The notes below the pieces were generated by a model. The model was given only the letters and a program-made list of their open reading frames with translations. It made no database searches and had not been told where the DNA came from. The position numbers were made by a program, and so were the translations under genes. 64,000 nt of DNA from positions 6,844 to 70,843 of the forward strand of contig CAMUZA010000002.1 of NCBI GenBank assembly GCA_947165085.1, written 5' to 3'. Of the stretch, positions 1-64,000 are shown piece after piece; within the stretch, counting starts at the first letter, position 1; each line of letters begins with the position of its first letter. The DNA comes from an uncultured Clostridia bacterium (lineage in GTDB: Bacteria; Bacillota; Clostridia; Oscillospirales; Oscillospiraceae).

Positions 1-12
1 CATAGCAAACCG

Positions 13-52
13 AAAGGAAAAGGACGGCAGCAGCAAAGGCGGCCGCCGTCCT
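13..52 (-). terminator. Probable Rho-independent terminator after gerW
   Basis: Stem aggacggcagc (21-31) / gccgccgtcct (42-52), followed on the minus strand by ttttcctttc. Confidence 0.6.
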
Positions 53-114
53 GATAAGCCATCTCATTTTCATCACCCCTGCTATTTTCTGCCGGGGTCA
101 TGAGAATACGCCTG

Positions 115-507
115 TTAAATTTCGGCAATATCGGACTTCTTCTTTCCGATCATATCGGTCAGCTTATCGACGATGTCCGGCAGCTGTTCGATCACGCGCT
201 CCGCAGCGGAGCTTGCAGGCTCGTCCACCGGCAGTACGCGCACGCGATCGCCCTGAATGACGATAATCGCGACGGGCGTGATCTTCACGCCGCAGCCTGC
301 GCCGCCGCTGAACGTGCCGGCCGTATCTGCGGCTTTCGCAGCAAGGTCTGCGCCGCCGGACGCGAGTCCGAAGGTGATCTTGGAAATCGGGATCAGCGTC
401 ACGCCCTCCGCGGCGGCGATCGGCGAGCCGACGACGGTGTTCGCGTCCACCATTTCTCTGACCTTAGACATGGATGCGCCGAGGACATCCGATACGTTCT
501 TACTCAT
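115..507 (-). CDS. gerW: GerW/YtfJ family sporulation protein
   Basis: MVDANTVVGSPI...LIPISKITFG..SGG...GGAGCGVKITPVAIIVI is the YtfJ/GerW pattern. Confidence 0.85.
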   Translation of the reverse strand: MSKNVSDVLGASMSKVREMVDANTVVGSPIAAAEGVTLIPISKITFGLASGGADLAAKAADTAGTFSGGAGCGVKITPVAIIVIQGDRVRVLPVDEPASSAAERVIEQLPDIVDKLTDMIGKKKSDIAEI

Positions 508-1081
508 TTTCAGCTACCTCCTCAACGGTTTCGGTTGTTTCTTCTATCGGCAGATCTTTCTTGCCGAACTGCATTTTTTCGATCTCGGGCAGATCGTCCA
601 GCGAGGACAGTCCGAAGGTGCGCAGGAAATCCGGCGTTGTCCGGTAAAGGATCGGCCGGCCGGGCACGTTCAGCCTGCCGCATTCCTCGATCAGCCGCTT
701 ATTCAGCAGTGCGCCGACAGAATATGAGCTGTCAACGCCGCGGATCTGTTCAATATAGACCTTCGTCGCCGGCTGGTAATAGGCAACGATCGTAAGCGTT
801 TCCAACTGGGAAGCGGAGAGCTTCGGCGGCTTTCGGGTCTCCAGCGCCTTGGTGATATAGGAAGACATCTCCACCGAGGAGCACATCTGATATGCTTTTT
901 CCAGCTTGATCACGCGAAGTCCGCGCCGTTCAAAAGCCAAACGATCCATCAGTGACTTCGCCGCCGCATCGATTTCGTCCGGATCGCATTCGGCAGCCAG
1001 CGCGATCCGATCCGTTTCAACCGGTTCCCCCGCGGCAAAGAGAATCGCCTCAATCACGCGCTCTAATTCAGTTCGTTCCAT
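500..1081 (-). CDS. scpB: SMC-Scp complex subunit ScpB
   Basis: IEAILFAAGEP...LETLTIVAYYQPATK..IEQIRGV...GRPILYRTTPDFLRTFGL; adjacent to scpA. Confidence 0.95.
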   Translation of the reverse strand: MERTELERVIEAILFAAGEPVETDRIALAAECDPDEIDAAAKSLMDRLAFERRGLRVIKLEKAYQMCSSVEMSSYITKALETRKPPKLSASQLETLTIVAYYQPATKVYIEQIRGVDSSYSVGALLNKRLIEECGRLNVPGRPILYRTTPDFLRTFGLSSLDDLPEIEKMQFGKKDLPIEETTETVEEVAENE

Positions 1082-1868
1082 CCAATGACTCCATTTCTCC
1101 CTCCGGCATCTTGCAGAAGCGGACGTTCACGTCGTCGCCGCCGTCCTCCAGCTCGATGGAGTGGATACGGCAGAGCTCCAGCACGGCGAGGAAGGTCGCT
1201 ACGATCTCGCTGCGCGATCGGCTTCCCTTGAACAGACTGCGGAATTTTGATACGCCGCGCATCAGAAGCCGCTTGAGCACCTGTGCGGCCTTCTTCGTGA
1301 CGGGATAAGGTTCCGCGCCGACAATGCCGCGGAAATTCGATACCGGCGGCGGCAGCGCGCGTTCGCTGCGCTCGGCGATCATGGAAAACGCGCGCAGCAG
1401 GTCTTCCGGCTCGTGCTGATAGCGGTAGGTCTTGTCCGCTTGATACGGCTCCGGCTGCTTGACAAAGGAGTTGCAGCCGATCTCGTTTCTCGGCTCGAGA
1501 TAGCTGACCGCCGTTCTGATCTGCTCGAGGGCGTCGGCTCTTTGCCGTTCCTCCAGAGACCGAATCAGAAGCTCCATCTCAGAGAGGGCTTCCTCACGTT
1601 CTGCGGCAGACAAGAGCATCTTCGTCTTGATCAGCATCAGATGGGACGCCATGGCAATAAATTCGCTGGCGATCTCCATATCCAGCCGCTTCATCTCGTC
1701 CAGATACGCAAGATACTGTTCCAGAATCGACGTGATGCTGACGTCCTGGATCTCTATTTTATTTTTGCTGAGCAGAAGCAGAATGACGTCCAGCGGACCG
1801 TCAAAGTCCTCCGGGAGCGCGTCCTGCTTCCGCATGACTCCGGTCAGATGATATCTCGGTTCGTCCAT
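1068..1868 (-). CDS. scpA: Segregation and condensation protein ScpA
   Basis: FDGPLDVILLLL...SEFIAMASHLMLIKTKMLL...VATFLAVLEL. Confidence 0.95.
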   Translation of the reverse strand: MDEPRYHLTGVMRKQDALPEDFDGPLDVILLLLSKNKIEIQDVSITSILEQYLAYLDEMKRLDMEIASEFIAMASHLMLIKTKMLLSAAEREEALSEMELLIRSLEERQRADALEQIRTAVSYLEPRNEIGCNSFVKQPEPYQADKTYRYQHEPEDLLRAFSMIAERSERALPPPVSNFRGIVGAEPYPVTKKAAQVLKRLLMRGVSKFRSLFKGSRSRSEIVATFLAVLELCRIHSIELEDGGDDVNVRFCKMPEGEMESLDGTN

Positions 1869-1897
1869 GCGTATCCTCTTACAATTTTATCCACGTT

Positions 1898-1926
1898 ATT
1901 ATACCATTTTCTTTCTTCTCTTGCAA
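1898..1926 (-). promoter_or_regulatory. Sigma-A/70 promoter for scpA-scpB-gerW
   Basis: Minus strand TTGCAA-17 nt-TATAAT with extended -10 (TGg TATAAT). Confidence 0.75.
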
Positions 1927-1929
1927 GAA

Positions 1930-1966
1930 GAAATGAGCGTGTTTTTTCTAAAAACACGCTCATTTC
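1930..1966 (-). terminator. Rho-independent terminator after engB
   Basis: Perfect inverted repeat gaaatgagcgtgtttt / aaaacacgctcatttc just after the engB stop. Confidence 0.75.
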
Positions 1967-1967
1967 A

Positions 1968-2555
1968 TTATTTTTCCACAGCGTGGAAAACTGCGTTGAC
2001 AAGCTCTCCCCTGCCCGTTCCTTTTTCTGCGGAAAACGGGATCAGGGCGGTGCCGGGCGAGAGCTTCAGGTCTGCGCGGATCCGCTCCATGTTCGGAACA
2101 ATCTCGCTCTTTTTGAGCTTATCGAGTTTGTTCGCAACAACGACGAACGGACAGCCCGTGTTCTGAAAAAGCTCCGCCATCACAACGTCCAGCTTGGTCG
2201 GCGCATGGCGCGCGTCGACGATCATCACGCCGAGCGTGATGCTGTCCGGCTGCGCGAAATACGCTTCCATCAGCTTGCCCCAGCGCTCCTTCTCACTCAC
2301 AGCGACCTGAGCGTAGCCGTAACCCGGAAGATCGACGAAATACGCCTTGTCATCCACCTTGAAGTAATTGATATGGACGGTCTTTCCGGGTTTCTGCCCG
2401 ACGCGGGCGAAGTTTTTCCGCTGCAGAACGCAGTTGAGCACGGAGGACTTTCCGACGTTGGACTTGCCGGAAAAGGCGATCTGCGGCAGGGCGTCGTTTA
2501 TAAACGCATTCGGCTGCGCCGCGGATTTGACGAATTCAACCTTTTGCAGATTCAT
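1968..2555 (-). CDS. engB: Ribosome biogenesis GTP-binding protein YihA/YsxC
   Basis: G1 GKSNVGKSS, DLPGYGYA, NKLDKL; downstream of lon as usual. Confidence 0.95.
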   Translation of the reverse strand: MNLQKVEFVKSAAQPNAFINDALPQIAFSGKSNVGKSSVLNCVLQRKNFARVGQKPGKTVHINYFKVDDKAYFVDLPGYGYAQVAVSEKERWGKLMEAYFAQPDSITLGVMIVDARHAPTKLDVVMAELFQNTGCPFVVVANKLDKLKKSEIVPNMERIRADLKLSPGTALIPFSAEKGTGRGELVNAVFHAVEK

Positions 2556-4975
2556 TGACGGATCCTCGTTTTCGGCTTCGGCTGTTCATGGGGCACGTTG
2601 ACCGGCGGCACGGCCTTCTGCTGCAATCTGCATTCACGGTCTTCCTCCGCCGGGAGAATGAGCGCGGCGTCGATCACTGCGTCTGCGTAATCGACCAGAA
2701 TGAAATTGAGCGACGCGCGGACCGTCTGGTCGATCTCTTCAAGATCCTTCTCGTTTGCGCGCGGGATTATAACGGTTTTCACGCCGTGGCGCAGCGCAGC
2801 CATGGTCTTCTCCTTCAGACCGCCGATCGGAAGAACACGTCCTCTGATCGAGATCTCGCCGGTCATGGCGATGTCGCGGCGCACGGGCGAGCCGGTCAGC
2901 GCGGAGACCATCGCAGTGCAGACCGTAATACCGGCGGACGGTCCGTCCTTAGGAACGGCACCTTCCGGGAAATGCACGTGGATATCCTTTGTTTTGTAGA
3001 AGTCCTCGGGAATATGCAAAGTGTCTGCGCGGGAGCGGATGAAGCTCATCGCCGCCTGCACGGATTCTTTCATCACCTCGCCGAGATTGCCGGTCAGATT
3101 GAGCTTACCCGTGCCCTCGGTGACGTTGCATTCGACCTCCAGCGTCTCGCCGCCAACAGCCGTCCACGCAAGTCCGGTGACAAGACCGACGGTATCCGCA
3201 GGCGCCAGCTTATCCGGCAGGATCTTCCGCACGCCCAGATAGTCCTGAAGATCAGCGCCCTTAACGCGGATTCGCTTGAGTTCAGGATCGGAGACGAACC
3301 GCATCGCGCATTTTCTGCACATCGTTGCGATCTCGCGCTCCAGATTCCGGACGCCGGATTCTCTCGTATAGCACTGGATCATTTCACGAATCGCGTCGTC
3401 GGTGACGCTGACCTGTGATTTCTTGAGTCCGTGCTTTTTCAGCTGTTTCGGCAGCAAATGCCGCTTTGCGATCATCAGCTTTTCTTCATCCGTGTAGGAA
3501 TTTAGCTCGATGACCTCCATGCGGTCGAGCAGCGGACGCGGGATCGTATCGGCGTTATTTGCGGTCGTGATGAACATGCAGTCGCTCAGATCAAACGGGA
3601 TTTCCAGATAATTGTCGCGGAACGTGCTGTTCTGCTCCGCGTCAAGCACCTCGAGCAGCGCGGCGGACGGATCGCCGCGATAGTCGCTGCCGAGCTTGTC
3701 GATTTCATCGAGCAGCAGGAGCGGATTGGAAGATCCCGCCTGCTGGATCGCGGTCAGGATCCTGCCCGGCATCGCGCCGATATAGGTCTTTCTGTGTCCG
3801 CGGATTTCCGCCTCGTCGTGGATGCCGCCGAGGGAGATTCTCGCGAGTTTGCGGTTCAGCGCGCGGGCAACGCTCATGGCGACGGAAGTCTTGCCGACGC
3901 CCGGAGGACCGACCAGACAGATGATCTGCCCCGGAAGATCCGGCGCAAGCTGCTTGACTGCAAGGATCTCCAAAATGCGCTCCTTGACCTTCTGAAGACC
4001 GAAATGATCTTCGTCCAGGATCTTCCGCGCGGCGTTGACGTCAAGGCGCTCCTTGGTCTTTTTGTTCCAAGGAAGCTCCAGCGCCACGTCAAGGTAATTC
4101 CGGATGACGGACGCCTCGGACGAGCCGTAGGGCTGCTTCGCCAGACGCTGGACTTCCTTTTCGAGTTTTTCCGCTGCCTCTTTCGGAAGCCCCGCTTTCG
4201 CGATTTTCTCGCGGTATTCGTCCAATTCCGCCTCGTCGTCGTTTTCTCCAAGCTCGGAACGGATGACTTTCATCTGCTCGCGCAGGAAGTAATCACGCTG
4301 TCCCTTGTCGATGCTCTGCTGCGTCTCGTCTTGCAGATGATTCTCCATCTCCAAAACATCCAGCTCTTTCGAAAGCAGCTTGACGGCCGTTTCCAGACGG
4401 TGTACGGGATGGAGCTGCTTGAGGACGGTCATCTTATCGGCATAGCCGAACGTTGCAGCCTGCGCGATCAGATCGGCGATCAATCCGGGATCTTCGGTTG
4501 CCAGAATCCGCAGCATGTATTCCTGTACCGGACGCTGCGACAGCTCTGAGAAATCCTCAAAGAGCTGGACTGCCTGCCGCTTGAGCGCCTCGATCTTCGT
4601 CGTTCCGGCAACGTAGTCAGCGTCCGGCACGGACTCCGTGCGGGCAAGCAGATACGGCGTCTTCTGGATGATCTCCGTGATCTTCGCGCGATATTCGCCG
4701 AAGACCAGGACGCGCACAGAATCGCCTGGCATTTTCAGCACCTGCCGCACATGCGCGACCGTGCCGATCGAGTAAAGATCCGAAAAATCCGGATCGTCCT
4801 GCAAAATGTCCTTCTGCGTAATCAAGAGGATTCTCTGATCGCCAGACATTGCCTTATCCAGCGCGCGGACGGACTTTTCTCTGCCGACGTCAAAATGCGT
4901 CGTCGTCTGGGGAAACGCCGTCAGTCCGCGCAGGGCAAGCACCGGCATGCGTTCGGAAATAATAATCTCGTTCAT
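2552..4975 (-). CDS. lon: ATP-dependent Lon protease
   Basis: Walker [17 protein letters not shown], catalytic [15 protein letters not shown]. Confidence 0.98.
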
Positions 4976-4994
4976 AGGGTCTCCTTTCTAACAA

Positions 4995-5026
4995 GAAAAG
5001 GGGGCAACGATATTGCTCCCCTTTTC
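4995..5026 (-). terminator. Terminator-like hairpin between clpX and lon
   Basis: Minus strand gaaaaggggagcaa-tatcg-ttgcccccttttc followed by ttgtt. Confidence 0.6.
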
Positions 5027-5030
5027 CCTG

Positions 5031-6278
5031 TTATCCGGCGTTCGGACGCTTCGTTTTTGCGCGAGTGACCTTTGGTTCTTCGCCGTTCAAAACGCAGTTC
5101 CGCGTGATCAGCACCGATGTAATGGAAGGGTCGGACGGAATCTCGTACATGATTTTCGTCATAACATCCTCCAGCACTGCGCGCAGACCGCGCGCGCCGA
5201 TCTTACGGTCGATCGCCTTTTGCGCGATCGCGTCCAGCGCTTCCGGCTCAAAGTCGAGCGTCACGTGGTCCAGCTCAAGAAGCCTGCGGTACTGACGGCA
5301 TAGCGCATTCTTCGGTTCGGTCAGTATGCGGATCAGGTCTTCCTTATTCAGGCTGCTCAGACTGGTGACGACCGGCATTCTGCCGACCAGCTCCGGAATG
5401 ATGCCGAATTTCAGAAGATCGTGGGGCTGTACCTGCGCGAACAGCTTGCCGACATCCCGCTCCGCGCGGTTCTTCAGTTCGGCGCCGAAGCCGAGACTGG
5501 AACGGTCAACGCGTTTTTCGATGATCTTATCCAGACCGTCGAACGCGCCGCCGCAGATGAAGAGGATGTTGGTCGTGTCGATCTGGATGAACTCCTGCTG
5601 CGGATGCTTTCTGCCGCCCTGCGGCGGAACGTTCGCAACCGTTCCCTCCAGGATCTTCAGCAGCGCCTGCTGCACGCCTTCGCCCGAAACGTCACGGGTA
5701 ATTGAGGTATTTTCGCTCTTACGGGCGATTTTGTCCATTTCGTCGATATAGATGATGCCGCGCTCGGCAAGCTCTACGTCGAAATCAGCCGCCTGAAGCA
5801 GCCGAAGCAGAATGTTCTCTACGTCTTCGCCAACGTAGCCGGCTTCGGTCAGCGTGGTCGCGTCAGCGATGGCAAAGGGAACGTTCAGAATTTTTGCGAG
5901 CGTCTGTGCAAAGAGCGTTTTGCCGCAGCCGGTCGGGCCGATCAGCAGGATATTGCTCTTCTGCAGCTCCACGTCGGAGATATTGCCGTAATAGATACGC
6001 TTATAGTGGTTGTACACCGCGACGGAAAGCGCGACCTTCGCGTCGTCCTGCCCGATGATGTAACCGTCCATGTATTCCTTGATCTCCTTCGGAGTCGGAA
6101 GGCGATCCGGCGCCTGCAGCTCGGTACGGTCTTCGGTTTCGTACATATTCTCCGCCAGAAGGTTGGCGCAGAGATCAACGCATTCGTTGCAGATGTACAC
6201 GTCCGGACCGGACAGAATACGCTCGACCTGTCCCTGCGTCTTGCCGCAGAAGGAACAGCGGATCAGTTTTTCAGCCAA
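5031..6278 (-). CDS. clpX: ATP-dependent Clp protease ATP-binding subunit ClpX
   Basis: CSFCGK...ICNECV zinc finger, [22 protein letters not shown]. Confidence 0.98.
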
Positions 6279-6294
6279 AACAATCTCCCCTTAA

Positions 6295-6876
6295 TTATCT
6301 CTGATAGATCACCTGGTCGACAAGTCCGTACTCCTTCGCCTCTTCGGCTGAGAGGAAGTGATCGCGCTCGCAGTCGGCGGCGACCTGTTCATACGGCTTG
6401 CCGGTGTTTTCGGCAAGGATCTGGTTCAGACGCTTCTTGATGTCGAGGATGCGCTGCGCGTGGATCTGGATATCGGTGACCTGACCCTGTGCGCCGCCGG
6501 ACGGCTGATGGATCATGATCTCCGCATTCGGAAGCGCATAACGCTTGCCCTTCGCGCCGGAGGAAAGCAGGAACGCGCCCATGGACGCCGCCATGCCGAC
6601 GCAGATCGTCGAAACGTCGCACTTGATATACTTCATCGTGTCGTAGATCGCCATGCCTGCGGTCACGCTGCCGCCGGGGCTATTGATGTAGAACTGGATA
6701 TCCTTGTCGGGATCCTGCGCTTCCAGATACAGAAGCTGCGCTACGACAAGGCTTGCAGTGGTATCGTTGACCTCTTCCGACAGAAAGATGATACGGTCGT
6801 TCAGCAGGCGGGAAAAGATGTCATAAGAACGTTCGCCGCGGCTGGTTTGCTCAACAACATAAGGTACTAAGCTCAT
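6295..6876 (-). CDS. clpP: ATP-dependent Clp protease proteolytic subunit
   Basis: [26 protein letters not shown]; start moved to MSLVPY (RBS AAAGGAG). Confidence 0.97.
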
Positions 6877-6921
6877 AAATCTGCTCCTTTCTCGAAACAT
6901 TCTAACCGTTCCGGAAGAAGA

Positions 6922-8229
6922 TTATTCCTCTTCCTTCTTTTCCTCCGCCTTGGGAGCGACGGCAACCGCGCTGTCCGCGATCAGCTTCGCAGCCTTGCGG
7001 ACCTGCAGATCGCCTTCCATACCCTTGCGGTCGAGGATCTCCTTGATCTTCTCGACGTCCATTTTGTAGGATTCTGCAAGCTTTGCGTACTCTTCCTCGC
7101 ACTCCTCATCGGTGACTTCGATCTTTTCCGCGTCGACGACGGCGTCGAGCAGGACGTTGGTCTTCACTGCGTTCAATGCGCCCGGACGGAGACTGTTCTT
7201 GATGTTCTCTATCGTGCCGCCCATCATGTTGGCGTAGGCCTCCAGAGAAGCGCCCTGAGAACGAAGCTCATAATCCATGCGCTCCATTTCGCGTTCAAGC
7301 TCTTCTTCGACCATGCTGTCGGGGATCTCGACGGTCATGTTGGCGACTGCCTTCTCGATCGCGGCGTTCTCAAACGCGCGGTCGATCCCCGCCTGCTTTT
7401 CATCGCGGACGCGCTTTTCAATGTCGGCGCGAAGCTCCGCCATAGTATCGAATTCGGAAACGTCCTTAACAAACTCATCGTCCTTCTCGGGAACGACGGT
7501 CTCCTTGACCTCATGCAGCTTTACCTTAAAGACGACGGGCGCGCCCTTGAGTTCTTCGGCGTGATAGTTTTCCGGGAAGGTCACGTTGATGTCCTTCTCC
7601 TCGCCTGCGCTCATGCCGACGACCTGCTCTTCAAAGCCGGGGATGAAGCTGCCGGAGCCGAGCTTCAGCTCGTAACTTTCGCCCTTGCCGCCTTCAAACG
7701 CGACGCCGTCCTTAAAGCCCTCAAAGTCGATCACTGCGGTATCGCCGTCCTGTGCCGGACGGTCGACAGTGCTGATGCGGGCAACGTTCTGTGCCATGCG
7801 GTCGATCTCAGCGTCGATCTCAGATTCGGAGACCTCTGCGTCGACCTTCTCTACTTCGAGTCCCTTGTACTCGCCGAGCGTGACCTCGGGATACAGATCG
7901 GTCTCGATGGTCAGGGTAACGGAATCGTCGTCGTTGATGACCATGTTGGACACGCTCGGACGGCCGACGGGCTTGATGTCCTGCGTCAGAACGCATTCCT
8001 TATAGATTTCAGAGAACATCTCTTCGATCGCATCTTCAAAGAAGACGTGTTTGCCGTAGGCGGCCTCGATGACCATGCGCGGCGCCTTTCCCTTACGGAA
8101 GCCGGGGATGGAGATGTCCTTGCGAATCTTCAGATAGACCTTGTTGATTGCCGGCTCAAGCTCAGCGCGGCTGACAAGCGCAGTCACCTTCGCGTGGACG
8201 GCTTCTTTTTCAACGTTTTTTACAATCAT
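6922..8229 (-). CDS. tig: Trigger factor
   Basis: GFRKGKAP signature and FKBP domain (IDFEG...FIPGFEEQVVG); start at MIVKNV after AGGAGG. Confidence 0.97.
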   Translation of the reverse strand: MIVKNVEKEAVHAKVTALVSRAELEPAINKVYLKIRKDISIPGFRKGKAPRMVIEAAYGKHVFFEDAIEEMFSEIYKECVLTQDIKPVGRPSVSNMVINDDDSVTLTIETDLYPEVTLGEYKGLEVEKVDAEVSESEIDAEIDRMAQNVARISTVDRPAQDGDTAVIDFEGFKDGVAFEGGKGESYELKLGSGSFIPGFEEQVVGMSAGEEKDINVTFPENYHAEELKGAPVVFKVKLHEVKETVVPEKDDEFVKDVSEFDTMAELRADIEKRVRDEKQAGIDRAFENAAIEKAVANMTVEIPDSMVEEELEREMERMDYELRSQGASLEAYANMMGGTIENIKNSLRPGALNAVKTNVLLDAVVDAEKIEVTDEECEEEYAKLAESYKMDVEKIKEILDRKGMEGDLQVRKAAKLIADSAVAVAPKAEEKKEEE

Positions 8230-8286
8230 GGTTGCTTTCCTCCTGTGTATTGCGCCGAAAGGCACACTATTACATATAGCCGCAAT

Positions 8287-8315
8287 ATTTTATCAGATAT
8301 TTGCGGAATTTTCAA
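8287..8315 (-). promoter_or_regulatory. Sigma-A/70 promoter for tig-clpP-clpX
   Basis: Minus strand TTGAAA-17 nt-TAAAAT with extended -10 (TGa). Confidence 0.75.
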
Positions 8316-8325
8316 CTATTTTTTC

Positions 8326-9015
8326 CTATTTCAATCGAATCGGCCGGAATTTCAGGAAATCGGCGGCGCAAAGGCGGAAATTTATCCCGTCATGCCGCCC
8401 TTCGATCGCGAGCTTATGGCTGTCGCCGTGCAGATGTCCATAGCAGCATTCCTGCACGCCGTACTTCTTGAGCAAAGCGAGGATCTCCGGGCACTCATAG
8501 CCGCGGTAGCGCGGCGGATAGTGCAGGAAGCAGAGGATCTCGTCCCGTTCTGCAGCCTTCAAGGAAGTTTCCAGGCGGATCAGTTCTCGTTTGAAGACCT
8601 TGTCGTTATGACTTCCCGCTTCAGCGTCTTCTTCGAAAAACCAGCCTCTTGTGCCGCAGATCGCCGTATCCTCATAGGTATAGGCGTTGTTGTTCAGAAT
8701 GAACATGTCGGAAAAACCGTTTTCCTCGCAGAAGCGATAGAACTTCGTCGCGGTCGTCCACCAGAAGTCGTGATTTCCCTTGAGGATGATCTTTCTTCCG
8801 GGGATGGAATTGAGAAAGGCGAAATCTTCTTTCGCGCCGCAAATGTCGAGCGCCCAGGAAAGATCGCCGAGCAGCACCGTGGTATCCTCCGGGCGGATGA
8901 CGGATAAGCCTTCGCGGAGCTTTTCAATATAATTGTTCCATGCGCCGCCGAATACGTCCATCGGCTTATCCGTGCCGAAGGACAGATGCAGGTCGCCAAT
9001 CGCGTAAAGTGCCAT
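8326..9015 (-). CDS. Calcineurin-like metallophosphoesterase
   Basis: GDLH, GDLS, GNHD, HYPP, GHLH motifs. Confidence 0.85.
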   Translation of the reverse strand: MALYAIGDLHLSFGTDKPMDVFGGAWNNYIEKLREGLSVIRPEDTTVLLGDLSWALDICGAKEDFAFLNSIPGRKIILKGNHDFWWTTATKFYRFCEENGFSDMFILNNNAYTYEDTAICGTRGWFFEEDAEAGSHNDKVFKRELIRLETSLKAAERDEILCFLHYPPRYRGYECPEILALLKKYGVQECCYGHLHGDSHKLAIEGRHDGINFRLCAADFLKFRPIRLK

Positions 9016-9031
9016 CCGGGCTTCCTCCTTT

Positions 9032-9958
9032 TCAGAATAATCGGTACAAATTGTCGTAAAAGATGCAATTGAGCAATTCTTCGGAATAACCGCTGGTCTT
9101 CAAATAATCATAGAACTTGACATAGTCCGTGAGATCACGGAAGCCTTGCGGCAGGAGATCGCAACCGTCAAGATCGCCGCCGAGCGCGACGTGCGCTTCT
9201 CCGCAGATCGTCAGCATACGCTCCAGATGCGCCCGCAGCGTATCAAAACCGGCGTTTTCGCCCAAAAACGGCTGATAGAGATTCAAACCCACCGTGCCGC
9301 CGGTCTGCGCGATCGCGCGCAGTTGATCGTCCGTCAGATTACGGGTATGCCCGCATAGCGCGCGGCAATTGGAATGGCTTGCAACGATCGGTTTCATTGT
9401 AATATCAACGATGTCCCAAAAGGAGGACGCCGAGAGATGACTGACGTCAATTATAATGTTATTATTTTGCGCGGTTCTGACATATGCTTTTCCGCGGTCC
9501 GTCAAACGCTTGTCTCCGAAGTGACATCCCGCCAGCGCGTTGTCCGCATTCCACGTCAGCGTGGACATGCGGAAGCCGTCCGCGCGAAGCGCCGGAAGAC
9601 GCTCCGGGTCGCAGGCAATGACCTCCGGACCTTCGACGGAAAGCAGCGCAGCGACCTTTCCCTGCCGGTTTATTTCCTTAATCTCTGCGGCGGTTGCGGC
9701 GAAGGCGACAAGCTTGCTGTTCTGCTCTACTTCCTCGCGCAAGAGTTTCAGCGGGATCGTCAAGTATTCTTCCTGCGTGCATGGCATCAGATCCGGCATA
9801 CCGGCGTAGCTGCAAAAAGCAAACACCTGCGCATAGGCGTGAAACGCGCGCGCTTTCACGAGATCGACATGGCAGGTGTTTTGCAGCAAGGGCTGATTCT
9901 CTGTCCAGAGCAGGTACGAGGTATCGCAGTGACCGTCAAATAAACGAATACTACTCAA
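9032..9958 (-). CDS. Membrane dipeptidase (peptidase M19) family protein
   Basis: DGHCDT, LSVEG, TLTWN, IDVSH, ASHSN, RNLTDDQ, GGDLDG; probable TTG start at 9958 after GGGAGG, overlapping the yraN stop. Confidence 0.85.
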   Translation of the reverse strand: MSSIRLFDGHCDTSYLLWTENQPLLQNTCHVDLVKARAFHAYAQVFAFCSYAGMPDLMPCTQEEYLTIPLKLLREEVEQNSKLVAFAATAAEIKEINRQGKVAALLSVEGPEVIACDPERLPALRADGFRMSTLTWNADNALAGCHFGDKRLTDRGKAYVRTAQNNNIIIDVSHLSASSFWDIVDITMKPIVASHSNCRALCGHTRNLTDDQLRAIAQTGGTVGLNLYQPFLGENAGFDTLRAHLERMLTICGEAHVALGGDLDGCDLLPQGFRDLTDYVKFYDYLKTSGYSEELLNCIFYDNLYRLF

Positions 9959-10316
9959 AGGCGTCCTCCCAATGCTTGATTTCCGGATACTTGGTCTCCA
10001 TTCCCTCGGGCGCATAAATTTCAATCACGTCAAAGCGCGGCTGCTTTGTATTCTCTTCGTTCTGCGAAAGATAAATCGCGGCGGTCTGCTTTAAGCGTTC
10101 CTGCTTCCTCCGGTCGACAAATTCCTTCGCCTGTCCGAAGTCCGCGTTCTTGCGAAGCTTCACTTCCACAAACACAAGAAACCGCCGGTTCTCCGCGATC
10201 AGGTCGATTTCGCCGAAGCGCGAGCGATAATTCGCCGCCGTGATCGTATAGCGTTTCTTTTGCAGATAGGCTGCCGCCAGGCTTTCGCCCCAGCGGCCCA
10301 AATAGTCACGCGCCAT
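9951..10316 (-). CDS. yraN: YraN family putative endonuclease
   Basis: GRWGESLAAAYL...NYRSRFGEIDLIA...FVEVK...RFDVIEI. Confidence 0.9.
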   Translation of the reverse strand: MARDYLGRWGESLAAAYLQKKRYTITAANYRSRFGEIDLIAENRRFLVFVEVKLRKNADFGQAKEFVDRRKQERLKQTAAIYLSQNEENTKQPRFDVIEIYAPEGMETKYPEIKHWEDAFE

Positions 10317-10914
10317 AGAGTTTCTTCAGGAAGGTCATGCGGTGAATCGGACAGGGTCCGAAATCGCGCAGGGCGGCGTAATGCGCCTGCGTGCCGTAGC
10401 CCTTATGTACCGCAAAGCCGTAATGCGGATAGCGCGCGTCCTGCTCCTCCATGAAGCGGTCTCGCGTCACTTTTGCAAGGATCGACGCCGCGGCGATATT
10501 TGCGCTCAGACTGTCGCCCTTGATGATCGTCTGCACGGGAATGTCGCTGAAATCCGGCTCGCGGTTGCCGTCCACCAGCGCAAGGGCGGGCTTTACGGAA
10601 AGCTGTTCGACCGCCTGACGCATGGCAAGGAACGTTGCCTGCAGAATATTGATTTCGTCAATCGTCTTTTCGTCGACCATAGCGATACCGTAGGCGACCG
10701 CCTGCTCGGTGATGATATCATATAAAGCGCGACGGCGTTTGTCCGACAGCTTCTTGGAATCGTTCAAGCCCTCGATCTCCAGATCGCGCGGCAGAATGAC
10801 AGCGGCGGCGCAGACCGGTCCTGCCAAAGGACCTCTCCCCGCTTCGTCAACGCCGCAAATCAGCGCAAAGCCGTTTTCAAAGGCGGCGTGTTCGTATTTC
10901 CAAAGCTCACTCAT
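10306..10914 (-). CDS. rnhB: Ribonuclease HII
   Basis: GVDEAGRGPLAGPV, DSKKL, AASILAKVTRD, HKGYGT. Confidence 0.97.
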   Translation of the reverse strand: MSELWKYEHAAFENGFALICGVDEAGRGPLAGPVCAAAVILPRDLEIEGLNDSKKLSDKRRRALYDIITEQAVAYGIAMVDEKTIDEINILQATFLAMRQAVEQLSVKPALALVDGNREPDFSDIPVQTIIKGDSLSANIAAASILAKVTRDRFMEEQDARYPHYGFAVHKGYGTQAHYAALRDFGPCPIHRMTFLKKLYGA

Positions 10915-11777
10915 GTTTCAGGCTCCTCCAAGGTAAACCGTCCGATCTTGCAGCTTCTGTATTCTTCCATCAGCACTCTTGCCATGCGTTCAGTGTTGAT
11001 CTCGCCGCGCGTCAATAAGAAGCCGCGCTTCCGGCCGGCTTCTTCCAGCAATTCATAGCCCTTTGCGTCCTCCGGCAGATCGATTTTGTACCGTTCGCGC
11101 AGGGCGTCAGGATAGCGGCGCCAAAGCAGGGCGATCAGGTTGCAGGCAAGGGTTTCGATATCGAGAATGTCATCCTTGACCGCGCCGGTATAGGCCAGAC
11201 GCCTGCCGACCTCTTCATCGTCGAATCTCGGCCAGAGAATGCCCGGCGTATCCAGAAGCAGGAGTCCGTTATCCACCGTGACCCACTGCTTGCCGCGTGT
11301 CACGCCGGGGCGGTTTTCCGCCTTCGCACCTTTTCGTCCGGAGATCTGGTTGATAAAGGTCGATTTACCGACGTTCGGAATCCCGACGATCATCAGCTTG
11401 AGCGGTTTATTGACAAAACCGCGCTCCTGATAGCGCTGCAGTTTTTCGGAAAGCAGTTCGCGCACTGCGGGAATAAAGCGGTCGATTCCCTTTCGGCTCT
11501 TGCAGTCCGTTTTGAGAACGCAGTAGCCCTTGCCCTTGAAATAGTCGCTCCAACGTGTCGTCGCGGCGGGATCGGCAAGGTCGATCCGGTTCAGGATGAC
11601 CATGCGCGGCTTTTTACCGCAGATGATGTCGATATCCGGATTGCGGCTTGCCATTGGGATCCGGGCGTCCAAGAGTTCACACACTGCGTCCACAAGTTTG
11701 AGGTCTTCCTCCATCTGTCGGCGCGTTTTCGTCATGTGCCCCGGATACCACTGAATGTTCATCTTATCGTCCATCAT
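10911..11777 (-). CDS. rbgA: Ribosome biogenesis GTPase RbgA (YlqF)
   Basis: IQWYPGHM, DARIP, GIPNVGKST, LLDTPGILWP. Confidence 0.96.
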   Translation of the reverse strand: MMDDKMNIQWYPGHMTKTRRQMEEDLKLVDAVCELLDARIPMASRNPDIDIICGKKPRMVILNRIDLADPAATTRWSDYFKGKGYCVLKTDCKSRKGIDRFIPAVRELLSEKLQRYQERGFVNKPLKLMIVGIPNVGKSTFINQISGRKGAKAENRPGVTRGKQWVTVDNGLLLLDTPGILWPRFDDEEVGRRLAYTGAVKDDILDIETLACNLIALLWRRYPDALRERYKIDLPEDAKGYELLEEAGRKRGFLLTRGEINTERMARVLMEEYRSCKIGRFTLEEPET

Positions 11778-12433
11778 GACACCGTTCCGAACCGTCCGAA
11801 GTCACGAGAGCCGGTCACCGGATTCTTTCCCGGCAGAACGATCATCAGCACTTTCCCAAGCACCTGATTCAGCTTGATCTGCCCGATCATCGGATTGCGG
11901 CTGTCTGCGGAGTTGTTGCGGTTATCGCCCATCACGAAAACGCAGTCCTTGTCAACTGTGACAACCATCGGCACTGTATATCTGGCTTCCATCAGATCCT
12001 TGATGTAAGGTTCGTTCAGCAGGACGTCGTCCACCCAGACGCGGATGTCGCCTTTTTTATCGTAGTCGATCCGCACCGTTTGACCCTCCGTGGCGATCAC
12101 GCGCTTGACGATCGGCTCGCCGTTATTGAATTCCAGCTTGCGCGCAACGATGATATCGCCGTATTCCAGATCGCCCATGATGACGTTGCTCTGCAGTGCG
12201 AGATAGTCGCTGTCCTGCAGGGTCGGCAGCATCGACTCGCCGTTTACGCCAACCAAACGCACAAAAAAGACAAAGATCAGCGTGATCGCAGCGAGAATAT
12301 AAACGAGGTCGTGCAATAACGCATAAATATCGTAAAGGAAACCGCCCTTTTTCTCTTCGGTCTTTACTTCCGGCGTTTCTTCCGTATTCTCTTCCGGCGT
12401 TTCTTCCGTATTCTGTTCCAGATGCTCTTCCAT
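11774..12433 (-). CDS. lepB: Signal peptidase I
   Basis: VNGESMLPTL (catalytic Ser), IVKRVIA (Lys), GDNRNNSADSR; start placed at MEEHLE. Confidence 0.93.
   Translation of the reverse strand: MEEHLEQNTEETPEENTEETPEVKTEEKKGGFLYDIYALLHDLVYILAAITLIFVFFVRLVGVNGESMLPTLQDSDYLALQSNVIMGDLEYGDIIVARKLEFNNGEPIVKRVIATEGQTVRIDYDKKGDIRVWVDDVLLNEPYIKDLMEARYTVPMVVTVDKDCVFVMGDNRNNSADSRNPMIGQIKLNQVLGKVLMIVLPGKNPVTGSRDFGRFGTVS
12367..12414. repeat. Perfect 24-bp tandem duplication in the lepB 5' end
   Basis: cttccggcgtttcttccgtattct x2; encodes the repeated NTEETPE. Confidence 0.9.
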
Positions 12434-12515
12434 ACACGCCATTCCTTTCTGCATTCATAGTTTTCCTAATAAACGATTATACACCAAAGCGGAACAGAAA
12501 TAAAGAAGAAATTGT

Positions 12516-12547
12516 AAAAAACGTCCGGTGTTTTGCACCGGACGTTT
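12516..12547 (-). terminator. Rho-independent terminator after valS
   Basis: aaacgtccggtg / caccggacgttt inverted repeat with a T6 run on the minus strand. Confidence 0.8.
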
Positions 12548-12552
12548 CAGGA

Positions 12553-15186
12553 TTATAACGATTTCAGCCGCGCTTCGCTCTCTTCAAGCTGCTTCAGAAG
12601 CGCTTCGTACTTCTCCGCCTTTGCGCGCTCGGCGGCGACGACTTGCTCCGGCGCCTTGGCGACAAAGCCTGCGTTATTGAGCTTTGCGCGGATACCGGCA
12701 AGACCCTTTTCGGTCTTTTCCTTCTCTTTTGCGATACGGTCGAGCTCTTTCTCCACGTCCACAAGCTGGCTCATTGGCATATAAAGCGCCGCGTCATGGG
12801 TCACGCAGGACGCCATGGACTCGTGACCGTCCGGCTCCGAAGCGGAAACGATGACGTCGTCTGCATAGGCAAGGCGTGTGATGAAGCCCTTTCCGGCTTC
12901 AAAGATCTCCGGTCTGCGCGTGACGATATAGAGCGTGCATTTCTTCGAAGGCGGCACGTTCATCTCCGCTCTGCGGTTGCGGACGGCGCGGATCGCGTTC
13001 ATGATGCTCTCCATCGCCTCTTCCTCGGCCTTGAAGCTGAGGTCTTCGCGGTACTTCGGCCACGACGCGACGATCAGCGCCTCGCCCTCGTGCGGGATCG
13101 CCTGCCAGATCTCTTCCGTGATAAACGGCATGAACGGATGCATCAGGCGCAGGATCTGATCAAGTACGTACAAAAGCACCTTCTGCGCAGACGTCTTGCT
13201 TTGCGCATCTTCACCGTAGAGGCGCGCCTTTGTCAGCTCGATATACCAGTCGCAGTAGCTGTCCCAGATGAAGTCATAGACCTTCTGCACTGCAATGCCG
13301 AGCTCATACTTATCAAGATTCTCCGTCACGTCGGCGATCAGCGTATTGAGCTTCGAAAGGATCCACTTGTCCGCCGTTTTCAGCTCTGTAAGCGCGGGCA
13401 GCTCGTTCTTGTCGATGCTGAGATTCATCATGACGTAGCGGCTTGCGTTCCAGAGCTTGTTCGCAAAGTTGCGCATCGCCTCGCAGCGCTCAACGTAGAA
13501 GCGCATATCATTGCCGGGCGAGTTCGACGTGACCATGTTCATGCGCAGCGCGTCGGAGCCGAAGCGGTCGATCATTTCCAGAGGATCGATGCCGTTGCCG
13601 AGCGACTTCGACATCTTCCTGCCCTTGTCGTCGCGGATCAGGCCGTGAATCAGGACGGTATGGAAGGGCGGCTTCCCCGTCTGCTTGCAGGCGGAGAAGA
13701 TCATGCGGGAAACCCAGAAGAAGATAATATCGTAGCCGGTGACCAAAACGTCGGTCGGATAGAAGTACTTGTAGTCCTCCGAATCCGTATCCGGCCAGCC
13801 GAGTGTTTCAAAGGGCCACAGAGCAGACGAAAACCAGGTGTCAAGCACGTCTTCTTCGCGGGTGATCTTCTTACTGCCGCATTTTTCGCAGCAGGTCGCG
13901 TCCTCACGAGAGACGGTGATGTGCCCGCAGTCGGAACAGTACCATGCGGGGATCTGATGTCCCCACCAGAGCTGGCGGGAAATGCACCAGTCGCGCACGT
14001 TTTCCATCCAGTTGGTGTAGATCTTCGTGAAACGCTCCGGAACGAATTTCGTTTCGCCCTCTTTCACGACGTGCAGCGCTTCCTCCGCCAGCGGCTTCAT
14101 CTTCACAAACCACTGCGCGGAGATGATCGGCTCGACGTCGCGGTGGCAGCGATAGCAGGTGCCGACGTTGTGGCTGTACGGCTCGACCTTGACAAGATAA
14201 CCCTGCTCGTCCAGATCGGCGACGATCTGCTTTCTCGCATCGTAGCGGTCGAGTCCCTCGTACTTGCCGCCGAACTCGTTGACCTTTCCGTTGTCGTCCA
14301 GTACGCGGATGACTTCCAGATTGTGGCGCAGACCGACCTCAAAGTCGTTTGGATCGTGCGCGGGGGTCATTTTGACGCAGCCCGTGCCGAAGTCCATCTC
14401 CGCGTAGTCGTCGGCAACGATCGGAATCTCTTTGTTCACAAGCGGCAGGATGACGGTCTTGCCGACGATATCCTTGTAGCGTTCGTCGTTCGGGTTAACG
14501 CAGACGCCGGTATCGCCGAGCATCGTCTCCGGTCTCGTCGTCGCGACAATGACCTCGCCGCTGCCGTCCGCAAGCGGATAGCGGATGTGCCACAGATTAC
14601 CCGGCTTGTCGATATACTCGACCTCCGCGTCAGACAGCGCGGTCACGCAGTGCGGACACCAGTTGATGATCCGGCTGCCTTTATAGATCAAGCCTTGCTC
14701 ATAGAGGTTGACAAAGACCTCGCGCACGGCCTTGGAGCAGCGCTCGTCCATGGTAAAGCATGCGCGGTCCCAGTCGCAGGACGCGCCGAGCTTCTTCTGC
14801 TGTTCGACGATCCGATTGCCGTACTGATGCTTCCACGCCCAGACCTTTTCGAGGAATTTTTCTCTGCCGAGGTCATAGCGCGTAATTCCATCTTTACGCA
14901 GCTCTTCCTCGACCTTGATCTGCGTGGCGATGCCGGCGTGATCGACGCCGGGAAGCCACAGCGCGGCGTAGCCCTGCATGCGCTTGAATCGGATCAGCAC
15001 GTCCTGCAGCGCCGCGTCCATGGCGTGACCCATGTGAAGCTGACCCGTGACATTGGGGGGCGGCATGACGATCGTAAACGGTTTCTTATTTGGATCGCGC
15101 TCCGCGTGGAAGTAGCCGCCGTCGCACCAGAACTGGTAGAGCTTGGACTCCACTTCCTGCGGATTATAGGTTTTCGGTAATTCCAT
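12553..15186 (-). CDS. valS: Valine--tRNA ligase
   Basis: [13 protein letters not shown] (HIGH), [18 protein letters not shown]-terminal coiled-coil arm. Confidence 0.98.
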
Positions 15187-15206
15187 TTTGTCTTCTCCTT
15201 TGCATG

Positions 15207-15440
15207 AAAAAACGCCCCGAGCATAAAGCTCAGGGCGATAAAATACCGTGGTACCACCTGAATTCCCGCATAGCGGGCACTCAAACGCTCTGTAACGGGA
15301 GCGCCCGCGCCGACCTACTGCATTCGATCAGCGCACTCGGGAGCGACTTTCTCCGGCAGCCGACAGGAACTTGCACCAACCGTTCCCTCTCTGAAATCGG
15401 ATCGCACGGATACTCCTCTCCGTCGACGTGTTTTCAATCT
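15207..15440 (-). ncRNA. T-box riboswitch leader of valS
   Basis: T-box AATTCAGGTGGTACCACGG (15246-15264); Stem I motifs AGTA, AGAGAG, GGTGCAA; apparent specifier GTC (15345-15347); CCGTTA element; terminator 15207-15237. Confidence 0.9.
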
Positions 15441-15447
15441 TTTTGCT

Positions 15448-15476
15448 ATGATACCCAAATGACCGGCATTTGTCAA
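15448..15476 (-). promoter_or_regulatory. Sigma-A/70 promoter of the valS T-box leader
   Basis: Minus strand TTGACA-17 nt-TATCAT. Confidence 0.8.
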
Positions 15477-15479
15477 GTA

Positions 15480-17183
15480 TTATTTCGGCGCGTAAGCGTT
15501 CATCGCCTCTTCCAGACCGGCAAGCAGCGCTTTTGCCTTCTCCTGATCGAGATCGACTGCGGTCAGGTACAGCTTGACCTTCGGCTCCGTACCGGACGGA
15601 CGGACGATCACGCTGCCTTTGTCGCCGAGGGTCAGGGTGACGACGTTTGACTTCGGCAGGGTGACGGGCGTTTCCTCACCGGTCAGCATATCGCGCGAAA
15701 CGCGGCTTTGATAGTCGGTGCACACCGTCACGGGAATGCCGCACAGCTCCTTCGGCGTATTGGCGCGGAAGTCCGCCATGAATTTTGCCGACAGCTCCAT
15801 CGCGTTCGGACCCTTCAGCTCAATGCTGATGACCTTTGCTTCATGATAGCCGAGCTCCGCGTAGAGCGCGTCCATCTTCTGCGCCATATTCATGCCCTCG
15901 CGCTTCAGCTTCGCCGCCAGATCGCACGTCAGCATGGAAGCGACGACAGCGTCCTTATCTCTAGCGTAGGTGCCTTTGAGATAGCCGCAGCTTTCCTCAA
16001 AGCCGAAAACGAAGCGGTGTTCCTCACCTTTTTCTTCCAGCGAAAGTATCTCGCCGCCGATGTACTTGAAACCGGTCAGTACGGACTTCATGTTCACGCC
16101 GTACTTTGCAGCGACCTTGTCAGCCACCGGCGTAGAAACGATGCTCTTGACGGCGACGGGGTCCTTCGGCAGTCTTCCCTGCGCGGACAGCTCGCCGAGG
16201 ACGTAATCCAGCAGCAGGCAGCCGAGCTCATTGCCGGACAACTTGCGGAATCCGTCGCCCCAAGGGACGGCAATCGCTACGCGGTCACAGTCGGGGTCGG
16301 TGCCGAGGATCAGATCGGGATGGGTATTGCGCGCGATCTTGTAGCACTCGTTCAGCGCGGCGTCCGTCTCCGGATTCGGATATTCGCAGGTCTTAAAATC
16401 GCCGTCCGGCTGCTCCTGCACTTTGACCACGTCAATGTTGACGCCGATCCTGCCGAGAACTTCACGCACGGGCTTGTTGCCGGTGCCGCAGAGCGGCGTA
16501 TACAGCAAGTTCAAATTGTCGGACTTTTCCAGTGCGATCCGCTCGTTCAGAACGGTCTGATAATAGCGTTCCCAAAGCTCGGGCGCGATGTACTCGACCA
16601 ATCCGGCAGCCATCTGCTCTTCAAAGGACTTTTCCTGCGGGATAAAATACGGGGTCTTTGAAATCTCGCTAAAGACCACGGCAGCCGGCTCGTCCGTCAT
16701 CTGGCAGCCGTCAGACCCGTAGCATTTCACGCCGTTATATGCGCCTGCATTATGGCTTGCCGTGATCATGATGCCGCAGCCGCAGCCAAGTTGCCGGACG
16801 GCAAAGGAAAGCATCGGGGTCGGAGCAAGCTCGTGATAAACGTAGACGTGGATGCCGCGCTCGGCGAGCGCGCAGGCGCAGAGCTCGGCATATTTGCGCG
16901 AATTATGGCGCGAGTCATAGCCGATCGCGCATTTCTGCGGCAGATCTGTGCCGGAGAGCCACGCGGCGACGCCCTGCGCCGTGCGGCGTACGGTGAATCT
17001 GTTCAGACGGTTGGTGCCGATGCCCATGATGCCGCGGATACCGGCAGTGCCGAACTGCAGCTCTGCGCCGAAGGCGCTCTTCATCTCATCGTCATCGTTC
17101 GCCATGGCGTTCAGTTTTTCACGGCAGTTGTCGCAGACCGGCGCGTTTTCCAGCCAGTAACGGTAGCGTTCCAAGTAGTCCAT
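15480..17183 (-). CDS. pgm: Phosphoglucomutase / phospho-sugar mutase
   Basis: FGTAGIRG, ITASHN phosphoserine motif, DPDCDR, FGFEESCG, RPSGTEPKVK. Confidence 0.92.
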   Translation of the reverse strand: MDYLERYRYWLENAPVCDNCREKLNAMANDDDEMKSAFGAELQFGTAGIRGIMGIGTNRLNRFTVRRTAQGVAAWLSGTDLPQKCAIGYDSRHNSRKYAELCACALAERGIHVYVYHELAPTPMLSFAVRQLGCGCGIMITASHNAGAYNGVKCYGSDGCQMTDEPAAVVFSEISKTPYFIPQEKSFEEQMAAGLVEYIAPELWERYYQTVLNERIALEKSDNLNLLYTPLCGTGNKPVREVLGRIGVNIDVVKVQEQPDGDFKTCEYPNPETDAALNECYKIARNTHPDLILGTDPDCDRVAIAVPWGDGFRKLSGNELGCLLLDYVLGELSAQGRLPKDPVAVKSIVSTPVADKVAAKYGVNMKSVLTGFKYIGGEILSLEEKGEEHRFVFGFEESCGYLKGTYARDKDAVVASMLTCDLAAKLKREGMNMAQKMDALYAELGYHEAKVISIELKGPNAMELSAKFMADFRANTPKELCGIPVTVCTDYQSRVSRDMLTGEETPVTLPKSNVVTLTLGDKGSVIVRPSGTEPKVKLYLTAVDLDQEKAKALLAGLEEAMNAYAPK

Positions 17184-17200
17184 AGTATTCCTCCTATTTG

Positions 17201-17235
17201 AAAAAACAGGTCAATTGCTGAGAATTGACCTGTTT
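17201..17235 (-). terminator. Rho-independent terminator
   Basis: aaacaggtcaatt / aattgacctgttt inverted repeat with a T6 run on the minus strand. Confidence 0.75.
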
Positions 17236-17240
17236 AAGAA

Positions 17241-17744
17241 TTACACATCTTCGATAATTGCAGTATTCTGCTTCGGCGCCTGCGGATTGACAAGGCTGCG
17301 GAACTTTGCGCGGGAGTCACGGATCTCGGCAAGGGCCTCTGCGACAGCTTCTTCGGTACGGCGCAGGGAGTCGTCGACGTAGTCGTTCGTGACCTGCTTG
17401 AGCTCCTTGATCTTTTCCTGCGCGGCGCGCACCATTTCGTTCGCCTGCGTCTTCGCGTCGTTATAGACAGCTTCCTGAGAAACCAACTGACGCGCCTGCG
17501 CCTTGGCGTCTTTCAGGATGGTCTCTGCCTCGCGCTTCGCGCTGGTGATCAGCTCGGCACGGGATTCGACGATGGTCTTCGCTTGCTTCAGCTCGCCGGG
17601 GAGCTGGTTGCTGATCTCATCGAGCAGATCGAGCACGCGCTCGCGCTCTACGGAGCACTTGTCGCCGCTGAAGGGTACGCTCTTAGCGTCCTGCACCATT
17701 TCGTACAACGTGCCGATCAGTTCTTCAATGCCATGTTCGTTCAT
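17241..17744 (-). CDS. Conserved coiled-coil protein downstream of coaD (DivIVA/ATPase-subunit-like), function unknown
   Basis: Helical A/E/K/Q-rich heptads (AKREAETILKDAKAQARQLV); start overlaps the coaD stop. Confidence 0.75.
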   Translation of the reverse strand: MNEHGIEELIGTLYEMVQDAKSVPFSGDKCSVERERVLDLLDEISNQLPGELKQAKTIVESRAELITSAKREAETILKDAKAQARQLVSQEAVYNDAKTQANEMVRAAQEKIKELKQVTNDYVDDSLRRTEEAVAEALAEIRDSRAKFRSLVNPQAPKQNTAIIEDV

Positions 17745-18247
17745 TTTTCGTTCTCCTTATCGTCAGAAATGTTTCTAATTCTTTGCTTAAACTGTTCCAC
17801 GATCTGCGGCGGCAGGAGGCCGGAGACGTCCGCGCCGTAGAATCCGAGCTCCTTGACTGCGCTGGAACTGAGATACATATACTGGTGCTCGGCAGTCAGG
17901 AATAAGGATTCCAGATCGGGATTGAGCCTGCGGTTGATCATCGCCATCTGGAATTCCTTTTCAAAATCGGAGCCTGCGCGCAGACCTTTGATGATCGTAC
18001 AGCAGTGATGCGCTTTTGCATACTCCGCAAGGAGTCCGCCGTAGGAATCAATCTCGACGTTCGGAAGGTGCGCGCAAACAAGGCGAAGGAACCCCTCGCG
18101 TTCTTCCAGTGAAAACAGCGGCTTTTTCTCCGCGTTGACCATAACGCATACGATCACGCGGTCAAACAGCCTTGCGGCGCGCTCGATAACATTCAGATGA
18201 CCATTCGTTACGGGGTCGAAGCTGCCTGGATAGACGGCAATTCTCAT
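17741..18247 (-). CDS. coaD: Phosphopantetheine adenylyltransferase
   Basis: YPGSFDPVTNGHL, KGLRAGSDFE, YLSSSAVKE. Confidence 0.96.
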   Translation of the reverse strand: MRIAVYPGSFDPVTNGHLNVIERAARLFDRVIVCVMVNAEKKPLFSLEEREGFLRLVCAHLPNVEIDSYGGLLAEYAKAHHCCTIIKGLRAGSDFEKEFQMAMINRRLNPDLESLFLTAEHQYMYLSSSAVKELGFYGADVSGLLPPQIVEQFKQRIRNISDDKENEK

Positions 18248-18795
18248 AAGGTATCCTCCGCGCGGCGGAACAACGTGATTGTCGTCTTGCCGTAATTGTA
18301 GTCTTTGGAGCGCACCAGTCCCGGAAACTCGTCGTTCAACGGTTTCCCGAGCGGACGTTCTGCAATAATTATAGCACCTTCTGCCAAAATGTCAATTTCT
18401 GAGATGCGTTTTATTGCATTTTCTAAATATTTTTCTGCGTAAGGCGGGTCGAGAAAGATCAATCGAAAGCGCTTTCTGCATCGCGACAGATAGGACAGAT
18501 AATCCGTGCAGATCACGTCGGCTTTCTGCTCCAGATGCGTGCGGCGCAGATTCTCGCGAATGACGGAAACCGCGTCCGATCGTTCGTCAATAAAGACCGC
18601 GTGATCAGCTCCCCTGCTGAGCGCCTCAATGCCGAGCTGACCGGAGCCGGCAAACAGATCGAGCGCCTCTCCGGCAATTTCGTATTGAATAATGTTAAAC
18701 AGCGCTTCCTTCACTCTGTCCGCCGTCGGGCGGGTCGCAAGTCCTTGCGGCGCTTTCAGATTCGTACCGCGCGCACAACCGGTGATAACTCTCAT
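18244..18795 (-). CDS. rsmD: 16S rRNA (guanine(966)-N2)-methyltransferase
   Basis: RPTADRVKEALFN, DLFAGSGQLGIEALSRGA, FLDPPY. Confidence 0.95.
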   Translation of the reverse strand: MRVITGCARGTNLKAPQGLATRPTADRVKEALFNIIQYEIAGEALDLFAGSGQLGIEALSRGADHAVFIDERSDAVSVIRENLRRTHLEQKADVICTDYLSYLSRCRKRFRLIFLDPPYAEKYLENAIKRISEIDILAEGAIIIAERPLGKPLNDEFPGLVRSKDYNYGKTTITLFRRAEDTL

Positions 18796-20609
18796 TTCTC
18801 ACTCCGAAAATATGCAAATACTTTTTCCGCAGCCGTATGCGGGACAACTGTTTCCAGCTCTTCCAGACTCGCACTGCGGATCGCTGTGATCGACTTAAAA
18901 TGCTTCAGCAGCGCAAGCCGGCGCTTCTCGCCGATGCCCTCGATGCCGTCGAGCTGCGAACCCTTCACCCGTTTGCTTCGCAGTGTTCTGTGGTACGTGA
19001 TCGCAAAGCGGTGCGTCTCCTCCTGAATCCTGCCGATCAGGGCAAAGACCGCAGGCGTCGCCTGGATGCCGATCTCCTGTCCGTCCGGCGTGACGAGCGC
19101 TCTGGTACGGTGGCGGTTGTCCTTTACCATACCGTAGATCGGAAGATGGATCCCCATCAGATCCAGCGCTTCTTTGACCGTCTGCGCATGGACGGCGCCG
19201 CCGTCGATCAAAAGAACGTCGGGACATTCGTCGAAGCCCTTATCGCCGTCGAGATAATGGCAGAAGCGTCTGCAGAGTACCTGCCGCATCGAGCCGTAGT
19301 CGTCCTGATCATCCAGACCCTCGACCTTAAACCGCTTGTAATCGCTCTTCTTCGGTTTTCCGTCGACGAACACGGTCATTGACGCGACGATGTCCGTTCC
19401 GGCAGTATTGGAAATATCATAGGCCTCCATACGGGCGGGATAGTGCGGCAAACCGAGCATATTCTGCAGAAGAGTCATCGTGCCGCTCAGCCGTTCGGCG
19501 GCAGACGTAGCGCGCTCCGCTTCCTCCTGCGCGTTCTTGTTCGCAAGCTCGGACAGCTTCTTGCTGTCGCCTCTCTGCGCAACGATAAAGCGGACTTTCA
19601 GCTCCAGTTTTTCGAGCAGGAGCTGCGCAAACGGTGCTGCATCCTCCATGACAAAGGGCAGCAGTACCCGTTTCGGCGCGGCATTTCGCGCGAGATAATA
19701 CTGCTTGACGAGCGATGATAGAGCTTCGGCAGGCTCGTCCGTCGCGGGAAGAACTTCGTACTCCTTGTCCATCAGATTGCCGCCGATAAAGTGTAGCACA
19801 GTGAAGCATGCCTTCGCTTCCGTCTGATACCAGCCGATCACGTCCGTATCCGCCATCGTTCCTGCGGTGACCAATTGCTTCTGACTGAGCGATTCGATCG
19901 CCTTCAAACGGTCGCGGTAGAGCGCGGCGTGTTCAAAGTCCAACTGCTCGGCAGCCTGCTCCATTTTAGCCCGCAGATCGTCGCAGAGCGGCTTCTGCCG
20001 TCCCTCCAGCAGAAGCTGCGCCTGCTCCATCAGCGCGTGATATTCCGCCTGCGTCTTCTCCGCCCTGCACCAGCCGGCGCACAGTCCCAGATGATAATTC
20101 AGACACGGACGGTCTTTCCCGATATCGCGCGGAAATGATTTATTGCAGCCCGGCAGCCGGAAGGTCGTGCGGATGGTGTCGATCACCTGCTGCGATCTTC
20201 CTCTGCTGCCGTAGGGACCGAAGTACTTCGCGCCGTCGTTCTTCACGCGGTTGGCAAGCGTGATCCGCGGATATGCTTCGCGCAGGTCGAGGCGCAGATA
20301 GGGATAGCCTTTGTCATCCTTCAAAAGGATGTTGTACTTCGGCATGTAATGCTTGATCAGCGAGCATTCCAGCACCAGCGCCTCAAATTCCGACGCCGCG
20401 CGGATCGTCTCGAAATGGTCGACAAGAGAGACCATGCGGCGCGTTTTCGCGTTATGGGACGCAGTATCCTGAAAATACTGGCTGACGCGGTTCTTCAGTT
20501 TTTTCGCCTTGCCGACGTAAATGACAGTATCTGAGGCGTCCTTCATCAGATAGACGCCCGGCTCATAGGGCAGCGACAGCGCGGCGAGCTTCAGTTCTTC
20601 TCTCGTCAT
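18792..20609 (-). CDS. uvrC: Excinuclease ABC subunit C
   Basis: GIY-YIG (PGVYLM...IYVGKAKKLKNRVSQYF), YDISN, DGG, RDET-like QEETHRFA, C-terminal HhH; start at MTREEL. Confidence 0.96.
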   Translation of the reverse strand: MTREELKLAALSLPYEPGVYLMKDASDTVIYVGKAKKLKNRVSQYFQDTASHNAKTRRMVSLVDHFETIRAASEFEALVLECSLIKHYMPKYNILLKDDKGYPYLRLDLREAYPRITLANRVKNDGAKYFGPYGSRGRSQQVIDTIRTTFRLPGCNKSFPRDIGKDRPCLNYHLGLCAGWCRAEKTQAEYHALMEQAQLLLEGRQKPLCDDLRAKMEQAAEQLDFEHAALYRDRLKAIESLSQKQLVTAGTMADTDVIGWYQTEAKACFTVLHFIGGNLMDKEYEVLPATDEPAEALSSLVKQYYLARNAAPKRVLLPFVMEDAAPFAQLLLEKLELKVRFIVAQRGDSKKLSELANKNAQEEAERATSAAERLSGTMTLLQNMLGLPHYPARMEAYDISNTAGTDIVASMTVFVDGKPKKSDYKRFKVEGLDDQDDYGSMRQVLCRRFCHYLDGDKGFDECPDVLLIDGGAVHAQTVKEALDLMGIHLPIYGMVKDNRHRTRALVTPDGQEIGIQATPAVFALIGRIQEETHRFAITYHRTLRSKRVKGSQLDGIEGIGEKRRLALLKHFKSITAIRSASLEELETVVPHTAAEKVFAYFRSEK

Positions 20610-20626
20610 ATTTCCTCGGTTTAGAC

Positions 20627-20664
20627 AAAACTGTCCCAAGCGCATGCGCGTTTGGGACAGTTTT
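20627..20664 (-). terminator. Terminator-like hairpin after the HPr gene
   Basis: 13-bp inverted repeat aaaactgtcccaa / ttgggacagtttt. Confidence 0.65.
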
Positions 20665-20674
20665 ATGATTGATT

Positions 20675-20935
20675 TTAATAGATATCCTTTACAAGCATGG
20701 CAGACAGTTCTTTGACGGCCGCTTCTTCATCGGGGCCTTCCGCAAGCAGCGTGATCTCCGTGCCGGTCATAATGCCCATGGAAAGAACACCCAAAAGGCT
20801 TTTGGCGTTGATCTTGCGATCATCGGCTTCGATCCAGATGCTGGAACGGAATTCGTTCGCCTTCTGAATGAAGTAGGTTGCAAATTTGTTGTGAAGTCCG
20901 GATTCACATTTGACGACGGATTTTTCTGTATACAT
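20675..20935 (-). CDS. HPr family phosphocarrier protein
   Basis: GLH(15)..., INAKS(46)LLGVLS, G.DEEAAV; 86 aa. Confidence 0.9.
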   Translation of the reverse strand: MYTEKSVVKCESGLHNKFATYFIQKANEFRSSIWIEADDRKINAKSLLGVLSMGIMTGTEITLLAEGPDEEAAVKELSAMLVKDIY

Positions 20936-20983
20936 GCGCTGACACTCCTTAAAGAAATGCGAATGTGCTTTTAGCTATATGAT

Positions 20984-21012
20984 AATATACGCAACTCGAC
21001 CGGATTTGTCAA
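20984..21012 (-). promoter_or_regulatory. Sigma-A/70 promoter for the HPr gene
   Basis: Minus strand TTGACA-17 nt-TATATT. Confidence 0.75.
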
Positions 21013-21034
21013 CTATTATTTTCATTATGACAGC

Positions 21035-23407
21035 TTACGCTAATTCCGCGATCGTCACGCCGTCCTCACCCTCGCCGTAGACGCCGAGCCGGTATTTCTT
21101 TACAGCGCGATTTCGTTTCAATTCCTCATGCACAGCCTTGCGCAAGACCCCCGTTCCCTTGCCGTGGATGATCCGTACCTGCGCGAGATTTGCAAGCATC
21201 GCGCTGTCGAGGAAGACAGACAGCGCTGCGACCGCTTCCTCCGCGCTCATGCCGCGCAGATCGAGCTCCGTCGCCGTCGCGGTGTTGCGGAACTCCCGTC
21301 GGCTGCGCTCAATGATTCGCTTGACCTGCTGCTGCGTTTCCTCAATCAGGTATACCTCATTCGGCTGCGCGGTCACTTTCATGATGCCCGCCTGCAGTTG
21401 ATAGCTGCCGTCCTTATTGATCCCCAGGACGCTCGCCCTCGTGCCGAATTTCAGGATCTCGACGGTATCTCCGACCTTGATCGCCCTGCTTGGAGCGGGG
21501 CGTTCCGGAGCGGTCTTCTGCTCGGAGAATTCAGCCTCCGCATCGTTCAGACGCTTGCGAAGCTCCGCCTGCTTTTCGTTGCTGCCCTGTACGTCTGCGG
21601 CGTCGCGCATCTGCTTGCGCAGTTGCTTTAGTTCGTCCTGCACCTCGTTGGACACGCGGCGGGCGTTGTCGATGATCGCCTGCGCCTCCGCTCTCGCGCT
21701 TCGAACGGCTTTTTCGCGCTCGCGCTTGATCTCCGCATAGTATTCCTCTGATTTTGCTTTCATCTGCTCCGTTTCGAGCCGCAGACGCTCAGCTTCGATT
21801 TTTGCGCTCTCCATCTGCTGCCGCTGCTGCTCGAGCTGCGTCAGAACGTCCTCGAAATTCTTGTCGTTCTCATTGATAAAGCTCTTTGCTTTGTCGATGA
21901 TTTCGTCAGATAATCCGAGCCGCTTGGAGATCGCGAAGGCGTTGGACTTTCCGGGAATGCCGATGAGAAGCCTGTAAGTCGGGCGCAGTGTCTCCACGTC
22001 GAATTCGCAGGAGGCGTTCATCACGCCCGCCGTCCGCATAGCGTAGAGCTTCAGCTCCGCATAGTGGGTCGTCGCGGCAACGCGGCTGCCACGCTGACGG
22101 CAGTATTCGATCAGCGCGGTCGCCAGCGCAGCGCCCTCGGCGGGGTCCGTGCCCGCACCGAGCTCGTCAAAGAGCACCAGCGTCGTGTCGTCGCAGTCGG
22201 AGACGATCTGCACGATGTTCTTCATGTGCGACGAGAAGGTAGACAGCGACTGTTCGATCGACTGCTCGTCTCCGATATCCGCAAGCACACGGCTGAACAC
22301 GGAGACTGCGCTGCCGTGCTCCGCGGGGATGTGCAGACCGCATTCCGCCATCAGCGTCAAAAGTCCTAAGGTTTTCAAAGAAACCGTCTTGCCGCCGGTA
22401 TTGGGTCCGGTGATGATCAGTGTGTCAAAATCCGTGCCGAGGCGCACGGTGATCGGCACGACAGTCTTGCGGTCGATCAGAGGATGCCGCGCTTTGACGA
22501 GTTCGATCGTTCCGTTCGTGCGGATCTCCGGCTCCATCGCGTCCATGCGCAGTGAGAGCTTTGCTTTGGCGAAAATCACGTCCAGTTGGACGAGCATATC
22601 ATAGCTCAGGCAAATGCTCTCGCGGAAGGACGCCGCCTCCGCGCTGAGCTCCGCAAGGATGCGCTCGATCTCTCTGCGCTCCTGCAAAAGAAGCTCACGC
22701 AGGGCGTTATTCGCGTTGACGGCAGACATCGGCTCGATAAAATATGTGCCACCGCTTGAGGAGACGTCATGTACAAGTCCCGGGATCTCGCCCTTGTATT
22801 CGCTCTTGACCGGCACGACGTAGCGGTCTCCGCGCAAAGTAATGATCGGGTCTCGCAAGTACTTGGAATAGCTCGGCGATGTGATGATCTTCTGGAGGGA
22901 TTCCTTGACCTTCGCGCTCTGCACGCGCATGTGGCGGCGGATATCCGCCAGCTCGCTGCTTGCGGCGTCGGCGATTTCCTCCTCAGAGAGGATCGAATTG
23001 CTGATTTTATCCTCTAAGTAGCGGTTTGGATTGAGCTCACGGAAGTAAACGTCGAGCTCGGACTCCATGTAGTCGCCGTTATAGTACGCCTTTGCGTTTC
23101 GGATGCAGCGCAGGACGCCGGCGATGCGCAACAGCTCGATCGGCGTCAGACAGCCGCCGCGGTCTGCGCGTTCGAGCGAAGAAGCGATCTCCTTTAACTC
23201 ATGGAACGACGGCGAGCCTTTCAGCGAGATCAGCTTGCAGGCAGCAGAAGTCTGCCTCTGCAAAATGGCGATCTCCTCTGCGTCGTCCAACGGCAGGAGC
23301 GCTCTGCATTTTTCCTTTGCCGCCTCACTGTTCGCGCTCTCGGCGAGCTTGTCCAGAACAACGGCAAGTTCTAGTTTATTCAATGATTTTTCGTAAAGTT
23401 CAGTCAT
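21035..23407 (-). CDS. mutS2: Endonuclease MutS2
   Basis: ITGPNTGGKTV, DIGDEQSIEQSLSTFSSH, DELGAGTDP, C-terminal Smr (LDLRG...IIHGKGTG). Confidence 0.96.
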   Translation of the reverse strand: MTELYEKSLNKLELAVVLDKLAESANSEAAKEKCRALLPLDDAEEIAILQRQTSAACKLISLKGSPSFHELKEIASSLERADRGGCLTPIELLRIAGVLRCIRNAKAYYNGDYMESELDVYFRELNPNRYLEDKISNSILSEEEIADAASSELADIRRHMRVQSAKVKESLQKIITSPSYSKYLRDPIITLRGDRYVVPVKSEYKGEIPGLVHDVSSSGGTYFIEPMSAVNANNALRELLLQERREIERILAELSAEAASFRESICLSYDMLVQLDVIFAKAKLSLRMDAMEPEIRTNGTIELVKARHPLIDRKTVVPITVRLGTDFDTLIITGPNTGGKTVSLKTLGLLTLMAECGLHIPAEHGSAVSVFSRVLADIGDEQSIEQSLSTFSSHMKNIVQIVSDCDDTTLVLFDELGAGTDPAEGAALATALIEYCRQRGSRVAATTHYAELKLYAMRTAGVMNASCEFDVETLRPTYRLLIGIPGKSNAFAISKRLGLSDEIIDKAKSFINENDKNFEDVLTQLEQQRQQMESAKIEAERLRLETEQMKAKSEEYYAEIKREREKAVRSARAEAQAIIDNARRVSNEVQDELKQLRKQMRDAADVQGSNEKQAELRKRLNDAEAEFSEQKTAPERPAPSRAIKVGDTVEILKFGTRASVLGINKDGSYQLQAGIMKVTAQPNEVYLIEETQQQVKRIIERSRREFRNTATATELDLRGMSAEEAVAALSVFLDSAMLANLAQVRIIHGKGTGVLRKAVHEELKRNRAVKKYRLGVYGEGEDGVTIAELA

Positions 23408-23417
23408 GGTTCAATCC

Positions 23418-24161
23418 TCATAGAAACAGGGATTTATAAAAGTCGAGCGCGGAGAATCCGCGTTCCAGGCGCATCGTCAGATAGCTTTCAGTGATCTGGC
23501 TCAATTCCGCATAGGATTCCTCGGACAAGCGAAACGAGAACAGGCGCTTCGGATCGGCGGAGCAAATGTAGCGCATCGCGTTCAGAACGCCGGAGGATAC
23601 CGGCATGCGGATGCCGTTCACCTCTTCGCTCCTGCATGTCGCGCATTGCAAAACGCCCTGCGTGATATTGAAGCGGTCGGGGTCTTCCCTGCCGCAGACC
23701 GCACAGGCGCGCAGATCCGGCAAAAAACCCGCAATACACGCCGTTCTCAGCTCGAACACCGCCTTAACCATCGTCTGCGGCAATTTCAGCTTGGACAAGG
23801 CATACAGCGCGTTCAAAAGAAGAGATAGCAGCTCCGGCGCAGGGTCGGACTCCTGCGCCACGGTATCGCAGATCTGCACGAAATAGGACGCCAAAGAGAG
23901 CAGCTCAATGTCCGTTTGCAGCTCGGCAAACAGCTCCTTGCAGACGGCTTCTTTGATAACGAAGCGGCCTTGATAATCAGTCACCGTAAACTCCGAGTAG
24001 GCAAAAAGCTGATCGGCGGCGCGCAGCTTGCTGTTTTTGCTTTTTACGCCGCGCGCTTTGAAGGTGACTTTGCCGAGGTCGCGCGTCAGGACGGTCAGAA
24101 GCTTGTCCGTGTCCTTGTATTCAATTGCTCTTAGAACAATGCCCTCGGTCTTTTCAAACAT
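23418..24161 (-). CDS. recO: DNA repair protein RecO
   Basis: TEGIVLR..EYKDTDKLLTVLT..GK, CAVC...CATC zinc site; start placed at MFEKTE. Confidence 0.93.
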   Translation of the reverse strand: MFEKTEGIVLRAIEYKDTDKLLTVLTRDLGKVTFKARGVKSKNSKLRAADQLFAYSEFTVTDYQGRFVIKEAVCKELFAELQTDIELLSLASYFVQICDTVAQESDPAPELLSLLLNALYALSKLKLPQTMVKAVFELRTACIAGFLPDLRACAVCGREDPDRFNITQGVLQCATCRSEEVNGIRMPVSSGVLNAMRYICSADPKRLFSFRLSEESYAELSQITESYLTMRLERGFSALDFYKSLFL

Positions 24162-24182
24162 AATTATGTATGATGGCAGCAA

Positions 24183-24284
24183 TTACACTGCCGGTCCTTT
24201 GTGGTCTTTTTCTTTAAGGTAGCGCAGATAAGCCTCCGGTGCGCCGGTTTCCACGAACAAGCTCCAGTAAAACGATGCATCCAT
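24183..24284 (-). CDS. YqzL-like small protein (33 aa), not in the ORF track
   Basis: Translated by hand: MDASFYWSLFVETGAPEAYLRYLKEKDHKGPAV after AAAGGGG; W..F..TG..EAYL pattern and era-recO position match YqzL. Confidence 0.75.
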   Translation of the reverse strand: MDASFYWSLFVETGAPEAYLRYLKEKDHKGPAV

Positions 24285-24356
24285 AGGAAATCCCCTTTCG
24301 CTTTCTGCTCTTAGGATTTCCGCGCGGCGCCGATCTATCCTTGGGAAGTGTTGTTA

Positions 24357-25244
24357 TTATTGATATCCGAAATTCCGGATCAAAAAATCGCTGTCGCGCC
24401 AGTTTTCCTTGACCTTGACCCAGGTTTGCAAAAAGCACTTCGTGCCCATGAAGCGTTCGCAGTCCTCGCGCGCGGCAGTGCTGATTCGCTTCAGCATCGC
24501 GCCGTTTTTTCCGATGATAATGCCCTTGTGGCTCGCCTTTTCGCAGTAGATCGTCGCGTCGATATCGATCACGCCGTTGTCGCGCTCGGAGAATTTCGTG
24601 ATCTCGACGGCAGTGCCGTGCGGGATCTCCCGTTCCAGATTCCAGAGCAGCTTTTCCCGGATGATCTCCGCGATCACCTGCCGTTCCGGTTGATCGGAAG
24701 TCATGTCCTCCGGGAAGAAAAACGGACTTTCCGCGGCATATTTCACGCATTCGTCAAGCAGCGCTTTCACGCCGTCGTTGTATTTCGCGGAGATCGGCAT
24801 GACCGCGGCAAATTCGTAGCGTTGTGAGTAGGTCGCAATGACGGAAAGAAGCTGTTCTTTATCCTGCACGGTGTCGATCTTGTTGATGACCAGAATGGCG
24901 GGCGCGCCGCTTGCCCTGATCTGCTCGATCAGGTCTTCCTCCTGCGGACCGATGTTTGCGATCGGCTCGACGATCAGAAGGATCAGATCGACGTCCGCGA
25001 CCGATTCGCGCACGACGTCGACCATATAGTCGCCCAGCTTGGTGCGCGGCTTATGGAAGCCCGGCGTGTCAATAAAAACGAGCTGGGTATCGCCTCTGGT
25101 CAGTACGCCGCAGATGCGGTTTCTGGTCGTCTGCGGCTTATTGGAAACGATCGCGATCTTCTCTCCGACCAGATGATTGATGAGCGTGGATTTTCCGACG
25201 TTCGGTCTTCCGGCGATCGTGATCATGACGGATTTTGTGTTCAT
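24357..25244 (-). CDS. era: GTPase Era
   Basis: GRPNVGKST, KPQTTR, DTPG, NKID, KH domain GIIIGKNG. Confidence 0.97.
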   Translation of the reverse strand: MNTKSVMITIAGRPNVGKSTLINHLVGEKIAIVSNKPQTTRNRICGVLTRGDTQLVFIDTPGFHKPRTKLGDYMVDVVRESVADVDLILLIVEPIANIGPQEEDLIEQIRASGAPAILVINKIDTVQDKEQLLSVIATYSQRYEFAAVMPISAKYNDGVKALLDECVKYAAESPFFFPEDMTSDQPERQVIAEIIREKLLWNLEREIPHGTAVEITKFSERDNGVIDIDATIYCEKASHKGIIIGKNGAMLKRISTAAREDCERFMGTKCFLQTWVKVKENWRDSDFLIRNFGYQ

Positions 25245-25254
25245 AATTATCTCC

Positions 25255-25752
25255 TTATGCGCGTGAAATTCCGATCTCCGCGGCGATGATCTCTTCCCGG
25301 ATTCGCATCTGCCGTTTCATTTCGCCTTCATCCAAATGATCGTAACCCAGAAGGTGCAGAACGCTGTGGATCGTAAGATAGCCGACCTCGCGCTTGAGCG
25401 TATTGCCGAAGCGCTTTGCCTGATCTCTTGCGCGTTCCAGCGAGATCGCCATATCGCCCAGCGGAAGCAGGCCTGTCTGCGGATCAACGAGAGTTTCCGC
25501 GTCTGCAGGGAATTCTCCCGCCTTGAATTGGAACATCGGAAACGACAGCACGTCCGTCGCGCTGTCAACACCGCGCGTCGCTTTGTTGATCACCTGAATG
25601 CCCTGGTCGTTCGTGATAAGCACGTTGATCTCGCAGGGAACGTTCACGCCCTCGGCCTCCAGCGCTGCGCTGATGCAGCGGTACAGATGGATCGTCAGCG
25701 CGGGGTTCTTCTCTCTCTTGTTCGCATATCGAACCAAAATGCGGTGCTTCAT
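25255..25752 (-). CDS. ybeY: rRNA maturation RNase YbeY
   Basis: TDVLSFP and HSVLHLLGYDH; start placed at MKHRIL. Confidence 0.93.
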   Translation of the reverse strand: MKHRILVRYANKREKNPALTIHLYRCISAALEAEGVNVPCEINVLITNDQGIQVINKATRGVDSATDVLSFPMFQFKAGEFPADAETLVDPQTGLLPLGDMAISLERARDQAKRFGNTLKREVGYLTIHSVLHLLGYDHLDEGEMKRQMRIREEIIAAEIGISRA

Positions 25753-25756
25753 TTGA

Positions 25757-26746
25757 TTACTTCCTTCTGTAGACTTTCTTCTGCGCGGGAAGATCTTTCT
25801 TCTCACCGCTCTCATAGGCGGCGATAATCTGCTGCACGAGGGCGTGACGCACAACGTCGCTTGCCGTCAGGCGGCAGATCGCGATATCGGGAATGTTTTC
25901 CAGAATCCTGACGGCGTCCTTCAAGCCGCTCGTTTTATCGCTCGGCAGATCGATCTGCGTGATGTCGCCCGTGATGACGATCTTCGAGCCGAAGCCGAGG
26001 CGCGTGAGGAACATTTTCATCTGCTCGCGCGTGGTATTCTGCGCTTCGTCAAGAATAATAAAGCTGTCGTCCAGAGTCCTGCCGCGCATATAGGCAAGCG
26101 GAGCTACCTCAATATTGCCGCGCTCCAGATACTTCTGGTAGGTTTCCGCGCCGAGCATGTCGTACAGCGCGTCATACAGTGGGCGCAGATAGGGGTCGAC
26201 CTTGTTCTGCAGATCACCGGGCAGGAAACCGAGACGCTCGCCCGCTTCCACGGCGGGACGGGTCAGAATGATGCGGTTTACCGTCTTAGCGCGGAACGCG
26301 GCGACCGCCGCGGCAACAGCGAGATAGGTCTTGCCCGTGCCGGCCGGACCGACGCCGATCGTGATTGTATTTTTGAGGATCGCCTTCATGTAGCGCTGCT
26401 GTCCGATGGTCTTCGCCTTGATCGGCTTGCCCTTTGCAGTGATACAGACGACGTCCTTCGCCATCTCATTGATCTTGTCGTCGTTGCCCGTGGAGACAAG
26501 ATCGATCAGATAGCGCACCTTCTGTTCGTCGATCGGCTCGCCCTTTGCGGCAAGCGTCAGAAGTCCCTCGATCGCTCTGGCGCCCTTGTCGACCTCCTCC
26601 TCGCCGCCGCTGACCTTCAGCTCCGTGCCGCGATTTGTGATCTTCACGTGATAGGTTTCCTCAATACGCTTGATATTTTCATCAAACGAGCCGAATACGT
26701 TGATGATCTGTTCAATCCGTTCTGCGTTGATAATGCGTTCCGTCAT
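25757..26746 (-). CDS. phoH: PhoH family ATPase
   Basis: GPAGTGKTYLA, LGFLPGDL, LAYMRGRT, DEAQN; start placed at MTERII. Confidence 0.95.
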   Translation of the reverse strand: MTERIINAERIEQIINVFGSFDENIKRIEETYHVKITNRGTELKVSGGEEEVDKGARAIEGLLTLAAKGEPIDEQKVRYLIDLVSTGNDDKINEMAKDVVCITAKGKPIKAKTIGQQRYMKAILKNTITIGVGPAGTGKTYLAVAAAVAAFRAKTVNRIILTRPAVEAGERLGFLPGDLQNKVDPYLRPLYDALYDMLGAETYQKYLERGNIEVAPLAYMRGRTLDDSFIILDEAQNTTREQMKMFLTRLGFGSKIVITGDITQIDLPSDKTSGLKDAVRILENIPDIAICRLTASDVVRHALVQQIIAAYESGEKKDLPAQKKVYRRK

Positions 26747-27935
26747 CGTTTTCTCCTTCGTATTGCCCGATAATCGGGACAAGTCTTGCAATCATTTCAT
26801 TACACGTGCTTTCCGCACGCAGGACGTATACCGTATCGCTGCGGGAGAATCGGTAATCCGTCTGTTCGATCACGCCCGCGATCATCGCCGCGCGCGTCTG
26901 TGCTCGCCAGGCAGATTCCAGTTCGCTTTGTGCTGCGGCCGGGTCTTTCAGACGTTCCGAGAGTGAATACTCCCGGTAAACAGCAGTTTCCAAAGCGACC
27001 GGAAACACATATCCCGGCAGACGCAATCGTTTTACGTCTACCATTTTATCACAACTGCCCACCGAAATTCCACTGTTTCCGCATAAATTTATTCTTTTTC
27101 TTCCGACCAGCAGAGAAACCTGCTTCCATTCACGACCCGTGTAGACCTTTTCCATCGCAAAAACCGGCGTAACGATACTGCCCTGCCGCCATGTGTTTGC
27201 ATAGATCTCCCCATCCGCGCAGACAGCGCGCATGCATAATCCGTAGTCTTCCAGACCGGAAACCAGGATCTGTCCCTCGGTCACAGTATCGCCGCGTTCA
27301 ATCAGGCGCATACCCTCCGCGATATTGTAGTCTGTGATGATACCGCGCGCGGAGGCGACCAGATTTCCAGCCTGCGGTTTTACTTCCGCCTCCTGCGGCA
27401 GCTCGCGTTCCGTCACGAGAACCGTGATCTTTCCGCCAGTTCGGTTTGCCGCAAGCCATGACAGCTCCGGTACGGCGTTCAGCATTTTCATTTTGATCTG
27501 CTGCTGATCAATCCCTGCGCTCCTTTCTCCCGGTTTTATCCCAAACTCCGCCAGCGACCGAAGAATGACGTCTTGCGGAACACGCTTGTTTCCATGAACT
27601 TCGATCACCCAAATCCGTGATTGCAGGAGAAAGCAAAGCGTGATCGCCGTCGCTGCGCCGATGAGCAGAACGGGTCTGTGCAGTACTTTTTTTATCAAAA
27701 TCGGCAGTCCGCTGTCATACATGACCTCCGCCGTGCAGAAGCAGCGCGCTGCAAGCTCGATTGCCCGCCGTGCGTTGCGCTTTGAAACGCTGACGTGATA
27801 GCAAAGCTCTTCGACACGCTCCACTGCCCAGAATGAGATCCCGTTCTGCGTTAGCTGATTCAAATAATTCTGAGGCGATGCGCCTGTTATGGACAGACGC
27901 GCTTCTCCGATCAAATACGCAACCAGCCGGTTCAT
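26712..27935 (-). CDS. yqfD: Sporulation protein YqfD
   Basis: Single TM then POTRA-like IWVIEVHGN, A...GII, G..V..G..LVSG; conserved yqfC-yqfD-phoH order. Confidence 0.85.
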   Translation of the reverse strand: MNRLVAYLIGEARLSITGASPQNYLNQLTQNGISFWAVERVEELCYHVSVSKRNARRAIELAARCFCTAEVMYDSGLPILIKKVLHRPVLLIGAATAITLCFLLQSRIWVIEVHGNKRVPQDVILRSLAEFGIKPGERSAGIDQQQIKMKMLNAVPELSWLAANRTGGKITVLVTERELPQEAEVKPQAGNLVASARGIITDYNIAEGMRLIERGDTVTEGQILVSGLEDYGLCMRAVCADGEIYANTWRQGSIVTPVFAMEKVYTGREWKQVSLLVGRKRINLCGNSGISVGSCDKMVDVKRLRLPGYVFPVALETAVYREYSLSERLKDPAAAQSELESAWRAQTRAAMIAGVIEQTDYRFSRSDTVYVLRAESTCNEMIARLVPIIGQYEGENDDGTHYQRRTD

Positions 27936-27936
27936 A

Positions 27937-28245
27937 TCATTCCAGCTCCAGCCGCTGCAGCTTCCCGCGGATCTCAACGCACTTCTTTGTCATTCGCGCG
28001 ATTGTCAGCGCGATCCCGTAGATATGGACGCTGCCGCCCTTGACCGCAATCTGAATATGCTCCTGCTCATATACACGCACACCCTTGTGATTCTCAACGC
28101 AGACGCTGCGCTTTCCGCGCACCTGCAAGAGCGCGGAATCTGAGATCAGTTCTTCCGGAATCGACGTTTTTTCACTGATCTTTTCGGTAACCTTCTGTTT
28201 CAAATCATTCACCTGCCTGAAACATTCTATGCAGGCAGTGGTCAT
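27937..28245 (-). CDS. yqfC: YabP/YqfC family sporulation protein
   Basis: VCVENHKGV..Y...I...I.G..L.I...I.G.L pattern; upstream of yqfD. Confidence 0.8.
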   Translation of the reverse strand: MTTACIECFRQVNDLKQKVTEKISEKTSIPEELISDSALLQVRGKRSVCVENHKGVRVYEQEHIQIAVKGGSVHIYGIALTIARMTKKCVEIRGKLQRLELE

Positions 28246-28268
28246 TCTTTCCTTTGCGCGCATATATT
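28241..28268 (+). promoter_or_regulatory. Putative sigma-E promoter for ylbJ
   Basis: GTCATT-14 nt-CATATATT resembles the sigma-E consensus. Confidence 0.5.
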
Positions 28269-28283
28269 CAACGGGGTGATGAC

Positions 28284-29312
28284 GTGAAACGAAAACTTAT
28301 GATCACAATTGCGATATTTTTCGGGCTGTTCGGGCTGATTGTGTATTCCAAGGAGTCTGCAGACGCGGCAAGAAACGCCCTGCGGGTCTGCGCAACGTCT
28401 GTAATCCCCTCTCTGTTTCCGTTTTTTGTGCTGTCAAAGCTGCTGCTGTCCGGCGGCTTTCACTTTCCGTTCCCGAATCGTTTTGCAGCGCGCTTTTTCG
28501 GCGTCAGCGGGGCGTGTGCGTCCGCTTTCTGCGTGAGCATTCTGGGCGGTTATCCCGCTGGCGCGTCTGCAGCAGCAGACCTCTACAGGAGCGGCGCGAT
28601 CACAAAGCAGGACGCGGAACGTTCGCTCTGCTTCTGCAATAATTCCGGCCCCGCCTTTTTTCTGTCCTTCATTGGCGGAACGGTACTGCACAGCACGAGG
28701 CTCGGATTCGTTTTATACTTGATTCATGTTATCTCTGCGGCGCTTTGCGGCAGAGTGTTTGCAGGGCAAGGAAGTTTCATGCTGCAAATACGGCGGCTCG
28801 CGGTGTCAGAACAGGCGCGGAACAAGCGTCTGTCGGAGGCGGTTTCAGAAAGCTGCGCCTCCCTGCTGCAGATCAGCGGTCTGATCGTATTTTACTCCGT
28901 GATGGTCGCCATGGCGGAGGAGATCGGTCTGTTTCGGCTTTTGTCGAAGATCCCAAATCTGCCTGCCACCGAAGCAAAAGCGATCCTGTGCGGCGTATTT
29001 GAGCTTTCTGTCGGGATCCTGCGCAGTGCGGAATCCCGTTTTGCGTTCGTTCTTTGCGCATTTATCATGGGATGGGGCGGATTCTGCGTGCATGCGCAGG
29101 CAAAGGCAATCTGGCAGAATGCGGGACTTCAGCCGAGGCATTACTACCGTTCCAAGCTGCTGCACGGATTCATTTCCGCGTTATTTGCGCTTTGCTACAG
29201 GTTCCCAAGCGCGTATTCCGTATCGTTGAGCGCCGGCATTTTCCTGCTATGCGTATTCTTTCCGTCTTTTTCGAAAAAATGGGGTAGAAATCTGCAGCGA
29301 AATACGCTATAA
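28284..29312 (+). CDS. ylbJ: Sporulation integral membrane protein YlbJ-like
   Basis: VIPSLFPFFVLS, GGYPAGA, CNNSGPAF, FELSVG, GWGGFCVHAQ; probable GTG start at 28284. Confidence 0.85.
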   Translation: MKRKLMITIAIFFGLFGLIVYSKESADAARNALRVCATSVIPSLFPFFVLSKLLLSGGFHFPFPNRFAARFFGVSGACASAFCVSILGGYPAGASAAADLYRSGAITKQDAERSLCFCNNSGPAFFLSFIGGTVLHSTRLGFVLYLIHVISAALCGRVFAGQGSFMLQIRRLAVSEQARNKRLSEAVSESCASLLQISGLIVFYSVMVAMAEEIGLFRLLSKIPNLPATEAKAILCGVFELSVGILRSAESRFAFVLCAFIMGWGGFCVHAQAKAIWQNAGLQPRHYYRSKLLHGFISALFALCYRFPSAYSVSLSAGIFLLCVFFPSFSKKWGRNLQRNTL

Positions 29313-29332
29313 TCATCTTCGAGGTGAGGAAT

Positions 29333-29542
29333 ATGCTGTTCCGAAAGAATATCAAGAAATGCTGCGCCAACTGCGCCCGCTCCGGGAAAGTCAGCGATTC
29401 TGCGTATATCTGCACAAAAAAAGGAATGGTATCTCCCGGACACCATTGTTGGCGATTCAAATACGATCCGTTAAAGCGCACGCCAGTCAGGAAGGATCCG
29501 ACCGATTTTTCCAAATACGACGACGTGGATTTCTCCCTGTAA
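29333..29542 (+). CDS. Small Cys-rich conserved hypothetical protein (69 aa)
   Basis: GAGGA RBS, upstream TATAAT (29308-29313), CxxC...C...C...F.YDPLKR motif, downstream terminator. Confidence 0.75.
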   Translation: MLFRKNIKKCCANCARSGKVSDSAYICTKKGMVSPGHHCWRFKYDPLKRTPVRKDPTDFSKYDDVDFSL

Positions 29543-29545
29543 ACG

Positions 29546-29580
29546 AAAAGACCTCCGAAGACGCTTCGGAGGTCTTTTTT
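29546..29580. terminator. Bidirectional Rho-independent terminator
   Basis: aaaagacctccgaag / cttcggaggtctttt between convergent genes. Confidence 0.85.
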
Positions 29581-30773
29581 TATCTTACGCCGTAGTCCTC
29601 TGCCAGCTTTTTGAACAGCGGCAGCGAGCGTTCGATCATATCCGTCGTGACGCAATAGGAAATGCGGAAGTGACCGGGTGTGCCGAAGCCGTCGCCCGGA
29701 ACGAGCAGCAGGTCGTACTTCCTCGCCTTTTCGCAGAATGCGCCGGCGTCCGCTTCCAAAGAGCGCGGAAACAGATAGAACGCGCCGCCCGGCGCAACGC
29801 AGGTATAGCCGTAGCTGCGCAACCCGTCTAAAAGGAGTCTGCGGTTCGTTTCGTAAATGGAAATATCCGAGGTCGTTCCGACGCATTCAGCGGCGACAAT
29901 CTGGAACATGGACGGCGCGCAGACGTAGCCGAGACTTCTGCCCGCGCCGCAGACTGCGGCGTAGACGTCAGAGGCGTTCTCAATGCAGTCCGGCACAAGA
30001 ATATAGCCGATTCTCTCGCCCGGCATGGACAGCGATTTGGAGAAGGAGTAACAGACGACGGTATTGCGGTAAGCGGGCGCGATGAAGTTGATCTTCTCAC
30101 CGCCGAAGACGATCTCTCGGTACGGCTCGTCGGAAATCAGATAGATCGGATGACCGTATTGCGCCGATTTTCTCTCTAACAGGGCGGCAAGACGGGAGAT
30201 CGTTTCCTCGGAATAGATCACGCCGCAGGGATTGTTCGGCGAGTTGATGATCAGCGCCTTCGTATTCTCACTGATGCCCGCCTCCAGCGTCATGAAGTCG
30301 ATCTGGAAGTCCTCGATCTGCGCCGGAATAACGACGCATTTTGCGCCGGCGCAGCTTTCCACCCACATCTTATATTCCGGAAAGAATGGAGCAAACACGA
30401 TGACCTCATCCGAAGATGACGCGACCAACGCACGCAGCGTAATCATCAGCGAAGCGGCAGCGCCGCAGGTCATGTAGAAATTCTCCGGGCGGTAGTCCGT
30501 GCCGAAACGGCGGTTCAGATCATCCGCCATTGCCTTGCGGCAGGCTTCACTTCCCTGTGCGGAGGTGTAGCCGTGCACCGCGACCGGATCCATTTTTACG
30601 ATTTTTTCCAGTGTTTCCGCCACCTTGGCGGGCGCGGGTACGTTCGGATTGCCGAGGGAAAAGTCAAAGATATTCTCTCTGCCGACGATCTTCGCACGCT
30701 GATTCCCATATTCAAAAATATCGCGGATGACCGAACGATGGTTGCCCAGCCGCATCATTTCCCGGTTGATCAT
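29580..30773 (-). CDS. PLP-dependent class I/II aminotransferase (aspartate aminotransferase-like)
   Basis: NSPNNPCG, SDEPY, SFSKSLSMPGERIGY (PLP lysine). Confidence 0.92.
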   Translation of the reverse strand: MINREMMRLGNHRSVIRDIFEYGNQRAKIVGRENIFDFSLGNPNVPAPAKVAETLEKIVKMDPVAVHGYTSAQGSEACRKAMADDLNRRFGTDYRPENFYMTCGAAASLMITLRALVASSSDEVIVFAPFFPEYKMWVESCAGAKCVVIPAQIEDFQIDFMTLEAGISENTKALIINSPNNPCGVIYSEETISRLAALLERKSAQYGHPIYLISDEPYREIVFGGEKINFIAPAYRNTVVCYSFSKSLSMPGERIGYILVPDCIENASDVYAAVCGAGRSLGYVCAPSMFQIVAAECVGTTSDISIYETNRRLLLDGLRSYGYTCVAPGGAFYLFPRSLEADAGAFCEKARKYDLLLVPGDGFGTPGHFRISYCVTTDMIERSLPLFKKLAEDYGVR

Positions 30774-30791
30774 AAGTCCATCTCTTTTCTG

Positions 30792-31796
30792 TTATTTCGT
30801 ATGCTTTACAATAAAGTTCCAACTGTCGCGGCACATATCCTCGACAGTCTTCTCCGTCTTCCAGTGCAGCACGCGCTCCGCTTTTTCGGCATTCGCGTAG
30901 CACCGCGCAAGATCGCCGTCGCGTCTTCCGCCGATGACGTAGGGAACGTCCACGCCGTTCACGCGGATAAAGGTGTGCAGCAGCTCCAGCACGGACACGC
31001 CGTTGCCCGTGCCGAGGTTGATCGCCTCGGCGCCGGTATGCACCGCGGCATAATCAAGCGCACAGATATGACCCTTTGCAAGGTCAACGACGTGCAGATA
31101 ATCCCGCAGGCATGTGCCGTCCGGCGTATCGTAGTCGTTGCCGAAGACAGTCAGCTTTTCGAGCTGTCCGCCCGCGACACGCGCGATATACGGCATAAGA
31201 TTGTTCGGAATGCCGTTCGGATCGTCACCGATCAAGCCGGATTCATGCGCGCCGACAGGGTTAAAGTAGCGCAGCAGTACGGCGGAGAAATCCGGATTTG
31301 CAGTGACGTAGTCGCGGATGATCTGCTCGATCATCGCCTTCGTCCAGCCATAAGGATTGGTTGCTACGTGGCAGGGCATCTCCTCGTTGTACGGCACGGG
31401 GTTGTCCGGTCCGTACACGGTTGCGGACGAAGAAAAGACAAGCCGCTTGCAGCCGTACTTTTCCATCGTTTCCAGCAGCGTCAGCGTGCTGTCCAGATTG
31501 TTGCGGTAATATGCCAGCGGGATGCGGCAGCTCTCGCCGACCGCTTTCAGCCCCGCAAAATGGATCACCGCATCGATCTCGTTCTCGGAGAAGATCCGCT
31601 CCATCGCGGCGCGATCCTGCGCGTCAGCTTCGTAGAACCTTGGCCGAATACCGGTGATCTGCTCAATATAATCAAGCACGGAGCCATAGGCGTTGCAGAG
31701 ATTGTCCACGATCACTGCACGATGCCCCGCATTCAGCAGTTCCACGCAGGTATGGCTTCCGATGTAACCGAGTCCGCCGGTCAGTAAGACGTTCAT
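30792..31796 (-). CDS. galE: UDP-glucose 4-epimerase
   Basis: GGLGYIGSH, HFAGLKAVGES, SSSATVYG, YGWTK, LRYFNPVGAH. Confidence 0.96.
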   Translation of the reverse strand: MNVLLTGGLGYIGSHTCVELLNAGHRAVIVDNLCNAYGSVLDYIEQITGIRPRFYEADAQDRAAMERIFSENEIDAVIHFAGLKAVGESCRIPLAYYRNNLDSTLTLLETMEKYGCKRLVFSSSATVYGPDNPVPYNEEMPCHVATNPYGWTKAMIEQIIRDYVTANPDFSAVLLRYFNPVGAHESGLIGDDPNGIPNNLMPYIARVAGGQLEKLTVFGNDYDTPDGTCLRDYLHVVDLAKGHICALDYAAVHTGAEAINLGTGNGVSVLELLHTFIRVNGVDVPYVIGGRRDGDLARCYANAEKAERVLHWKTEKTVEDMCRDSWNFIVKHTK

Positions 31797-31811
31797 ATTT
31801 TTTCCTCCTGA

Positions 31812-31982
31812 TTATTGATGCCGCGGCAGAAAGTAGTCATCCGCCGGACGGAAATACGGGCATTCGCCCTTGTGATAGGTCTGAATCCGATACGATTCGT
31901 CTTCGTCGATGTCCTTTGAACAGAAAGACTCATCCGATTCTTCGTCATAATAGTAATTCCAGCAATCTTCACAATTCGGCAT
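31812..31982 (-). CDS. Small acidic Cys-rich protein (56 aa), DUF6472-like; not in the ORF track
   Basis: Translated by hand: MPNCEDCWNYYYDEESDESFCSKDIDEDESYRIQTYHKGECPYFRPADDYFLPRHQ after AGGAGG. Confidence 0.75.
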   Translation of the reverse strand: MPNCEDCWNYYYDEESDESFCSKDIDEDESYRIQTYHKGECPYFRPADDYFLPRHQ

Positions 31983-31993
31983 GGAATCGCCTC

Positions 31994-32641
31994 CTAACGA
32001 AAGATCTCGCCGTTCTCGTCATATACCTCAAGTCTGCGGTAGCGGACGAAATCCGGCTTGTCCTGCGGCAGATACCGTTCGATCGCGGTGGTCAGCAGCG
32101 CCGGATTCAGCGAAGGATTCTGGGCGCTGATCCGCGCGGTCAGCAGAATCCGATCCTCAACGACAGTCAGCTCCGTGTTATGGATCATCGGGCGGACGTC
32201 CGTTTCATCCATGCCGCGCTTTGTACGCTTTTCCACAAGCAGCGATTCGCCGTTCAGCAGCGCGCCGATCCGCTGCGCCGCGCCGTCGGGAACGCCGCGG
32301 TCGTACAGCATCGTCAGCGAAGCGGAAAGCTCCGTCAGGAATTTTGCCTTTCTGTCGCTCTCATACACCTTCAAAACGCGCACGCCCTGCGGCAAAACGG
32401 CGTTCATATCCTTCGGCTCGATCGCAATATCCGCGTCAATCTCATATTCCATGATCTCGCAGACGCTTTCCGTGCCGACGCTTAACGGCAGAAGCATGGA
32501 CACGTAGGCGTGCGGCGTGTAGCCCTGCGAGTGGTGCAGAACGACGCCCGCTCTGCGGAACGCACGCTGCATCAGCCGCATCAGGTCCAGATGAGACATC
32601 CAGATCGCCGTACCCGTCTTTTCAAGCAGCATTCTACGCAT
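31994..32641 (-). CDS. TIGR03936 family radical SAM-associated protein
   Basis: K.G.AIWMSHLDLMR..QRAFRRAG...SQGYTPH..LPLSVG.ES..E; overlaps the TIGR03960 stop. Confidence 0.88.
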   Translation of the reverse strand: MRRMLLEKTGTAIWMSHLDLMRLMQRAFRRAGVVLHHSQGYTPHAYVSMLLPLSVGTESVCEIMEYEIDADIAIEPKDMNAVLPQGVRVLKVYESDRKAKFLTELSASLTMLYDRGVPDGAAQRIGALLNGESLLVEKRTKRGMDETDVRPMIHNTELTVVEDRILLTARISAQNPSLNPALLTTAIERYLPQDKPDFVRYRRLEVYDENGEIFR

Positions 32642-34469
32642 CGCATCTGCCTCCCTTCAGAAGACAGCTTGCGCCGCAGCCGCTGCATTTCGTGCGGCAG
32701 TCCGGGGTCGTCTCGTTGCGATAGGCGCGTTCTTTTTCCTTTTTCAGGAACAACGTGCTCACGCCGTCAGAGATCACGCTCCACGGCAGCAGCTCGTCAA
32801 GATCATACCCGCGCGTCGTGTAGAAATCCGGATCGACGCCGCAGGCGGCTAAGCTGTCCATCCACGTCTGATACGAAAAGTATTCATCCCATCCGTCGAG
32901 CTTTCCCCCGCGATTGACGACTTCCTCCAAAACGGCGCACAGTCGCCGGTCGCCGCGGGCAAGCACAGCTTCCAGACGGCTCAGATCGGAGGCGTGCCAG
33001 TTATATTCAATGCTCTTTGACGGCATATTGTCCTTGAGCAGCTTCTGACGGCGCATGTATTCTTCCGGCGTGATCTGCTTTTCCCACTGGAAGGGCGTAA
33101 ACGGCTTCGGGACAAAATACGCCGTCGCCACATGGATGCGCACGCCGCGCTTTTTGTTGCTCGCGTGCTCGCGCCATGTCTTCAGTATCTTATAGACCAG
33201 TTCTGCAATGCCGAGCACATCCTCGTCCGTTTCCGTCGGCAGACCGAGCATGAAATAGAGCTTGACATTGTTCCAGCCGCCCTCGAAGGCGATGGCGCAG
33301 GTTTCCAGGATTTCTTCTTCGGTGACGTTCTTGTTGATCGCGTCACGCAGCCGCTGCGTTCCCGCCTCAGGCGCAAAGGTCAGTCCGCTCTTTCGCACCT
33401 GCTGCAGCCGCAGCATCAGTTCGCGCGAAAAATTGTCCGCGCGCAGCGACGGCAGAGAAAGATTGATCTTTCGCGGCGTGCAGTAATCCTGCATTTGCTG
33501 CGCCAGTACAGGCAGATTCTTATAATCTGAGGTGGACAGGCTCGACAGAGTGATCTCATGGCAGCCCGAGTTTTCCAGCGATTCGATCGCCTGCCGAAGC
33601 AGCAGCTCCGGCGAACGCGGGCGAACCGGTCGGTAGGTAAAGCCCGCCTGGCAGAAGCGGCAGCCGCGGATGCAGCCGCGCATGACTTCCAGATTGGACC
33701 GGTCGTGTACGATCTCCGTGTTCGGTACGATGATGTCCGTCGGATAAAGCGCTTCGTCCAGATTCTGCATGATCCGCTTCGTAACGGTTGTCGGCGCGCC
33801 GTGCAGCGGCGTGATCGCCTTCAGCGTCCCGTCCTCGTTGTAGGTATGCTCATAAAAAGACGGTACGTAGACGCCGTTCAGCTTACTGACAGCAAGCAGG
33901 AATGCGTCTTTGCTCCAGCTCTCACGCTTTGCTTTGCGGTAAAGTGATACGATCTCTTCCGTCAGTTCTTCACCCTCGCCGAGCGAGAAAAAATCAACAA
34001 AGTCCGCTAACGGCTCCGGATTGTAGGTACAGGCGCCTCCTGCAAAAACAATATGCTCCAAACCGTTCCGATCCGCTGATCTGCGCGGGATCCCGCCCAG
34101 ATCGAGCATATTCAGGACATTCGTGTAGCACATTTCGTAGCCGATGGTGAAAGCAATCATGTCAAAATCGGCCAGCGGGTCGCCGCTTTCCAGCGCATAG
34201 AGCGGGATATGATTCTTCCGAAGCTCCTCCTCCATATCCCCCCACGGAGCGAAGACGCGCTCGCACCAAACGCCCTCCATGCGGTTCATTACCGCATAGA
34301 GAATACGCATGCCGAGATTGGACATGCCGATCTCATAAGTGTCCGGGAAGCAAAACGCGACCCGGACATCCACCTGATCAATATTCTTTATGATTTGATT
34401 GTATTCTCCCCCGACGTATCGCGCAGGCTTCTGCACCCTCGGGAGAATACGTTCTAACTTTTCACTCAT
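32634..34469 (-). CDS. TIGR03960 family B12-binding-like radical SAM protein
   Basis: VQKPARYVGGE, FPDTYEIGMSNLG, CxxxCxxC (GCIRGCRFCQAG), FAPEAGTQRLR. Confidence 0.9.
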   Translation of the reverse strand: MSEKLERILPRVQKPARYVGGEYNQIIKNIDQVDVRVAFCFPDTYEIGMSNLGMRILYAVMNRMEGVWCERVFAPWGDMEEELRKNHIPLYALESGDPLADFDMIAFTIGYEMCYTNVLNMLDLGGIPRRSADRNGLEHIVFAGGACTYNPEPLADFVDFFSLGEGEELTEEIVSLYRKAKRESWSKDAFLLAVSKLNGVYVPSFYEHTYNEDGTLKAITPLHGAPTTVTKRIMQNLDEALYPTDIIVPNTEIVHDRSNLEVMRGCIRGCRFCQAGFTYRPVRPRSPELLLRQAIESLENSGCHEITLSSLSTSDYKNLPVLAQQMQDYCTPRKINLSLPSLRADNFSRELMLRLQQVRKSGLTFAPEAGTQRLRDAINKNVTEEEILETCAIAFEGGWNNVKLYFMLGLPTETDEDVLGIAELVYKILKTWREHASNKKRGVRIHVATAYFVPKPFTPFQWEKQITPEEYMRRQKLLKDNMPSKSIEYNWHASDLSRLEAVLARGDRRLCAVLEEVVNRGGKLDGWDEYFSYQTWMDSLAACGVDPDFYTTRGYDLDELLPWSVISDGVSTLFLKKEKERAYRNETTPDCRTKCSGCGASCLLKGGRCDA

Positions 34470-35335
34470 TTACAATTAACCAAATCGGTCAGATATTGAC
34501 CGTATTCCGTCATTTTCAGTTCATTGCCGATCTGAAGGAGCTGTTCGTCAGAGATAAACCCCTGCTGCCATGCGATTTCCTCCGGGCAGGCGATATACAT
34601 GCCCTGCCTTGTCTGCACCGCCTCGACGTACTGCGCGGCGTTGAGCATGCCCTCCGGCGTGCCGGTGTCGAGCCACGCAAGCCCTCTGCCGAAAAGCTGA
34701 ACGGTCAGCTTTCCGCGTTTGAGGTACTCTTCATTCAAGGACGTGATTTCCAGCTCGCCTCTTGCCGACGGCGTCAGCGTTTTCGCGTATTGCACCGCGT
34801 TTGCGTCGTAGAAGTACAAACCGGGAACGGCATAATGCGACTTCGGATTCTTCGGTTTTTCCTCAATGGAAACAACGCGGCGCTCTTTGTCAAATTCCAC
34901 GACGCCGTAGGCGCTCGGATTTTTGACAGGATAGCCGAAGACCGTCGCGCCCTCGGTGCGCTGCGCCGCCTCCCTGACATGCTCCTCGAGCTTGCCGCCG
35001 TAGAACATGTTGTCGCCGAGTATCAGACAGCAGCGGTCGCCCGCGATGAAGTCCTCCGCGATCAGGAAAGCGTCTGCGATGCCGCGCGCGACGTATTGTA
35101 TGCCGTATTTTACCTGAATACCAAATTGCGAACCGTCGCCAAGCAGACGCTTGTAGGCGTCGACGTCAGCAGGCGCGGTGATCAGCATGATTTCCCGAAT
35201 CCCTGCCATCAGAAGAACGGACAGCGGATAATAGACCATCGGCTTATCATAAATTGGGATCAGCGGCTTGGAGACCGCTTTCGTCATGGGATAAAGCCTG
35301 CTTCCCTTTCCGCCGGCAAGAATGATACCTTTCAT
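34466..35335 (-). CDS. rmlA: Glucose-1-phosphate thymidylyltransferase (distal copy)
   Basis: [44 protein letters not shown]. Confidence 0.95.
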   Translation of the reverse strand: MKGIILAGGKGSRLYPMTKAVSKPLIPIYDKPMVYYPLSVLLMAGIREIMLITAPADVDAYKRLLGDGSQFGIQVKYGIQYVARGIADAFLIAEDFIAGDRCCLILGDNMFYGGKLEEHVREAAQRTEGATVFGYPVKNPSAYGVVEFDKERRVVSIEEKPKNPKSHYAVPGLYFYDANAVQYAKTLTPSARGELEITSLNEEYLKRGKLTVQLFGRGLAWLDTGTPEGMLNAAQYVEAVQTRQGMYIACPEEIAWQQGFISDEQLLQIGNELKMTEYGQYLTDLVNCK

Positions 35336-35381
35336 TACGCCGCGCCTCCCTTTGATCTATAATTTCATCTAAGGATCAGTT

Positions 35382-36425
35382 TTATCTGAAGCTCTCCAGC
35401 TCCTGGCGGATATATTCCAGCGACAGGAGCTTTTCCTGCACCCGCGTCACGTCCAAAAGCTCGGTATTATTGCTGTTGAATTCGGAAAGCAGATTGCGTT
35501 CCACGTCGCCCTTTCTGTAGAACTTATCGTAATTCAGATTGCGGTTATCGCAGGGAACGCGGTAGAAATTGCCGAGATCCTCCGCGTGCGCGCATTCCTC
35601 GTTCGTCAGCAAGGTCTCATACATCTTTTCACCGTGGCGGATGCCGATCACGCGGATCTCATGTTCCGGCGAAAAGAGCCCGGTCACAGCTTTAGCGAGC
35701 GTTTCAATGGTACAGGCCGGTGCCTTCTGTACGAGAATATCGCCGGACGTGCCGTGCTCAAAGGCAAACAGCACAAGGTCGACTGCTTCGTCCAAAGACA
35801 TGATGAATCTCGTCATGGTCGGCTCCGTGATCGTGATCGGCTCCCCTTCTTTCATCTGCTCGATCCACAGAGGGATCACGCTGCCGCGGGAGCACATGAC
35901 GTTGCCGTAGCGCGTGCAGCAGATCTTCGTCCGCTCCGGCGCGATCGTGCGGCTCTTTGCGACGATGACCTTTTCCATCATCGCCTTGGAAATACCCATT
36001 GCGTTGACCGGATAAGCAGCCTTGTCTGTGGACAGGCAAATAATCGTTTTAACGCCTTCGTCGATCGCCGCCGTCAGAAGATTCTCCGTACCCATGACGT
36101 TCGTGCGGACCGCTTCGATCGGAAAAAATTCACACGAAGGTACCTGCTTGAGCGCCGCCGCGTGGAAAATATAGTCTACGCCGTGGATCGCGTTCTTGAT
36201 CGAAGACAGCTCGCGCACGTCGCCGAGAAAGAACTTGATCTTCTCGGCGGCCTCCGGCATCTTCGTCTGGAACTCATGGCGCATATCGTCCTGCTTTTTC
36301 TCGTCTCGCGAGAAAATACGGATCTCACCGATATCCGTCTGCAAAAAGCGGTTGAGCACCGCATTGCCGAACGACCCGGTTCCGCCTGTAATCAACAGCG
36401 TTTTATTCTCAAAAATCGTACCCAT
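35382..36425 (-). CDS. fnlA: UDP-GlcNAc 4,6-dehydratase/5-epimerase, FnlA/CapE type
   Basis: GGTGSFG, FSRDEKKQDDMR, HAAALKQVPSCEF, STDKAAYPVNAMGISKA, TRYGNVMCSRGSVIP, GIRHGEK. Confidence 0.85.
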   Translation of the reverse strand: MGTIFENKTLLITGGTGSFGNAVLNRFLQTDIGEIRIFSRDEKKQDDMRHEFQTKMPEAAEKIKFFLGDVRELSSIKNAIHGVDYIFHAAALKQVPSCEFFPIEAVRTNVMGTENLLTAAIDEGVKTIICLSTDKAAYPVNAMGISKAMMEKVIVAKSRTIAPERTKICCTRYGNVMCSRGSVIPLWIEQMKEGEPITITEPTMTRFIMSLDEAVDLVLFAFEHGTSGDILVQKAPACTIETLAKAVTGLFSPEHEIRVIGIRHGEKMYETLLTNEECAHAEDLGNFYRVPCDNRNLNYDKFYRKGDVERNLLSEFNSNNTELLDVTRVQEKLLSLEYIRQELESFR

Positions 36426-36479
36426 GATTGAATCCTCTTTTCTTCCGCGTCATGCGGAGGGAATGATGCTTTTTCAGCG

Positions 36480-37721
36480 CTAGATGATGCGATAGTGTTT
36501 CAGCAATTCCTCTCGGTTCCTGGCGATACGGATGCTTTCCGCCATGGAGTTATTCTCGTCAGCCTTTGTTTCATTTTTGTATTTCAGCAGGCGCTTTACC
36601 CATATAAGCGGCAATTTTGCAGGGTGTTCGTTCAGCTCCGGATAATCGCGCGCAAGAATTCGTTTCGGCGGGAACGCCCTGTAAAGCAAGCCCCTTTTCT
36701 TTCGGTTCCCTCTGCTAGCTGCAACAGCCTCCGCCGTCAGCGCGGCGGAATGATGCCGACTCATGGTCGAGCTGCCGTAGATGCCGGCGTCCAAAAGGTC
36801 ACACAGCATCGGCTCTCGGTCTATGCCGATTTCATTCCAGCACGGCGGCAGCTGCAGAGCAATTCCCAAGTCCAGTTTTGCGATCGCAAAAATTGCTGCA
36901 GCAAAATACAGCGCGCGTGCTTCCGAAAGCTTCGACATAAGACGCGCGTGGTCAATCTCGTTTCCGTAGACTTTCATCCACAGGCCGATGTCGCAAACCT
37001 GACGAATGCCGAAGCCGCTGCGGATAAAGTGCTTATAAGCATGCAGAATTAAATAAAGAAGATGATCCTCCGGCGACATCGACCAAACCTTCGCCGCGCC
37101 GCGCTCCACTTCATATTCTCTCGCCCGATCAAAGGCGTCGTCGAAAAAGCTCTGAAGATCGCAAGTTGCGCCGGAATACGGAGAAAAGAGCTGTTGATGC
37201 AGTTCAATATAAAGTGTGCTGTTTGGCATACGCCAGCCAATCTCAAAAGCAGTGTCTGCATTCGTCCGCTCATCGCAGACCATGCCGCACTCCTGCAGCA
37301 GTGCGCAAGCCTTCCGAAAGTCCGCTTTCCGTACATAAATGTCCTCGTCCGCACTGACCCGAAGCTCTCCCCCCGGCCAAACCGAACGACACACACAGCC
37401 CTTGACAACAAGCGCGGAAATATCGGCTTGTACCAGTTTTTTATAAACCTCCAGAAACTCAATCCCACGCCGCGCCTGCTGCATAACCTGAATCTTAGAC
37501 TCACGCTTGTATGCTGCAAAATCCGCCCATTGCAATGCAGAATCCCAATCCGTCAATACGTTGACCGCAACAGGAAGCAGCTTTTGCTGCTCAAAAAGCC
37601 TTACAGTGGAATCGCTTACGCTGACGTCAGCGGCTTCTGCATCACAAACCGATTCTGAAAGCGCTATTTTCAGAATGGTCAGGAGGAGTTCTCTATCCGA
37701 ATGTGGGAGCTGATCGTACAT
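36480..37721 (-). CDS. Nucleotidyltransferase family protein (NTP_transf_5-like)
   Basis: VVKG...W P...LR.S.DED, IELH, HAYKHF...GFGIRQVCD; RBS GAGG. Confidence 0.8.
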   Translation of the reverse strand: MYDQLPHSDRELLLTILKIALSESVCDAEAADVSVSDSTVRLFEQQKLLPVAVNVLTDWDSALQWADFAAYKRESKIQVMQQARRGIEFLEVYKKLVQADISALVVKGCVCRSVWPGGELRVSADEDIYVRKADFRKACALLQECGMVCDERTNADTAFEIGWRMPNSTLYIELHQQLFSPYSGATCDLQSFFDDAFDRAREYEVERGAAKVWSMSPEDHLLYLILHAYKHFIRSGFGIRQVCDIGLWMKVYGNEIDHARLMSKLSEARALYFAAAIFAIAKLDLGIALQLPPCWNEIGIDREPMLCDLLDAGIYGSSTMSRHHSAALTAEAVAASRGNRKKRGLLYRAFPPKRILARDYPELNEHPAKLPLIWVKRLLKYKNETKADENNSMAESIRIARNREELLKHYRII

Positions 37722-37786
37722 TATCTAAACCTCAAAGCATTCATGAACAAATTGAAGCAGCAAAAGTCAAAAACAATGTTTACAGT

Positions 37787-38992
37787 TCATGATTCGTCGT
37801 CTGCAGTCTGCCGAATCATGGTGGAGCATCCCATACCTCCGCCGACGCAAAGCGTTGCAAGTCCTGTTCTTGCGCTGCGCTGCTTCATCGCGTGAATCAG
37901 CGTAACCAGGATTCGACAGCCGGACGCTCCGACCGGATGCCCCAGTGCAATTGCGCCACCGTTAACATTCAGCTTCTCAGTCGGTATTCCGAGCTCACGC
38001 TTTACTGCAATCGATTGCGCCGCAAACGCCTCGTTGGCTTCAATCAGTTCCACGTCGCTTAAAGACATGTTGAGTTTTCGAAGCAGCCTTTTCGTGCTTT
38101 CAACCGGTCCGACGCCCATAATCTGAGGATTCACCCCGGCCATTGCGCTGCCCAACCACTCTGCCTGCGGCTGTAATCCGAGCTCGCGCAGCTTGTGTTC
38201 CGAAACGAGCACGACAGCGGCTGCACCGTCATTGATACCGGAGCTGTTGCCTGCCGTTACAAGTCCATCCGGCTTAAATGCCGGTCGCAGCTTTGACAGC
38301 GCTTCTACCGTCGTACCGGCACGAGGCCCCTCATCGGTATCAACGATAACGCTCCCCTTCTTCACACGGATCGTTACGGGAACAATTTCCTCTCGGAAAG
38401 CGCCCTCTGCCAGCGCGCGTTCCGTCTTGCTCTGGGAGTCAGCCGCAAAGGCATCCATCTCATAACGGCTGATCTGCCATTGCTCTGCAACGATTTCTGC
38501 GGTAATGCCCATATGGAAATCGTTCATTGCGTCCCACAGTGCATCTTTTACCATGGTGTCGATAAGCGGTGTGGAAACCATGGGGCTTCCCATGCGATAG
38601 CCATACCGCCCCTGCGTCAGGGCAAAAGGCGCCTGTGACATATTTTCCGTTCCGCCGGCAACGACGATTTCGACGTCGCCGGACTGAATCAGTCTCGCTG
38701 CGGAATTGACCGCCTCAAGTCCGGAACCGCATACAACGTTCAGCGTTTGAGCCGTCGCTGTAAACGGAATACCAGCACGCAGCGCGGCCTGTCTTGCAAC
38801 ATTTTGACCGAGCGCGGCTTGCAGAACGCATCCCATACAGACATGATCGACCTGTTCAGCAGGTACGTTTGCACGTCGCAGCGCTTCGCGGATCACAATC
38901 GCGCCCAATTCAACAGCAGAAACCGTCGACAGCGCGCCGCCCATTTTGCCGATCGGCGTGCGGCAAGCGCCAAGAATGTAAACTTTCTTCAT
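37787..38992 (-). CDS. thl: Acetyl-CoA C-acetyltransferase (biosynthetic thiolase)
   Basis: Catalytic VVCGSG, NEAFAAQ, GHPVGASG and CVGGGMG all intact; start placed at MKKVYI. Confidence 0.95.
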   Translation of the reverse strand: MKKVYILGACRTPIGKMGGALSTVSAVELGAIVIREALRRANVPAEQVDHVCMGCVLQAALGQNVARQAALRAGIPFTATAQTLNVVCGSGLEAVNSAARLIQSGDVEIVVAGGTENMSQAPFALTQGRYGYRMGSPMVSTPLIDTMVKDALWDAMNDFHMGITAEIVAEQWQISRYEMDAFAADSQSKTERALAEGAFREEIVPVTIRVKKGSVIVDTDEGPRAGTTVEALSKLRPAFKPDGLVTAGNSSGINDGAAAVVLVSEHKLRELGLQPQAEWLGSAMAGVNPQIMGVGPVESTKRLLRKLNMSLSDVELIEANEAFAAQSIAVKRELGIPTEKLNVNGGAIALGHPVGASGCRILVTLIHAMKQRSARTGLATLCVGGGMGCSTMIRQTADDES

Positions 38993-39043
38993 ATAACCCC
39001 TCCGATTACGGCATGGAACAGGGCAAAGCATTCCCGTATCCGT

Positions 39044-39883
39044 TTATTGATAGAAGAAGAATCCCTCTCCGCTTTTTCGTCCGAGTTTTCCTGCCCGAAC
39101 CATTTTTCGAAGCAACGGCGCCGGTCTGTATTTGTCGTCGCCGGTCTCGTTCTGAAGCGTATGCATAATTGCCATGACCACGTCCAGCCCGATCAAGTCG
39201 CACAGCGCAAGCGGTCCCATCGGATGATTTGCGCCGAGCTTCATTGCCGTATCAATCTCTTCTGCGGAGGCTGTGCCCTCTGAAAGCAGAAAGACCGCTT
39301 CGTTAATCATTGGTATCAGCAATCGATTCACCACAAAGCCCGGAGAATCCTTTACGCTTACCGGTTCTTTTCCCAGGGAATAAACCAACTGCGCTGCTCG
39401 CTCCAAAACAGCTTGCGGCGTGAGAACGCCGGCAACAAGCTCTACAAGCTTCATGACAGGAGCCGGATTGAAAAAGTGCATGCCGAGCAACGGATGCTTC
39501 AGCCCTGCGCTCAACTCGGTAATCGAAAGAGAGGAAGTATTCGTGGCAAAAACCGCGTCTTTACGAACGATGCTGTCAAGGTCGGAAAAGAGCTCTTTTT
39601 TGACGCGCATATCCTCTTTTACCGCTTCTATCACCCAGTCGGCATCTGCGCCGATCTCCTTCAATCCCGGAACGATCTTAGCGATAGCGGCGTCTGCCTG
39701 CTGCTGCGTCAGCCGCTCCTTTGCAACCGAACGGCCGAGTGATTCTCCAATCAGCCTCTTTCCGTTCTCTGCAAGCTCTGCGGTAACGTCTGTCAGATAG
39801 ACGCATGAAGTCGCTTCACTTTGCGCAAAAATCTGCGCGATGCCGGCTCCCATCGTGCCGGCTCCGATCACCATAACTTTCAT
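39044..39883 (-). CDS. hbd: 3-hydroxybutyryl-CoA dehydrogenase
   Basis: GAGTMGAGIA, EAVKE, TNTSSLSI, GMHFFNPAPVMKLVE, GFVVNR, GANHPMGPL. Confidence 0.93.
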   Translation of the reverse strand: MKVMVIGAGTMGAGIAQIFAQSEATSCVYLTDVTAELAENGKRLIGESLGRSVAKERLTQQQADAAIAKIVPGLKEIGADADWVIEAVKEDMRVKKELFSDLDSIVRKDAVFATNTSSLSITELSAGLKHPLLGMHFFNPAPVMKLVELVAGVLTPQAVLERAAQLVYSLGKEPVSVKDSPGFVVNRLLIPMINEAVFLLSEGTASAEEIDTAMKLGANHPMGPLALCDLIGLDVVMAIMHTLQNETGDDKYRPAPLLRKMVRAGKLGRKSGEGFFFYQ

Positions 39884-39935
39884 ATTCCTGTCCCTTCCAC
39901 GCGGTAAATTCCAAATTACAATCTAAGAGCGGTAT

Positions 39936-40496
39936 CTATTCCTTTGTTTTGCGCCTGTTTTCCACCAGGGAAACGATCCAGACGTGCGCTGCGCCGAAAA
40001 ATGCGCCGAGCGTATTCAAGAGCAGATCATCCGTCTCTGCGATCCCCAGTGCGAAGACATACTGTGCAGCCTCCACCGTTGCGCTTGTAAGGAAGCCGAG
40101 CAAAACGGCGTACCCAACGCTCTTGCCTGCCGAAAGCTTTTGCGACAGGAGTGTAGCGGCAGTCATTCCGAACGGAGTAAAAAGAATCGCGTTCAGCGCC
40201 ATCGAGCGGTAGTATTCACGGTTTTCCATGGCTTTCAGCACAATCGTAAACGGCCGCAGCGTGTATCGCCGCGCACCGCCGGATCGAAGCATCAGCGTTT
40301 GATACAGGATCAGCGCTAACGAAAGCGCAATGCCGATGATCGCCAAACAGGTACGCATGCGCCGACGGCGAACGAGCAGAATCATGCTGATCGTCCACAC
40401 TACCCATCCGGCGAGACACAGCAGGAGCTGCAGCCACGGCCTCAAGTAATAGATATATTGAAAAAAGGTCATATGTGTAATATCACAGCATCGCAC
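39936..40496 (-). CDS. VanZ family membrane protein
   Basis: Hydrophobic helices; NAILFTPFG, S..VE..QY...G..ETDDLLLNTLG. Confidence 0.85.
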   Translation of the reverse strand: MRCCDITHMTFFQYIYYLRPWLQLLLCLAGWVVWTISMILLVRRRRMRTCLAIIGIALSLALILYQTLMLRSGGARRYTLRPFTIVLKAMENREYYRSMALNAILFTPFGMTAATLLSQKLSAGKSVGYAVLLGFLTSATVEAAQYVFALGIAETDDLLLNTLGAFFGAAHVWIVSLVENRRKTKE

Positions 40497-40517
40497 ATCT
40501 ATCTAACTGCAAGTGAT

Positions 40518-40540
40518 AAAAAAGCGCTTCCCCGCTTTTT
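40518..40540 (-). terminator. Weak terminator-like hairpin between the acyltransferase and vanZ
   Basis: aaaaagcg-cttccc-cgcttttt; short GC stem with a T run on the minus strand. Confidence 0.4.
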
Positions 40541-40592
40541 GTTTTAAACTAAGGTTCTAAACTTTACTTCTCTAAAATGGCCTCGAACGGTT

Positions 40593-41693
40593 TTATCGCG
40601 TGACAGCGTGCATCAGTTTGTTTTCAACCCATTTGCACAGTCGCTTTACCTGAAGCAGCCTAAACAGATAAGTTCTCCCCAGATCAATGATCATACAGAT
40701 TAGAAAAATACTGATTGATACTGCAAGCAGTTTTACTGCAAGCAAATACCATGGCATGGATAAATCATTTTGAAACAGAGCTGCAATTCCATATTTCCGA
40801 ATGATTCTGTGATCGTGGATCAAATATACGCCAAACGTCGCTCCGCTGAGGGTTTGGACAAACTTCTGAGCCGCATGAGAAAGCTGCAGGTCGGAAACAA
40901 AGCCAATCAAGGCAACTGCAGCAAGCACGATGGTCGGAGACAAATAAGAAAACAGAAGCTTTGCAAATGCAGCATGCCCAAAGATTCCGGCAGTAACAGC
41001 GGCGATCACATACTTGCTTAGCAGCGTTACTGCGCAGCTGCACACGTACAGAGCCGCCCATTTTAATCGAGACACTGAGCTAAGATTGCCGTGCAGTCTC
41101 AAATATGCGCCCAGTAAGTACATGATCAGCAGCCAAAGCGTCGAGTATCCCGCTTTTAGGGAAAACGCATCAATATCCAAGAACGAGCTGAACAGTCCTA
41201 TCGTACAGCAAGGCACGAGCAGCGCAGCCATCAGCCCTCGTAACTGATTTCTGTTCATTTTCGTACACGCCTTGTTAAGGAATGGGCTGAACAGAGAAAC
41301 CAAAAAATATGCGGAGAAATACCAATATTGCTCGAATATAATAGGAAAACACGACTTAATCAGATCAGAAAAGGAAGCAATCCCCTTCACGAACGCACCT
41401 AACGTAATCAGAACAGAATAGAACAAGACGTGCAGCCATAGATACAAAGACCGACTGACGACTCCGCCGTGCTTTTGTACGAGCAAATAGCCGGAGATCA
41501 TTGCGTATACATTTACAGCACAGGCACAAAATGCATGAACGGCGCTGCCAACGGGAAGATTGAGAAGGTTCCCGTGAACCACACAATGAAGCAGCACAAT
41601 CATCCACATGACGAGAAGACGCAGAACATCCAAACCGGCAAATCGCTCAGACGTCCCCGCGTTAATTCTCACTGCATGTCCCATATTTCTCAT
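40593..41693 (-). CDS. Membrane acyltransferase (acyltransferase-3/OafA family)
   Basis: LDVLR..M..IVLLH, AVNVYAMISGY, YWYFSAY, FGVYLIHDH; about 10 TM helices. Confidence 0.88.
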   Translation of the reverse strand: MRNMGHAVRINAGTSERFAGLDVLRLLVMWMIVLLHCVVHGNLLNLPVGSAVHAFCACAVNVYAMISGYLLVQKHGGVVSRSLYLWLHVLFYSVLITLGAFVKGIASFSDLIKSCFPIIFEQYWYFSAYFLVSLFSPFLNKACTKMNRNQLRGLMAALLVPCCTIGLFSSFLDIDAFSLKAGYSTLWLLIMYLLGAYLRLHGNLSSVSRLKWAALYVCSCAVTLLSKYVIAAVTAGIFGHAAFAKLLFSYLSPTIVLAAVALIGFVSDLQLSHAAQKFVQTLSGATFGVYLIHDHRIIRKYGIAALFQNDLSMPWYLLAVKLLAVSISIFLICMIIDLGRTYLFRLLQVKRLCKWVENKLMHAVTR

Positions 41694-42751
41694 CCTTTCA
41701 GCCGATGATCGCGGAACCTTTTCTCATACAAATGAACGACCGGTCGGACGATCCCCAACTTAAATGAATACAATATCATGCGGAACCTGCCCTTCGCCGT
41801 TCTGCGGATATTCTTCAGCGTAAACATCTCTTGAAACTTCGGATCGTTCCGCACGGTGAAGATCGTGTTTGACATTTCCTCCGCGCTGCATTCCGGCGGA
41901 CTGAGAAACAGCTCACGTTCGATCGCAGAAATGCACCTTCTGTAATACTGAGCGTCCAGTCCGATCCTCACGCGGTCCAGATATTCCGGCGCTTTTTGCT
42001 CGAACAGCTCATAATAGTAACGATAATACAACTTCGTTTCATCCAAGTAATTCGGATGATAGCGGAAGGTGGTCGAGGTCGGATTTCTGCGGTGCCAATA
42101 GACCGGCGTTGACGTCGTTACGGCGGTCTTTGCCTCCAGCAAGTAATCAAAAGCAACGTAAGTGTCCTCGCCGTAGGAGATGGGCAAGAACTGTATCTGC
42201 TTTTCTTTCAGCAAGGACGTCTTATAGAGGCTGGAAAAGAACTCCCAGTTCACGACGGACTTTTCCGTTTTTCGCTCCAACGGCTTCAAGTCGTTTTTAT
42301 CGAAGATCACACCTTCGATCAGCTCCGTTTTTCCGCGGTGCACGTACTCCCGCGCTTCAAACGGTTCTCTTTGGATGGCGACTCTGAAGTTTTTCGAGAC
42401 GCCCAAGGCGATATCCGCGTTATTGTCCTTCAGAAGCTGCAAAAGATAACGAAACGTGAACGGTTCCAAAACGTCGTCGGGATCGAGGAAAAAACAGTAT
42501 TCCCCCGTCATCTGCTCCATGGCAAGGTTTCTTGCCTGTCCAACGCCGCGATTCTCCGTATGGACCACGTGAAAGCGAGCGTCCTTCGCAGCATATTCAT
42601 CACAAATCATTCCGCTCCGGTCCGTTGAGCCGTCATCCACAGCAATGACCTCAAAATCCTGATGCTCCTGAGCCAGAATACTGTCAAAGCATTCAGAGAT
42701 ATAGGCGTCCACATTGTAGACCGGAATGATTACCGAGATAGTTTCCTTCAT
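41690..42751 (-). CDS. Glycosyltransferase family 2
   Basis: ISVIIPVYN, VDDGSTD, FLDPDD; start placed at MKETIS. Confidence 0.9.
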   Translation of the reverse strand: MKETISVIIPVYNVDAYISECFDSILAQEHQDFEVIAVDDGSTDRSGMICDEYAAKDARFHVVHTENRGVGQARNLAMEQMTGEYCFFLDPDDVLEPFTFRYLLQLLKDNNADIALGVSKNFRVAIQREPFEAREYVHRGKTELIEGVIFDKNDLKPLERKTEKSVVNWEFFSSLYKTSLLKEKQIQFLPISYGEDTYVAFDYLLEAKTAVTTSTPVYWHRRNPTSTTFRYHPNYLDETKLYYRYYYELFEQKAPEYLDRVRIGLDAQYYRRCISAIERELFLSPPECSAEEMSNTIFTVRNDPKFQEMFTLKNIRRTAKGRFRMILYSFKLGIVRPVVHLYEKRFRDHRLKG

Positions 42752-42791
42752 GATATCACCATTTATTTGTAGTCTTGAACGGGGATGCAGA

Positions 42792-43751
42792 TTATTTCCC
42801 CAAAAGCTTACGCACCCACGGGTGCTTGGCGCAGAACAGATAAATGCGGTCTTTGCCGCAAACAGCATGCTCCTTTTTCAAGCTATGAAACGCGCTTACC
42901 GCCGCGTCCTTCTTCCCTGCCCGGAAGGAAATCGACAGCCGCTTTCGCGCATAATTCACGCGCACCCTGCGCTCTGCCTTCCTGCGATCCGCCTCAGGCA
43001 TCTGCATGCCGTCAAGCGTATGGGAAAGAATGTCCTCGTGCTCGTCGCAGCGATACAGGGCTTTGTCCGCCGAGGCATCTCTGGACATGCTGTTGTTAGA
43101 TACAACGTAATAAAACAGGGGCTCGTTAAGATAATGGCGCTTATAGTGGTAATACATCGGCAAGAGAAGCTGCCAGTCCTGCCCTCTTCGCGCAGGATAA
43201 ATCCGGCGCTCGGGATACTGTTTCAAAAACATTGAGGTGCGCACCATATGCGTTCCCGGTGTAAAGATCGAATTGCCGTCGAGCAAATTCCAGAACTGCA
43301 TTTCGTTTTCGTTATCCGGGACGCCGGACGAAACCCTGCGAAGCGGCTGATCCACCGCGCCTTCTTTTACGATGTAGGCGTCGGACGTGATCACGCCGTA
43401 CTCCGGATGCGCTTCCATCCACGTCACACGCTTTTCGACTGATTTCGGCGCGTAGAAATCATCGGCGTCCGCCCAGCACAGATAGTTGCCGGTAAATACC
43501 TTCAAGCCGGCGTTGATCGCCGCGCCCAGCCCACCGTTTTCCTGCTTGACGTAGCGGAACTGATACCCGCGCCTTTCAAACTGCTCGCGATATGAAAGGA
43601 CAACATCCTCGGTATCGTCTGTCGAACCGTCGTTGACTAAAATATATTCAATTCGATCATAGGTCTGCGCCAGGACGGATTCGATCATCCTGCCGATCAC
43701 TGCTGCGCCGTTATAGCAGGGCGTAATGATGCTGACAAGTGGTGTATTCAT
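42792..43751 (-). CDS. Glycosyltransferase family 2
   Basis: VSIITPCYN, VNDGSTD, WADADD. Confidence 0.9.
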   Translation of the reverse strand: MNTPLVSIITPCYNGAAVIGRMIESVLAQTYDRIEYILVNDGSTDDTEDVVLSYREQFERRGYQFRYVKQENGGLGAAINAGLKVFTGNYLCWADADDFYAPKSVEKRVTWMEAHPEYGVITSDAYIVKEGAVDQPLRRVSSGVPDNENEMQFWNLLDGNSIFTPGTHMVRTSMFLKQYPERRIYPARRGQDWQLLLPMYYHYKRHYLNEPLFYYVVSNNSMSRDASADKALYRCDEHEDILSHTLDGMQMPEADRRKAERRVRVNYARKRLSISFRAGKKDAAVSAFHSLKKEHAVCGKDRIYLFCAKHPWVRKLLGK

Positions 43752-43772
43752 ATTTCAGCTCCGTTTTTCTAA

Positions 43773-45242
43773 TTATTTTTCTTCCGAGTTGCTTGTCCCG
43801 CGCTTTTTGCGGAAGCCCTTTATCGTCTCCTGCGCATACTGATATGCGGCAGGCTTCATCAGCCGCGCGGCACAGTAATACAGTCCGGCGCCGACGATGA
43901 TCTGGATCGCCAGCCGCGCCACGTGATGGATGGGAAGATAATTCATTGCAAAAACGGCGGCGCCCATCACGAGGGACATAAATAAGTACGGCAGGATATC
44001 CTTCGTCTGTTCCGCGAAGCTGTAGTTCAGCAGCTTTTTATTCGGGATCGCATTGATCACGGTCGCGGCAATCTCTGTTGCCATCGCGGCAAAAACGATC
44101 CAGAATACTCCGAACCAGATCGAGGCAAGCAGCAGCGCAATGCCGACGCTTTTTTTAATAATTTCCAACCGCAGATAAACGTCGCTCTTGCCGATCGCCT
44201 TTATCGCCTGAATGTTCGCGTACTGCATAGGACGGAACATAAAGGATACGCAGAGCATTTGCAAAAAAGGAACGATCGGATTCCATTTGGCGGTATATAC
44301 AAGCGGGACCAGGGTAGGCGCAACCACAGCCAGCCCGACCATCGCGGGGAAGACAAAGAAACAGCTCGTCGTGATGGTCTTTCTTGTCATATCCTTCACG
44401 CGGGCAAGATCGTCCTGCTCTTTTGCCAAAATGGGAAACAGAACGTCGTTGATCGGCGCGTGGATGCTGTTTTCAATCACAGAGGGGAAGGTTTTTCCCT
44501 TGTCATAATAAGCTAAATCGGCTTTTGTATACATTTTTCCGATGATAAGCGAGCGAAGTTCCACATAGCCCGTATTGATCAGCCCGGAAACGAGGATCTT
44601 CCATCCGTAACTGAGCAGCCGCTTCACCCGTTGGAAGGAAAAACACCATTTGGGATACCATTTTGTCGCATAGAGGAAGAAAATCTTATCCACTACAATG
44701 TCTGTCAACTGCTGTCCGACCAGCGCCCAGACGCCATAGCCCGCGTACGCCATCCAGATACCGACCACTGCTGACAGTGCCGTACCGATAAACGACGCCC
44801 AAAAGTACTGCTTAAACATCAGTCTTCTCGAAGCGATGGCGTTTTGCACCGTTCCGAGTGCACTGATCGGCAGACGAAGTCCGAGGACGCGAAGCACCGA
44901 GCACAGCAGCTGCGAATCATAGAAATCTCCTATGAGCTCGGCAAGGAAAAACAGGGCAACATACAGAAGGGTCGAAATCACAAACCCGGCGTAAAAGGTG
45001 GAGGAAAAATCCAGCTCATCCGCATCTTTCTTTTGAACCAGCGCAACGCCGAAGCCGTATGTAACAAAGACGTCAAACAGCGTAATAAAGACAGTTGTTA
45101 AAGATATGACGCCGTAGTCATCCGGAAGCAGAATACGCGCAAGAATCACTGAAACGATGCCCGTGACGATTTTCGTCAGCAGCCGTTCTGCAAACTTCCA
45201 CGCCATGCCGGAAAGCGCTTTTCCTCGGTAGTTCTCTTTCAT
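43773..45242 (-). CDS. wzx: Polysaccharide flippase Wzx
   Basis: ILARILLPDDYG, FGVALVQKK, SYGWKIL, many TM helices; 489 aa. Confidence 0.92.
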   Translation of the reverse strand: MKENYRGKALSGMAWKFAERLLTKIVTGIVSVILARILLPDDYGVISLTTVFITLFDVFVTYGFGVALVQKKDADELDFSSTFYAGFVISTLLYVALFFLAELIGDFYDSQLLCSVLRVLGLRLPISALGTVQNAIASRRLMFKQYFWASFIGTALSAVVGIWMAYAGYGVWALVGQQLTDIVVDKIFFLYATKWYPKWCFSFQRVKRLLSYGWKILVSGLINTGYVELRSLIIGKMYTKADLAYYDKGKTFPSVIENSIHAPINDVLFPILAKEQDDLARVKDMTRKTITTSCFFVFPAMVGLAVVAPTLVPLVYTAKWNPIVPFLQMLCVSFMFRPMQYANIQAIKAIGKSDVYLRLEIIKKSVGIALLLASIWFGVFWIVFAAMATEIAATVINAIPNKKLLNYSFAEQTKDILPYLFMSLVMGAAVFAMNYLPIHHVARLAIQIIVGAGLYYCAARLMKPAAYQYAQETIKGFRKKRGTSNSEEK

Positions 45243-45301
45243 TATCAGTTCATGATCTCCATTCCAAAGATAGCAAAAACTTTCGGGTGAAACAAAGCAA
45301 G

Positions 45302-46438
45302 TTATCCTTTTTGTATAAAATCGCAGATCGCTTGAATCACTGCCTCAACGTCCCGCTCCGTCAGCCGCATGTGAAGCGGCAGCGTCATGGTGTGATCGCT
45401 GATGTACGCCGCGTGCGGGCAGGTGCCGTGCGCGTAGCGGTACATCCTGTACTCTGTATTGTCGACGTAGTGCACGCCGGGGAAGATGTCATGCTCGTTC
45501 AGGTAAAGCATCAGCCCGTCTCTGTCCTCAACGAGGATCTGGAACAGATGCCGGCTGCACTCCTCCGGGTGCAGGACGTTTGCAAAGCGCACCTTATCGC
45601 CGAGGACACTGAGCCCATTCAAATACTGCTTGCAAATCTCACGCCGTCTGGCGTTGTCCTCGTCCAAATGCCGCAGCTGTACCAGCGCAAGCGACGCGAT
45701 CACGGAATTGCCGTGATCTTTACGTCCGACGTACTCCACGTCATACTTCCACTTATAGTTACCGCCTGCGCCGGTGCGGGCGTAGGTGTCTTTATTGATG
45801 CCGAGCCACGCGCGTTTCCTTGCAATCGCGTCAAGCTCTTTTTCCCGGAAGCAGATCATGCCGCTGTCCGCCGTCGGTAAGTTTTTAACCGCCTGAAAAG
45901 AGTAAACGACAACGTCGGCTTCCTTCCCGGGGATCACGCCGTTGACGCGTGTGCCCGCCATATGCGCGGCGTCCAGAATCAGCTTCAGGTCATGCTTCTT
46001 TGCCAGCGCAACGATCTCGTCCCAATGACCGACGTTTCCGCCCAGTCCCACGTACATGATCGCACGGGTTTTTTCCGTGATCTTTTTCTCCGCTTCCTTT
46101 GGGTCCATGCAGAACGTGTCGTCCACATCCGCAAACACCGGATGCATCCCGCCGAGCAAAATCGCATGGTTTGTAGAGATGAACGTCAGCGGCGTCGTGA
46201 TGATCTCGTCGCCGTCCGCCCAACCGTACTTCTCCTTCAGAATCTCAACGCACAGGTTCAGACCCGCGGTTGAAGAATTCAAATAGTACGCATTTTCAAA
46301 GCCTGTATACTTCTTCCATGCCTCTTCCATCTGTACGGTTTTGAAGCCCATACCGGTCCAGCCTTTTTCGAGGCATTCCCGAATCTCCGCTAGGCAGGCC
46401 TCTACGTCAAAGGTCGCCTGAAATACTTGTATTGCCAT
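45302..46438 (-). CDS. DegT/DnrJ/EryC1/StrS sugar aminotransferase
   Basis: NSSTAGL, TPLTF, DAAH, SFQAVKNL (PLP lysine), LPLH; start at MAIQVF after GGAG. Confidence 0.92.
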   Translation of the reverse strand: MAIQVFQATFDVEACLAEIRECLEKGWTGMGFKTVQMEEAWKKYTGFENAYYLNSSTAGLNLCVEILKEKYGWADGDEIITTPLTFISTNHAILLGGMHPVFADVDDTFCMDPKEAEKKITEKTRAIMYVGLGGNVGHWDEIVALAKKHDLKLILDAAHMAGTRVNGVIPGKEADVVVYSFQAVKNLPTADSGMICFREKELDAIARKRAWLGINKDTYARTGAGGNYKWKYDVEYVGRKDHGNSVIASLALVQLRHLDEDNARRREICKQYLNGLSVLGDKVRFANVLHPEECSRHLFQILVEDRDGLMLYLNEHDIFPGVHYVDNTEYRMYRYAHGTCPHAAYISDHTMTLPLHMRLTERDVEAVIQAICDFIQKG

Positions 46439-46443
46439 GATAG

Positions 46444-46974
46444 TCACTCCATTTCTATTTCACGTCGAAGCAGAACGACGCGCCTGTCTTGTTCGTTTCT
46501 CTCGCCGTATGCTTGAAATCCGTTGGACTGAAAGCAGCGGATAGATCGCTCGTTGTTATCGTATATCTCCGCACGCAATGCAGTACATACGCTTAGGGGA
46601 AAATAGTTCTCCACAATCCGACATATACCTCGCACGAGCTCTTTTCCGAGCCCTCTGCAGGCAGGATTCCCCGAATCCAAAAGTAATCTGCCGACCTCAA
46701 ACGAATTGTCCCCCGATTGATAGTCGTAAACGGCGATTGCACCTATGAAGCCTTTTGGATCAGAGGGGAGCGTCGCTGCAAACATATAGTCGTTTTCTTT
46801 TGAAGCGTACCGTCGATACCAAGCTCTTTGGCTTTCCTCGGATATTTCATCTGCAAAGAAAAACCAACGTCTGTTTTCCGGTCTGTTCCGCAGCAGGCGG
46901 AGCGGTTCAATGTCTTGTTCCTCTAACGGGCGGAGCAGGATTCGCTCCCCCTGATAACTGTAATTATGCTTCAT
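46444..46974 (-). CDS. GNAT N-acyltransferase (RimJ/PseH-like)
   Basis: LLRPLEEQD...LRN...WF, RGLGKEL CoA-binding motif, N.RSI..F...GF; directly upstream of DegT. Confidence 0.85.
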   Translation of the reverse strand: MKHNYSYQGERILLRPLEEQDIEPLRLLRNRPENRRWFFFADEISEESQRAWYRRYASKENDYMFAATLPSDPKGFIGAIAVYDYQSGDNSFEVGRLLLDSGNPACRGLGKELVRGICRIVENYFPLSVCTALRAEIYDNNERSIRCFQSNGFQAYGERNEQDRRVVLLRREIEME

Positions 46975-47927
46975 AGTCTGTGAATCAGTTTATGAATGAC
47001 GGAAAACACGTTTGCTGAAGAGCGAAACAAAGCAAATTTGATTCGTTTCGATTTCGACAGGCGCGTTTTATCTATCTCGACGTAGCGGCGGTTGTATTCC
47101 GCCTTCAGCGCTTTTTGCTCTTTCTTGTAATTCGCTTTATCCGACCACATATTGTAATAAAGCGTAATCAGCAAATCAGCCATGCCGACAAGGAACGGCT
47201 GCCAGAATTCCGGATACTTCTCTTGGTACAACGGCTGATATGCGTCGTACAGCTTCAGCGCGCTGAGCTGGCTCGGACGGAAGGTGCCTCTGCAAGCGCT
47301 TTGTTCGCTCTGCACGTAATGATACAGCGGTCGCTTGTCAAACCAAACCGTCTTTGCCCGGTCAATCGCCTGATGCGCAAACAGGCTGTCTTCTCCACGG
47401 AAAATATCCTTCCGGAATTGCAATTCCTGCACCAAATGTGCAGCATACAGCTTATTCCAGCAAAAAGGTTCTCCGTTCATTACAAGGCGGTGCGCAGTTT
47501 TTGTATCTACAAGTCCATAATGATCATCGCCAAGCAAATGCGTCGTTTCATGGTCTTTATAGGTGCCGAAGAATTCAAAGTTGATCGCGTCGCATTGGTG
47601 TTCGTTCACAAGCTCCAGCAGGTATTCGTAGCTATCTGGCTCCAAATAGTCGTCGCTGTCCGGGAAGCTGTAATAATCGCCGGTCGCAGCTTCCAAGCCT
47701 CTGTTTCTCGCTGTGGAGACGCCTGCGTTTTCCTGATGGATGCATAGAATCCGCGCATCTTTTTCCGCATAATCGTCACATACAGCCGCGCTGCCGTCGG
47801 TAGAACCGTCGTCGATCAGAATAATCTGAAGGTTTCGGTATGTCTGATTCACAATGGAATCAAGGCATGGGCGCAGGTATTTTCCGGGGTTATACACGGG
47901 TATGATCACAGAAATCAAAGGATTCAT
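46971..47927 (-). CDS. Glycosyltransferase family 2
   Basis: ISVIIPVYN, IDDGSTD, GVSTARN, FPDSDD, GEDSLF. Confidence 0.9.
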   Translation of the reverse strand: MNPLISVIIPVYNPGKYLRPCLDSIVNQTYRNLQIILIDDGSTDGSAAVCDDYAEKDARILCIHQENAGVSTARNRGLEAATGDYYSFPDSDDYLEPDSYEYLLELVNEHQCDAINFEFFGTYKDHETTHLLGDDHYGLVDTKTAHRLVMNGEPFCWNKLYAAHLVQELQFRKDIFRGEDSLFAHQAIDRAKTVWFDKRPLYHYVQSEQSACRGTFRPSQLSALKLYDAYQPLYQEKYPEFWQPFLVGMADLLITLYYNMWSDKANYKKEQKALKAEYNRRYVEIDKTRLSKSKRIKFALFRSSANVFSVIHKLIHRL

Positions 47928-48934
47928 CAGTTTCCTCCCAACAGGTTTTCAAAATACGAAATCAACTGATACGGAGAATATTCAAAGGAATCATCAAAGC
48001 TGGAATAATCGATCGGTGCCTTCAAAAAGTCGAAATCAATCTGTTCTGGCTCTGAGAACACACGCATGTTATTGCAGTCATAATAAGGCTGGTTTACTAG
48101 ATTCTGGTGGTTTGTCAGCAGCTTGCGGCGGTAAACATGCGCCTCCTCCATGCGAAGTGTCGGCGCATTGCTGCCGCCCTGCATCAATTCCAGAATACAC
48201 TTGCTGCGCTTGACGTTTTCGATATTCTCTCGGTATGAAATTGGTTTAATATAATGCAATCCTTCGCCTTGAATCTGTTGTTCTTTCGGAACGCCGCAGA
48301 TTAAGAATTTGCAGCGCAATCCGGCGTTTGAAAGAGTATGGTAGGTCGCGTGAATCTGATTCAGGCGATCTTTTGCAAAGCCAAGAAAATAGACGTCGTT
48401 TTCAAACGTTTCCGGCTCGGTAATTTCTGAGATTGCGCCGTACATAAACGCCTGCAGAAAGTCAACCTGATATTTCTCCGCTTCTCCGGGATCATACGTT
48501 ACGATATGGTCGCAGCACTTTTTGACCTGCTCGATATTCCAATGCTTTTTGGAAATCAAATCATAGCATAAAACGATACATTTGTTTTTTGGATTCTTCT
48601 TTTTGATATAGCGGAAAAGCTCCCGGTCTTCGGTAATATATTTCCCTCCATAGAAAACGTAGCAGCAGGGTTTATCCTCAGTAAAATCCTGCTCAATCAT
48701 TTTTCGATACCAAATCCGCTTTCCTGGAAGTCTGATTCTTCGGTTCAGCTTTTTTGACCAATGCAGAAAGCAAAGCTTTTGCAGGAATGAATTTCCATCA
48801 AATGCCCTATTATATACTCGCACAAATGGATATTTTTTTAATGGATGAACCACAGGCTCCAAATAGTCGCCGACAGCATTAAATAAAACGTAATTATACC
48901 GCGTCTGCTTCTCTTCCGCTGTACATTCTTTCAT
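47927..48934 (-). CDS. Hypothetical protein, probable glycosyltransferase
   Basis: C-terminal YFLG..KDR...KCILE...TLR..EA....KLLTN pattern seen in polysaccharide-locus GT-B-like proteins; start uncertain. Confidence 0.55.
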
Positions 48935-49928
48935 AATAGCCCTGATACTCCCCTGCAAGGATGTGCTGCCACCACGGGCGGTTATTTAAATACCAGTCGA
49001 TCGTCTTTTTTATACCATCGTCAAAGTTCGTTTGCGGCAGCCAGCCAAGCTCGCGGTGAATCTTGCTCGGGTCGATGGCATAGCGCATATCGTGACCCGG
49101 GCGATCCTTCACGTAGGTAATCAGGCTTTCCGGCTTGCCAAGCTCCCGCAGAATCGTTTTCACGACCTCAAGATTGGTTCGCTCGTTGTGCCCGCCGATA
49201 TTATAGACCTCGCCGTCCTTGCCGTTGCGCAGGATCAGGTCGATCGCCGCGCAATGATCCTCAACATACAGCCAGTCGCGCACGTTTTCGCCCTTGCCAT
49301 AAACCGGCAGACTCTCATCAGCCAGCGCTCGGGAAATCATCAATGGGATCAGCTTCTCCGGGAAATGGTAGGGACCATAGTTATTGGAGCAGCGCGAAAG
49401 CGTTACCGGCAAGCCGAAGGTACGATGGTACGCCAGTACCAGCAGATCCGCCGCTGCTTTGGAGGCGGAATAAGGGCTTGAGGTGTGGATCGGCGTTTGT
49501 TCCGTAAAGAACAGATCCGTTCGATCCAGCGGCAGGTCACCGTAGACCTCGTCCGTAGACACCTGATGATACCGCTTTACGCCGTATTTCCGGCAGGCGT
49601 CCAGAAGCACCTGTGTCCCCATGACGTTCGTCCGCAGGAACACCTCCGGCGCTTCAATGGAGCGATCCACGTGACTCTCCGCCGCAAAGTTCACGACGTA
49701 GTCCGGATGCTCCTCCTCAAAGAGCGCGTAGACAGCCGCACGGTCGGCGATATCTCCTTTAACGAAGTGGAACATCGGGTCGTCCATCACGGGTGCCAGC
49801 GTTTCAAGGTTGCCCGCATAGGTCAGCGCATCAAGGCAGATGATCTGATCCTCCGGATGCTGTTTTCTTTGATAGAAAATGAAATTACTTCCGATAAAGC
49901 CGGCGCCGCCGGTCACCAACAGTTTCAT
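48894..49928 (-). CDS. rmlB: dTDP-glucose 4,6-dehydratase
   Basis: [37 protein letters not shown]. Confidence 0.96.
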
Positions 49929-49931
49929 AAC

Positions 49932-50489
49932 TTAACCCTCATAAACGAAGTTGCAATCGCTCTCACGCAGGAACGGCGCATTTTGATCCTTTTGCGAGAG
50001 GATTGGATCGCTGATCCCCCATTGCACGCCGATCTCCGGATCGTCGAAGCGGATCGAACGGTCGCAGTCCGGCGCATAAAGATTATCGACCTTATACACA
50101 AAGGTGACATTGTCCGTCAGCGTCAAAAAGCCGTGCGCAAAGCCGCGCGGTAAATAAAAGATCCGCTTATTCTCTGCCGAGAGCTCCACCGCCTCCCATT
50201 GCAGATAGGTCGGCGAGCCCTTGCGCAAGTCAACCGCAACGTCCAGCACGGCGCCGGAAAGAACGCGTACGACCTTTGTCTGCGCCATGGGATTCTTCTG
50301 AAAATGCAGACCACGCAGCGTTCCCTTCTGCGCCGTAAAACTCTCGTTGTCCTGTACGAAAGGCGCGTTCAGACCAAGCGCAGAAAAAACGCGCTCGGAA
50401 TAGGTCTCCATGAAATAGCCGCGGTGGTCGCCGAATACCTTCGGCTCAAGAACGTATACGCCTTCGAGTTTCGTCTGAATCTTTTCCAT
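49932..50489 (-). CDS. rmlC: dTDP-4-dehydrorhamnose 3,5-epimerase
   Basis: FGDHRGYF, VQDNES, LRGLHFQ, VDLRKGSPTY, GFAHGF. Confidence 0.95.
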   Translation of the reverse strand: MEKIQTKLEGVYVLEPKVFGDHRGYFMETYSERVFSALGLNAPFVQDNESFTAQKGTLRGLHFQKNPMAQTKVVRVLSGAVLDVAVDLRKGSPTYLQWEAVELSAENKRIFYLPRGFAHGFLTLTDNVTFVYKVDNLYAPDCDRSIRFDDPEIGVQWGISDPILSQKDQNAPFLRESDCNFVYEG

Positions 50490-50499
50490 CGTTTTCTTC

Positions 50500-51384
50500 C
50501 TAATAGATGATCCTCTCTTCCGCTACCGCGCGCAGATGCGCGCCGTAGGGCGATTTCCCGTAGAGCGCGGCGGAAGCGAGCAGTTCTTCCTTGGTGATCC
50601 ATCCGTTCCGGTAGGCAATTTCCTCCGGCGCGGAGATTTTCACGCCCTGGCGTTTTTCCACCATCTGCACGAAGTTGGCGGCCTCGACCAGAGACTCCAT
50701 CGTTCCGGTGTCCAGCCACGCAAAACCGCGTCCGAGCGTCTTGACGTCCAGCAAACCTTCCTCCAGATACATCCGGTTCAGGTCTGTGATCTCCAGCTCG
50801 CCGCGCGCAGAGGGCTTTACCTGCTTTGCTTTTTCAACGACGTGCTTGTCGTAGAAATACAGGCCGGTAACGGCGTAATTGGATTTCGGCTGTTTTGGCT
50901 TCTCTTCAATTGAGATCGCCTTTCCGTTCCGGTCAAATTCTACTACGCCAAAGCGCTCCGGATCCGGTACATAGTAGCCAAAAACTGTCGCGTGGCCGGT
51001 TTCACCGTTCTGCTTCGCTTCACGCAAGATTCTGCCGAAGCCGTTGCCGTAGAAGATGTTGTCTCCGAGGATCATGGCGCAGCAATCGCCACCGATAAAT
51101 TCCTCGCCAAGTAAAAACGCCTGGGCAAGTCCGTCCGGAGACGGCTGGACCTTATAGGATAACTGCACGCCCATACTTGCACCGTCACCTAAAAGCTCAC
51201 GGAATCTCGGTGTATCCGAAGGCGTGGAAATAATCAGAATGTCCCGAATCCCAGCTAACATCAGGGTTGAAAGTGGGTAATAGATCATCGGTTTGTCGTA
51301 AACCGGCAAAAGCTGCTTGCTTGTCACCCGCGTAAGCGGATACAGTCTCGTCCCTGCGCCGCCGGCAAGAATAATACCCTTCAT
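50500..51384 (-). CDS. rmlA: Glucose-1-phosphate thymidylyltransferase (internal copy)
   Basis: [42 protein letters not shown]. Confidence 0.96.
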
Positions 51385-51388
51385 CTCT

Positions 51389-53746
51389 TCATCCCTTTAT
51401 CTTTCTTATCAAGCGTTTGACCTTAGAACCATAGCGCCGGATCGTCTTTTTTGTTCGCTGCGCCAGTGTCGGTCGGAGCAAACGCTTCACGAGCTTCTCC
51501 ATCGACTCACGTTGCCTTGCGGCAAAGAAGGCGTCGCGGTTCGGATGCCACGGAACGCTGTGCGTCGTTGCATGATTCATCTGCGTCGCACGGTCGAGAT
51601 CGGTTTTCCCGATTATCAGACTGTCGGAAACAGTCTGAAGAAGCTGCTTCCCCTTTTCGCTGTGCGCCAGAATCAAGGAGACACCCTGCTGCTGTTTCAG
51701 CTCCGGATGTACCAGTTCTACGCCCCAATAGTCGGCAAGCGTCAAATCGCTCGTTCGTGCGACTGTCTTATACTGGCATTGATAACAGGAGGGGCGCAGC
51801 GTCAGATTTGCAAGGAACGCTCGCTCATAGGGATCCTTTGTCGCAAGCTCGCGGTAACTTGATCCATCGGCATAAGTGACTTTCATGGAGAACCCGTACC
51901 AACCGAGCGTTTTATCTCGGAAATTGACCGATGCGATCTGCTTATCGCCGTGCGTCTGCTCCAGATAATCCTTCCAGGCCTCCGGTGAAGGCACGCCGTG
52001 ACAGATAATATCTTGTGTAAATAAGTTCTCGTCGTCTTTTCCCAAATACTGCTGCAGGGCAGCGATCTGGCAGGGTGTACCGCTGAACAGCACCGGACGA
52101 TTCTCTTTCAGAAGAGAGCGAACCTGCCGCAGGGTATCGCCGAGGTCGCTCTGCACGTATTTTGACGTGCGCAGGCGAGCGATTTCCTCCGGTTTATCAA
52201 TTCTTTGGTGACATACGCGGAAATCCGAATCGAATCCCGCGCCGAAGGCCACGCCGCCGCGCTGCAGGATCTCCTGCGCCAGCAGGGTAAACACGCCGCC
52301 GGACGAACTGCTTTGACAGATCGCCGCGTCTTTCGCGAACGCGTAATACGCTTCCGGCGTTTTGTCCGCAGGCGTCACACAGTCTGCCGGACAGCTCCGC
52401 TCGCAGGCAAGGCAGCCGACGCACTTCGTTTTGTCGATGTGTGGGTAGCGGAAACCCTCCGCGTCCGCTTCCATGCGGATCGCGTCCGTCGGGCAGGCGG
52501 CTTCGCAGGCGCCACAGCCCGTGCAGTGCGCGCGGCTTGCGAGCACCGGCTGCTTCTCGTCCGTACCGGCGCCAGCCAGCGCCGTTTGTAAAAACTGTAC
52601 GGTGATTTCCCGCTCCGCCGAAACGACGGCGGCGGCCTTTGTAAAATCACAGGAATCCACGTCCGGCAAAAGCACCTTGGGGAATTGACGGTCTTCCAGC
52701 CCTGTCTTTTTCAGAACCGAGCTGATGCGGGAGGACATGGACGAGCCGCCCTCCACCCGTTCAAACACCACGAAAGGCTTCTGCAGGTTGATGGAAAACG
52801 CCGTCCCGTGGAAGGAGTCGGTAAAGACAGCACGCGCATGATCCAGCAGCCAGACGAATTCCTGCGGGTCGATATCGTAATAGCGCAGATCGCGGATGTC
52901 GCAGATATTCACGATCTCGCAGTTGTTTCGTTTTGCGTATTGCTCGATATACCGCACGTAGCGGTTGATCTCGTTGCCAAGGAAGTAGCAAAAAACATAC
53001 TCGCCCTGCGGCTTCTGCTCCGGCTCCCGCGCAAAGGCACGCCAGTCCTCCGCCGTCAGGGCGAAGGTCGGATCCAATAGTACCTTGGCGTCCCGTCCGG
53101 TCAAGTCTTTAATCAGCTTTGCGCCGGCGTCCTCGCGGACGGACAGATGCGGAATGGATGCGATCCACTCCGAAAAGTCGCGTTTTCGGCAGTCCGGCAG
53201 CTCCGATATGCCGAAGCTCGGCGCCAGCGCGATTCGCTTGTGCTCCGGCGCAAACTGCAGGAATTCGATCATGGAATTCGTATGGAAGTACGGATTCCAG
53301 ACCTGATCGCTGCCGCAGACGAACGCAGCGAAGTCCGCTAAATGCTCTCGCGGAAGCCGGCGCGCATCAAACGCGGTCGAATCCGTATGGATCACGCGCT
53401 CGCGGCAGGCGTCGAAGCGCGCAAGACGACGCTGTGCCGCTGCATCATAATCCGCCTTTCGACGTTTCGCGCTGCGCAGACCCGTGCCGTGACAGTCGCG
53501 GGCATTCTTGCACCCGTAGCGGTTTCCCAACTTCGTGAGTCGATATGCAGCCAAATAGTCCGGCATCAGCTTCCGCCAGAGTGCCGGCTTCTTTGCAGCA
53601 GAATCCGGAAAACCGCGTTTTGTTTGATTGTTCAGCGTCAATGCCTGATAACCGCAGCGTTCGATCAGGGTCTGCACCGCGTAATTCTGCAGCACGTTCC
53701 CGTAATTCGCTCCGCCCGTCATCGTGGCGATTCCGACTTGCTTCAT
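51389..53746 (-). CDS. Fusion: polysaccharide pyruvyl transferase family domain + 4Fe-4S/FrhB-FdhB-like domain
   Basis: N-terminal NYGNVLQ, GSDQVWN, SVRE, DPT, DSFHG; C-terminal [53 protein letters not shown]; one 785-aa frame. Confidence 0.88.
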
Positions 53747-53759
53747 TTGCAGGTTTCCT

Positions 53760-54893
53760 TTATTTCTGCATGTTTTCCAAAATCGTTTGGATCACTTCGT
53801 GATGAGCATCGCACCGTACGAGGTTCATTGAGATCATCGCTTTTCTGCGATTAACATACCATTTGATCAGTCGGTTTTTCATAATGCGGTTGAGCTTATT
53901 CAAAACACGATTCCATCCAAGCAACAACGGCATGTCCATCGGTGCAAGCTTCTCGCAAAACGCATCCCAGCTCTGCTTTAGAAAAGCCGGATCATCTAGA
54001 TTCGCAGACAACTGTTCCATATGCTCAAGCACTTCCCGGTTGCCTTGGTCGTCAAGAAATGATATTCCTGCCTCACCGGCAGCAAAAGCTCTGTAGGAGA
54101 CTTTGCATTCTTCATCAGATAGCGTTACAGTCGTGAGGAGACCGGTGTCCCACGCAGGATCGCCATGTTTCCCGAACAAAGCATTTCCCTGTCCGTAAAG
54201 GATCTCCGTGCCGTGGTGGTTTTCCCTCGTTCCGATGCAATGGCTGTGTTGGCAAAGAATCAGATCTGCACCAGCGTCTGCCATCGCGCGGCACTTCTTT
54301 TGCAGAAGCGGCGACGGAAGCGGGTATTCCTCAATGCCGCCATGATACAGAACAATCAGATAATTGCAGTTTGCTTTCGCGGCGCTAATGTCCTTTAGGC
54401 TACTATACGGATCGAACAAATTCGCGCCGGGCGTAGCTTCACCGGCAATGCTGAATTCATGCTCCGCAAAGCTCAAAACTCCGATACTCTGCCCTTTAAC
54501 CTTCAGAAACAACGGTTTTTCGGCCGCCTTTCGGTTATTCCCCGCGCCTACGGTCAGTATCTCGTTCGTTTCTGCAATAGCAATCGTATCTTGCAGCGCA
54601 TACGGCCCATAATCCAAAATATGATTATTCGCAAGAGACAGCACGTTGAAACCGGCACTTCTAAGAAGACGCATATCATCCGGTCGACTGCAGAAGCACG
54701 GCCCGCATTTAACAATTGGCTCTCCTTTTAAGGATATAGGAGTTTCCAGGTTTCCTATCACCAGATCAGAATCTTTAAAAGAAGCTAAAACATCTCCGAA
54801 AACCATATTAAGATCGGCATGGTCAAACGAGCTGCGGAATCCCCACGCGGGACAAATGTCTCCGAATATGCAAATCTTAATAGAATTATTCAT
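53760..54893 (-). CDS. CapA family (poly-gamma-glutamate synthesis/metallophosphoesterase-like) protein
   Basis: GD, GNLE, LANNHILDYG, YHGG.E, HSHC, YGQGN; start placed at MNNSIK. Confidence 0.85.
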   Translation of the reverse strand: MNNSIKICIFGDICPAWGFRSSFDHADLNMVFGDVLASFKDSDLVIGNLETPISLKGEPIVKCGPCFCSRPDDMRLLRSAGFNVLSLANNHILDYGPYALQDTIAIAETNEILTVGAGNNRKAAEKPLFLKVKGQSIGVLSFAEHEFSIAGEATPGANLFDPYSSLKDISAAKANCNYLIVLYHGGIEEYPLPSPLLQKKCRAMADAGADLILCQHSHCIGTRENHHGTEILYGQGNALFGKHGDPAWDTGLLTTVTLSDEECKVSYRAFAAGEAGISFLDDQGNREVLEHMEQLSANLDDPAFLKQSWDAFCEKLAPMDMPLLLGWNRVLNKLNRIMKNRLIKWYVNRRKAMISMNLVRCDAHHEVIQTILENMQK

Positions 54894-54901
54894 TGCTCCA
54901 A

Positions 54902-55819
54902 TCACACGTCTTTCACCAAAGTCCATTGATCGCCGAAAACTCTGTCGAATTCGATCGGCTCAAAGCAGCATTTTCCGCCGTTGTCAAAGTAGGTCAACTC
55001 GCCGAAGTAGATCTTTCCGTCGACGAGATAAAAATCAACGCGGACAAACTGAAACGGTTCAGCAAGATCTTCCGCGATTCTTACCATACGATCAAGGTCT
55101 GCGCGGTCGACCGGCAGGTAACCCAAGTCGCGCGATAATACGTCGTCATGCATTGGGAGCAGATTGCAGTCCATATCGTAGTAATTCCGATACTGTGTCG
55201 GCTTAAAACGATCTCCGTCGATTTCCCAGTATACGGGTTTTCCGTTGAAGCAGAAGAATTTGAAATCCCGGAGCTCACCCGTCGATTCCTGTAAAAATGC
55301 CTCCGCAATAATTCGACGCGGTTGATCTTTATATACCCACTCTCTCCCTGCCCAATAAATATCTTGGTGAAGCCAGGAGTTTAGCATCAATTTTGCTTGG
55401 CGCCAGTTTATCTTGCTCTTATCTTTCACGATAATGTTCATATGACTACCGTGCGCTGCCTTGAGCACAAACTGATCCGGCAAATCCTCCAGATGGATGT
55501 CCTTTGCCTTGTAATATACGCCGTAGAGCTCATTCAGGCAATCCCCGTATCCTTTTTCCGTGATATACTCTCGAACGGCGTATTTATCCGCGCACTTCTG
55601 CATCAGCGGCATCCGTGCGTTCAGTTTTAACCAATTTGTTTTTTCGCTGAAAGTTTTCGGGTTGTCTAGATCAATCTCTCTTCCCGATGCCTTCTTGTAA
55701 TACCGTTTAACGGCCTTTTCATCTGAGATGATTCGCGGCAGTACGAAGCATTCGATGCTGTGCAGAACGCTGATCATATACCTGCCCCAGAAGCTGCGCT
55801 TTAATTTTTTCTTCAGCAT
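54902..55819 (-). CDS. TupA-like ATP-grasp amidoligase
   Basis: NPKTFSEK.NWLK, ADKYAVREY, FVLKAAHGS, IIAE.FL, DFKFFCFNG, VRVDFY, FGELT. Confidence 0.88.
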   Translation of the reverse strand: MLKKKLKRSFWGRYMISVLHSIECFVLPRIISDEKAVKRYYKKASGREIDLDNPKTFSEKTNWLKLNARMPLMQKCADKYAVREYITEKGYGDCLNELYGVYYKAKDIHLEDLPDQFVLKAAHGSHMNIIVKDKSKINWRQAKLMLNSWLHQDIYWAGREWVYKDQPRRIIAEAFLQESTGELRDFKFFCFNGKPVYWEIDGDRFKPTQYRNYYDMDCNLLPMHDDVLSRDLGYLPVDRADLDRMVRIAEDLAEPFQFVRVDFYLVDGKIYFGELTYFDNGGKCCFEPIEFDRVFGDQWTLVKDV

Positions 55820-55901
55820 GCCTTGTTACTTTATACCTTTCATAAATAATCTAAATAATAAAAAGTATGTCTTAACATATGTAAGGCAATCTATTAATTC
55901 A

Positions 55902-56678
55902 TTATGTTTCCTCTTGCCCCAGAATTCTACCGCGCACCTCGCGGAATCTCTGGAACTCGTCCGTCAGCGTATCAATCAGCTCCACGTGCTTCTCGTCAAT
56001 CAGCGAGACAAAGTTCTGATAATTGTCGTAGCCGTGGGGCGTCCAGGAAAACGGATGGATCAGAATCTGAATCTTGGGATACTTCATCAGCGTTTCATAG
56101 TCCGGATAGCCGTAGTTCCAGCGGTGCTTTGAATCGGCAATGTACTTAACTTCCAGCTTTGTATCGTCCGTAACGTTCTCGGCATAGGTAAAAAAGTCTT
56201 TTGAATACGCGTTAATTGTATTGGGGATCGAAATGTCGTAGTAGTACACTTCTTTCACAGGCCGATGGAAGGAATACGTGTCTATGTTCATCCCCAACAT
56301 TTCGGACATAATGCGAAGCTGATCGCGTACGCCGTCTCGTACGGTCACCGGATCGAGCTGTCCGTTCAGATGATAATGCAATCCGATTTGGTGACCCCTA
56401 GCCGCCATATTGTGCAGCATCGCAACGTTTCGACGCGACAGCGCATTGTATGAATTGTTGGTAATCTGAACGAAATACGTGCTGTGAAAATTCTCTTCAG
56501 ATTCCACAAGAGAAAGCGCGTGCGCTCTGTCAATCGAGAATTCGATGTCATGCCGCATGATGATGAATTCATCTTTTCCCTTTGCGGCTTTATAATCGCA
56601 ATGCTTTCCTGTCGCCTGAATGGCACGGAGAATTCTTCTGTATTCGTCGAAGCTGGGTAAAAATTCAATCTGATTCAT
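55902..56678 (-). CDS. Polysaccharide deacetylase-like (NodB-fold/WbmS-like) protein
   Basis: RHDIE, STYFV, IGLHY, SFHRP, YIADS...W, QILIHP motifs. Confidence 0.6.
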   Translation of the reverse strand: MNQIEFLPSFDEYRRILRAIQATGKHCDYKAAKGKDEFIIMRHDIEFSIDRAHALSLVESEENFHSTYFVQITNNSYNALSRRNVAMLHNMAARGHQIGLHYHLNGQLDPVTVRDGVRDQLRIMSEMLGMNIDTYSFHRPVKEVYYYDISIPNTINAYSKDFFTYAENVTDDTKLEVKYIADSKHRWNYGYPDYETLMKYPKIQILIHPFSWTPHGYDNYQNFVSLIDEKHVELIDTLTDEFQRFREVRGRILGQEET

Positions 56679-56686
56679 CTATTCTC

Positions 56687-57580
56687 TTATCCTTTCGTAT
56701 GCGCTGGGTTACCTAATACTACGGAATGATCCTCCACATTTTTTGTTACAACGGAGCCCATTCCAACCGTCGCATAATCTCCGATGCTCGCCTTGTTGCG
56801 TATCGTGCTGTTTCCGGAGATAAAGCTCTGTTTGCCTGTTTTGGAGCCGCCGAACATAATCGTCTCTCCGACGACAAAGGTATCCTCGCCCAACTGCACA
56901 TTGTGAGAAATAAAGCAACTGTTGTCAATCTTGCAGCCTCTGCCGATCACGGTGTCGTCGATCGCGCCGCGTGCGATCACGGTCAATGCGCCGATCTGCA
57001 CGTCGTCCTCGATCCGAACGCCGCCGAACTGCGGCATGGTTGCGGCTCTCCCGTTTTCGTCGCGGTCAGTCGAGAGTCCGTCCGCGCCGATCACCGTGTT
57101 TTCACGAATTACGACGTTGTTTCCGACTTGTACTTTCCCAACGATTTTCGTTCCCGCGCCAATATACACGTTATCGCCAATAACCGCTTCGCCGCTGATA
57201 TAGGAGAATGGCATAATGACAGTCTTTTTTCCGATCACAGCAGTCTCTGCGATCATAGCGCCGTCAACATACTGCATTTTTTCCTTCTGCGGCGCATTCG
57301 AAATATGATTCTCTCTGAAAAACAAACAATATGCTGTTCGCGGATCCTTGCTCGGAATTGTCAGATTATTCCGCCGGACGGCGTCTGGGATTTCCAAGGT
57401 CGTCGGGTGAAAAATGATGCAGTTTTTGACGTCGGTGATATCTTTGATTCGATCAGAATTCTTTTCATTGATAAACATGACCGAATGATCCGACGGCTTG
57501 TCCAAAGACGCCGGATGGTATACCTCAAAGCAATACGCAGAGGAATACTTGGCAGCAGACACGCAGAATAGCTTTTTCAT
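56687..57580 (-). CDS. LpxD-like left-handed beta-helix N-acyltransferase
   Basis: Hexapeptide repeats plus [23 protein letters not shown]...DTVIG..CKIDN..FISHNV. Confidence 0.85.
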
Positions 57581-57611
57581 TTTTCTTCCTTCTCCTTATC
57601 TACAAAAGCGG

Positions 57612-58691
57612 CTATCGTTCAAAAATCCATCGGTATGGAATCATATTGGATCGAACGCTGAGATCGTATGCCCAAAACGCCGCATAGAATATGAACGTAA
57701 ACGCGCTGGCAAATTGCCTTGTCTTTCCCTTGATCATTCCGAGCATGTGGGGAATCGCAATTGCCTGGAACGGTACTAAATACAGAATAATCCGCTGCAA
57801 AAAGGAGCTGCTCATTGTAATGATTGCCAACGCGCTAAAAACGGTCAGTATATTTCCCATAAACGTGTCACGCTTGGTCAGCTCCTGGCGGCTTAAAAAC
57901 AGCCAAAAGACCGCTGCCGGTGCAGAATAAACGACAATTCTGATGATATTAACGCTCTGTGTCGTGAATTCAGAGTCAGACGCTTCGTCATCCAGAATAA
58001 AATTCGTGATCGTGAAGAGATACTCATAGGCAAGGCTGATAATCCACGTCAGTATGATGGTAATCAGCAAATTCTTGAAGTTTATCTCCCTGTACACAAC
58101 AAAATACAGGAGAATCATAATAATAGCCGACCTATGACAAAGAAAAGCGAGAAATACTGTAACACAATAGGGTATAAACTTTCGGTCTAACAGAAACGGT
58201 AATCCGCACATAATAACCGCGGTTGCAAGGTATTGTCTGGTTCCGTTAAAGCTACCATGCCAGCATCCCATAAAAATATAAAGCGCAAGGCTGAAAAACA
58301 GCGTATCAGAGCGTTTATATATTATGGAAAGGATCAAGCCAATTGTAAGCAGCGAGGAAAGAAAAATTGCCATCCATCCATCGTTAGCGATCCATCTTGC
58401 GACAGTAGCAATTAGTGCGTATCCCGGTTCATCTAACGTTGTGATTCTTTCCCAGAGTGAGTCTGCATACTTGCGAAAGTGTCTATAATATGCGCCAAAG
58501 TCCGTGCCGACATAGTACCTTAATCCTGCAACAAAAATCAGCACCAATGCCGCAATCGTATATAGCGCTTTGCTCGATCGGGAATGCTTATATGCGCCGA
58601 TCTTGTTTTTTATTTCTGTTGGTTTATCATAACTCGCTGCCCATGCGCCAAAGAAAAGTGCAACGCTTATAACAATAATATAAAACAGCAT
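57612..58691 (-). CDS. wzy: EpsG family polysaccharide polymerase (Wzy)
   Basis: GLRYYVGTDF..Y, EPGY, RQYLA, HRSAI, R...Y; about 10 TM helices. Confidence 0.82.
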   Translation of the reverse strand: MLFYIIVISVALFFGAWAASYDKPTEIKNKIGAYKHSRSSKALYTIAALVLIFVAGLRYYVGTDFGAYYRHFRKYADSLWERITTLDEPGYALIATVARWIANDGWMAIFLSSLLTIGLILSIIYKRSDTLFFSLALYIFMGCWHGSFNGTRQYLATAVIMCGLPFLLDRKFIPYCVTVFLAFLCHRSAIIMILLYFVVYREINFKNLLITIILTWIISLAYEYLFTITNFILDDEASDSEFTTQSVNIIRIVVYSAPAAVFWLFLSRQELTKRDTFMGNILTVFSALAIITMSSSFLQRIILYLVPFQAIAIPHMLGMIKGKTRQFASAFTFIFYAAFWAYDLSVRSNMIPYRWIFER

Positions 58692-58726
58692 TGAGGTTCC
58701 TCATCCAACGTTTTTTGAAAGTTAGC

Positions 58727-59542
58727 TCATGATCCGCGAACCGCTTTTCTGCTGCGGAAACGATAGATGATTTTGTATGGTATCACGGCCTTTGTAACCG
58801 TCTTTAGGAATGGTTTGATAATCCACCAGCGCGGGAACTTTAACAAGCGGTAACCGTCCCTTGTGATTAAGAAAGAATTCCACCGCACCTTCCAGGTTCT
58901 GCGTTTTACTGCCGATAAATCGTCAAGACCTAAGTAAAGAGGCTCGTTAATATTGTCTCCGGAGAAGCCGTTTGCAAAGAAGCGAAAAAAGAGTTCCCGG
59001 TCCTGTGAGCGACGTGTTCGCTCCGATACGCAATATCCCCCGAGCTGATCATAAACATATTTGTACGTCAGGATTGTTGCATGCTTAAATGGGGAAGAAT
59101 CCCGCATCGTGTATTTGTCAGGATGAACAGGCGCCAGCATTAAGCTGGTATAACCATCTTCGTTGAAATGTTGAACCGCGGTACCGACAAGCTGCACATC
59201 CGGGTGCTCCTGCAAAAAAGCGACCTGCCGAGCAAAGCGCTCCGGTGCTGATCGGTCGTCTCCGTCCATCCGCGCAACGTATTTCCCGGTCGCTGCAGAA
59301 AGGCAATGATTCAGCGAATAAGCCAAATAGGAGTTCTTTTCGTTTTGCAAGAGTTTGATTCTGTCCGGATATTTTTTTTGATACGCAAGTGCAACTTCAT
59401 AAGTATTATCCGTAGAACAATCGTCGCACATGATCAATTCCCAGTCGGTATAGGTTTGTTGGAGAATAGATTCTATTGCAGCCGGAAGCGTTTCAGCGCA
59501 ATTGTAAATACCCATAATGACCGAGATCTTGCCGTCTTCCAT
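58727..59542 (-). CDS. Glycosyltransferase family 2
   Basis: ISVIMGIYN, CDDCSTD, ARMDGDD, QD.EL. Confidence 0.9.
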   Translation of the reverse strand: MEDGKISVIMGIYNCAETLPAAIESILQQTYTDWELIMCDDCSTDNTYEVALAYQKKYPDRIKLLQNEKNSYLAYSLNHCLSAATGKYVARMDGDDRSAPERFARQVAFLQEHPDVQLVGTAVQHFNEDGYTSLMLAPVHPDKYTMRDSSPFKHATILTYKYVYDQLGGYCVSERTRRSQDRELFFRFFANGFSGDNINEPLYLGLDDLSAVKRRTWKVRWNSFLITRDGYRLLKFPRWWIIKPFLKTVTKAVIPYKIIYRFRSRKAVRGS

Positions 59543-59568
59543 CAGTTACCTCTTTCCGTTCGTACGAA

Positions 59569-60543
59569 TTACAGATTCTCCTTATACCACTCGATAGCGG
59601 CATCAATACCGCGGGCAAAGCTCCAAGACGGATCATAGCCCAACAGGCGGCGCGCCTTGGAAATATCCGCGTTGGAATGCTTGATGTCGCCCTTGCGGTC
59701 GGGCCCGTAGATCGGTTCGACATCGACGCCGAGCGCTTTCGTCAGGCCGTGATAAATATCGTTCAGATACTCTCTGCCGCCGAAAGCGACGTTAAACGCC
59801 TCGCCGGCGGCTTCCTTCGGCGCGAGGCAGGCTTTAAGGTTTGCCTCGATGACGTTTTCGATGTAGGTAAAGTCGCGGCTCTGCATGCCGTCGCCGTTGA
59901 TCGTCGGGCGTTCGCCGCGCAAAAGCTGTTTGATGAACTTCGGAATGACCGCGGCATAAGCGCCGTCCGGATTCTGCCGTCTGCCGAAGACGTTGAAATA
60001 ACGCAGGCCGACGGTTTCCAAGCCGTAATGCATGGTGTACTGCTTTGCCCATTCCTCGTCGCAGCGCTTGGTCAGCGCGTAGGGAGAAAGCAGATTGCCT
60101 TCCCTGCCCTCGGTCTTCGGCAGGTTCGGCTCGTCGCCGTAGACGGAGGAGCTGGACGCATAGACGAAGCGCTTTACGCCGTTGCGGCGCGACGCCTCCA
60201 TCATGTTCAGCGTCCCCTGAATGTTATTGGCGCAGTAGAACAGCGGCATCTCGATCGAGCGCGGCACGCTGCCCCAAGCTGCCTGATTGAGGACGTAGTC
60301 GACGCCTTCGGTCGCCCGCAGGCAGGTATCGAAGTCCTTAATATCGCCCTTGATAAAGGTGTAATTCGGATTGTCAATGAACAGGTCGACATTTTTCTGC
60401 TTGCCGGTGGAAAGGTCGTCCAGGCAGCGGACTTTATAGCCAAGCTTCAGGATCGCCTCGCAGAGATTGGAGCCGATGAAGCCAGCGCCGCCGGTGACGA
60501 GGAAAGTTGTATTCTCCGGAAATCGAACGTTTTCGTAGCCCAT
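59569..60543 (-). CDS. UDP-GlcNAc(A) C4-epimerase (WbpP/TviC-like)
   Basis: [42 protein letters not shown]; start at MGYENV. Confidence 0.9.
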   Translation of the reverse strand: MGYENVRFPENTTFLVTGGAGFIGSNLCEAILKLGYKVRCLDDLSTGKQKNVDLFIDNPNYTFIKGDIKDFDTCLRATEGVDYVLNQAAWGSVPRSIEMPLFYCANNIQGTLNMMEASRRNGVKRFVYASSSSVYGDEPNLPKTEGREGNLLSPYALTKRCDEEWAKQYTMHYGLETVGLRYFNVFGRRQNPDGAYAAVIPKFIKQLLRGERPTINGDGMQSRDFTYIENVIEANLKACLAPKEAAGEAFNVAFGGREYLNDIYHGLTKALGVDVEPIYGPDRKGDIKHSNADISKARRLLGYDPSWSFARGIDAAIEWYKENL

Positions 60544-60544
60544 A

Positions 60545-61858
60545 TTACAGTCTCCAGTAATGATAGCCTGCCGCTTCGTAGGACTTGCGGTCGAGCAAAC
60601 CCTTGAGGTCGAGCAGCACCTTCGGCGCGTTCGGCGCAAAGAAGGCGTTCATTCTCTCCATCGTGATCGACTTGAACTGCTCGTGCGCAACGGCGAGGAT
60701 GACCGCGTCCATGTCGCGGATGGAATTCATATCGACGAATTCCACACCGTAGAGGCGCTTTGCCTCGTCTGCGTCAGCGGCGGGATCGGCGATCACGGCG
60801 GTGATGCCGTATTCTTTCAGTTCATTGTAAATATCAATGACCTTGGTGTTTCTGGTGTCCGGGCAGTTCTCCTTGAACGTGAAGCCGAGGATCGCGACCT
60901 TTGCGTTTTTGACCGGCTTGTCCGCCTTGATGAGCTGCTTGACCAGATTCTCCGCGCAGTACTTGCCCATATCGTCGTTGATCCGTCTGCCGGAGAGGAT
61001 GATCTGGCTGTGATAGCCGAGCTGCTCGGCCTTGTAGGTCAGGTAGTACGGGTCGACGCCGATGCAGTGACCGCCGACCAGACCGGGCTGGAATTTCAGG
61101 AAATTCCATTTTGTTCCCGCCGCTTCCAGAACGGATTTCGTATCGATGCCCATCTTATTGAAGATGATGGACAGCTCGTTCATAAAGGCGATGTTGATGT
61201 CGCGCTGGCTGTTCTCGATGACCTTCGCGGCTTCTGCGACTTTGATGGACTCTGCCCTGTGTACGCCCGCCTCGACGACCAGCTCATAGACGTGCGCGAC
61301 CTCGTCGAGCGTCTCTGCGTCCATACCGGAAACGATCTTCTTAATCGTTTCCAAACGATGTACCTTGTCGCCGGGGTTGATGCGCTCGGGAGAATAGCCG
61401 ATCTTGAAATCCACGCCGCACTTGAGGCCGGATTCTTTTTCGAGGATCGGCACGCATACATCCTCCGTCACGCCGGGATAGACCGTCGATTCAAAGACGA
61501 CGATGCTCCCCTTCTGCAGATTTCGGCCGAGGATACGGCTCGCGCCCTCGACGGGCGTGAGGTCGGGCGTGTGGTCGTCATTCACGGGCGTCGGGACGGC
61601 AACAATGTGGAATTTCGCCTCACGGAGCCTCGTTTCGTCCGCGGTAAAGTCCACCTTGCAGGCCTTGATCGCCTCGTTGCCGACCTCTTTCGTCGGGTCA
61701 ATGCCGGACTTGTAAAGCTCAATTTTCGCCGCGTTCAAATCAAAACCGATGACGTCGATCTTTCTGGAAAACGCGACCGCGATCGGCATACCGACGTAGC
61801 CGAGCCCGACCAGGGAGAGTTTCTCTTCTTTTGCTACGAGCTTTTCATATAAAGACAT
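60545..61858 (-). CDS. UDP-HexNAc 6-dehydrogenase (WbpO/TviB-like)
   Basis: VGLGYVG, ESTVYPG, SPERINPGD, ENSQRDINIA, GGHCIGVDP, FKENCPDTRN. Confidence 0.92.
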   Translation of the reverse strand: MSLYEKLVAKEEKLSLVGLGYVGMPIAVAFSRKIDVIGFDLNAAKIELYKSGIDPTKEVGNEAIKACKVDFTADETRLREAKFHIVAVPTPVNDDHTPDLTPVEGASRILGRNLQKGSIVVFESTVYPGVTEDVCVPILEKESGLKCGVDFKIGYSPERINPGDKVHRLETIKKIVSGMDAETLDEVAHVYELVVEAGVHRAESIKVAEAAKVIENSQRDINIAFMNELSIIFNKMGIDTKSVLEAAGTKWNFLKFQPGLVGGHCIGVDPYYLTYKAEQLGYHSQIILSGRRINDDMGKYCAENLVKQLIKADKPVKNAKVAILGFTFKENCPDTRNTKVIDIYNELKEYGITAVIADPAADADEAKRLYGVEFVDMNSIRDMDAVILAVAHEQFKSITMERMNAFFAPNAPKVLLDLKGLLDRKSYEAAGYHYWRL

Positions 61859-61891
61859 GGCGTTCCTCCGTTGCGGATCGTATCCGCTTCT

Positions 61892-62995
61892 CTATAGTTT
61901 CATGATCCGAAGCATCTCTTCGTTTACTCTGCCGACTTCAAATTTTTCCCTGCACAGGCGGACGCTCGCAGCGCCCATTTCGGGGATCTTCTCCGGGTGA
62001 AGGATAAAGGCCTTCATCCGTTCCGCCAGCGCCGCGCTGTCTCCGACCGGGACAAGATAGCCGTTCACGCCGTCTCGCACCGTTTCGCGGCAGCCGTTGG
62101 CGTCGGCGGTGATGATCGGTCTTCCCATCGACATCGCTTCTAAGACGGTGCGCGGCGTGCCCTCGCGATAGGACGGAAGAACGTAGACGCTGCACCTTGC
62201 ATAGTACGGACGCACGTCCGTCGTTTCCTCGAAGCGTTCCACGATGCCGTCCCGGAGGAAAGCTTCGATCGTTTCCCGCGGGATCGCGTCCTGCATGGCG
62301 GTCTCATATTTTCCGAGCAGGAAGAACTGCGCTTCGGGATACTCGGATTTTACGATCCTTGCCGCCTCTAGGTATTCCATGACGCCCTTGCTCTTCAGGA
62401 GGCGGGACAGCATGAAGAACACCGGCTTGTCCGGCAGCGGCGCGGGCGCGAACCATTCCATATTGACGCCGGAGCCGTTGACAACGCGGCACTTTTCTTT
62501 ATGCGCAAGGCCGTGGGAACAGAACTCTTCCAGATCGTCGGGATTCTGGAAAATAATATGATGGGTCCGTTTCAGACCGAGTCTGTACAGGAAACGGACG
62601 ATCATGCCAAGCAGTTTCGCTTTCGCGGTCTTCGCCGTGAACGTATAACCGCCGCCGGTGATCATGCCGCTGATATTCTTCACGCCTGCGGCGTGGGCGG
62701 CCATTGCGCCGTAGACCACGGGCTTGATCGTATACCCCAGGGTCACGTCCGGCTGCTCTGCAAGCATGAGCTCTTTCAACGCTTTGCGGTATTTCAGGTC
62801 GCCGGTCATGCTGGTGCCGGTCTTGTTCATCGGGATTTCGACAAACCTCGCGCCGAGCGCTTCAATCTTGTCCACGTCCGTCCGATCCGGCCCTGTCACG
62901 ATCACCTCATAACCCTTGGCGATGATCGCTTTGATCAAATCGCCGCGAAAATTATAAACCGTTCGGTTCTTGGGGGAAATCAGCAGAAACTTCAT
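61892..62995 (-). CDS. Glycosyltransferase family 4
   Basis: YTIKP..YG, FQNPDD, GSGV, SRLL..KG..EY, PSYREG.P..LEAM..G. Confidence 0.92.
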   Translation of the reverse strand: MKFLLISPKNRTVYNFRGDLIKAIIAKGYEVIVTGPDRTDVDKIEALGARFVEIPMNKTGTSMTGDLKYRKALKELMLAEQPDVTLGYTIKPVVYGAMAAHAAGVKNISGMITGGGYTFTAKTAKAKLLGMIVRFLYRLGLKRTHHIIFQNPDDLEEFCSHGLAHKEKCRVVNGSGVNMEWFAPAPLPDKPVFFMLSRLLKSKGVMEYLEAARIVKSEYPEAQFFLLGKYETAMQDAIPRETIEAFLRDGIVERFEETTDVRPYYARCSVYVLPSYREGTPRTVLEAMSMGRPIITADANGCRETVRDGVNGYLVPVGDSAALAERMKAFILHPEKIPEMGAASVRLCREKFEVGRVNEEMLRIMKL

Positions 62996-63893
62996 TTCTA
63001 TTTTCCAGCCCTTCCAGAATGATTTTCGTCAACCGTCCGTTGTTAAGCTCGCTCACAAAGCTGTTATGTGGGGTGAGAACAGCATTTTCAACGTTCCAGA
63101 GAATGCTGTCTGTTTCCAGCGGCTCCTGTTCAAACACATCCAGCACTGCGCCGCAGATTTTTCCGCTTATCAGTAACTCGCAGAGCGCCTGCTCGTCGAG
63201 GACTTTGCCGCGAGAGATATTCACAACGACTGCGGTTTCCGACAGCAGGCTCAGGCGATTACGGTTCATCAGATGCGTCGTTTCCGCGACCAGTGGGACG
63301 GTCAGCACCAAAACGTCCGTTAGAGGAAGAATCTCCTCCAACTCACGCAGCGGCAGTATCCGCTCGTAGGCTTCGTCATCTCTCGGATAGAGGTCTACGC
63401 CGAGTACACGGCAGCCAAAGGCCTGGAAGCGCTTCGCGCACTCCGTCCCGACGCTGCCGCAGCCGAGGATCGCGACGGTCTTGCCATTGAGCTCCAATAA
63501 ACCGCGGTGCTTTTCCCACTTGTGCGCTTTCTGATTCTCATAGAAAAAGCGCGTCTGCTTGTATAACTGCAACACGCCGCAGACAGCGAATTCTGCCATC
63601 GGGATGCTGTAGACGCCTCTGGCGTTATGAATCTCGATGCCGTGCGCGTTCACGTAGTCCAGATCCACGCGGTCGAAGCCGGCGCTGGTGAGCTGTATAA
63701 AGCGCAGATTCTGAAACTGTTCGATGGGGTGGTGCTGAAACAGCCCGTTGCAGATCACACCCTCGGCCCAGGCAGGGTCGCAAGGCAGATTGTCTGCCTC
63801 CTGCTGCAAAAAACGGATCGTATGGCCATGCGCTTCGATCTCGGCAAAATGTGCGCTTGCGCAGAACCACGCGCCGGTGATGAGTAGATTCAT
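62952..63893 (-). CDS. D-isomer-specific 2-hydroxyacid dehydrogenase
   Basis: SAGFD, NARGVYSIPMAE, GCGSVG, VNISRG, LDVFEQEPL, TPHNS; start placed at MNLLIT. Confidence 0.88.
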   Translation of the reverse strand: MNLLITGAWFCASAHFAEIEAHGHTIRFLQQEADNLPCDPAWAEGVICNGLFQHHPIEQFQNLRFIQLTSAGFDRVDLDYVNAHGIEIHNARGVYSIPMAEFAVCGVLQLYKQTRFFYENQKAHKWEKHRGLLELNGKTVAILGCGSVGTECAKRFQAFGCRVLGVDLYPRDDEAYERILPLRELEEILPLTDVLVLTVPLVAETTHLMNRNRLSLLSETAVVVNISRGKVLDEQALCELLISGKICGAVLDVFEQEPLETDSILWNVENAVLTPHNSFVSELNNGRLTKIILEGLENRNEVSADFPQEPNGL

Positions 63894-63903
63894 GATTCTT
63901 CCC

Positions 63904-63999
63904 TTATTCGTGATCGGCGTCCAAACTCTCGTAGATGCGGCGTACAAGACGGACGACTTCTTTTTCGTTGTCAAAGAAGAATTTGCTGTGCTGCTCACA
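63904..63999 (-). CDS. C-terminal end of an upstream gene (partial); possibly HpcH/HpaI aldolase/citrate lyase family
   Basis: Open frame CEQHSKFFFDNEKEVVRLVRRIYESLDADHE* ends just before the dehydrogenase RBS; family guess rests on recalled context only. Confidence 0.35.
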   Translation of the reverse strand, partial: CEQHSKFFFDNEKEVVRLVRRIYESLDADHE

Positions 64000-64000
64000 T

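Follow-up and report, generated by a model that had tools for sequence, protein, structure and literature searches.

The analyzed stretch of DNA (a window of 64 kb) carries on its minus strand two adjoining genes separated by 8 bp: a TupA-like ATP-grasp amidoligase gene at 54902-55819, coding for a soluble protein of 305 aa, and a CapA-like (PGA_cap) gene at 53760-54893, the product of which is likewise soluble and 377 aa long. The CapA-like open reading frame was called at 53760-54926; a likelier start is the ATG at 54893, which lies behind a GGAG sequence and yields a protein of a length that fits the closest homologues (375-381 aa). The stop codon of the TupA-like gene is the TGA at 54904-54902, and the ATG of the CapA-like gene follows exactly 8 bases on. 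As read from the sequence, this spacer (54894-54901, minus strand) accommodates the GGAG ribosome-binding site, indicating that the two genes are tightly coupled. The bacterium is an Oscillospiraceae-like inhabitant of the gut, and the pair is part of a Wzx/Wzy-type surface-polysaccharide operon, in which the minus strand also codes for a TviB/WbpO-like UDP-N-acetylhexosamine 6-dehydrogenase (60545-61858, three UDPG_MGDP_dh Pfam domains), a TviC/WbpP-like NAD-dependent 4-epimerase (59569-60639, PF01370, E 7e-62) and a 785 aa fusion of a polysaccharide pyruvyl transferase with two 4Fe-4S cluster parts and one FrhB-like part (51389-53746; PF04230, Fer4 families, PF04422 and PF04432). The preliminary description of this DNA had reported the adjoining genes with their 8-bp gap, as well as the TviB/WbpO-like and TviC/WbpP-like genes at the same locus; the former two were located as claimed, with full-profile Pfam matches, and TviB and TviC proved to be the best NCBIfam matches of the latter two. 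The locus is headed by a D-2-hydroxyacid dehydrogenase gene with phosphoglycerate-dehydrogenase-like scores.

The TupA-like protein matched PF14305 (ATPgrasp_TupA) over profile positions 1-239 of 241 (E 3.5e-42, 145 bits, curated cut-off 25), and in a genome-wide profile search 54902-55819 was the sole TupA gene (145.8 bits). More than 6000 TupA homologues were found, some of which carry the name 'ATP-grasp fold amidoligase'; a sequence search for a related solved structure found none. The single TupA-like domain studied biochemically is Cj1438C, which amidates C6 of glucuronic acid in vitro, and no activity other than uronate amidation has been shown within the family (PMC11800379). Judging from family and context, the enzyme described here is predicted to join an amine, namely an amino acid, to a carboxylate of the glycan with the use of ATP. 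The namesake of PF14305, TupA of Bacillus halodurans C-125, similarly ties uronic-acid polymers to amino-acid material, and the statement in the preliminary description that tupA is needed there for teichuronopeptide agrees with PMC8153356. Unlike the product envisaged here, teichuronopeptide carries poly-gamma-L-glutamate; no enzymology is given in that source, and no link to CapA is reported in the text consulted.

The two sugar-nucleotide enzymes point to the possible acceptor. The dehydrogenase scored 485 bits against the TviB model NF011729 (equivalog cut-off 592) and the epimerase 298 bits against the TviC model NF011728 (cut-off 760). These are best matches and yet lie below the equivalog cut-offs, so that the designation '-like' is apt and the sugar product a presumed one. 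The TviB-like dehydrogenase is the probable source of a uronate carboxyl, the TviC-like epimerase would, by its sequence, give UDP-GalNAcA, and GalNAcA is thus a likely acceptor for amidation.

The CapA-like open reading frame, as called, matched PF09587 (PGA_cap) at positions 2-254 of 255 (E 1.3e-52, 179 bits, curated cut-off 27). The domain begins at residue 7 of the protein, and neither a signal peptide nor a membrane anchor or hydrophobic N-terminal segment was found; a paralogue on contig C8 does carry a lipoprotein-type signal. The sole NCBIfam match was to the model of the epimerase MslH (NF038314; 45.6 bits, cut-off 700), and by this measure the protein is not an MslH orthologue. In the AF2 model (pLDDT 89.6), residues 2-300 form a core with an MslH-like calcineurin fold, and the C-terminal part (about 301-377) is a helical domain specific to the clade, which contains the invariant R360, C361 and H364 and is unaligned to MslH. 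In a Foldseek search MslH (8gq9) was the top match (E 2.6e-20), the next one being at 1.4e-9; in VIA it reached a Z of 35.3 with an rmsd of 2.4 A over 292 residues, compared to 17.2 for the next family, the YmdB-type phosphatases. MslH, with which it shares about 21% identity, is therefore the only close solved relative of the CapA-like protein, and every structural match after it is a phosphoesterase.

The residues invariant in the CapA-like clade are D12, N48, E50, N89, N90, H91, D94, H184, E188, H216, H218, R360, C361 and H364. In MslH, catalysis depends on the dyads H88/D91 and H295/D11, and Ca is held by E44, N87, H259 and H261 (PMC10406935). Seven of these eight residues (D11, E44, N87, H88, D91, H259 and H295) align with invariant positions of the clade (D12, E50, N90, H91, D94, H184 and H218, respectively), while the eighth, H261, which is one of the Ca ligands, has an invariant glycine (G186) as its counterpart; E188 might conceivably take its place. 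MslH acts on the C-terminal residue of its substrate, the carboxylate of which is bound to the metal.

The linkage between the two genes was directly observed in many other genomes. For four CapA-like homologues that were looked up (48-83% identity), a TupA gene was located just upstream in each case. In a scan of relatives restricted to one genome per species, from which the 27 best-scoring were taken, TupA was upstream and on the same strand in all but one; the genes either abutted (-53 to +67 bp) or had one gene between them, nearly always a single GT4. In the CapA-like tree, outside a separate TupA-free clade, TupA was abutting or one gene away in 49 of 55 rows, and these glycan-locus rows span Bacillota, Bacteroidota, Verrucomicrobiota, Pseudomonadota, Planctomycetota and Ignavibacteriota. 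In the TupA tree, the TupA-like protein of the window falls in a clade of 33 rows, of which 29 are CapA-linked. The co-occurrence statistics called for by the preliminary description thus reveal an adjacency far beyond chance. In one locus in which TupA is missing (L049), a RimK-like ATP-grasp gene overlaps the CapA-like gene and an ATPgrasp_ST gene lies two genes upstream; other ATP-dependent ligases stand in there for TupA.

Viewed from the side of the ligase the association is far looser. When TupA neighborhoods were fetched from 300 sampled Clostridia genomes, a CapA-like partner was present beside 6 of about 57 TupA genes (~10%), and PGA_cap itself was found in 229 of the 300 genomes. Since only about one in ten of these TupA genes is partnered, the CapA-like protein appears to be an optional step added to the ligase. 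An obligatory ligase subunit was considered and rejected, as about 90% of TupA genes have no such partner, including one encoding a protein 80% identical to that of 54902-55819. The module is optional and mobile, the CapA-like gene being gained or lost beside closely related ligases, as expected of a serotype-diversifying step.

The explanation that we favor, and to which we assign slightly less than an even chance, is that the ligase amidates a carboxylate of the glycan, probably that of GalNAcA, with an L-amino acid, which the CapA-like enzyme then converts to the D-form. According to this scheme, the soluble ATP-grasp enzyme would activate the carboxylate of a sugar unit, most likely C6 of the GalNAcA supplied by the TviB/TviC-like enzymes, as an acyl-phosphate, and would join it in amide linkage to the L-amino acid at its amino group. 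This would take place on the cytoplasmic side, ahead of Wzx flipping, and would yield an N-acylated amino acid whose alpha-carboxylate is free. The CapA-like protein would then act as an MslH-type single-metal, two-base epimerase: the carboxylate of the ligation product would be bound at the metal, the alpha-proton taken off and a proton given back from the opposite face, so that the finished polysaccharide would bear a D-amino acid, for instance D-allo-threonine derived from L-threonine. We infer the second step from the fold, the conserved residues and the gene linkage; the amino acid and the acceptor are likewise putative. MslH, a Streptomyces epimerase of a lasso-peptide C-terminal Trp (PDB 8GQ9), likewise acts on a residue that is N-acylated and has its alpha-carboxylate free, matching the proposed ligase product. 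Unlike the CapA-like protein, which has its own C-terminal domain, is encoded in glycan loci and neighbors an ATP-grasp ligase, MslH needs a leader peptide and MslB1. A connection of the CapA family to stereochemistry is also found in the literature: deletion of pgsA changed the D/L ratio of poly-gamma-glutamate (PGA) from 75/25 to 5/95 (PMC6029982), and the authors of the MslH work proposed that CapA is an epimerase (PMC8179263). The preliminary description had named CapA as the partner of the ligase. A conserved partner it indeed is; the role, which had been left blank, is by fold and residues better matched by an MslH-type C-alpha epimerase than by PGA machinery or a phosphoesterase.

One alternative, which we regard as unlikely, retains the same ligase and epimerase and replaces the acceptor: the fusion enzyme would provide the carboxylate, in the form of a pyruvate ketal or a 1-carboxyethyl (lactyl) ether, and the product would be akin to muramoyl-L-alanine. 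The fusion gene begins 13 bases past the CapA-like stop, and the same fusion immediately follows the CapA-like gene in loci L010, L011 and L012 and, by similarity, also in L014, L016 and L036; it may provide an alternative carboxylate, and its part in the module is putative. Of the 27 best loci, 15 had a pyruvyl-transferase match at a distance of up to 6 kb, compared to 10 with a TviB-like gene. Against this, the closest relatives of the TupA-like protein that have no CapA partner are encoded next to TviB- and TviC-like genes or right between the two, TviB adjoins the pair in L018-L020, both gene types are absent from the vicinity of the pair in some loci, and the one activity shown for the TupA-like family is on a uronate. 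The amidation of the GalNAcA carboxyl by the ATP-grasp enzyme, put forward in the preliminary description, accordingly stands in part: in view of the Cj1438C precedent (PMC11800379), a TupA-like protein in a UDP-HexNAcA locus is a good candidate for such a reaction, with GalNAcA as its likely acceptor and the pyruvyl/lactyl carboxylate as the alternative.

An equally improbable scenario makes a metallophosphatase of the CapA-like protein: a phosphorylated amine (phosphoserine, phosphoethanolamine or serinol phosphate) would be used by the ligase, and the partner would then strip off the phosphate. This is the logic of Cj1438C/Cj1435 in the HS:2 capsule of Campylobacter jejuni, with another phosphatase fold. 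There, the TupA-like ATP-grasp C-terminal domain of Cj1438 forms an amide on the uronate C6 of the growing unit and a second tailoring enzyme follows, as proposed here; unlike here, the ligase and a GT2 form one protein, serinol phosphate or ethanolamine phosphate serves as the amine, and a HAD phosphatase acts second (PMC11800379). The calcineurin-like fold, the phosphoesterases that make up the structural matches below MslH and the phosphoglycerate-dehydrogenase-like gene at the head of the locus also favor this scenario. However, the ligase of the present pair stands alone, its partner is PGA_cap/MslH-like, and no gene for phospho-amine synthesis is conserved beside the pair across loci. 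The motifs of the dinuclear metallophosphoesterases (DxH, GD, GNH[DE], H and GHxH) are not all retained: motif I is G11-D12-I-C-P, with no histidine, and motif II is N48-x-E50 instead of GD, while motifs III to V are kept (N90-H91, H184 and H216-S-H218). This is the very pattern of MslH, which binds one Ca and no second metal (PMC10406935). In addition, the MslH score is twice that of any phosphatase, and no PGA_cap member has been proven to be a phosphatase.

Slightly less probable still is a different role for the CapA-like protein, either in trimming or editing the decoration (as an amidase or esterase) or as a non-catalytic scaffold of the ligase. The function proposed above is drawn from a relative at 21% identity only, and the extra C-terminal domain is unexplained; moreover, a sister CapA-like subfamily occurs outside glycan loci, with some members adjoining glucuronyl-esterase-like genes. 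A scaffold is, however, made less likely by the conservation of the putative catalytic dyads and metal ligands, which do not vary among six phyla. In about 90% of loci the ligase works with no CapA-like protein.

Doubtful, and more so than any of the above, is a stronger form of the proposal in the preliminary description, namely that the pair builds a short peptide (e.g., oligo-gamma-glutamyl) on the uronic acid to form a teichuronopeptide-like hybrid, with the CapA-like protein acting as in PGA synthesis, by epimerization or by handling of the growing chain. CapA/PgsA does work with an amide ligase in PGA synthesis, and some loci contain two TupA genes or extra ATP-grasp genes. The present genome, in contrast, has a single TupA gene and no PgsB/PgsC, the studied TupA-like enzyme adds one amine, and the amide-linked substituents described in reviews are single amino acids. 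An ordinary PGA capsule with capB/capC elsewhere, for which nothing speaks beyond the family name of PF09587, can be dismissed with near certainty, barring genes in unassembled sequence: CapC (PF14102) and PgsB (TIGR04012) had no match anywhere in the genome (1.93 Mb, marker completeness 100%) while both matched in the Bacillus subtilis control, the CapA-like protein has no membrane anchor, and its surroundings form a Wzx/Wzy glycan operon. The same search bears out the earlier remark that no capB/capC is in the window. The CapA/PgsA of the Bacillus PgsBCA system belongs to the same Pfam family, also has an ATP-dependent amide ligase as its partner, and is known from genetics to control D-residue content (PMC6029982); unlike the protein described here, which is soluble and next to a ligase of the ATP-grasp fold, it carries a membrane anchor and acts together with PgsB and PgsC. 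The pair is most likely a widespread TupA/CapA-like tailoring module and not a poly-glutamate capsule system, and annotating these genes as 'CapA family / poly-gamma-glutamate synthesis protein' is misleading.

Returning to ligation followed by epimerization, we would extend it, a little more tentatively, to a general and unrecognized route to glycan D-amino acids, in which a soluble PGA_cap protein and an ATP-grasp ligase cooperate and the L-form is ligated first and epimerized on the sugar. Our literature search found no published link of CapA and ATP-grasp genes to glycan D-amino acids, and in the literature searched no enzyme is assigned to D-amino acids such as D-allo-threonine that are amide-linked to uronic acids of O-antigens or capsules. 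Amides of D-allo-threonine with GalA and GlcA occur in E. coli O110, O46 and O134 and in Hafnia alvei 1206; such a route, if true, would account for those in the E. coli and Hafnia O-antigens. E. coli O63 is a further serogroup with a D-amino-acid amide, and amides of L-amino acids or glycine are present in E. coli O167 and O91 and in Proteus mirabilis O27 and O28. What CapA/PgsA-type proteins do biochemically has so far only been proposed, and assays would be far easier with a soluble CapA-like enzyme acting on a small, well-defined compound (a uronoyl-amino acid) than with the membrane-bound PgsBCA. If confirmed, this would be the first defined small-substrate activity in the CapA family, and would settle the role of CapA/PgsA in anthrax-type PGA capsules. 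Cultured carriers of the pair include Faecalimonas umbilicata DSM 103426 and Sporomusa malonica DSM 5090. The pair is present in many gut commensals (Oscillospiraceae, Lachnospiraceae, Bacteroides, Akkermansia and Veillonella) as well as in E. coli O54-type strains, and may therefore shape antigenicity, phage recognition and the resistance of surface glycans to host peptidases.

A genome of E. coli O110, O46 or O134 was sought by blastn with the Pseudidiomarina and Veillonella pairs, with no match. The Bacteroides pair gave only a 70-base match, which led to the O54-family O-antigen clusters (e.g., E. coli MP1, NZ_CP139039.1), and blastn with the O54 pair itself returned O54-family clusters and gene fragments only. 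These clusters resemble the locus described here in that PGA_cap and TupA-like genes overlap within a Wzx/Wzy cluster and are adjoined by ugd and an epimerase gene, and their amidoligase is 34% identical to the TupA-like protein. They differ from it in that the gene order is reversed and the CapA protein is of a distant subfamily (26% identity, 334 aa) without the C-terminal domain.

The TupA-like ATP-grasp gene (54902-55819, minus strand; 305 aa) matched PF14305 over its full length (E 3.5e-42), and the ORF that follows it (53760-54893, minus strand) encodes a CapA-like PGA_cap protein of 377 aa (PF09587 full length, E 1.3e-52), whose length agrees with that of its nearest homologues (375-381 aa). 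Direct reading of the sequence placed the TupA stop codon TGA at 54904-54902, followed by TTGGAGCA with a GGAG ribosome-binding site inside it, and then the CapA-like ATG at 54893; the 8-bp gap reported in the preliminary description is thus exact. All genes discussed here lie on the minus strand, and the pair belongs to one long operon, in which were found, in order of transcription, a Bac_transf initiating transferase, an HpcH-like aldolase, a D-2-hydroxyacid dehydrogenase, a GT4 gene, a TviB-like dehydrogenase, a TviC-like epimerase, a GT2 gene, an EpsG-type polymerase, an LpxD-like acyltransferase, a 258-aa ORF, TupA, the CapA-like gene, a pyruvyl-transferase/Fe-S/FrhB fusion, rmlA, rmlC, rmlB, further glycosyltransferases, a GNAT gene, a DegT aminotransferase, a Wzx flippase, two GT2 genes, an Acyl_transf_3 gene and a VanZ gene. 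The operon is a Wzx/Wzy heteropolysaccharide locus, and the claim that the pair shares its locus with TviB- and TviC-like genes was borne out. The best matches indicate an Oscillospiraceae-like bacterium. The 258-aa ORF (55902-56678, minus strand, between the LpxD-like acyltransferase gene and TupA) had no Pfam or NCBIfam match; it is kept in a sister locus (L010/L014), and its neighbours in the protein atlas are clusters auto-named GCN5-type N-acetyltransferase, a lead only. Between positions 54001 and 60000 the G+C content is about 0.47, compared to 0.56-0.57 on either side, which gives the stretch from TupA to GT2 the look of a mosaic insert that was gained independently of the TviB/TviC and rml blocks.

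The HpcH/HpaI-aldolase-like gene and the D-2-hydroxyacid dehydrogenase gene (window 62952-63998 and positions 1048-1893 of L149, the same contig beyond the window; minus strand), located between the Bac_transf gene and the first GT4 gene, hint that an unusual hydroxy acid may serve as a substituent or precursor. The best models for the dehydrogenase were D-2-hydroxyacid, phosphoglycerate and glyoxylate dehydrogenases, every one below cut-off. L149 also carries a PglF/CapD-type dehydratase in two ORFs, with the CoA_binding_3 and Polysacc_synt_2 parts (2649-3494 and 3657-4517, minus strand), a layout that may reflect gene splitting, a frameshift or an error in the assembly.

All four CapA-like homologues examined (48-83% identity) had TupA just upstream, three directly and one across an acyltransferase gene. 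A profile built from 33 sequences was used to scan one genome per species and yielded 216 relatives, 80 of whose loci were fetched. TupA lay upstream on the same strand in 26 of the 27 best-scoring loci, either abutting (-53 to +67 bp) or with one ~385-aa GT4 gene between; in L048 two genes separate the pair. In a tree of 89 CapA-like sequences, a well-supported clade of 32 had no TupA and non-glycan neighbours, while 49 of the remaining 55 had TupA within 1.3 kb. The linked pairs span six phyla, and their carriers include Bacteroides, Muribaculum, Akkermansia, Veillonella, Sporomusa, Pseudidiomarina, Thermoguttaceae and Ignavibacteriales. Exceptions were L049, where a RimK-like ATP-grasp gene overlaps the CapA-like gene and ATPgrasp_ST lies two genes upstream, and L032, with a PP-loop ATPase gene downstream. 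The TupA/CapA-like module is real and widespread. A sister subfamily of soluble CapA-like proteins (L041-L093, 32 loci, e.g. L058 and L085), with the LCQHSHC motif common to both, never stands beside TupA, and in two checked cases its gene comes after a glucuronyl-esterase-like (PF22244) gene.

The dependence is one-sided. TupA was present in 41 of 300 sampled Clostridia genomes, and only 6 of the ~57 TupA genes whose neighbourhoods were fetched had a CapA-like gene just downstream; the suggested co-occurrence thus held for CapA-like genes, whereas most of these TupA genes do without CapA. None of three TupA homologues picked by similarity (55-80% identity) had a CapA-like gene, and in the TupA tree the window's protein falls in a 33-row clade of which 29 rows are CapA-linked. 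A ligase that works without its partner, and a partner almost never found without a ligase, form the pattern of an optional step on the ligase's product, and the CapA-like protein would carry out such a step. The nearest CapA-less TupA relatives are flanked by TviB- and TviC-like genes in L008 and stand beside a TviC-like epimerase gene in L004, which favours a HexNAc-uronate as the acceptor. In L004 (5405-8921), a TupA gene without CapA, whose product shares 80% identity with that of the window, follows 3-hydroxyacyl-CoA dehydrogenase and thiolase genes within a glycan locus; the ligase of that locus may therefore be supplied by another cassette.

Alternatively, the acceptor may be a pyruvyl or lactyl carboxylate. 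Thirteen bases downstream of the CapA-like gene lies a 785-aa fusion (51389-53746, minus strand) of polysaccharide pyruvyl transferase, 2x[4Fe-4S] ferredoxin and FrhB N- and C-terminal domains, which may produce a pyruvyl substituent or a reduced one of the lactyl type. This fusion is also the next gene after the CapA-like gene in L010-L012 (by Pfam) and in L014, L016 and L036 (by similarity). Among the 27 best loci, 15 had a pyruvyl-transferase match within 6 kb, versus 10 with a TviB-like gene.

The only solved relatives of the CapA-like protein by sequence were MslH entries (E 2.6e-6 with the single sequence, 4.4e-17 with the profile). With an AlphaFold model (pLDDT 89.6), Foldseek returned MslH at E 2.6e-20, against about 1e-9 for 5'-nucleotidases and YmdB, and VIA-align gave MslH a Z of 35.3 (rmsd 2.4 A, 292 residues), the next family reaching 17.2. 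MslH is a Ca-dependent epimerase of a peptide's C-terminal Trp, in which the metal holds the substrate carboxylate and the dyads H88/D91 and H295/D11 stand on opposite C-alpha faces (PMC10406935). In the clade alignment the active-site equivalents D12, E50, N90, H91, D94, H184 and H218 are invariant; the equivalent of MslH H261 is an invariant glycine, for which an invariant E188 two residues further may substitute. A helical domain (residues 301-377, with invariant R360, C361 and H364) has no aligned counterpart in MslH. A uronate-amino-acid ligase yields an N-acyl amino acid whose alpha-carboxylate is free, chemically the same local setting as at the peptide C-terminus on which MslH acts. 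We infer that the pair combines Cj1438C-type amidation of a glycan carboxylate with an L-amino acid and MslH/CapA-type epimerisation to the D-form. D-allo-threonine is the C-alpha epimer of L-threonine. Two sources list it as an amide substituent of GalA or GlcA, for Hafnia alvei 1206 as well as for E. coli O110, O46 and O134 (PMC7685785, PMC10609480). The discoverers of MslH proposed CapA as an epimerase of residues in poly-gamma-glutamate (PGA) (PMC8179263), and B. subtilis with pgsA deleted made PGA at a D/L ratio of 5/95 in place of 75/25 (PMC6029982). A literature search found no published link between PGA_cap proteins, ATP-grasp ligases and glycan D-amino acids.

Other roles have to be weighed against epimerisation. 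The pair may build a peptide side chain, or the CapA-like protein may be another hydrolase or a scaffold. It may also be a phosphatase acting after phospho-amine ligation, by analogy with Cj1438C, which uses phospho-amines from whose products Cj1435 takes the phosphate off (PMC11800379); however, the fold speaks against this, no conserved phospho-amine genes were found, and the motif pattern (motif I histidine missing, GD-I-C-P; motif II NxE) resembles one-metal MslH, unlike canonical phosphoesterases.

A weak blastn match led to the E. coli O54-family O-antigen clusters (at least 14 complete genomes), in which the gene for a 334-aa CapA-family protein and one annotated 'ATP-grasp fold amidoligase' overlap (L147, E. 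coli MP1, NZ_CP139039.1, 1795589-1797465). This ligase shares 34% identity with the window's TupA; the CapA protein, from a different subfamily, shares only 26% with its counterpart. What recurs is therefore the pairing of the two families, ligase and PGA_cap. The cluster has rml genes, with ugd and an NAD-dependent epimerase gene just past gnd. Ribf is present in O54, and the H. alvei 1206 repeat is GalA(D-aThr)-Rha-Ribf-Gal-GalNAc. These clusters also hold a HAD hydrolase, which may belong to a ribofuranose pathway.

An ordinary PGA system formed with capB/capC, which the preliminary description had named as the case against its reading, was ruled out: neither CapC (PF14102) nor PgsB (TIGR04012) had a match anywhere in the window's genome (1.93 Mb, 100% complete by markers), while Bacillus subtilis, one of the controls, matched both. 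TupA occurs once in the window's genome and PGA_cap twice. The domain of the window's CapA-like protein starts at residue 7, with no anchor. The second, very distant paralogue (L002, contig C8 of the same genome, 46552-47325; 388 aa) has a lipoprotein-type signal (…LLFACGD) and may represent an extracytoplasmic PGA_cap type. PF09587 matches of all types together were present in 229 of 300 sampled Clostridia genomes.
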